The notes beneath the pieces are model-generated. The model saw nothing but the letters and a program-made list of their open reading frames with translations, made no database searches and was not told where the DNA came from. Source: Perkinsus chesapeaki ATCC PRA-425 (lineage: Eukaryota; Protista; Perkinsozoa). Taken from it: a stretch of 55,928 nucleotides of DNA. The position numbers and the translations under genes were made by a program. This document shows positions 1-55,928 of the stretch, piece after piece. The DNA is taken from assembly GCA_013115145.1 (NCBI GenBank), contig JAAPAO010000187.1:1-55928 (forward strand), read 5' to 3'. Numbering within the stretch: position 1 is the stretch's first letter; each line of letters opens with the position of its first letter.

Positions 1-378
1 AGTGCCTCTTGTTGCAGTGCGTTGAGAATCATTACGCTTTCCTCTATAGTCTCTGTCGGCACTGTGATATCGTCTGCGAAGCATAGGCATCCAATTGGTT
101 CTTGGAGCAAGGCTGATCTCACGGCGAATCGAGTTTGCCTTCGGCTATAGTAGTCTTCCCTTGTTAATCTGAATCCATGTTTTGCTGATATGATACTTCT
201 CCTCAACACCGTATCTAGCGAGTTTATGAAGATGATTGGGCTCAATATGTCGCCTTGTTTCACGCCCGATTCTAGTTTAACTTCACATGTCTCCTTCCGC
301 ACTGTTATCAATGCGACTGCATCGGTGTAACTTTGTGCTACTATCCTTAGATATTTGGGGTGTAACTCAGCATATCGG
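1..378 (-). mobile_element. Non-LTR (LINE-type) retrotransposon reverse transcriptase fragment; degenerate and cut by the window edge
   Basis: Minus-strand translation gives ESGVKQGDILSPIIF (LINE RT GVxQGxxLSP motif) and, in the same frame, CLCFADDITV (the Y/F-A-D-D catalytic motif). An in-frame TGA near 380 truncates it upstream. Confidence 0.85.
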
Positions 379-1005
379 GCTCAAGTAGTGATGCGACGGA
401 AGAGTCAGATAATATCTCGGTACCGGTTTCGCTAATACGATGCGAGCGACGTAGCCTAGATACGTGCGCTCGAGATGCCTTAGGAACGGACATTACGGGG
501 TTAAACTGGGAAATATGGCAGAGTGGGTCGATCGATCCGTTTTCGAGAATATCAGGCGGTTTAGCAAGAATTAAAAACAGGCAAATCGGACTTGGACTGT
601 CAAATGGTGGTCTCTTATCTCGAACAGCACGAGCTGCGACGTTTCTTTGAATGACCCATTAAGGTGTTTCAGTTTCTAACATGACATGGGGTTGAGGCAC
701 GTCCTCTTAACGTTGAGGAGTGGGTGGAACCTTGAATTGTTGCTAACAAGCAAATGAACTCTTGTCGAATTACTGACTGGTTTAAGTCGTAGCTGCTTGG
801 ACTTGCGTGGTGTATCTGCGCGCGTCTGTGACAAGTACGTGCTGGGTGCTGCGTACCGCGTGTCGCGTGGTATGAAATAGCTCGATTTCATAGAACGAGA
901 GGTTGACGTACTTGAATCGTTTTGCGTTAATGGTGAACAACACTCCTAAGATGAAGTAGCTGGGTACGAAGGAAAACACAACGACCAACGAAACGACCGT
1001 TTAAA

Positions 1006-1338
1006 ATGGTGGCAAGTACAAGAGCACGCAGCTCAACACCCAGTGGTCGTGGGGTCGATCCCGCCACCCTGCAATTCTCTGGATTTTATTGTCGTGCACT
1101 TGCATGTAGTTCTGACTTCACGAGTTTAGTGCTGAATTCACTTAAGGGGGAGAAGAAACTCAAACTGTGTCGTTTGCTAATGGACGACCAGCAAAAGTGG
1201 TATGACACCTTTGATAATTTCGTTGACGTTGCCTACTCTGATGTTTGTTGCACTGGTCCACAAGTTACACTTGATGTGTCTGGTCATATCAGTGAGCCAC
1301 TTAAGAATCTGCTTGCACGCATAGGCGTCGAAGCTTGA
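1006..1338 (+). other. Intronless 110-aa ORF in the repeat zone, possibly a gag-like remnant
   Basis: Open frame MVASTRARS... lies between the LINE fragment and a polypurine tract. No recognisable domain, so the gag call is positional only. Confidence 0.25.
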
Positions 1339-1452
1339 TTTCTTCCTTGAGTTATATAGCCCCTGTTTTCATTGCATACTACGACAGGTGAAGTTTTTTC
1401 TTTGTAGCCCTTCATATCCCGTAGTCAAAGCGATCAATTGTGATCACTTTTC

Positions 1453-1987
1453 AGGGGGGGAGTGTACTCGCCCGACGAGTAGCCTCTTGCTATCTTATCA
1501 ACTCTTTCCTATCCCTCAATATGTGAGCATGTACATAGCTCCATTAACAACTCAATACTACTATCACTATCATCTATTCTTAATCCATCAATTACAAGAG
1601 TGTTGTATTATGCACAAGAGTTATGCTATCACCGCCGATGTATCCTCGTCTGAGCATGAGTATGAGACAGCTAAGGAAGGGCCACCAAAAGTCTTAACAA
1701 GGAGACTCTCCTTAGGAGACTCTCCTAAGGTAGCAGCTACTAGCTGCTACCGTAGCAGCTCTGAGCTGCTACCAAATGTTACCCAAAGGGAACAACTCAA
1801 TATCCTATGATATTGGATAATGTATTTGAGTCTAATAATGCTAGTATATAAATAAGGATCCTACTAGCTCGAATTGTTAGGTGATAGTCTACTCTAGGTC
1901 ACCCTGGTTACTAAATCCGATTTAGTGACGGCATAATCCGCAGCCTGAGTTGTTAACAATAATCAAGGAAGACATCATCCTACTACA
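1453..1987 (+). mobile_element. Polypurine tract followed by an LTR-like segment
   Basis: AGGGGGGGAG (1453-1462) is immediately followed by TGTA (1463). There is a TATATAAATA box near 1845 and a matching TACA at 1984-1987. Only one copy lies in the window, so the right boundary is inferred. Confidence 0.4.
1699..1772. repeat. Chain of four perfect odd-length palindromes with 1-nt spacers
   Basis: AAGGAGA-C-TCTCCTT (1699-1713); CCTTAGGAGA-C-TCTCCTAAGG (1710-1730); GTAGCAGCTA-C-TAGCTGCTAC (1730-1750); GTAGCAGCTC-T-GAGCTGCTAC (1752-1772). Confidence 0.95.
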
Positions 1988-2071
1988 ACCGCCTAATATC
2001 TCTAGCAAAACAAATATGATGCTAGGACTTTCCGTGATAAGTGTGAGCCTATGGTTTGGAGAGCTTTTTGA

Positions 2072-4238
2072 ATGCAGCATTTTTTTCATGTATTGATGCT
2101 TCTGCGTCGGAACGTTACAGGTTTCGCGTCAAAGTTAGTTGCCGTAAGAAAGGACGGGTTTTATAATAGAGCCTTACGATTATGTTCCTGTCAAACATCG
2201 AACATACGTGAATGTCATGATATTCCCCAATCACGCCGGTGTAATGGGTCACCTTCGAGGTCGGAATCTGTTAAAGGCAGTGTTACATTGGAACCACTAA
2301 AGTCAAAAGACTATCTAGTCTTTGCACTTTCAAGTGCGATACCAATGATAGGATTTGGGTTTATGGATAATACTATTATGATACAAGCCGGGGAACTTAT
2401 TGACATGTCATTTGGTAATATATTGTGACCCATGGCTAGGCATTAGCTTGACCGCTACGCAGGTGTGAAATTTGGCTTGTCGACTTTAACAGCCGCTGCT
2501 GTTGGACAGTTATTTAGTGATGCAAGTGGGGTTTGTTTTGGTAGCACTGTGGATAACTTAGTATGTAGAATGTTTCCCAAACTCCAACCAGGAGAGATTG
2601 GTAAGGAATATAACATTTAGAACATTTCTTTGAGTGCACTGTGCAGGTAAACGTATAACTGCAGCTCATCTACATACAGGAAGTCCGTATGCAGCTCGAC
2701 TGAAATTCTTAAGAACGTTCTCTGCAGTAGCTGGTGTGATGATAGGATGCTGTTTAGGGATGACCCAATTGGTAGTAGTTGATATTGAAATCGCTCACCG
2801 AGGGGTTTTCAGCTTTTCATGGATCTTAAAAAAGCTGAGAGGTTGAAGGCATTGCAACAGTGCCGACCTCTGTTTGTAACCTTAATGGAAGAGGGGCATG
2901 AACTACTTAACTGTCAAAGGTCAGTTGTACTACGTGTACCCTATTGTTATCCACAATGAATATAGGTGTGCACTATATCTTAAGGTTGATGATACAGCTG
3001 GACCAGTTACCGATCCTAGTAACATTGTCTTAACATACACGCATACATCTCCTCTATTATAGATGCCAGTGACTATGATTTATGGATGGCTGGCATGCCC
3101 TCTGAGACAAATTCGATCAGTGATTCTGATGAGAAACTTGAAGCACGAATGCGTGCTTGGCGGACCATGGATCCTGATAAGGATGGGTATATTAGTACTA
3201 ATGATTTGGCAGCAGTGGTAACTAAAATGGGATATAAACCCGCAGTAGGGCAGGCACTTAATGCGCGGAATGATAACCAAGTGGCTGAGGTAATAATATT
3301 GGAGGGTTTAAGCGATACAACGAAAAGGGTATTTGACACACCTTCACTTGGGTGGTGGTTAACACTAAATATATGGATAAGTCAGATACTTGCATCATGT
3401 GATGTTAAAGGCGATCGAATTAACTTTGAACAGTTTGATAGGGTCATGCCAAAGTTGATCAAATTGACAAATCAAGACTGCAGATTTTCTCCTAAGCAAC
3501 GCCCTCTATTAGGTAGGGGTACTCTCTTTACTATTAATTAACATGGATATACTTATCTGTAGAATACGTTCTTCGTACTGGTGAAGTGTTACGTATCGAT
3601 GATGTTGAATCACCAATGCTTAATAAAACAGGGCTTAAAGTGGATCCCGATAATATGGATCGATATAGGGGTGTACGTACCCATTCTGTTTTAATATGCC
3701 CAGTTATTGACCCTAAAACTGGTAATATTAAACCATTCTGATGGTAGTTTATGCAAGTGATTATAGGTTCGGCAATAGGTGTGGTGGAATGTGTTAATAA
3801 GTATCGTAAGCATCATAATGCTGTACCAGCTAGACAGATGAGTGGTCCACGGCGAAATGTACCTGAGATAGTGTAAGTGGATGGGATTGGATATTTCAAT
3901 AAGCACAACAACACTCCTTGACAGCTCGAGTAACGATAATGTGGCTAATAGATACGTATCAAGCGAGAGAACGGGTGATGGTAACGGTAAGGTAGAAGTC
4001 ACTGCGGCGGAGAGTTTGCCTAAACGTCGACCGGATCCAAATAGCATACAACGAACTCAGACAGTTACATTGGACTTCCAAAAAATGAAATATAAAGGGT
4101 ATTGATATTATTATTCAGGGTAGGAGTGTATATATCAGTTATATCATCAGGTTTAATGATAATGATGTTAAAATAGTTGCTGCTATATGCAGTCATGCAG
4201 CTACATTCGCAAGGCAATGTGGCTTTATTGAAGATTAA
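2072..4238 (+). CDS. TMEM65: Spliced gene: TMEM65-family membrane domain fused to a GAF domain with an inserted EF-hand pair
   Basis: TMEM65 motifs: SAIPMIGFGFMDNTIMIQAGELID, LSTLTAAAVGQLFSDASGVCFG, VAGVMIGCCLGM. In-frame intron 2772-2812 leads to LFMDLKKAERLKALQ... EF loop DPDKDGYISTND. GAF motifs: YVLRTGEVLRIDDV, THSVLICPVIDPKTGSAIGVVECVNK, FNDNDVKIVAAICSHAATF. Stop TAA at 4236-4238. Confidence 0.8.
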
Positions 4239-4549
4239 GTAGTAGTTTAGAGCTTGGTTACCAACAACCCCCGCCGTTCATAGCATTATTAATTGATGAT
4301 GTTCGCATGAAGGTTTATATTATAAAAATAACAATCATCATCATGACTGTCCTAATATTAATTCCTGAGGCATTGCTAGCCGCCCAATCACCATTGCTCT
4401 TTGTTGCATATAGTTAATGTCGAATATCCCCTACTACTAATGCCGGCACCACGATAATAGTGATAATGTTTATGCTTGTTAATGCTGCCATACTGTACTT
4501 GAGTTAGTTGTATACATCTATTTAAGGGTTTGGTAGCTCAAAATTATCA

Positions 4550-5441
4550 ATGAAAAGGGAGGTTGAGGAATTAGAACCATCATTTGGGTCAGACAGCGAA
4601 GCAGAAGATTCAAGTGAAATTATTACGTCGGACCATCAGCAGCAGCAGTCCTCCAAGAAAAAGGCACGATTAGATGATGAGGAGATACGTAAATGGAGGG
4701 AGACATGTTCAACCCCTAGTGGGGATACTGAGGAGCAGTTAGAGATCATAAATCATGCACTTGAATTATCATCTGCCAATTTGGATATCGACCTCAAATC
4801 CGATACCTTTGTAGCATACCCCAAACCTGATACCGATGATCAACATAAATACAGGTAAGGTCTATAAGCTCTTCTTTATCAGCTCCTTTTTATTAACCTT
4901 GCTACAGGTACATACAGAATTGTCCACCAGCTAGCCTGTTGGAAGCAGGCAAGCGTGGTGAGGTAAAGGTCCTTATTATATGTGCTAGTGCACCCAGAGT
5001 GAACCAAGTTGCAAAGGAACTAGAGGAAGATTGCGGTGTTGATAAATCCAAAATAGCACGGGTAGTAAAGGGAGTGCGGAGTAACATACCTAATATGAGG
5101 TTAGGTTGCATTTACGGGTAGAGGGAGGCGTAAGGAACAAAAGGCTGCACATGATATGGCAATTAAGAGGTCCACTATATGTGTTACAGTTCCGGGAAGA
5201 TTATCAAGCATATCAGAATATCTTGGAGATGTACTATTCTCTTCTACTACTGTGTGGTTTTATTATTCTTACTTTTCAGGTTGAACTAGTTATATTAGAT
5301 ACCTTCCCCGATGTCAAGGGGCTCAGTTTACTATCCCAACAACAAACTAGAGACACACTGCTCGACTGGCTTACCTCTGAAATAACCTCTGACCTTCGAC
5401 ATCGTATTGTTACTGGCAAAACCGCTATTATGCTATTCTAG
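4550..5441 (+). CDS. CMSS1: CMS1/CMSS1-like ribosome biogenesis factor (spliced)
   Basis: Acidic/basic N-terminus, then VKVLIICASAPRVNQVAKEL, ICVTVPGRLSSI and VELVILDTFPDVKGLSLL..ETRD-like segment (QTRDTLLDWL). These match the helicase-like CMS1 motifs from memory. Confidence 0.7.
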
Positions 5442-5552
5442 CGATCTAACGTTACCAACATGCCAAGCCTGCGTAGTGTTAGTAGTTATATCAGCTATCA
5501 CCACAACTCCACCACTCTTTGAACACCGAGACTCAGATTATTTTTTATATAA

Positions 5553-6753
5553 ATGTGTGGTCGCGTAGCTTGTACTTTACCTCCTCAAAGGATACAACGT
5601 ATTGGAAGGGTTAGGAGACGAATCGTACTACCAGCAGCACCGGGTGTAGCTCCTAGACCTCGATATAATGTTGGACCAATGAGCCGTTTACCATGCATGT
5701 ATTAGGTAAACAAAGTTTGACATATATACTATACCCTTAACAGATATACTAACAAATCCAATAATGGGAGCTCAAATGGTGAGCGATGTGTGGAATATAT
5801 GAAGTGGGGTCTTCAAGGTAAAGGAACACAACATCTCTCAACTGTTAATGCTAGAATAGAGACCGTTGAGACATCTAAGATGTAGTACTTTGAATGAGAA
5901 ACATTAATAATAGATCTTTAAAACATCAGTTACTCACCACATCTCAAGAGTCGTGAACGATGTATTCTTGTGGTTGATGGGTTCTATGAATGGTCCACTA
6001 AAAAAGATGGTAATAAGATACCATATTTTATACGATTCAAGAACGGTTTTGCCGAGAAGCCTATACCGGGTGGAGATGGATCAAGTAAATAGGATTCTAC
6101 AAGATGAGAATCATACAATAACTTTCATGGATTTAGATGATGACGACGATAAAGCTTCTCAAAAAGATGATTGGCCGATTGATAAGCAGTTTTGGGAGGA
6201 TGATAGACAAACAGTCCGAGAGCCTTTACTAATGGCATGGTATTGTTCACTTGTTCAGTAAATGATGTTTATACAGCAGTTGTTTAGCCTATACGCACCA
6301 CCTACCACAGATGACGATCCCCACAGCTTCACTATTTTAACGATGGACTCTGTCGGACCAATTAGTAAAATACACGACAGGATGCCTGTCTCCCTGACAC
6401 CCGAAGTTGCTGCAGATTGGATAGGTAGGCTATGTTGATGTTGAATACGCTAGTTCCCGGTTGATGCAGATTGTACAGAAGCGTCAGATTCATCTTTGTT
6501 ACATAAGATAGCTGATAATGCACGTCATGTGGCCTTGAATGATATTACTGTCTACGAAGTGCCACCTTTGGCCAATAATATGCGGAATGACACTCCAGAT
6601 TGTCTATTACCACTTGCAACATGGAAGAAAAAACAATTTGATAATGGCCTTGGTCGATTTTTCAAGAAACAAGACAGTTCCACAACTAAGAGTAAGACAT
6701 CGTCATCTGATACAAAAGAACCTTCAGCTAAGAAGGCGAGAGTTGAACACTAG
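5553..6753 (+). CDS. HMCES: SRAP-domain abasic-site processing protein (HMCES/YedK family)
   Basis: N-terminal MCGR (catalytic Cys2), PRYNVGP, KWGL, NARIETV, RCILVVDGFYEW, SFTILT and IHDRMP across spliced exons. Confidence 0.92.
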
Positions 6754-6789
6754 TCCCACTTCTGTTGTACATCTCTTTTCCTAACCCTA

Positions 6790-8412
6790 ATCCGTCATCT
6801 TTGCGTTTGTATCGATATCAATAAGCCGAGGCACTATACCAACACAACACGATGGATGATCATTCACCCGGCAAACACGATGTCTTGAATTAGTTTTGTA
6901 ATAGTATTGTTTGGGTAATTATTACTGATATTAATCATGTAAAGTACTAGTGGCATACTGTAAAGAAGTGTGCAATTGTTCAATACTCTCTCTAATATGC
7001 ATTGGTCTATCAAACATCATACTATCCCGTCCTTCTAAAGATATGCTCTCTAGCCCTATGATTGGTGAGCATGATGCTGTAGTGGGAGGAGGACTTGGTG
7101 TAGCTACCTTGAAGGGGAATGGTGAGCAACCTGATAGAATACCTCGCACGCTACCGAGACAATATCAATCCTATAAAAGACGACCCCTCCCTTCCCTACC
7201 CGATGATAGCACATCAATTCTAGAAGGTTCTTGCAGGACACTCGCAGGATGTATCCTCGGTGATGGAGACTGCTGCTGTTGATGTTGCCCAACAGGAGGA
7301 GGAGGAGGAGGAACGGTTGAAATATCATTCATATAATGCACATTAAAGGGGCGACTTCGACTTTTCTCATCATATTCCTTCATCTTCTCACCTGTCCCCA
7401 TCATTCCATTATATAACTGTATCCCATGTGTTCTTGCTTACGTAGTTGTGCATTATCCTTCAACAAACCATCAATAATCTGTTGTTTAATACCGAGCTGT
7501 CTAGTGAGATAATCAACACGTTGTTGCAACTCAACCACCTGATTGACCATATCGCTATATATCAATTATCAACTAATTATATCACATTGCTTAACTGTAC
7601 AGTAGAGCTAACCTCCCTTTGTGTTGTTGTTGTTACTAGGGAGTGCCGTCGCCTTCGAGCACCACTGTTACCAGCAGCACGTCTTATTAAATGTTCATTG
7701 TTGTTGTCCATTGTTTGGGATCGCCTCAATGGTTGTTGGAATTTATGACATGGTTGTAGCCTCGGCCTCACTGATCGTTGTTGTTGTGCCTTCCGTAAAT
7801 ATTTGGTATAATAGAGCATCCGAAGCATCGACCTTTACCCTTACTTCGATTCTATCAATATCCTCTCGTTTTCGACTTCGACCTACTTTACTACTCCTCT
7901 CGGTCAGGAGTAAAGTTCTGTCGGATAACATTCGTCTAGGAGGGTGATAATACCTATTTATGCCGATAGTACCTATAGGTAAGCTAACACTCGAAGGTTT
8001 AGACTGTAGTCCTATAAACTCACCTTGGAGGTTGGTCTCTGCAGATGAGATAGACCCATGCCGTTGTGTAATACCCGTAGGGACTTTAACAGGGTACAAT
8101 GATGGCTGCTCCCTCATATCCGATATCAATAATGAATGACTAGACATAGATGGGTGTAGAGTAGTTCGAGATGATTGTAGTAGACCTCTGATAATATCAA
8201 TGTTATTAATAATAACAGACCACACTGTTAGCCACCCACCTTGATGATGATGATGCTGCTGAACGGTGGACGGTGGCACTACCAGTAGCTGTTGTTGTAG
8301 AGGCCACCATTGATATTCCTCCTCCTCCTCCTCCTCCTGCTACACCTTTTCTTCTACCTCCTCGTATTGGTACTAGATTATTATTAATGCATCTCCTTGG
8401 AGGGGCAAACAT
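6790..8412 (-). CDS. Hypothetical low-complexity protein (multi-exon; boundaries approximate)
   Basis: A series of open minus-strand segments flanked by GT/AG, with G-, S-, Q- and R-rich content. No domain recognised. Confidence 0.35.
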
Positions 8413-8615
8413 AACTCAGAATAACCGTAGTACAGAAGAATGGCGCTGACAGTATCGCAACTCTCCACTATAAGACACCTGTCTGATATACCATTAGTTA
8501 ATATCACTCAAATGCAACTAGATACACCATTATAACAGAAACTATTCATGTTATACCTCCACATCATTAACAACAACAGACTACTGCTGTTGCTAACGCT
8601 GGTCATGTTTGCAGC

Positions 8616-9221
8616 TTATTTCCTACTTCCCTGATGATGAGTATAAGGTATTCTTGTATTGATGATGAATGTTATTGTTATTATTATTATTACATGTAAA
8701 CTTGTTGCCCTTTGCATTCTTTCACCATACTCTTTTAATTCATTATTCTCTTCCCCACCACCTTCTTCACTCCATGTATTATGTAATTTATTAACCAATG
8801 CATTATGGGTTGCCTCTAATTGATATGTATAATATAAATATGAAAATGATAATGCTAAACTTAAACCAAATAGTTTACGTGTTGGTCGTATTAGGTACTT
8901 AGTTGGAACTAAAGAGATAACCATCATTCATCATCTTAACCATTAACTCTTTTCCTTCTTGTTCTTGTTACCTTTCCTTCTAGATCTATTAACCATATAA
9001 TATAATGATGTTGTTAATACACTGAATGCTACACTCTGTTTAGCTGATACTCTAAATACCTGCCATTTACTTCTAACTCTTCTCTCTACCCAACCATCAT
9101 CTTTTATATTGTTATCTTTCGCTTCTGTCTTTTCAGATACACTGTTATCCGTTTGTGTTTCAATCACAGTTTTATCCTCATTATTCCCGTATTGTCCAGT
9201 ACCCTTTATTACAGTGGACAT
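8616..9221 (-). CDS. Hypothetical small protein with two hydrophobic segments
   Basis: MSTVIKG...SVAFSVLTTSLYYMVNRSRRK joins in frame across a ~60-nt intron to VPTKYLIRPTRKLFGLSLALSFSYLYYTYQ. The 3' end is uncertain. Confidence 0.4.
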
Positions 9222-9314
9222 GTTGAACTGTGTTGGCAATACCCCAAGTCTTGGTAACTAACAACACAACAACTTCTTCCTCTTCAAGAAATATACGCTA
9301 CGTTAGTATTATAG

Positions 9315-10346
9315 TCATTCATGTGAAAACATGTTATTAATAGGACAAGTATCATTATTAATAGCAGTTGTAACATCCATCATCAACTGCCTTATCTTTA
9401 TTACATTTCTCCTATAATCCCTTATTGTTGTATAACTATTATATTCCTCTCTTTCTTCTTCCTTCTTATCCATGTTAGATAATCTCCTTTGGTTAACAGT
9501 TAGCTGTAATAGTTTATTCTTCACTCTATCATTTAACCTCCTTAACTCCTCTCTACGTCTCTTAATTGGTGACAGCTTGTTTACTATATCAACAGCAGTG
9601 CTCACAGGACTAGCTACTTCATTTAACGTATTTCTATTTATCGTTTGGTTATCCAGTCGACATCCTCCATCAGAATAACATTCGATTAATGACTGTATGT
9701 TATCAACAAGGGTAGTAGTAGCAGTATCATTATTAACCTCAGTTACTTCTTTACTACCATCCTCCACCTTACCACATTCTGTATCTATACTCTCCTCCTC
9801 CCCTTCATCCATATATTTACACCCATCTAGTACTTTATCATCATCCTCTTCTATAATACTATCCTTTTGTCTGCTTGACTCGGTTAATGATATAGTTGCT
9901 AATAATGAGGATGTATCCCTTAACGCCTCTACAGTATCATCCTTCCTCTTATCCATCCATGCTTTTATAATACAATCATCATTCTCACTTTGGTCTAACC
10001 GTATAAGCCCATCATGCTTTTTCCTGCTATTACCCTTCCAATCTAATGCCATTAACCACCTCTCTCCTAATTCTAGTAATGTATCATCCAATCTATTAGC
10101 CTTAACTTCAAGATTACCGTCACTCGCCACGTTATTATCCCCGTTACTCCAGTACCCCTCAGTATCTTTACTCCCTTTACTGCCTTCTATATTATATAAC
10201 TGCCTTAGTAGATCCTCTTGCCTAGCATGTAGATCCTGTAATGCTTTAACCAACTCCACAGTTCTATGACCACAGTCCTCTTTATTATAACTGTTATTAC
10301 CATTATACTTCTTAATTCGTCTTAAGGAATGACTACCACTATTCAT
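9315..10346 (-). CDS. Hypothetical acidic/coiled-coil protein, mostly one long exon
   Basis: More than 1 kb of stop-free frame in AT-rich DNA. First ATG at 10346 (MNSGSH). Coiled-coil-like segments VKALQDLHARQEDLLRQL and RREELRRLNDRVKNKLLQL. Confidence 0.5.
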   Translation of the reverse strand: MNSGSHSLRRIKKYNGNNSYNKEDCGHRTVELVKALQDLHARQEDLLRQLYNIEGSKGSKDTEGYWSNGDNNVASDGNLEVKANRLDDTLLELGERWLMALDWKGNSRKKHDGLIRLDQSENDDCIIKAWMDKRKDDTVEALRDTSSLLATISLTESSRQKDSIIEEDDDKVLDGCKYMDEGEEESIDTECGKVEDGSKEVTEVNNDTATTTLVDNIQSLIECYSDGGCRLDNQTINRNTLNEVASPVSTAVDIVNKLSPIKRRREELRRLNDRVKNKLLQLTVNQRRLSNMDKKEEEREEYNSYTTIRDYRRNVIKIRQLMMDVTTAINNDTCPINNMFSHE

Positions 10347-10517
10347 AATACCATATACAAGGATAATAGAGTAGCATAGAATAACAACAACTATCATATA
10401 TTAAAGGCTACCTACCAATCACAAACTAAAGTATCTCAATGTATGGTAAAGGAAATAACGTTAATGATGATGATAGGAGTGAGTAACGGTAATGGTTAAT
10501 ATGATCATCATAATCTA

Positions 10518-11444
10518 CTATGCAGCAGTATCATCCTTAGTGGCAGCAGCCTTCCTTTGTTGACGACGATCCTTCTTAGCCTGGAACTTAGCCTTTTTAA
10601 CAGCTATCTCATCATCATTTAAAGCACGCTTCTTATTAGCAGCCCTTCTCTCTTTTATCTTAAGTTTACGTTTCATTTTCCGCTTATTACCTTATATCAA
10701 TGACTCAACATCATCATATACAAAAACAACAACAACACCTACCACTCGATGATACATTAGCATCAGCAGCCGCTCCCCCTTCTATCCTATCAGATGTCTC
10801 AGCGGGTTGATGCCCATTATCCTCGGCTTTCTCCTCCTTTCCTACAATATTGTATATTCCTGCAACCCCCCTCCCTCTACTTATAGCCATATTACCATCT
10901 TCCTCCTCCTTATTCAATTCACCACCCTGCCTACGAGCTCTCTTTATATGTGTTTTACTAGCCTTATGTTTATCTACATCCCCCTGGCTTAATAATAGCT
11001 TCTCGGGGCACAATAGACATCGAAACTGTTGAGCATAAATATTAACCTTCGGGGTTCTATGAGCATTATCATCCTCTTCTGCTTCTGATAACTTTATTAT
11101 ATAATTCTCAACATACTGAGTACCCATACCTGATTCCTCTTCTATTATATCCTCGTCCTCCTCCTCCTCTGAGCTACTACAAGATGTATCACCCTCAACT
11201 ATAGCCGATAGAGGCATCATGGCTCTCTAAAAGACGACAGGCTAGGATCATCCTCTTTATAACAATATCAACATTATTATCCCGTTGTTAGTACTACCTG
11301 TAATCTCCGTTTCTGCTTATCAGTAAGGGCATCGAACTTATCCTCTACATCACTATTATTATCATCAGATGATGATACATCACTATCATCATCATTAAAT
11401 TGTGCACGACTTATTCTATCAATACCAAGTACTCTCTTGAACAT
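10518..11444 (-). CDS. C2H2-type zinc-finger protein with acidic tracts and a basic C-terminus (nucleolar-like)
   Basis: FRCLLCPEKLLLSQGDVDKHKASKTHIKR (C-x2-C...H-x5-H). The final exon is K/R-rich (GNKRKMKRKLKIKERR...AA*). The first exon MFKRVLG...KRRLQ splices in frame to RAMMPLS. Confidence 0.6.
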
Positions 11445-11594
11445 TAGTGAGAGAGGAAGCAGCAAAATAGGAGCTACAATAAAGAGGGGTATAATAATAA
11501 CCATGAACAGCGGTTAATGATAGTAGGCAACACGATATTATAATATTAATACGTAGAAACTTATCATTATCCTGCATCATCATTATAACCATCA

Positions 11595-13765
11595 TTACAC
11601 TCGGGCCTGTTGTATTGTTGTAAGCCATGCACGTTTAAAGGTATTCCATATTAGATTAACTCGTTTATTTAGATCCCTTTCATCCACCCCACTAGTATCA
11701 TCTAAATATACTATACTCATTATAACATTAAGCATGTCATTATTACCTAATGATGTCTGAGCTATATAAGTAACCTCAAGAGAGTAACGTAACCTTATAA
11801 GCTTATAAGATTTACCAAACGTCATACTATGTTGTATAACAAATTGACGTGCTAGTTTATTAGCAGTTAAATAATCTGTAGATAGGATGAAAGGATAGAG
11901 TGGTAGTTAAGGTATTACCTTTAGCAAATAGATTATTAGCAGTACGATGCATTAAGCATAATGATAATGATTCATCATTAGGTGGCATATACTTTAATGC
12001 TGTATTATAGGCTGCTGACCAAGCTTCATCTGATTTATCATAGTTATGTAATTGTAGATGGCTATATGAATATTAATAGGCTATTATTATATTAGAAATA
12101 TATTATTACCTTACTGCTAACCATATAAGTACTTCAATAAGGGCTTTAGTACCAAGTACTTGCTTATCTTTTACTTCTATTGGATTGAATGAATTATCTA
12201 ATAATCTAGTGCACATGTTAACTCGTTCATTAGGGGTAGCAATAGCAAGAGAATCATTTAAATGTTCAGGTATAGTATCCATGCCAGCTGTAGCTATTGT
12301 TGTATTACCTAAGATATTATTATAAGCTATGACTATTGGTGGATAGTAGTACCATATTTATCACCACTTGCTTCTTCTATCATACATCTATCACATTTAC
12401 ATATGAAATCTCTCCCTTCAAGCTGCTTCCTACGTAACTTTATATTAGATGATAAATACCTATTATCTAGTATTAATATATATAGTTATAGATATATAGG
12501 TAATACTCATGTTCAAAGTAGCTAATAGTTAATTGTTCACCAGGTGTAATATCACGATTAGTAACAAAGTGTTGGCATGTACCAATGGCAAAACGATTAA
12601 CCTGAAGTAAATGGTTATATTACTCATATAGAGTGATTATGATTATGGTAATAGTAATACCTACATTAGGTGAGCAACTATGATTGAACCCTGATGATTT
12701 AGCATATAGGCCAATACCACTGAGATCTGCATATACCTACTAGTATGCTAATATAGTAACATACACTAACAACACTAGTACCTGCTGGTATGTAACCATT
12801 TCTGGACATGTTTCAAATCCAAGGATATTTAATCTACATTTTTGATGTATAACCTCTGGATCAGTTGAATCATACTCCTCACTAAGTAATAATATACCAG
12901 TATGCATGAATGTATTCTTCTTGTTACCCACGTGGATGAAGCTCATCTAGTTGCTCCTTCCAATAAGCCCAACCATCATCTCTAGTTTCAGCATCATTTA
13001 TTATAACTTGAGTAAGCAGTTCACTCTCAGTAGGCTCTATCACACCTCTACATCACTTCATCCCCTTCCCCTACTTGATATTACCCTTAGATTCGATCTC
13101 ATCATCATCGTCTTCTTCATCCTCCTGTACTAACTCCCTTGCTGCATCCATGTCTATATCATAAATATGAGCTAATGGTAGTTCAGACAAAAATAATGTG
13201 CCTAATAGTATATGATATAAGCAGCAGCAGCAGGTGTTTAAAGTATATTATACCTTCTGATATAGTATCCTTAGCATACCATCCATAACCTTCATCATTA
13301 TTTGATGACTTTAGCACGATATTATCATTTAAATAGAAGCATCCAGGCTCATCTCCTTCGCATGACTCCTCCGCATCCCCCGATAATAGAGCAGCTGAAT
13401 AAGCCTTAGATAGGTTAAGTGTAACCTATATACATCAGCTATATCACCGCTATAATACTGGTTATCAATTTCCCCATCTATTCCCCTATAATACCTCTAA
13501 TAGGTCATCATCATCCTCCTCTTCTACATCCTCATTATTACAGCCTCTCTCAATAAACTGTAATGCTTCAGCCATCTGCTTTGATATATCAACTGGGAAT
13601 GTTGTTGCCATTATATGAATCTATATATATACTTTGACAACAGTAACAATCACTAGGGAGAATAACGACAGCAACTGGGATACATCTCTGCGACGACGAC
13701 GACGGTCCATCTTTCGGAGGACGTGACAAGCTTCGCTCCGCTAGTGCGCAGTTCACGTTTACCAT
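11595..13765 (-). CDS. SMYD-type SET-domain lysine methyltransferase with a helical C-terminal domain
   Basis: N-SET GYGWYAKDTISEG; GIGLYAKSSGFNHSCSPNV; TNRDITPGEQLTISY; post-SET DFICKCDRC. The start codon is inferred. Confidence 0.85.
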
Positions 13766-13827
13766 TTTTATCTTAAACTGTTGAAGTTTCTCTTTCGAAC
13801 ACAAGAAGGTTATTGATAAGGTATACA

Positions 13828-16800
13828 TCAATGTATACTAACTTTTGTTATACCACCGGCATGAGCTGTTCTATTAATATCATCAATATGGGGATAAAAT
13901 GCTAAATTACCGGTTATATCAATAATCTTAAGGCTTTCAGTTGATACTAATGCATCAATAAGGGCATCAGTAACAGCACTACCACTACCACCTACAATCA
14001 TAACCATTATATAATTATATTACACACTACCTTTATAATGTCCGACAGTTATGTGTCTATTAGGCTTATTTGGGTCATAGGTATTCATCGTTATCATTTC
14101 ACCATTAGACTCCTCTTTAATACCTTCTTCATCAGCAGATGATATCTCATTAAATGCTATGTCAAGGGTTTCAACACAACCAAGATATCTGATAACAACA
14201 ACAAGCATACAATACTAAATTCATCCTGACATAACAGCGTACGTAACAGCATCTATAATAGCAACTGCACCTTCAACACCAATGAATTGTCCACGTAATG
14301 ATAATCCTGTTAAAGCAGTATTACAATTACATAAACATGATGCTATTATCATTGCATCAGATGCTGTTATTATAGCCTTGGAAAATTGTTTATCATATCT
14401 AATTATAATAATACTATTATTAATGACCTATACCAATGTTTACAGTTTAGCTGGCCTAGATTGTTTAGGAGGGTTTCTAGCTAATGCAATCTCCTCTGTT
14501 AAATCAAGTAATGATCGTGGATCCTCAGCCTCACAATGACCAAGCTCCTTCATTACCTAATAATATTTAATATAATGATACCAACAATAATAATAATACT
14601 TACCCTTTGAAGTGTTAATTGTTGTATTTCTATTGGTTGAGAACGGAACCAATCTCTAGCTAGAGTATAATCAATGGTAATCATTCTTATTAATGCTAAT
14701 TCATACCTTACCACCACCACCATAAACAACAACAAGAGCAAGAGCAGGGACAGTAGCAGCATAGTGTTATAGTATATACCTATATAACCTACTCTTCTAA
14801 TGAAGGATAGTCTATGTCAAGCTGTTTAATCCCTAATCCACAACACAGTGCCATATGCTTTAATTTCGCACCACACCTATTTTATTTACATTAGTATGTC
14901 ATTATTATCTTAATTATCATATGCCATTACCTCTTTATAGCTCCATGGTATACTGCACCAATACTAAGGTCTAATGTAGGCCTCTGTTTAAGATAATCTA
15001 GATCAAGAAGTACATGACTAACACGAACCTGAAGACATATCACAGCATGGCAGCAGCGGGGGGGGCAGTGGTGGTGGGAATAATAATTACACTTCTAAGT
15101 CTACCATGTGTAGCTATAGTATCCGAAAGGGATGCTATACCCTTATGTGTAAAGTAGTTACCTGATATATCCAAATACTCAAGTCTATCACCTAAAAGTT
15201 TGTTAGTAATAGGTAAGAGATGATATGTAGTATAATATACCTATTACATGCAATAAGAAGATCCATTAAACTATCAATACAGGCATCAGTAAGCTTATTA
15301 GATCCAACATCAACCTCTAATAATTGAGCATTACGACGCATAAGAGTAAAGGAAAATATACCAGATGCATCAAACATTACTCTAACCTAATAATAATAGA
15401 CCACTATTACTAGTAAGGTTAATAAGTATACAGCAGCAGCAGCAGCAGGAGCATACAGCAGGATCCTCAAAGTTCCAGGCAGTAGAGGCAAATGGGCATC
15501 CTTCAAAACATGATATATCATCAACACTTATACGTTTGGCTTCATCTTCTGGTAGAATCTGTAATGGTATCCTTACTGGATCTGGTGATAATACAGCTTC
15601 AGTTGATGTTAATATATCTATTATATCAATAGTATTAAATGTTCTTAATGTAGAAAGCTGGGGTGCACCTAGAAAATGTGCTTCATAGATGGATAATATG
15701 TATATCTTACCAACATCAATATTATGTTTAACATTATCCCATACAGCCTCCGCTAATAGAGCAGCTCCTAACACGCAACAACGGCGGTAATAGTTACGTA
15801 AAGTATGATGTATTATTGATAGTATTATTATAGTATTACTCTTATTACTACTACCTTTAGGGGTTATCCTGTTGTTTTCTGAGAATCGTATTTGTGATAA
15901 TGTTGTATTACGTTCAAAGAACTCAGCAATCTGTCGAATCTGTATATCATTAAATCTACCAGAGCCTCTATAGTCAATACGAGGATGTGATCGTAATGCC
16001 CTAACGAATGGAGGTACCTAGTAATACTGTACTATTACGATGGATTGGACAGGGGATTATTATACGGGCATTACGTTAGGATTGATGCTGAGTGTACATA
16101 CTTCACTTATTGACTGTTTTAAGCCTATACCTTCTGTATTCTGTATATACCGTAAGCTTAAGATATTTGATATCTACCATCATAATAACACAATGTAACA
16201 ATTAGATATAATATCCATTTGCTAATACAATAAATATAGTTGTTAGTGTAGCCCCGCCCCACAGTATCATAGGTGTAGAGGAGCTATTAGTAGTAGTAGA
16301 ATCTATGATAGGGTAATTAATAATGGTATTGTTGATAGTAATAATAATAACACTACCAGATGTATATAGTGTTGCCATAACTATAATTTGTGATATAAGG
16401 ACTATTGGTGATGCTAATAGAGAGAATGATATAGATCTACCAAAAGGCGGTGGGTGTTATAGAGTGTTATGATAATAATAATAATGAGTACCGCATTCTC
16501 TCATAATCAGCAAAGTAACTATGTTGTATGATAGTGAATGGCCAACGTAGGAATATAATAATATCAGATAATAGACATATCGGTAATCCAAGAACCTATT
16601 AATAATAATGCTTCTTGTTGTTGTTCTTCATACTGGGGTTCATATAGAGTAGTGGATTACCAAATGTATTAATGTAGCTACATCAACTAATACAGCTGGG
16701 TCAAGTATTTGATTACTCCGTGCTGGAGCTGGAACCTGTCTTGTACCAAGTACACCACTTAAGAAGGAGAGACACTACAAGAAGAAGACGACGAAGAATA

Positions 16801-18357
16801 AGTGCCTAATATTAATAGAATGAGGCGAAAGTCTTACAGGTAGAAGTGCTGAACGAGATACCTTATCAATGAATAAAGGTTTTAAGTATCTAAAGTGATA
16901 AGTAGACTCTGCTAAGGACACTGCAGCTGCTGCCCTGGACTAGTGGGGCGGTAGTATACTTACCTACTACTTTGATACCATACATAGACATATGATAATA
17001 CCCATATACCAATAACAACTGCTGCATGAGCTCTAGGGCCATATTCCAGTAAACCAGGATATGAACCACAAAGGGATACTTCTTCTCCATCACTTCCTCT
17101 GCCTCCTTCCTGAACAATATACTCCCTTTTGTAGCAGTCACTTACTATATTATTATACCAGAGGACAATATATAAATAGGATATCAATAGGAAGTTGTAA
17201 AAGTAATGGTATTCTATATAAGATAAATATACCCAAAGGTGTTATAGATAGACGTATCCAATACTAACAAGGATAATATTGATGATGATACTAGAAGTAG
17301 TATGTTAGTCATCACCCTCCATGCTGCTGCTAATATTGACTTCTTTATTTCCAAAGCCTTATCTAACTTATCAGTAAATATTGTTGAATCACGTAAGTCT
17401 GATAACTTCAATACCTATAGTATATGATGTTAAGGATAGTAATATTAAACACCACCTTACATTTGAACCGTTGAATAAGCGTGTTGGATCGGCATATCTT
17501 CCCATTCCACGTAGAGTCTTCCGTATATTAGATATCTTACCTCCATCATCAATACCCCCACGGAAAGCTGTAATCCTTTTAGCCCATGTAATTGATGTTT
17601 TAGATGGTAAATGGCTACTATCTGATACCATAACTACCGCAACCCATATCATTGGACTACTAACCTATGGATGCAGCACTAACACGTCGTTGACCTGCTC
17701 CTAACTCCTCCTCCTCATCATCATCAGATTCGGTTGACTCCTCCTCCTCCTCCTGTTCCTTATTAACATCGTTATTCTCTTCCCTAATATACGACATAAA
17801 CTATGATGATGGCATTTAGTCTTACATAACAATAGGCTCATATGTTGTATTATCATTATTATAATATATTCCTAATATTTCTCCCATTACATCATTCCCT
17901 TCACGTATACCATTACTCAAGCTATCTAATACGATTGTACAGAAAAAGCGTAATATTCAATTAGGGAATCTCACCGATGTTTGGGCTGGCTGCTGATACT
18001 GTCCAGCTTCTCCGCTTACTTTGACCTATGGCACTTTCTGCCCCACTTTCATCAGGCAGCAATATGCTCTGTCCTAGACTTGCCCTTCTTGTTCGTAGTC
18101 GTTCAATAACCGATATATGGCTTTTATCATACCCTACCCCACCAATGGTATAAGCTCTATTTCTCCTACTATGTGATGACCTGTTACCATGTCATTTACC
18201 ATGAGAGGAGTGTTTATTACGATGGTGGCTGCTGGTGTGCAGCAGCTGCCTTCGGGGCAGACTGATTAGCCGGTGGATTCTCTGAGATAGTGTTTTTGAA
18301 TTGAACAGTTGATGTTGCTGAAGTGTCGGCATTGGTGTCGCTCACCGGTCGGGACAT
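13828..18357 (-). CDS. Large multi-exon protein: disordered N-terminus, hydrophobic segments, then RNI-like leucine-rich repeats
   Basis: LRR units LLEVDVGSNKLTDACIDSL, LEYLDISGNYFTHKGIASL, LTGLSLRGQFIGVEGAVAI, VETLDIAFNEIS, LKIIDITGN. Hydrophobic exons lie at ~16.2-17.4 kb. Linkage of all exons into one gene is inferred. Confidence 0.7.
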
Positions 18358-18419
18358 GGTAAGAGTTTTATTGAACTCTTTTTCATGTGTATCAGGATTT
18401 ATTCCTTATCCACAAGTAT

Positions 18420-20200
18420 GACGAAGTGATATGTGAATACTGGTAACTCAACTGGTTATTCATGTTCATAAGAAGCTGCTCACAAACAATTACTGTTTTC
18501 GCTATTGTTGGTGTTGTTGTTGCCAACCTTAGCCTACCACCACTAACATCATCATCAACTCACTTGATGGTGATGACAGTGTTGTTATTAGTGATACTAC
18601 TCCATAACATATATCAGCTAGAGAGGCAAAAAATAATAAGCGGCCAAATGGCATCATACTCTTTATCGTTACGAGTATATTTGATGATAATAATAATTGC
18701 GAATAAAGTAACAGTACCGTGATAATTAACCAAATACACATTCCTTCATCACCATTTGATGGTCTAGGATAGGAATAGCTATAGTAGAGTTCGATATAAT
18801 AGACTATATTATGTCGAAATATTAGTGTAGTGTTATAAACCATCAATAGTAATAACGCATTAATAGCAATACGTTGTTGTAGTGTTTATCAAAGGCAATA
18901 TCCTGTTATTATATGAGGAACTGATCCAAATATCTCTGATACTAATCACAACAACAACAACAAAAACCACTAACACCGCCATTAACTAATAACGGAGGAT
19001 GGCCGCATGGAGTATACGAACTGGAAGGATTTCTCCACAAGATCAGCATTGCCGAGATATTTCTCAAGTTGAGCACGTTGAGCTCGAAGGAATACCTCTA
19101 TTCTGAGGAGATACGTTAGATATTATTGTTAGTTATTCTCTTACTTTGGACGATGATGATGATGTTTATGATGTTTATGGTTATCTCTACTCTGCAATAT
19201 CATATCATTATCTCCATTACCAGTAAAGATATGTTGCTCTTGTTGAATAGTTGTATTATCATGAGATTGCCTCCAAGTTGTATTATGCATACAGAAGCCA
19301 GGTGGGACACCATCAGCTTGGCAAGCGGCACACATACCACATCCACTATGTGGAGTGGAGTAGTTCTGACCATCATCATGTGTACTAGTGTTACTCGTAG
19401 TAGCCTGATTATCTTATGCGATAATGCCGTAAACACGGCCAAATCCCACCTTATCAGGTAGTAGTCTCTTAGCCGAATGAGACATACTATTTCTTCGTGT
19501 TCTTGGTGATCCAAGTAATGATGGTGACCCCTGTGGTGGTGATGATGATTTAAAATCCCTGTCTGAAGGGAAAACCTGTATGAGATGTAAAATGTTATAT
19601 TTAACTGGTCTCCTCTGCTGCTGCTGCAGTCCATGACATCGCTCTCTTAGATGATGGTGATGATGATTTTTTAGAGGTTGGTAGATTAATACCATTCATA
19701 CCATCACCACTGTGCTGCTGCTGATGCTGATGATGCTGATAAGTATGGCTAAGGTATGGTGGCATCACCGCCGTCCAAGATTTCCCTGGTAATGACGATG
19801 ATGATGATGATGATGATAGGTTGTACTTGAGTACACCCCTGAAGGGTAGTCATATTAAATGATTCTCTATTGTCATTATTGATATGTTACCCTGTATTAT
19901 TATTAATAATATTATAATTCTCATTATTATAGGGTATGGTGGACGTAATTGCTCTATGATGAGGTGACGTTGGTGGGGGTGGTGGTGGTGGAGGAGGAGG
20001 ATGGTCAGTTTCAGACATCGATTGGGAAGTGATCCGACCAGGACCACTAGTAGTAGCAGTAAGAGGAAGTTGATGCGTGATAACTCCGTCAAATGGCTAA
20101 TTAACAACAATGACCTTGATTTGATAATGGTTGATATACCTGTAAAATAGTAGGAGTACTGTATAAGGTAATACCTGAACGAGCTATAGCAGCAGCAGCA
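18420..20200 (-). CDS. Hypothetical Pro/Ser/His-rich protein with a Cys cluster and an ordered C-terminal region
   Basis: Exons include a poly-Pro tract, SGCGMCAACQADGVPPGFCMHN and LRIEVFLRAQRAQLEKYLGNADLVEKSFQFVYSMRP. Boundaries approximate. Confidence 0.4.
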
Positions 20201-20420
20201 GTCGACGACGACGATGTCATAATAAAGATGGGATATCTAACATTGATGATGATGATGATATTACTATTAGTATCTTAATTGAGTAACACTACATATTATA
20301 ATGGGAAAAAACTCACAGTAACCAAAACAGCAACAACCTACTTCGCAAAGTACAATAGGAATGGTCTACAGCACTACTATAACAGCACCAGCAGCTGCTG
20401 CATCTGCAGCTGCTTCATAT

Positions 20421-21880
20421 TTATGATGTTGTTGTTGTTGTTGTTGGATAATGATAATGTTCACACCCTACCGCACCTGGTCTTTTAGTTAATATCTCAG
20501 CCCCTTCAGGTGTTATATTAACCATATGTTCAGCTTGGGCTGCTCTACCATTATCAACAGTAACATATCTGATATATTACCACCAAGTAGTAGTAATAAT
20601 AATATTACTATATACTAATATATTATTACGTCCATCCATCATTCCATTGTCTACTCCATGCTACACCTTCACATAGTACTGGTTCTATTGTAAACACCTG
20701 TCCTACTTGCATTACTTCATCCATATCACCTATAATCATGATACTATCTATTATCACCCCCCCCCCCCACCCCCCTCCTCCTTACCATGCTCTGGTGTAT
20801 GTAGTATATTAGGTAATAAGTGCATCTCAGTACCAATAAAGTGTCCACAGAACTGTGGGTTTACAGTAAACCCTTCCTCCCTAGCTACTTTAACAACCTA
20901 CTACAACACCATAATAATACGCTACTAATATTATTATCATTACCGCTTTAGCTATTGTATTAAAGGGTAGACCTGGTTTACATGCTTTAATAGCTGCTTC
21001 TAATGCTCGATGTGTCGCATTAATCTAATTAATAGTATTATCTTAATGTATTTATCCCATATTATTATTATTACAAGTTTGATTCCCTGAATATCTGTAT
21101 TGCCACCAACTATAGCCATATCAGATGTATCACCATATACACCATCTATATAACATGTAACATCCATATTGACTATATCACCTTCTTCTAATGGACGGGT
21201 ATCTGGTATACCATGTACCTTAATAATAATAGGAATATGATATAACATAAACAGTAAAGGATCTTAATGTTATCCTATTACAACACATTCATTAACTGAC
21301 ATACATACAGCTCTAGGAAATCCCATATAATTAATACCAGACGGATATGCTCCTTGAGAAACAATGTAACTATTGAGTAGTAATATAGGTATGATACTAG
21401 TAGTAGTTATTATTAGTATTACTTACTCTATAACTAAATCATCAATCTCAGTTGTAGTAACACCAGGTTTAGCTGCTTCCAAAGCAACATTTAATGCCTT
21501 ACCAGCTAATAATGCAGCACGTCTCATACGTTCTATAAGCTCGGGAGCTTTTACTTCAAACCGAGGCCATGTAGAACTTTCAGATGGTGGTTGCATAGCA
21601 CATGGGATAGTACCATCAGCTCTTATACCTACTACTATAATAAACAAAGCTCCAGCACTGTAATAATACCATGTCTAGGCCTTATGATATTAGAAGGTAT
21701 ATTGCTGCTCTTAACTGGAAGGACTTTATATTTCCCATCTACTAATGTCTTTCGAAAGGGTAGCTGTTGGTGCCGCTGGCGAAGAGATCCTCTATTAGCA
21801 GCAGCAGTAGATGCTGCAGTTGTTGTTGTTAGTGATGCTTTGGGGAGGTACAAACTTGGTGTTAATGATTGGGATAACAT
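20421..21880 (-). CDS. MAP1: Methionine aminopeptidase type 1 with an organellar-type presequence
   Basis: [63 protein letters not shown] (metal ligands D, D, H, E, E). The N-terminus is S/T/A/R-rich. Confidence 0.93.
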
Positions 21881-22199
21881 CGAGGACAGAAAACTATTGT
21901 ATACTATGACTATTACCAGGCCTGTTTCATATTACAACTAAATAAACACAGGAATAAGATGATGAAACGAGATAGTAGGATATCTTATGATATTACTCTG
22001 TATTAGGCAGTATTATTAAGTAGTAAGGCCAACAGCAACAACAACAACAACAACAAAAGAAGAAGAAGATAATATGATTAAATACTGCTACCACTGTTAC
22101 TGCTGTTGTTAGTGTGATGCTTAACAATGATAATGACCTTTCCATTATACTCTACCTTATACTACAAGGTAACTACTACTATCTTGTATTAGATAATAA

Positions 22200-24564
<2,365 letters not shown>

Positions 24565-24695
24565 GGATATCATATAAGGAATAATAATAAAACTAGCAAG
24601 AATAATAATAATACATCAATATCCCTATAACACTACACTAATCTTAATAACACTATGATAACATTGTATATGTCATTATTCATGTTGTTATATCT

Positions 24696-27367
24696 CTATT
24701 TAGAGCCGCCTCCACCATTACCCTCTTTAGATGCAGCATTCTTCTTTTGTTTCTCCTTTCTTCGTGCTATATCCCTTATAGACCTTGCTTTAAGCTCCTC
24801 CCTTGTATAGGGCCCTTAATAAGAATAACAACATACATAATAACAACAGCGATATATCTACTCTGATCGTCATCTTCATCTTCATCTGAATCATCAGAAT
24901 AATCTTCAACTGTTGATGGTAATTTAATTGTCATAAAAGCTTGGGCGCCTATCATATTATTACATACAAGGAACTCAATGTGCGTCACTTACTAGATGAA
25001 TGCCCTCCTCCTCCGCCTGTTGTTATTGCCTTTGGCATAAGGTACTTATCCCCTACCTCATAGTCAGCTGCTGCTGCTGCTGTATCAACACCATCAGTTA
25101 CACCAGTAGCCCCAGGATCAGCTGATGCTGCTGCTGCTATCTGTGATGCTGCATAGAGTTGAAGTATCTCATTAGCCTCTACAATGGTAATCAATATTAT
25201 TAGTAATAATATATAACTTACTCTTTTCTATAACACCCAAGAATGGTAACATCACAGACTCCGATACAGTAGAGCTATTATCAGTACCACCACCACCACC
25301 CTGGGATACTGATGATGATGATTGTGCTGCTGGATCACCAATAGGTGCTAGAGGTGGTGGATCACAACCAAGACGATTGAATATGGATTGTATACCAGCA
25401 CGAACCTAAGATACTATTGAACTGATAATATAATTATTATATTATTACACTAGTTAATGTCTTCATAGCCTGTTGATATTTAAGCTCATAAAACTCAGCC
25501 TTTTTATCCATACCACTCCATCTTTCTTCTAATTCAGATAAGAACTTCTGTTTACTCATATCCGTTGTTGTTGTTGTTGCCGCTGCGGCGGCGGCTGGTG
25601 TTGTTGTAGTTGTAGTAGTAGGTCCTCTATTATTATCTAATATAAAAGCATTACGTATGGTAATGTATTATTACCTTTACGTTTATTAGATGATGAAGAT
25701 GATGATACTCCCCCTGACTTCAATGAATCATATTCTTGTGTTAATTCATTAAATGATGCTTCCAACTTCTTAATATCACCAGATAACTGATTAGCATAAT
25801 TAAAAAGGGAGAAGTTCTGATCCTCAGCAGCGATGAAGTTCTGAACCTAATATATTATAAAGTATAGAACCCTACAAGAGTAGATACCACCATATTATTA
25901 CCAATTCATCAATATCTGATATACCAGTAGCTGTTTGTATCTTACCAAATGCTTCTTCATATACTTGTACCTTAATAATAACAACTAGTGATAAGTAATG
26001 ACTATATTATAGTAGTAATACTAACCTTCTCTGATGTACTCTGTATATTAGCCTTATCTTTAGCTATACCCCATGCTGATTGTGTTACCTTTTTTCTTAT
26101 CTTATTCTCATCATTTAACTATATTACATCTATAATATATACATTATTAATATAACTGACTTACACTGAGATCCCCTCTCATTGCTATATCAGCATCAGT
26201 ACCATGTTTACCACTATCTTCAATACGTGCCTTCTCTCTTTGTCTCATAAACTCCTAAGATAACATCACCATGAGGCTGCTGCTGCTGTTGAGAATACCA
26301 ACCTTCATTTTCTTATCATTTTCAATAAGCCGTCCTAGCTCTTTCCACTCCTTCTCAAACTCTATATGTTCTCTATCAGCTTGCTGTTTTAATGCTGTCA
26401 TTTGTGCCTATATAATAATTATTATCACTACATCCTATGACATCATTACCTGAGCCTGATCCCTTGCCTCATAAGCTGCATTCGCTTGTTCAATAATATT
26501 AGCCATCTCTTTCTTTTTCTCTTGTAGTTCTATCTGATATACCAATAACAGCATGCCATAACATTATAACATGAATACTACTTCAAGCTTCCTATATATT
26601 GAATCAAATACTACACGTTCCCTTCTTAATGAATCAATCTGATCTCTAAGGTTAGTGTTGACCGCTATTACCTAATCATAATAATATAAACACCAAAGAA
26701 AAAGGTTAGACAAGGTTAGCTTACTTCATTGAACTTTTGTAAATTATTCTCAAGTCTATTATCAAGTATTGTGATTTGTTTATCCAATGCTTCATTAGTC
26801 TCCTTAGCAGCATTAACACCACCACGTCGGGCTAAGATTATAACAACCATATTAAGCTGCTATTAAGAATAACCATAAGACCATACCAAGCTCTTCTCGT
26901 AATGAATAAATCTTCTTCTGTAATACTTCAAGTCTATCATCAATCTAATAATAATATATATAATATAAATAATAATATAGCTTACTAGTTCACCACGAGA
27001 TATCTCCTCTTTTAATCTAGTATCAATCCTATCCTTCTCCTCCTATATAATAGATAATAAAACTATTACCAACAACTATTATTACCTGCATCCTCTGTAG
27101 CTTCTCTGTACCAATCTTATGCTCAGATCTTGATGCTGTAAATGCCCTAGTCTCACTAAGCTCTTGTTTCATCTTCTTATTCTCTCTAGTTAACTTTACT
27201 ATAGTTGCCCTTTGCTTTCTTATAACACCTTGTGATACTTCACTATAATTACGTTTATCATTCTCCAACACTCTAAAGTTTCGTTGTAGTTGTTGTATCT
27301 CAGCTTCAATAGACTTCTTCTCTGTATCAGACTGCTGCTGCCCAAACCCTTTAGTAGGCTTAACCAT
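24696..27367 (-). CDS. CCDC114: Outer dynein arm docking complex subunit DC2 (ODA1/CCDC114/CCDC63 family)
   Basis: EIQQLQRNFRVLENDKRNYSE...IRKQRATIVKLTREN; IDSLRRERVVFDSIYRKLE; AYEARDQAQ; long coiled coil; EDQNFSLFNY motif. Confidence 0.85.
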
Positions 27368-27895
27368 TATATAATAAAAACTAATAATAGTGATAATCAT
27401 ATACTATCATATCATCAACCTGTCAAGTCCTAAGCTTAATATATATACTGTTATCCTACAGGACTAGCGAAGCTGTTGTGACAGTCATATTGTGACAAGT
27501 AGACAGCACATCTTTTAAACTATCCATTTAATGTATACGGTATAATGAAGACCTCTATCGAGATTATTGGTGCATATGATTAATGTGAATCTACTATAAT
27601 TATGAGGTGCTATTATTTCAGCTTTTATCACACTCTACAGCTAACCTCCAAGCTAATCTCAGAATTAAAGTTAGTAACACGATATTGATACATTGAACGG
27701 CCCAGTGCATATTACCTAAACCGTCCTAGTCCATATCATTGGGTTTAAACATAAACACCAACATCATCACGAAGCTCACTTATACCTAAGCTCGAAGCCA
27801 GGAATAAGAATTCATCGCTCCGCTAACAGCGCAACACACGTTTAACTATTTTCAACTGCATCTTGACCTTTACGTCTGTAAAATGTGTTGTTTAA

Positions 27896-30056
27896 ATGAC
27901 TAGAGCCTTCATTAATGGTGATCCATTGCATGATATTATTATACCATACGCTTGTTTAACTGATAGTAGAATAGATGCAAGTAGAGGAGATGATAATAAA
28001 TTAATAAGAGATGAATCTAAAGTAGGATCATCATCCTCATCATCATCTGCTGCACGATCATTACCATGTACTATATGTGGGAAGGCAAGATGGAGGTAAT
28101 AACACTTTAGTCTTATTCACTAGTTTGGGCTAACTCGGACAGTAAGAACTTAGTATGTATGAATTAGTAGTGTGGCATCCAATATGAGCTATGTCAACCT
28201 GGGGTTATTAAATATATGTATAGATACTCCTGTATGGGCTGTTGTTACTCTGATTTATATAAGGTTGATCCATTATATAGGGATACATTAGAAAAATATG
28301 TAATATTATGGGGCACTACAGGGAGATATGTATTATAGGGTAACGATCTACCAATAATGATACAAAGTATTGAACAAAGGATTAGTAATCAGGAGAAGTT
28401 TATTAAGAAGGTTCGGAAGACGGATCATATAACAGCAATAACAATAAAGAGAGATAATCTGGCTCGAGAGATAGCATCATATAAAGAGGTACATGGTGGA
28501 TGTTATACGAGGGGGTATGGTGATGATGCATTCAGAAAATAAATATACTAAAAGGGAAGATTGCTGTTATATCGGCATCAAATAGGGATACTAATAAAGA
28601 GGACTTTATACTAAGAAATGATACATTACAGGGATATACCCAAGAACTGGATGATGAGATGTTGGCTGAATCTGATGTTCGTAATGATATGGCTGCATTC
28701 ATTAATGTAATAAAGATATAGGGGGATAGGGTATTATATAGTTGATATTAGGATGGTGATGCTGCTGCTCATGGAGATAGCCCACCTTATGAAGTTACTA
28801 CTACTTTATTAGGGGGTTTAAACTCCTTTCATGCTTATCATAGATTAAGAGCTAATATACATGCATTAACTGCTCATCGTAGTGTATTATGTCAACAGCT
28901 ACGAGAGGTATATCCTGTGTTATGGTCACAACAACAAGGTTATACACCACCATCAAGGTAGGAGGAGGATACTAAATACCTTATATATCTTATTTAGCTC
29001 ATGGTCTCCTTCTATTGCATCCCGTAGTGGTGGAGGATATACTGGTGATGGTACTGATAGTAATCCAACTCCTGTGGATTCTATTGGGTCACTTAGTGAA
29101 TCTAGAATGTTCATGTCACGTAGTATATTAAAATAGCAATATATCATCATTATAAACTACTACAGGTTCATGGTTAACAAGCTCTCAAATAGGGGCATCA
29201 TCATCAGATATAGGAGACCTTCGATCAATGCAAGGGGCTATTACTAAGGTATATGGCGGTATAGCTCCTCCTCCTCTTTATGGGATACCTCCTCCTATCA
29301 GTATTCCCAACTTGTACCAGCTATCGCCTGTATATCCCAAATACTACAAGTTAATCTACCATTCCCTTGTCAATTTGGTGTTATTGGTAATACAACCACC
29401 CCTAAACTTGATGGATACGGTGGTGGCGGCGGTCGTGGCGCAGCTCAAAGGCCTTCCCGTCGACAGTTGCCATTAGAGCCTCGTATATTGCATCCATACT
29501 CTGATTTATCGTAAGTCCTGTGACCCTCTATATTACATTACTACATCATTTAAGGTTACCATTAGTACCTGTATCAAATGCTGCTGGTGGTGGTGGTGCT
29601 GGTTTATCAGCATCATCTTATAATAGGCATACTGGTTTAGACCCTCATAAGATGCTTCGAGAGGATATACGTTTTTTAAGTTTGGTAAGGCTATGGTGTT
29701 GTCTATGATGATAGGGTACATGTTAATGTAGATATGTGGTACTGGAGTATGGTCTGAACAATATCATATGGATGATCTATCAGCAGCTAGGGAGTTAATA
29801 AATTCCCCTGATATTGGAAGATTGTATTAATATATTATACTAGTATATAAGGTAACGTTATTATGTTAGGTATACCAGAGCTAGATTAGATCAGTCTATA
29901 TCAATATCTAATAGTATGGCTTATGGTGGGGGAGGAGATATTAGTAATATCGAATACATCACTAGTGATGACACTACTATAACACAACCAACACAACAAC
30001 AGCAGCAGCTTACCTCGGGCTTTATTGATGAAATTGAATGGAATATTCTTGACTAA
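27896..30056 (+). CDS. Hypothetical protein with a PHD-like Cys cluster; 5' exon structure unresolved
   Basis: CTIC...C(MN**)CGIQYELC...RYSCMGC, followed by coiled-coil and low-complexity exons. This is the only plus-strand gene between two long minus-strand runs. Confidence 0.5.
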
Positions 30057-30183
30057 TCGCTCATGTATGTTTTTGTAACATAATGTATGTTATTATTACT
30101 TTCATCATCATTTGATATCGTTTAATGATGCTTTGCGTTTATACTATATTAACTACTCTAACACAAGTACATTTAATATAGTA

Positions 30184-33100
30184 TCACTCTGTTTTTATAT
30201 AACCCCCATATATTATCCCACCCATACAGGCTAACACAGCCATATAATAAATATAGTTATGACTAAAACGTGTTTCACCATTACGTGCAGCAATACACTC
30301 TAACGTCTTCTCTTCACGAGGGTCACGTTTAGTATTATTATTATCATTGTTATTATTATTAGCAGTCAACTTATCGGATACCATTCTATCATGTATTATT
30401 CTGGCTTGAGTTGAATCTATACTACCATCACGTAATGCACGAGCCCATCTAGTACGTTCATCACATTCACCACTACTATCATCACTATCAGATACAACAC
30501 TCTCATTATTATTATCATTAACAACAAGTCTATCATGATTAACAAACTTCCTAAGATGAGTAACAGCCTTTTCAAACATAATACCTTCCCAATATACTTT
30601 ACCACATCCACCACATACATAGAACTTATTATATAACTTTAATGTCATCGGTTGTACCTGATAAGTTAAACCAATTCAATTATAAACCATCATCCTCCTC
30701 ATCATCATGTTTATCAGTTTACTACTTGATCCTTGACCATATCCTTATCAGTAGTAACTATCCAATCTCTAGCATTACATACAACACATCGTCCAAGTAA
30801 GGAATCAGGATCAACTTCAACATTAAATTCTTTCATAACAGCAGCAAGTTGATCATCAATCTTATCACAACTTGAAGGCAGTACATAACACCTAGGATAA
30901 GTGTATTAAAAGCGGACAAGCGGTAGTATTATTATTAATATTACTTAACACCATTACACCATTTCCTTTTACTTATCTTAGTACGATAGTTCACCACTAT
31001 AGCTCTGTTTTGTGTCTCAGCAATGTACTCCAAAGGAGATGGTTCACATGAATCAAGCTCGAGAGTATCTATACCAAGGCCACGTAGTTTACGTACTAGA
31101 CGTCCCATTCCACCAGGACATACTAGTTTAGGCTCATCACCATTGAAATATGATGCCCAATCAATAACCTAAATATAGACATCGATACCTACCAATATGA
31201 TATACTTCGATACGTCTTCATCATCATCATGTTCTTCTGTCTCCTCTACTGGTATTAAAGCATCATCATGTTTGCCTTCTCTATGACGGCGGTTCATCGG
31301 TGAGTATCCTCCATACCGCTCTCTTCTCCTATCACTTTCATAATATCCAATAACAATCCACATTATATTACGGTGAGGATGTGTTATCTGAGTAACATGA
31401 CCCTTCTTCTTCTTCATTATCATCCATCTCAGTAGTATCAGACTCCACCATGATGCAGGATAGTTCACTTGCTGCTGCTGCTGATGGTCTAGTTTTCCTA
31501 GTATGTTGAGTATTACCAGTTCTATTATGCCATAACTGAGTAATAGTATTATTCAAAGGGGGGGCGGGGGGCTATTAGACTTACATCCAGCTCAGGATCA
31601 ATAGTTGATTTAATATAATCAATACATTTAGGTAGGACTAGAGCATCCAATGCAGCATATTCCATTTGACGAGGGGATAAAGGACGTTTACGCCAATTAC
31701 TCATACGCATAGCTTTAGATAGCGGTTTGCCTAGAAAGTACTTAACCACTTCAGTAAGGCCTCTTTGATGTTTACTCGCACCTTTACGAGGTGGTAAGTA
31801 ACTAATAGCGGTAGCAAACAGTTAGAGTATTATTAATATAAAGCATGAAAGCATATCATTACTAATCAGCTAGATCATTAAGATCCACAATACGATGGTT
31901 ATCATGACAACCGCCGCCAGCATCATTAGTCATACCAGACTTCCTTAATACTCTTAAATCACCAGCTATACCAAATCCTACTACTATTATGTTATATGAT
32001 TCAACCAAACGACCTGATAGATACTAAGGTAGTAGTACTATAGGCACAGAGGTAATGGTACTACTACTACCTATCTCCTTGAGTAGACCATCCTCACCTT
32101 TATAAACATCTATTAGATATACATTATTAGAAGTAGCTAGTTGTACAAGATCAGCATCACTAGATCCAGATTCTAATACTAAACGGAATGTAGACCATTC
32201 AGAATCAAGACCAACAATAGCCTTCCTAAAGGATAGCATGGTAGTAGTAGTAGGGATGCTACACAAGGTGGGGTTTACTCTTTCTCCCATACATCAATCA
32301 GATCTCGTAGCTCAGTCGTGGTAGTTATAACATGTATATCACTGACGTCTCCTCGACCATCGCCTAGGGCTTCCTCCAGAGATAGATGATTCTCAGCTTC
32401 ACGTTGGTAGAACTGATAATAAGAATACCCTTCAACAAGTATACTTATCAACTGTACTACTTACTTTATCATTCTCTGCATCGTATTGTTCTTTTAAATG
32501 TGTGGCATCCTTCTCTAATTCCTTTATCTGTTCCTTTATACTATCCATACCATTATCCCATTGCTGGATATCATCTTTGGGGAATGATCGATAATATGCT
32601 ATTGCTAACCAAGTATGACCGGCATCAATAAGCTGTTCACACCAGAACTCCTGTAATGAAGGGCGTCCTGTAGAACAGGTTATTATTCAATGGGTATTAC
32701 GATGACTATTACTACCTTTTAGTTCGTCAGTTCCTGTATATGATTCAAGATCTACATCTCCACTAGATATACACCACTTTATCCTTTTACGATAATGTGC
32801 CTCTGCAACTGTAGGGAAGTCCTCCTCCGTCATACCAAAGGATTGCATAGCTTTAACTGCTTGTTTTATCAAACCACGCTCTTCCATACCTACTAGAACA
32901 AGTAATACAACAATATTAACAACTACTTTATCATTAACATTACCTTTTATAATAAGCTTTTGAATCCTAAGAAACTTATCACCTTTAAATAAACGTGGGA
33001 GATCATCAGTTCGACCTTGCCCTAGTAGATGGTCCATAAACTCATGCAGATGTTCTAGTGGTATCCATTCATCTCCAAGCTGTACAAATCAGCACTAATA

Positions 33101-34328
33101 ACAATGTATTATACTATTATCTATATACCTGTGTAACTGATAATGCCTGTGCTGCATCCCTCGACTTGCTCTTATCATGGCTAACCATCATACCAAGTAT
33201 CCATGCCCTATACAAATAGTTGATCAGCAGCAGCAGTAGCAGTAGCACAGAGTTTACTCTAGTATCTCATCCTCTAATATAGGTTGGGCAGTAGCTACTC
33301 CATCATCATATTCACTCTGTGGTGGTGTCGTATCCCTCAACTTGAAATATTCAATCCAAGTCCTAAGATCTCTACCAACAGGGATACATCCTTCTAGTAC
33401 CTATTCCAATATAACTATAACAATGTAACACCCCCTACCGCAGATGCAGCCTTCTTTCTTATCTCTATTGTACCAGGTAAGGCCCTTGTGTTAATACTAG
33501 ACAACATGGCATTAACGAGATGCCGTACCTATCCCATTCGTATCACCATCCCAGTAGCATCTTCAGTCGTCTACCTGCCCCTGAGCTGCTAATGTAAGAT
33601 CCACAACCCATTGTAGATCTAGTTCATTACCCCAAGGCTTTAATAGCCTTACCTGATAGTATGGTGATATACATTTATAACAATCAAGTGGATAACAGCC
33701 CTTACAATGGTTCCTGGGCTCTGCTTTCCTCTTAAGCTTTTCAGTAACACTATAGCTTCATTAGTATCCTTAACTTTATATGAATGTAGTAGATCTTGGC
33801 TCAGTGCACTTTCACTGGCCAAAGCTTCCTCACGATGATCGTGTTGCCTACATACTAATAATATACATTCCTAATGGGCTCAGCGTATGCCGGCGCCGCT
33901 GCTACTGCTGCTGCTGACTCTCACTTCTTAGTCTTTTTCTTCTTCCCATTACTATCCGATCCTTTATGCTTTAGGCTACTAGCTTTAGACTTATCCTTCT
34001 TGTTACCATTATCATTGACCCTTCCATGCAATAGGGGGCTGCTATGTTGTATTGTAGAAGTTATCAGTTCACGGTATTGTATAGCCTAATCAACCATTAC
34101 CATCAATCTATCATCAACCTATTATATTACTAATATAGCCAATAGGCCTAATGTAATGATCTTCATCGGTGGGGCTGCTAATGATGATAATGCCCCTTCA
34201 TCGTCTTTATCGTATTGCTGTAGCATTGATTCCATTATCCGTATGGGATTATACGTGTTACAGGATAATGATGACGATGACGATGTTGTTGTTGTTGACA
34301 TGCCAGGGTTACTAGCAGTAGCCTGCAT
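30184..34328 (-). CDS. EXD3: Mut-7/Nibbler/EXD3-like 3'-5' exonuclease with a Mut7-C domain
   Basis: DEDDy motifs IVGLDSEW, LVQLAT, KYFLGKPLSKAMRMSNWRKRPLSPRQMEYAALDA. Mut7-C motifs GMGRLVRKLRGLGIDT, RCVVCN and FYVCGGCGKVYWEG. Confidence 0.88.
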
Positions 34329-34522
34329 TGATATATTACCATCCCTACCCGCTACTCTTTACATCATCATCAACAACAACACTAACAACGCAAACCCTAC
34401 AGCCTAAGAGTAACTTCTTTATAGGAACAATGGCGTCAATAAATCACAATAATGATGAAATTGTGTGTGTGGCTGCTGCTGCATTAGCTACTTCCAAATA
34501 GTGATTATCATAATAATAATAA

Positions 34523-36182
34523 TCATGATGATGTTGATGATTCAGAGGAGAGCGCCTTATCAATCTCCTCTTTAGTGAACTTAACCAGACACACTGGACA
34601 TCTCACTGAGTATTCCCCATGGTAGCAATCGGGGTCGACCTCGGTGGTGGTGGTGGTGGGATCTATAGTATCTTTCTTATCATTATCAATGTTGCTCTGA
34701 CAATGCTCCACCATAGACTTAAAGCTAAAATATAACAGTGACAATGTACAGTAGTTTTATAATATTATTATTATTATTACCAGGAACGATGAAAGATCTC
34801 TGAACAGTCTGGTGATATCCCATATAATACATCTTCATACGTTTCTATATCACATCTACATATAGGACACTTTGGCTTACAACGCCAATACGAGCAGTTC
34901 TCGATAACCTATCATGAATATTAATATATCAACAACAATATCAGTTATTGTTATTATCTATTACAGCATTTTCATTTTGTAAAGCATATAATTGTTCCCC
35001 TATAGGCGACTCATATAAAATATCATAATGGGCTGGTTTAAATAAAAGTATAGCATCCCAGTGCTCTGACCCAATAGGGGCTGATCTTCCTATGGGTAAG
35101 AACCTACTCACAATATCCACTTTATATTATTATTATTATTATTATTAATAAACCTTACTCATATCTTTCTAATGGTGTATCCATAGAACGATCTAGTTGT
35201 ACAGCCATGAATCTAACGTTAAGAGCTGATGCTGCTAGTATCATAGCTAAGGACTCCGCCTGAATATACTACTACCATCAGCAGTCCCTGTTCTACTACT
35301 ACCTCTTGCCCATCTGTTCGTATCTCATTATCCAACCAATCATCAAAGGTACTAGCACCACTAGTGGCTATAGCTGCCTCTTCTAATGGCATACCACTAA
35401 CCTAATAATACGATATTAATAAATAGTAGGGGCTGCTGCTGCTGGTGCTGCTGTTGTTGTATTACTTCCATATCCCCATTCTCCTTTGCATATTGATAAA
35501 TAGCTAACCTTATTAATGCTATAATACCATGATCCATAGTCTTATCATTTAACTCCTATTAAAGAAGAAGAGCAGCAGCAATATTAATTCAACAATAATA
35601 GAGTATAAGGGCCTCATCATTACCTCATTCCAAAAGTCCAAAGGGCCCTGACCTTGTGTATAATGAAGAAAGTCTCTACCAGCACGTCTACGATAACCTT
35701 CTTCATCCCTTTGTAATAGACCATGCCAAGTACCATCAACCTTTTCAGTACGACGAGCTAGATGCATAGCATGGTGGATAAAGTCATGGAACTTCTCAAT
35801 ATCACCACCCTTTAACTGATCATGTAAACAAGTAATCATTCATTATTCCTTACTATTTCATCATTATCATCACTTACCAGCATTCTCTCTATTAGAGTCG
35901 TACCCAAAGCACGATAAAAGCAGTTACCATCACCTCTTACTCTACGCCAATGTGTCGCCTTAACCTGAATTGATATTCCATTAATAGCTACAGCTGCTAC
36001 AGCTGCTGCTGCTCCACCTTCTCAGCCATGAGATGTATCTTCCTCTGATGCCCTTTAGAATATGTGAATTCTTCAGACAATGTCTTTAAAGGCTCTATAA
36101 ATCCAAGAGCATTAGATTTACAAGGTAACACTTGATCTTCGTCATCATCATTAATAACAGGGTTACCATTCCAGTTACTCAT
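34523..36182 (-). CDS. Otubain-type (peptidase C65) deubiquitinase with a C-terminal RING-like finger
   Basis: WRRVRGDGNCFYRA (catalytic D and C) and LLFKPAHYDILY (catalytic H). In-frame 56-nt introns at 34909-34964 and 34725-34780 join CPIC...CSEIFHRSC...RCPVC. Confidence 0.85.
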
Positions 36183-36468
36183 AATACGCAATTAGGATGA
36201 GAGTAGCAGATAGTTATGGTAAATGTTAATTATTGCTATTAACAACAACAACAACTGGTATTCAATTGCTATTTAGATCCTTAACACAATACTGGATACT
36301 AAGTAGTTGGTGTTGTTGTTATCTTCGTTAAGAGTACTAGAAGGATGATGATAATAGTGATGATGATATCATTAGTAACGAATCTTCTTAGTCCTATTCA
36401 TCATCACTTATTCTTAGTAGCAGTAGTAGTACAGTATGGTTTATGGTAAACCAGGGGCAGATAGTTAC

Positions 36469-37784
36469 TTATCGTCTATCAGCAGCAGCATCATCATTAG
36501 CACCACCCCTGCTCGAACTGCTACGACTCCTGCTATCACGTCGTCTACGACTCGGACTCTTGTTATTATCTCGGCTGCGACTACGACTATTAGCCGTCTC
36601 ATCACGAGTACCACGAGTACGTTCATAAGGGGATCGAGAACGGTCCCTAAAGTGTATATAGAGTAATAACTCAATATACAAGTAATGCTGTGGTATATTA
36701 CCTAGAGCTCCTCCTCTCTCTGGATGATCCACGACGGGCATCATTGGGATATCCACCATACGGGGGAGAGGAATAACGATCATCATACCCTCCTCCTCCT
36801 CCATATCGTCCACTACTACCATATCCACCACCACCATACCCACCCCTACCATAACCTTTACCTCTGATAATAATAAAGAGGGTTAATAATGTTAGTATTA
36901 TTAGTAGTTGTTATTATTACTTGCCACCACCATAACTACTCTCTTTATTATACATAGCAGCAGCTACAGTAATACGACATCCTTGGAAATCTGTATTATC
37001 CATATCACGTATAGCATCCTCAGCATCACGACGTTCATAGAACTGATGATAGAAGGGAAATACCTCATCATCATTATTGTCGATAGTAGTAGTCTTATTA
37101 CTCTAACGAATCCAAAGCCTCTACTAACACCAGTATAACGATCAACTGGAATGAATACATCTCCTATCTCTCCAAACCTAACAATATATAATAAACCAAG
37201 CAATAAAGAGGATAATAGTATTATATAGTCCTAGGATGATAAGAGATAGGTAATCCTACTGTGTGCGGCGGCAATAACAGCTATGCGAAGATCATAACAG
37301 CAGCAGCAGGAACAGCAGACTGCCACGGCCAATGGTGATATGGATTTATATCACCAGCAACAGCGAGCAACAGCAGCAGCAGGCACTGCCATAACCATAC
37401 AAACTGCCATTTCCTGTCACTGCCGACGCCGCCGCCGACGTGATAGGTATACGAATTCAATAAAGTCTGCATTATTATTATTAGCATTATAGCGACCGGT
37501 GATGGCAGTGATATTAGACTGCGGTGCCCTCCTATCCACTGCAACCTGCATCTGGCCCTAAACCCTATAGCTCCTGGTAGTGTTGTTGTTACTGCTACGG
37601 CTGCGTCGTCTGCACCCCATATATGGTGTATACTACTTGGCGAATCCCTCACGTAAATCATCCTTACGTACTCTATCATCAATACCATCAACCTAATAGG
37701 GTAATACTATTATTATACCGTGTAGGGTTATAATATTATTATTACCTTAATACTGAATAAATCGTTAAGTTGACCAATATTCAT
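36469..37784 (-). CDS. SRSF2: SC35/SRSF2-like SR splicing factor (RRM plus RS domain)
   Basis: [58 protein letters not shown], then an RSRSP/RSRSRS tail. Confidence 0.88.
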
Positions 37785-37921
37785 ACTGGAATAATACTGG
37801 GAAATGAAGGAGAAGGAAAACGACGGAGGCAGCGATAGCCAGCCACAGTTAACTATATAACAGAATAGCAACACAGGTGAAGAATACAACACAATAGATA
37901 TATAGGGTGAAAAACGTATTG

Positions 37922-40900
37922 CTAGGGCGATGGTGGTAGTAGGGTAGGTGAAGGTTGTGGCTGCTGACGTCGAGTTATGATAATTGGAGCAGTTCGTAAA
38001 GGATGAGGTACTCTAGGAGGAGGAGAAGGAGTTGCTCCTTCTTTTGTTGTAACAGATGCATCCTGTTGTTGAGGTTGAGATATCTTTTCATTATCTTCTA
38101 ATGGCTTAAGATGTGGTATCTTATCTGTTTTACGTCTATTCCATACATGTATATCATCCTTTACTGATAGATATTCCTCAGCATCAGTAGCTAGATATCT
38201 AAAAATACTAACACATTTACTTCTACTATAACACTCGTAATGATGATATTATTATTACATATTTAAAGGATCATGGAAGAAGTGTTGGTATAGGGTATCA
38301 TCGTATCCATTATTATCATCACTGTGCGTAAGTGAGGTAGATTGGCTAGGTATACCACCATCCTCGCCACTAGAAGCTGGTACATCACCATTGGGCGGTA
38401 CTTGTGGTGATGATGATGATGTATCAGTCTTATGGGGCAGTATCATACCAGCTTTAATAACATCATTAATAGCATTCTCAAATGCTTTATTCTCCTCCTT
38501 AGTAAAGTTATCTCTTATAACCTTCCTCAAAGCATCGGCATCAATAGCTCGATATCTAACATAAACCACAGTTACAACCGAGTATAGTTATTATTATTAT
38601 TATTATTACGGTGACTTTATTAATGTATTGTATATATACTCGGATACTCGCTTATTATTACCATCCTCCTCCTCCATTGATTTATCCTCATATCCTTTTC
38701 GTAAATAGCTGATATTATGATATATCATATATTGATATATGAAGGTGATGTTAATAATAGTAGTAATTATTACATGTTATTTCCCGGTATAAATAGATCT
38801 GTTAATAATGCTAGTTCATGGTCAGGGTTAACACCATTAGTAGCTAGATACTCTTTAGCTGTATTTAAAGGATATCGTCTTTCTGGGCAACTCCTAATAC
38901 AACCAAAACAACAACAACTCTTTAATACATGATGACCATCATCATCATTTAACTTACTCTGGTGTGCTTAACATGGTAACTAAGTTATTGCTAACTTCTG
39001 CTTTATTAATACTAAGTCGGCACCAATAATCAAATGTATTAACCATCTCATTCAATTTATCCTCTTCGCTTCTTTCATCATCATCATCTGGCCATGATAC
39101 AATACCCTCCAGTCCTTCACGTAAGAACATATAATCAGGTTCATAGAATACTCTTGGTAATCTACCAAGTACTTCTCGTAATGGACCAAATCTAATAATA
39201 ATATTATATACCTACAAGCTGCTACAATATATTATTATACCTCTCTTTCTTTTGTGAATTCTTTCCCCAATCTAACCGTCTCATTAATTTATCAACAGTA
39301 GCATTACTTCCCAATTCTCTTATAAGTTGTTCAATCTAATAATTACCTATATACTATTAACCCTTATAATCATTGCCTTACTTGTTTCATAAGATCTCTA
39401 GGGATATATTGTGACTTCTTACCCCCTCCACCTCCACTAGCAGCACCATCTTCATTATTACTATCATCTTCAACAACCTTTAATGCCTTAGTCTTCCTCA
39501 ATGCCTAATAATACATCATAAATAGGTTGTTACTAATACTTACCAGTTCCATACCAGAATATGGACTACACCACATAACATCATCTTTTAATATACTCCA
39601 TAGTACTTTAGGTTGTATAGGTATACAACTACATAAATGTATCTGTACAGTGAAGTAGTGATAATATTAAAAAATAATAATAGTATTATTATTATTATTA
39701 CCACATAACTAGACTTCACTGCATGGGCATCACTTAGGTATAATACTTTACGAATGGTATGGACAAGATGGGATAATGGACAATAAGAAACCAACTAAAA
39801 GAAGATGAATGATAATAACATAAGCTAATAGGCTGAGGGTGAGGGGGGGGGATGCCAATCAGAATCATCGCAATTATATCAGCTCCGATGTAATGATTTT
39901 ACTATATTCCAACTATTGGTAATCCATAAATATACTAGTCTATTATAGTAGTGTTTTTACATCTAAACTTAAAGGACATGCTTTATAATAAGCATCCTCT
40001 CTTTCTTTATATGTAGCCATAGCCTCTGCTCTTAGTTCTGCTGTACTCTTACATCGATTAACATTACTACCAGATGTTGATGATGTCTAAATAATAATAA
40101 GAGACTAAGTAATCTAATGATAATGATAAAGACTAATAACTGTAGTTTTATCATTGTCATCAATCTCTATAGGTTCCCTATAAACATCCCTTGCTAATGC
40201 TCCAGTAGATGTTGTATATAGTGGACCATAACAAGGCCTTAGTCCTGTATCCATAGTCCTTTCAATATCAGTTCGTAACTCTTCAGCAGTAAGTCTCTTG
40301 CTTATTGCTGACTTCACTCTTCGTTCTACTATCTCTTCCTCTGATAAAACACCATCACCTAATATATTGGCAATTGCGACAGAACCATAGTAATCACAGC
40401 GTAATACCCAATCCATCTTTAGATTCCTTATCAGCTGCCTTTCGACGTTTATGATGCATAGTTCCCGGAGCAGGAAAGGATTCGAGAAAATGCCGTGAGT
40501 CAACAGGGAACTTACTAGCATTTTGACGTACCTGTTATTATTCGATATCCTATATACTATTATATGTTCTATCCTACTATATCAATGCATTTATCAACAT
40601 CATCATCAGACATATCTTTAAAGAATATATCACATTCCGCTAAGGCAGTCTTAACCTCAGTAGCTCCGGCTCTAGAATGATCAACATCTTCAGTAAACCA
40701 ACTCTCAAACTAATGTATATAAGGATATCTCTCAGGTAGTTCGACTATAAGCTACATAAGTTGCTCTATCCTCAGGGTCTAATGCCGCTAAACTATAAAC
40801 AGTCTCAAAGCCTCTAAATGCAACCTGACCACAATAACAACAACATTTACTATATATATACCTTATCCTAATATACCTTATCCTCTTCCATAGTAGGATT

Positions 40901-41171
40901 TAATCGTCCTTGATTTACTGGATCCTCTACTGCATTAATACTCCTATACACTTCATCCCAATATTGTGATGTAGATGTATATTCTCCAGCGTCCAATCGT
41001 TGTAATACATACCTTTAAGGATAGTTGTATTATTATGTATGTATGGTATTGAATATATTACCCTAGGTACGTCCTCATAAGTGGATTACTAGTAGCTCTG
41101 CTTAATTTACCCACTACACCTTTACACCATGTACATATCTTAGGAACACTAAGTAGGTTATCAACGTCCAT
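37922..41171 (-). CDS. Putative chromatin-associated protein with weak bromodomain-, WSD- and BAH-like segments
   Basis: Clear multi-exon coding structure. Domain resemblances by eye only: VLQRLDAGEYTSTSQYWDEV (bromo-like), CPLSLD (WHIM3/WSD-like), and VYVRYRAID...YLATDAEEYLSV (BAH-like). Confidence 0.45.
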
Positions 41172-41508
41172 ATAAAAGAAATATAACTAATATAGTACAT
41201 AACCGTCATAAGAGCATGGCAGCAAAGTGTGGCTGCTGATTATGAATAACTACAGTGACCTACCTACTCCAGAAGCAATAAGGGGTAATATTAGTAAGAC
41301 CACACATGTTGCATTAAATACCACCTCCTATAAATGCTACTTCTGCTATCCCTCTACACAACAATATGATAAACATGAGAAACGGCGACGCCATGTTATA
41401 GCAACAGCAGCAGCATCAGTATTATTAAAAATGATGCTGATTAAGTATTGTATAATAATATAGTATAAATGATGCTAGTGCTTCTTCTCCTTGTTGTTGG
41501 TTGTTGTG

Positions 41509-46127
<4,619 letters not shown>

Positions 46128-46309
46128 CTAATATATTATATACTACTATACAACCCGACAATAAAGTAATGAGAGAAATCCAGATAAACAGTTATGGCCT
46201 TCTACCACCACCACCAGCAGCAGCAGGATAGCCATGTAAAACTCATCACTAGCAACAGCAGCATAATGCTATGTCCTACTACTAGTAATAGTAGGTAGTA
46301 TAAAAGTAG

Positions 46310-47479
46310 TTACTGTGTCTTGGCTGCTGCAGCCTCCTCACGGGCCTTCTTTCTCATAGCTGCCTTATTAATCTTAACATGTATCTTCTGAATCTGCTGT
46401 AATCTAAAATAAATATGATAACTAATCTAAGTATTACTAATATAGCCCCTACCTCAGACGTTCAGGGACAAGTCTAGTAGCAGCCCAATATTGAAGATGA
46501 TGTGACCAATGTGTTGCAGTCCAAGTATATCCAGCTTGGTGAGGGAATGATAGCTGACGGAGTACTGTATCAGCACACCTAAATATAATATTATAATTTA
46601 ATTATAGTATTGTTATTATTACGTCATAGGAGATGTAATAAGCCAAGTCTCCTTCTTAAGCTTACTCATATTACTCATAACATAGCCAGGATTAACAGCA
46701 AGGAAGTCAATACCCTTAGCTCTATACTCCTCATACAGACTAAGGCTGAAGGAATAAGCATATGCCTTACTAGCACTATAAGGGGCTAGCATAGGGGCAC
46801 CCATAGGGCCAAACATAGATCCAAATGATAGAACTGCACCGCCATTATTCCTCTTTAACATTTGTGGTAATAATGCCTTAGTAATAAAGGTATTAGCACG
46901 TATATTAACGTTGATAATATCATCAACCACCTTATCAGTATGATCAGTAAAGTACTGTGGGAAGGGATTATTAACACCAACATTATTAACAAGTAGGCAT
47001 AGGTCAACGCCCTCACAAGCCTTTTCAAGACCAGGTAGCCATTGCTCTACCGGAGTAGCAAAATCGCAGACTACAGTAATGATCTGATTAGCTACAGTAA
47101 CAGTTATGTATTATATTATATTTACCTCAGCAGGACCCTTTCCTTTGGCCTTAACATCATCCTGGATTTGCTTAGCAGCATCTTCCAATTTACTTTGACT
47201 ACGGCTAGCTAGTATTACGCCAAATCCTCTAAGGGCAAGGGTATGAGCGAAACCAAACCCAATACCACCAGTGGCACCAGTAACCTAAATAACAGGATAA
47301 AGATAAGGCATATAACAATGTAATACCAAGGCATAGGGTCTCTTGCCAGGCTGCTCATATTTCCTCCTTAACTGCTCTGGTGGAGGTAACATGAAATAGA
47401 ATCGTATCCAGCATGCTAGCTGATACAATTTAATAGCGACAAACACGGTGCCAACTACAGTAAGGATGGTGCCGATCAT
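46310..47479 (-). CDS. HSD17B12: Very-long-chain 3-ketoacyl-CoA reductase (KAR/17-beta-HSD12-like SDR)
   Basis: N-terminal transmembrane helix; ALVTGATGGIGFGFA; LLVNNVG; catalytic YSASK; NPGYVMSNMSK. Confidence 0.9.
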
Positions 47480-47615
47480 CGTAATAAAAGATAATCAACT
47501 ACAACAACAAAAGTAGTCAGCAGCAAGTGACAATGTTCATTTGCATGATGTGATGCGGGCGTCGCCCGCCATAAAGTATATCATTTGCGAACGCCCAAAC
47601 AATCGATTATATGGT
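47480..47615. promoter_or_regulatory. Short divergent intergenic region, candidate bidirectional promoter
   Basis: 136 bp between head-to-head ATGs. Contains GCGGGCG-T-CGCCCGC (47555-47569) and ATTTGCAT (47539-47546). Confidence 0.4.
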
Positions 47616-48301
47616 ATGTGGTCGGCATGTGTTAGGAGAAGGTTACTCCCTAAAAGGAGTGGGGGTTATATATTAAAAAGGGCCTTTAGTAGTAGTGCTG
47701 ATCCATGGGAAGAGGTAATATGTATTATAATGGATATATGGTATTATATAATAAGGTTGAAGCACATAGACCACGTGTACCTACATTACATGGATACCGT
47801 AGACCTGCTGCTGCACCTCAGAATCAAACTGATATACCAAGAGAAGACTTTCATAAATTTATGAGGTAATAATTTGTAATGTATGGTACATAGATATATA
47901 TTGGTTATATACAGAGGACGACCACGGAGGTTTCCTGATGAATTAGCACATTTCCTATTTACATGGGCCCTTATTATTTTCATGGTTTGTAAGTACATCT
48001 TTATTATCAGTATAATATATCAATAATAGGTCTAACAGCAGGAACTATGTATAAGCTCAGGCCTGATGATTTTGATTGGATAGAACAAGAAAGGTAAGTA
48101 ATGGATGTTATAGGATATATATTGTTATGTAATATTACTAGATCTAAAGCAGAGGCAGCTAAGGCTAGGCTTGATAAACGATTAGAAGCTCAGAAGACAG
48201 CAGCTAGAGCCATACAAGAGGGGAATACAGCGACTGGTGTAATTGATGTAGTACTAGATGCTAATGATAAGGATGATGATGATGGTTATGTTACTAAATG
48301 A
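47616..48301 (+). CDS. Small single-pass protein with a mitochondrial-type presequence (hypothetical)
   Basis: MWSACVRRRLLPKRSGGYILKRAFSS presequence, then hydrophobic LAHFLFTWALIIF...GLTAGT, then YKLRPDDFDWIEQER and a coiled coil. Exons join through GT-AG introns. Confidence 0.6.
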
Positions 48302-48458
48302 TGAGAGCTAGATATCATGTTTCACAGTTATGTTATTATTGTTATTGTTATTATGTAATGTATGGGTATTAATAGCAGTATTTGCCAATATAATAAGTAT
48401 TATGGGTAGTGGTTGTTAAAGTAGATTGATGATCACACTATACAACAACGCAATACCA

Positions 48459-49017
48459 TTATATATAAAGAGCATCACTCTCAATAGGATCCAATACACT
48501 ATTTTGCCTTTCTCGTAGATATCTGTAGAGCACATTGTAGGTTAATACATAATACTATGGTTACTCAGCTATATCATTCTGTAATTGGAATATCCTTTGC
48601 ATCCTCTTATCCTCAGCTGATGGATCCCTCTGTACCTTAATGATAGCTGTACTATCAACTATTATTATACAGGTAACATTACTACCTTCATAGACAATAC
48701 CTCACCAACTACTAACTGATCTGGTAATAATGATAATGGTATATTAACCGATTGATGATCGTATCTAATAATAATACTACATACATTATCATCATGCACA
48801 TCATCATAACATACGTTATTAAAGTTGCTATACCGTCCTCTAGATCAACACGTCCAACGAAGAAGCGATTCTTAGCTGAAGAGCGGCAGGAGCAGGGATT
48901 GGGTTGTTATACAGTTATTATACCTTGCATTGTTAGAAATGGAAGGTCATCTTCAACTGTAGCATCTATAGCTGATTGGGCTGGTGATGTCCTCAATATT
49001 GAACTTGATATTGACAT
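48459..49017 (-). CDS. 122-aa stand-alone Chs5-N-like domain protein (five exons)
   Basis: Exons 49017-48924, 48875-48815, 48764-48686, 48635-48565 and 48522-48459 sum to 369 nt in frame. Core sequence: FFVGRVDLEDGIATLITYDHQSVNIPLSLLPDQLVVGEVLSMKVQRDPSAEDKRMQRIFQLQNDIAEYL. Confidence 0.65.
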
Positions 49018-49114
49018 AGTATTATACTACAGACACACAATAATAGTTATACTTAACACAATAATAGTATTAATAGAAAGTATACATCATAATAGCTATC
49101 ATGATTACAGTTTA

Positions 49115-50165
49115 TTATCCATACTTACTATATCCTATATTATCCATTCTTCTTGTATTACTCTCCTCTTCATCTTTACTACTACTACTTCCCCAACATG
49201 GTGGTATACATGTTCCCCTTCCCCATAATGTTGATAATAAGCTACCATCCCCACTAATAGTAGATGCTCTCTGCTCCTTATGCTCTACTTCTTGTGTCAT
49301 ATTAAATATCTTAGGTGGTGATGTTGATAAAGTATGTGTAGTTATACATCTATTACCATACTAATAACATTGTCTAATACCTTCTTATTACCTTGGATCC
49401 ATAACACCTTCATCAATCTTACTAAATATCCGTGTAGTTAATGTACGAAATACCTCTTGTATACCCTCCCCAGTAGCTGCTGATGTTTCCATAAATAATA
49501 CTGAATTCTCTTGAGCAAATCGACTAGCTTCTAGGAATGATACCTAACACTAATATACTTCAACTATTATTATAATACCTATTACCTGCCTACTGTTAGT
49601 AGATAGATCTTTTTTGTTACCCAGTATTATAATAGGTATATTATCTATCTCCCCCGTCTCCCTTTTAGCATCTTGTAACCATGTAGGTATATGATTATAA
49701 CTATCTCTACATGTTATATCATATACTAATACAACCCCAGCTGCACCTTTATAATAACTCCTAGTAACAGTACGATATCTAAACATACTCCTCCAGCTAG
49801 ACCAGGTAATGGATAATATCTTACCTTTCCTGACCAGCTGTATCCCATATCTGTAGTTTAACCCTTTTACCATTAACTTTAATAATTTTACTAGCAAATT
49901 CAATACCAATAGTATGAGCCGATTCATAGCCATTAAATATCCCATCCAAGAATTGTTTAATAATACATGATTTACCGGATCCAGCATCCCCTATTATAAT
50001 AATCTTTAACCGAATATCATATTCATGTAACTGTGATGATAAGGGTGATATATGGTTATTTGATGCCCTCCGTGCTGCTAAGGGTGATAATGCTACTGCA
50101 GCTGCAGCAGCAGCCATAGCTTCACTTGAAGATGTTGTACTAGATGATGTCCCAGCATATCGCAT
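49115..50165 (-). CDS. RAB4: Rab4-like small GTPase
   Basis: [54 protein letters not shown], and [19 protein letters not shown] (Rab4 signature). The C-terminal exon is uncertain. Confidence 0.88.
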
Positions 50166-50401
50166 AATATACAACAATACTACTGTGGATATATGATGAT
50201 TCACTAACACTAGTAATATGATAATATTCACAGAAACTAATAACATGATGTTGTTATTCCTCCTCAACAGCTCTCCTCTCCGGTATACCAGCTTTACGAC
50301 GGAACTCTCGTAGCTTGGCATCAAACCTTTTCTCACTAATGCCCTCTGATTTATATACTGCCTCCTAAAGGATATCGCTTTATACGTATTATTATACATT
50401 A

Positions 50402-51915
50402 TTATACATGTTGTAGCTTTCCACCACCACCACCTCCTTCTCCTTGTTCTCTACGTTGCTTCTCCCTAAGCCAATAGCTGTAATCTAGTTCTGGTGCTAT
50501 CTTAGTGCTTAATATCTATTAGTAATATTATAAATAAATATATAATAATATATTACCTGTAACATAGCATCTGCTCTCTGTTGTGATACTCTAGGCTTAG
50601 GTGATGTTGGATCTAACATTATATAACAACAACCTTATCAATATTACCTTCTTACCAGTTCTATAAGCATTGGATTGTGGTACTGCTAATCTACTTAAAC
50701 GATATACCAACCATTGTATAGGATCCATAATAGGGAATGTATGATATACTTTAGGTACCCAATCATATCTATAATAATAATATACTAATATCTCCGCCGC
50801 TGTGATTATATCATAATCATTCCTATTACGGTGCAACACACATAACTTCAGCCCGACATACTGCCCTAACCATCTCTGCCTGTTTCTTCCTAGATAACAT
50901 TGTAACTCGTCTTGGATGGATATAACCATTCTGTGCTCTATAAAGGAGGAGGAGGTGAGGGGGTATTCAAAGTGATTACCTAGTAGTTACCTATAATGTT
51001 GTAATACATCTACATTACGCCAATGCATCTGTTCCCTAGCAAGCTGTTTTTGAAGTGGTGATGGCTCCCAAAAACTATCGATAATACTCTATGGCTTAAT
51101 TGCTGTAAGGCTGTTAATATTGTTACCTTTGTTCCATTTTATGAGGTTTAGGTATCTCATCTGCTGTATTACGATTAAGCCATTTCCTATATTGTTTAGA
51201 GTAGGAATCATATCTTAATTTAAATTGAAGAAGGCTCTTTCTTATAGCTATTCTTGTTCTTTTGGCTTCAGCTGCTGACGCTATTCTAGCATACTCTTCA
51301 AAATCAGCCAATAGTTTATCTACCACCACCACTACTATCTTGTACTATTATATTTTTATCGCTACCTTTAGTATGATCTAACTGTGTAACAAATGGATCC
51401 CAATAAGGGTCTATCTTATGTTGCCTTTGTGCTATACGCCATTCCCTCTTCTGTGGTGTTTCATCATCATTAAATTCATCTAATCTATAGAATAGTTTCC
51501 TTGTTAACTCAGTCTCCTCTTGTGTTAGCTTTTCAATAGCTATAGCTGGTCTCGTATGTATATCAGGGTCTGTATCACATCTACTGCGTCGTATCTGTCA
51601 TACCAGCAGCAGATAGCACCGTACAGCAGCAGCAGCAGTATAATCACCATAGATGTCACCACCTTATCAGCTACCTACCTCATCAAGACACTCTAGAAAG
51701 AGAGCTTCACTTGTCGCTCTTCCACTAACTTTAACATTAGAAGCATCATCATTCACCATAGTGGAGGTTGTGGTACTCGCCACCCCACCATCATCAACAG
51801 CAGCAGCAGCGTAGCTACCTTTTTCAGATGCGAATCGTCTAACTAGTAGTGTTGCCGAGTTAACTGCTGTTGCTGCATTACGACAGTAGACGTTAAATCG
51901 ATAGGAAAGAATCAT
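50402..51915 (-). CDS. MRPS18: Mitochondrial ribosomal protein S18 (bS18m) with lineage-specific extensions
   Basis: Presequence MILSYRFNVYCRN..LVRRFASE. The S18 core is MHWRNVDVLQHY..NGYIHPRRVTMLSRKKQAEMVRAVCRA. Confidence 0.8.
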
Positions 51916-51985
51916 ATAAACTGTAGAGTGCATTGAAGTAGGAACTACTTAGTTGATACACAACATAGCGAGGTAAGACGTGAAA

Positions 51986-52021
51986 CTATACGGGATCCTT
52001 CTGTTGTTGATAATGATGAAG

Positions 52022-52077
<56 letters not shown>

Positions 52078-54502
52078 GATATTGGCCTTCTTCTTCCTCA
52101 CCTTCTCCTTCTTGTCCCGTAGTAAGTAGTGTTACATTATAATCTTCACACACATGAGAAGTTGGGTTAGACCAATGATATGATACATTATCATTAGTTA
52201 TATCAACCTCCTCCTCCTCCCCCTCCTCCTTGCTCTCCTCCTTTTTATCTCCTACCATTCTACTACTATCCTCTAATCCGAGTAATACATCACGGACAGT
52301 GGACCATTTATTTAATGCTGATTGAGTGAAGGCATGATCACAACCACATAGTACCTACTACTAATAGTATCAATAATACCATCTTCTATTAATATTACTG
52401 TTAACATATAGAATGTTCGCTCATATAGAGTTAACATTTCATAACATGATGCTTTAGTTATATGTGATGATGATGATGATGATACTGTTGTGGCTATTAG
52501 ACTTTGATATGTATCAGCCATCTCCTCAAATGACCATGCATATGAATAATTAGCTAACGGTGTTACTTTTGATAGGTACCTAACATACCCAACAACCACC
52601 ATCGGTAATAATAATAATTAGTGTATTACATAGATTTGTCCTTCTGATGGGCTAGTGTACCTAGGTAATCCTCTTTATCTCGGCATAATGTAATTAACCA
52701 TAAGTCCATTTGATGTAATATCCAATGACATCCTCTACAGAATACCTTAATAGCCTCTGAATACACTAATTCTATATCAGCCTCATCATCGCTACTAGTA
52801 ATAGATAACCTATCCTCGTATCTACCACTCCCCACTACCATCCACCATCACATTGCCCTTAATATTACTGTTTTTCAAGGTTCTCCATCTCCTCCATATC
52901 AGCAGCTCCAAACTGTGTCCGACAAAATGTACACGGTTCTGTACACCAATACATATCGCCACTATTCTCATTCTGTCCCCGCCCCCACCGTGATGACTGC
53001 TGCTCCAAATCACTCTTAACACATAGCAGTAGTCCAAAGACTACTTCAATAAGTGCATTACCTTCCATTGTGTATATGGATATATAACACCAGCATGACA
53101 TTGAGAACATCTAAATCCTCTAGCATAATCAACAGGTCTACTACATCGTTCACAATGACATGTAAATAACCAACCTAACCACCACCAATAACCACGGGAT
53201 TGTTAATAACATCTACAGTAGTACACTACTACTACCTTGTAGCTTCTCTCGACGTAGTGGTGTACTTTTAAATAGTTCTTCATCTCCTATATAGGATATT
53301 GTTATCTCATCACCAGGTCGTATAGGTACTCTAGCCCTCAATACAAAGGCATCATCTGGTCCATAATGCCAACAACAACTTGCCTAACATAATAATAATA
53401 CTAAGTTACAATATTGATAAACTATTACCTCACAAGAATGACTTAGCATAGATATTTTATCATACATTATCAAACCATCTGTTGCAGAATGATGACCAAA
53501 TGAATTAAATCTAATAAACTAATAATAATAATAATGCGTTATATGATACTACTATTACTACTACTACCTCCATATGAATAATAGTCTTGCATAGTTCAGT
53601 GGATCTATATCTACTAACTTTATCATCCATTCATCTCTCTCATCATATGGTAATATATCAACATGACCGTATATTAGCCTATTTAACATCTCCTTACAGT
53701 TTGAATAGTTACTAGACGGTTCACCCTGTGATTCTGAATATGATTATTAACAACAACTACGTATATAGTACTACTACTACCATTAGTTGGAGAATTCATT
53801 GGTGGTGACCATTTATCATAACATCGTGCTAATTTATCATCATTGAGGAATAATAATGATGATAATGCTGCCAAATGCCATACTATAGGGAGCTCTGATG
53901 ATGATGATGATGGAGAGGAGGAGGGGACAAGTAGCACAGTAATACACTAGTATATAAGAAGACATGCTAGTATTACTACTATTACCTAGTAACATATCCT
54001 CTTCCTCAGATTTAAGCCATTGGTATAAAGTCTAAATATGAATAATATTACCTACAATATAATACGGAGAAGATGTAGGTTATTACAGGACATGTATCAG
54101 GTGTAACAATTTGAAGAGGTGATTCAGCAAATACTATATCACCAGGATGTAATACATCATCCATTTTACTAAACACACACCTTCCTTTATCATTAGTTTC
54201 TCTAACCTGATGATTAACATCCTAATATCCCTTGCTCCCCTATTATATATAACCTCCACCCTAGCCTCAATACTAGCATCACTCCAATCTTCCCCTGATA
54301 CTGCCTCTGTTGATTCATTGCTAGCATGTACCCCACCATCCTCATCACTAGTAGTAGAGGAGGAGGAGTCCAAATCTAGTACCTTAGTATCCCCCGCCAC
54401 AGTTGTTGTTGTTGGTGGTGCTGCGGATTCTGATGTTACTGTTGAATAAGCATCTGTCAATGAATCTATTGGTAAAGGTGATGGAAGGGGCATTGACAAC
54501 AT
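51986..54502 (-). CDS. Second SMYD-type SET-domain protein with a polyglutamine tail
   Basis: IRFNSFGH...GLIMYDKISMLSHSC; ARVPIRPGDEITISYI..STPLRREKLQG; post-SET WLFTCHCERC; extra CSQC and CTFC zinc knuckles. Confidence 0.85.
52022..52078. repeat. Perfect (TTG)19 microsatellite encoding Q19 on the minus strand
   Basis: Counted directly from the sequence; in frame with the last exon of the second SET gene. Confidence 0.95.
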
Positions 54503-54594
54503 AAAACATACTTTACTATACTATGACACTGTAACACCACGAATCAGGATATAGACTTAGAAACAACAACAACATCAATAGTAACATGTGCCTT

Positions 54595-55716
54595 TTATAT
54601 ATCATCATTATCGTACCGCCTATCTAATTTCAAGGAATTAGCCAAGTTAGCAGCTATATCAAAGCCTCTAAAGAGCCATACCCTTATAACCTAATGTATA
54701 CCCTATATCAGCAGCTGTAGCAAGTTGCTACTAGCAACCATATAACCTCTACTACCTGTGCAGTATACTTAGATACCTCATGAAACAGTGATTGCTCCTC
54801 AGCATTGAGCTTCCCTAATGCTAGACTAGGCTTAACCTTGGCCAGATTACCACCAATCATTCTTTTACCCATTCCCACCCTAATACGTGCTACATCATCA
54901 GTACGAGTGACCTACTAGACATCATCACTTAATATGATTCAATAATACCTATTACTTTCAATATACTATCAAGACCATTCTGTCCACCACTACTACCACC
55001 AGGTTTCATTCTCAACTGCCCCAAAGGTATAGTTAAATCATCACAAACAACAAGTACCTATCCATCAAATACAATCAACCCTTCGTCTCATCATACACCA
55101 ATTACTACCGCATTCCTATCATTAGCTTTAAGTTTTAAGTCCGCTAATGCGGGACTTGCTGCTAACCCCGAACGATTCATAAATGTGCGTGGTTTAACCA
55201 AAGATACGCTATCAAGGTTAGGTCGCCATACCCCATTCTAGAAGATACATTCAAATGGTAATGATAATAGTAGTTTACCTTCTCTGTAGCTTCCTTTGAT
55301 CTATCACTTTTCCTGTCAATAAGATCATCCCCACGTAGATCAACAATACTATTGAATGTTATGCCTTTTATTTCACATACATCACTTAACCATCTTTTCC
55401 TACTATAATAGCTTGGTTCCCCTAATAGGCTAGCAGTTCTATCCCCAATATAGAATCCTGCATTATGCCTAGTCCCTTCAAACTTTGGACCTCTATTACC
55501 AAGGAATAACACTAATACTCTACATGAAACAGCAGCAGCAGCATCAGAAGGAGGAGGAGGAATAACAGGGGATACATCACCAGCCTTATCAAGTCTATGA
55601 CATGTCCTCCGCACCAATGTTAATAGTGTTCTCCGTTGTTGTTGTAGTATCCTCACTGTAGCGGGTAACCATCGACTACAGTGACCTGCATTTGGGATAG
55701 GTGGCTTGAGGATCAT
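54595..55716 (-). CDS. PTH1: Bacterial-type peptidyl-tRNA hydrolase (Pth1) with an organellar presequence
   Basis: LFLGNRGPKFEGTRHNAGF, VKPRTFMNRSG, VVCDDLTIPLGQLRMKPGGSSGGQNGLDSI, ARIRVGMG. Confidence 0.9.
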
Positions 55717-55928
55717 GATACTTAAAATAAAACTAATACAACGCAAGACGACATGACTTACGACATGATTATGCCGCTCAATTTCCACTCGGATAGGTTC
55801 AATCAGTACAAGTGCGCAAGATTCAAAAGAGGTCGGTATATCTAAATTAAATATGTGTAACAACCCAATAAGAGGTCTCCAATGCAGATAATAAGTTGAG
55901 TTATTATGGATATGGGGATATTGGCCAC

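Follow-up and report, generated by a model that had tools for sequence, protein, structure and literature searches.

The window, the whole stretch of DNA analysed here (55,928 nt; contig JAAPAO010000187.1 of assembly GCA_013115145.1) from Perkinsus chesapeaki, a parasite of oysters and clams, contains a small spliced gene on the minus strand (49017-48459). Its product is a protein that stands alone and belongs to the Chs5-N branch within the Chs5-N/DUF3006 superfamily. Chs5 is a Golgi cargo-adaptor protein of fungi, and the module made up of its first ~77 residues recurs in the central 70 residues of the Perkinsus protein, as four beta-strands and then a long helix. The host had been labelled an alveolate in the initial annotation, which is correct for Perkinsus, and an alveolate that transcribes a stand-alone homologue of Chs5-N challenges the view that Chs5 is found only in fungi, as held by the only systematic survey (PMC6057913).

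The gene comprises five frame-consistent exons totalling 369 nt, which encode 122 aa and a TAA stop codon. The four introns are 48, 50, 50, and 42 nt long, all begin with GT and end with AG, and fall in phases 1, 2, 0, and 2. The largest ORF on the gene, in exon 3, has 44 aa and none reaches 60 aa; the ORF track misses the gene because no ORF longer than 44 aa spans it. The product of exon 1 is an N-terminal extension rich in serine, threonine, and acidic residues, and neither exon 1 nor exon 5 matched any family in an exon-by-exon Pfam scan. The features of the gene, in the direction of transcription, are as follows.

49027..49028, minus strand: trans-splice acceptor AG, followed by a 9-nt 5' UTR (49026-49018); the match of each of the four cDNA contigs ends at 49028.
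48924..49017, minus strand: exon 1, with the ATG at 49017, 31 aa plus 1 nt (translation, cDNA).
48876..48923, minus strand: intron 1, 48 nt, GT..AG, phase 1 (sequence, cDNA).
48815..48875, minus strand: exon 2, the first two predicted strands of the Chs5-N/DUF3006 domain (KNRFFVGRVDLEDGIATLIT) (translation, cDNA, AlphaFold model).
48765..48814, minus strand: intron 2, 50 nt, GT..AG, phase 2 (sequence, cDNA).
48686..48764, minus strand: exon 3, domain core (YDHQSVNIPLSLLPDQLVVGEVLSMK) with the DH and LLP motifs common to Chs5 (translation, Pfam, cDNA).
48636..48685, minus strand: intron 3, 50 nt, GT..AG, phase 0 (sequence, cDNA).
48565..48635, minus strand: exon 4, start of the predicted C-terminal helix (VQRDPSAEDKRMQRIFQLQNDIAE), equivalent to the Chs5 dimerisation helix (translation, cDNA, phmmer, model).
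48523..48564, minus strand: intron 4, 42 nt, GT..AG, phase 2, kept in the public gene model (sequence, cDNA).
48459..48522, minus strand: exon 5, rest of the predicted helix and tail (YLRERQNSVLDPIESDALYI), with the TAA at 48461-48459 (translation; cDNA only to 48471).

The RNA evidence comes from one public study, a 454 "RT-PCR" metatranscriptome with four runs and two samples. Four cDNA contigs match the exons with 100% identity and contain all four predicted splice joints, which connect 48522 to 48565, 48635 to 48686 (reported with a 3-nt slide), 48764 to 48815, and 48875 to 48924. The five-exon, phase-consistent gene of 122 aa proposed in the initial annotation, absent from the ORF track, is thus confirmed by its translation and by the cDNA joints, and its four introns are spliced out in the contigs. 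All four contigs continue past 49028 with GTCCGTAGCCATTTTGGCTCA (reverse complement), which is a dinoflagellate-type spliced leader. Because the contigs carry this leader from 49028 on, the genomic AG at 49028-49027 is the trans-splice acceptor. Spliced-leader trans-splicing is documented in Perkinsus, P. chesapeaki included (PMC3101222). The 3' ends of the contigs run into A-tracts, and the transcript measures ~400 nt from spliced leader to poly(A). The gene is a genuine nuclear one and is transcribed, and its RNA is spliced, trans-spliced, and polyadenylated.

The contigs depart from the genome at 48471/48473, 10 to 12 nt before the predicted stop codon, and continue as (A)1-3 CTTTA(A)n (region 48416-48473, minus strand), so that the last 3 to 4 residues of the predicted protein are unsure. 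Three causes of this odd 3' end are possible: the RNA may be polyadenylated at the stop codon or close to it, the strains may differ, or a non-canonical intron of 48 nt may be removed. A candidate for such a fifth, non-canonical intron of ~48 nt lies at 48470-48423, with ACTTTAA in the genome at 48422.

Domain searches, as well as the fold and tree analyses, were performed with residues 219-289 of the public protein model P0001 (P0001:219-289), which correspond to spliced exons 2-4 and hold the whole domain. The domain matches Pfam CHS5_N (PF16892) with 30.1 bits (E 4.5e-7) over positions 3-48 of 48, below the gathering score of 39.8, and DUF3006 (PF11213) with 36.4 bits (E 5.9e-9) over positions 6-65 of 67, above the gathering score of 32.3; inside P0001, the DUF3006 score is 32.5 bits. 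The CHS5_N profile match that the initial annotation had proposed as a check of its reading therefore holds as a significant, full-length match but not as one that passes the family cutoff, which DUF3006 does. For reference, true Chs5 proteins score 73 to 87 bits on CHS5_N and their N-termini match DUF3006 below threshold at 21 to 23 bits, and bacterial DUF3006 members reach E 1.4e-28 on DUF3006. NCBIfam gave no hit. In a phmmer search against all PDB sequences, the sole hits below E 0.5 were yeast Chs5 chains 4wjw_A (3.8e-5), 4in3_A, and 4q66_A. The resemblance of the core to the yeast Chs5 N-terminus, noted in the initial annotation, is real, since HMMER aligns 61 residues of the Perkinsus domain to Chs5 residues 10-68. 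By BLASTP, the protein shares 55% identity over 55 aa (E 1e-16) with the environmental Chs5 N-terminal exon P0012. Single exons were weak queries, with Pfam returning only DUF3006 at E 0.058 (exon 3), phmmer against PDB nothing relevant, and an ESM Atlas feature search with the exon-3 ORF no usable lead.

Profile-profile comparison with hhalign joined the Perkinsus domain to a Chs5-N alignment (96.9%, E 1.3e-10, 30% identity, 64 columns) and to DUF3006 (96.0%, E 4.2e-9), and joined Chs5-N to DUF3006 (97.1%, E 6e-11). These profile matches show that Chs5-N and DUF3006 are homologous and share common ancestry. The caution about bacterial DUF3006 that accompanied the first reading of the protein was well placed, as the Perkinsus domain scores above the DUF3006 cutoff and hhalign relates the two families. 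The link of the Chs5 head to the uncharacterised bacterial DUF3006, as judged from these comparisons, provides the first structural and evolutionary context for both families.

Bacterial and Chs5 sets were assembled by motif. A degenerate LP...KEGDV motif, run against bacterial genomes, yielded 40 proteins, all of which match DUF3006 (40/40) and none of which matches CHS5_N at E 1e-3 (0/40); among the 41 sequences formed by this set and the Perkinsus protein, CHS5_N is matched in 1/41, by Perkinsus only. The Perkinsus domain lacks the DUF3006 hallmarks IDRFEG and LP...KEGDV and has VGRVDLEDG and LLPDQLVVGEVL in their place, KEGDV being invariant in the bacterial sample by construction since the motif served as search bait. 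Metagenome contigs were scanned with DH..P..LLP..G..M, a pattern common to the Perkinsus protein and Chs5, and 5/5 hits were Chs5 genes, namely S. cerevisiae CHS5, that of another yeast, and environmental Chs5 (L122).

A maximum-likelihood tree (IQ-TREE, LG+C20) was built from 49 rows and 73 columns, comprising the Perkinsus protein, 8 Chs5-N sequences, and 40 bacterial DUF3006 sequences. Perkinsus and the 8 Chs5-N sequences split from the 40 bacterial sequences with a support of 99/100, a clade that is relied on here without its internal order, given the short alignment (73 columns) and the bias that the search motif brings to the bacterial sample. The initial annotation had allowed that homologues might group with DUF3006 alone; the protein is placed with Chs5-N instead. 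Within the Chs5-N group, no branch is longer than that of Perkinsus (1.31). Of the diagnostic residues, the Chs5 invariants G11, T22, and H25 are kept in Perkinsus and occur in 0% to 5% of the bacterial sequences, and D24 is kept and occurs in 28% of them. P31, LLP34-36, and G42, which are shared positions, are kept as well.

The AlphaFold model, computed with the 40 bacterial proteins as alignment, has a pLDDT of 86.9 and shows strands at 2-11, 16-20, 26-30, and 43-47 and a helix at 52-70 (domain numbering); its alignment contains bacterial DUF3006 only, and the Chs5 structures may have been among those on which AlphaFold was trained. A single-sequence model was poor (pLDDT 63) and served as a lead only. 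In a Foldseek search against PDB, the top seven matches were Chs5 chains, and six chains of 4Q66 and 4IN3 gave TM 0.78 to 0.81 and rmsd 1.5 to 1.7 Å over 69 columns of 71 residues with 28% identity; the next family was HypC (TM 0.62, rmsd 6.3 Å). With VIA-align, Chs5 reached Z 8.7 and 8.1 and HypC 6.8, and all else remained at or below 5.2. An ESM Atlas model of P0001 219-289 had only DUF3006 and fungal Chs5 clusters as nearest neighbours, the best being a bacterial DUF3006 cluster (TM 0.80, 68 residues aligned), with fungal Chs5 clusters at TM 0.63. The modelled fold of the domain is that of Chs5(1-77) in the exomer crystals. In all, the Chs5-N reading put forward initially is supported by sequence, fold, phylogeny, and Chs5-specific residues.

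The FN3 and BRCT (FBE) domains, the part of Chs5 that binds Arf1, are absent, and the protein ends ~20 aa after the Chs5-N-like domain. Because only ~400 nt of cDNA lie between the spliced leader and poly(A), the absence of both domains noted from the genomic sequence is borne out by the full-length transcript. ChAPs are TPR proteins of the Bch1/Chs6 type. In yeast, Chs5(1-77) is enough by itself both for homodimerisation and for ChAP binding (PMC4207043). A survey of exomer evolution describes Chs5 as fungus-specific and ChAPs as ancient and widespread, occurring in ciliates, Toxoplasma, Neospora, and many other non-fungal lineages, where their partner is not known and "an analogous subunit" has been suggested; Perkinsus was not among the species sampled, and ChAPs bind Arf directly (PMC6057913). 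A dimeric mini-scaffold is inferred for Perkinsus because Chs5(1-77) suffices for both activities (PMC4207043) and non-fungal ChAPs have no known partner (PMC6057913). The protein would dimerise through its C-terminal helix, which is predicted and aligns to the Chs5 helix, and each beta-module would hold one partner protein, most likely a ChAP-type TPR protein. The outcome would be a minimal 2:2 "core exomer," with contact to Arf1 and the membrane made by the ChAP alone. Taken as a whole, the reading that this genuine spliced gene encodes a Chs5-N protein of ~120 aa acting as a dimeric scaffold for a ChAP-type TPR partner is plausible but tentative. The protein is a concrete candidate partner for the orphan ChAPs of non-fungal eukaryotes. 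A broader proposal, which is considerably more speculative and rather doubtful, is that a stand-alone mini-Chs5 was the ancestral ChAP partner across eukaryotes, so that the core exomer would predate fungi, fungal Chs5 would have arisen by fusion to FN3-BRCT, the module itself would derive from bacterial DUF3006, and Perkinsus would be the first organism seen with the unfused form.

A serious possibility, if a somewhat unlikely one, is that the protein is a small protein of the DUF3006 type, in an ancestral stand-alone form with another partner and a role unrelated to exomer, and that its likeness to Chs5-N reflects ancestry only. It passes the Pfam curated cutoff for DUF3006 (36.4 versus 32.3 bits) but lacks the IDRFEG and KEGD hallmarks and keeps the Chs5-specific residues. 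Its best structural neighbour in ESM Atlas is a bacterial DUF3006 cluster (TM 0.80, 68 residues) and its stand-alone core of ~70 residues is the DUF3006 architecture, yet the tree places it in a clade with Chs5-N (99/100), and its identity to a true Chs5 N-terminus is 55%, compared with 16% to 30% to the bacterial proteins. The bacterial gene neighbourhoods also favour a separate DUF3006 role, since the gene beside DUF3006 on the same strand encodes a protein of the Lactamase_B/metallo-beta-lactamase (MBL) fold in 6/10 loci. This MBL-fold protein is a possible functional partner of the uncharacterised DUF3006.

For the origin of the Perkinsus gene, an old capture of a fungal-type Chs5 first-exon region has also to be weighed, by horizontal transfer followed by intron gain, after which the sequence would now have another use or be nearly neutral and would not be an ancestral eukaryotic component. 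The highest identity of the protein (55%) is indeed to P0012, a Chs5 N-terminal exon with a close homologue in L122 that has the full Chs5 architecture. Four Perkinsus-type mini-introns, spliced-leader trans-splicing, and the local base composition speak against a capture, as does the branch length of 1.31, the longest in the Chs5-N group, which is expected of an outgroup. In the searches run, no homologue was seen in other non-fungal eukaryotes, which would fit a capture, but the sensitivity of these searches is too low to claim absence elsewhere. Specifically, when 1.84 billion representatives were searched with the 44-aa ORF of exon 3, the hits were P0001 and one other protein, P0002, which was rejected as a spurious repeat protein; word searches with P0001:180-289 (60 to 192 aa range) and P0001:219-289 (159 to 506 aa range) and a metagenome scan with the Perkinsus domain found no relatives; and a profile and word search with the Perkinsus plus Chs5-N alignment found only fungal-looking Chs5 first exons. 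As no second non-fungal homologue was found, acquisition by a single lineage is possible, and the capture described above is considered improbable.

The public NCBI/UniRef model P0001, "Rab-4A" (289 aa; 48565-50399, minus strand), joins an upstream Rab gene, whose product is a Ras family member and a Rab2/4/14-like GTPase, to exons 2-4 of the small gene. The model stops early because it retains intron 4. The reading of the domain as the C-terminal part of a 289-aa Rab GTPase fusion, with no separate protein, has this model in its favour, as well as the distance of only ~85 nt (Rab stop codon to spliced-leader acceptor) between the two genes, which share a strand, but it is scarcely credible and is rejected on the RNA evidence, as 4/4 cDNA contigs link exon 2 to exon 1 and begin with the spliced leader at 49028, the intron 4 that P0001 retains is removed in cDNA, and the fusion requires a 549-nt intron where local introns are 42 to 50 nt. 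P0001 is a chimera of two separate genes and the public gene model is wrong; it is corrected here as a Rab-4A fusion artefact. The last exon of the Rab gene (49112-49330, minus strand) appears to end without the usual C-terminal CC/CXC prenylation motif, and the true 3' structure of that gene may include another small intron.

Among known systems, HypC/HupF chaperones (3D3R) resemble the predicted Perkinsus domain in having a small beta-barrel and a C-terminal helix (Z 6.8), a likeness at the fold level only, with an rmsd of 4.6 Å, 16% identity, and no signal at the sequence level. Bacterial DUF3006 proteins are likewise small and stand-alone with a layout of four strands and a helix, but they carry IDRFEG and LP...KEGDV, which the Perkinsus protein lacks, and they share 16% to 30% identity with the Perkinsus protein. 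DUF3006 was not mentioned in the literature searched. The six loci with an MBL-fold neighbour are L015, L038, L067, L085, L099, and L100, and some of the MBL-fold proteins have SLH or lamin-tail domains. A subgroup of DUF3006 has a C-terminal GDIDL/GDIWL/FDL-like motif (L011, L094, L017, L079, L100, and L113), and in L011 the DUF3006 gene (150-368) immediately precedes a RelA/SpoT (p)ppGpp synthetase gene (406-2763).

The closest sequence found to the Perkinsus protein is the environmental Chs5 P0012. On its own contig the downstream gene has no family on record, and its close homologue in L122 has fn3_2 and BRCT. The L122 gene (P0006/P0007; 3942-5021, minus strand) has the canonical architecture of Chs5, with fn3_2 and BRCT exons after the N-terminal exon. 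The environmental Chs5 sequences P0006, P0007, and P0012 are probably of fungal origin, and the fn3_2 and BRCT part of the L122 gene is short.

Residues 1-77 of S. cerevisiae Chs5 (4IN3, 4Q66, and 4WJW) have the fold predicted for the Perkinsus domain over 69/71 residues, share 28% to 30% identity with it, and belong to the same clade. The motifs common to the Chs5 N-terminus and the Perkinsus protein are VG+xD, T.DH, P..LLP, and G.+..M.V, and a charged helix comes after them. Unlike yeast Chs5, the Perkinsus protein has no FN3 domain, no BRCT domain (FBE), and no long C-terminal tail; it carries a 2-residue insert after VGRVD and a 31-aa N-terminal extension, and its host is not a fungus.
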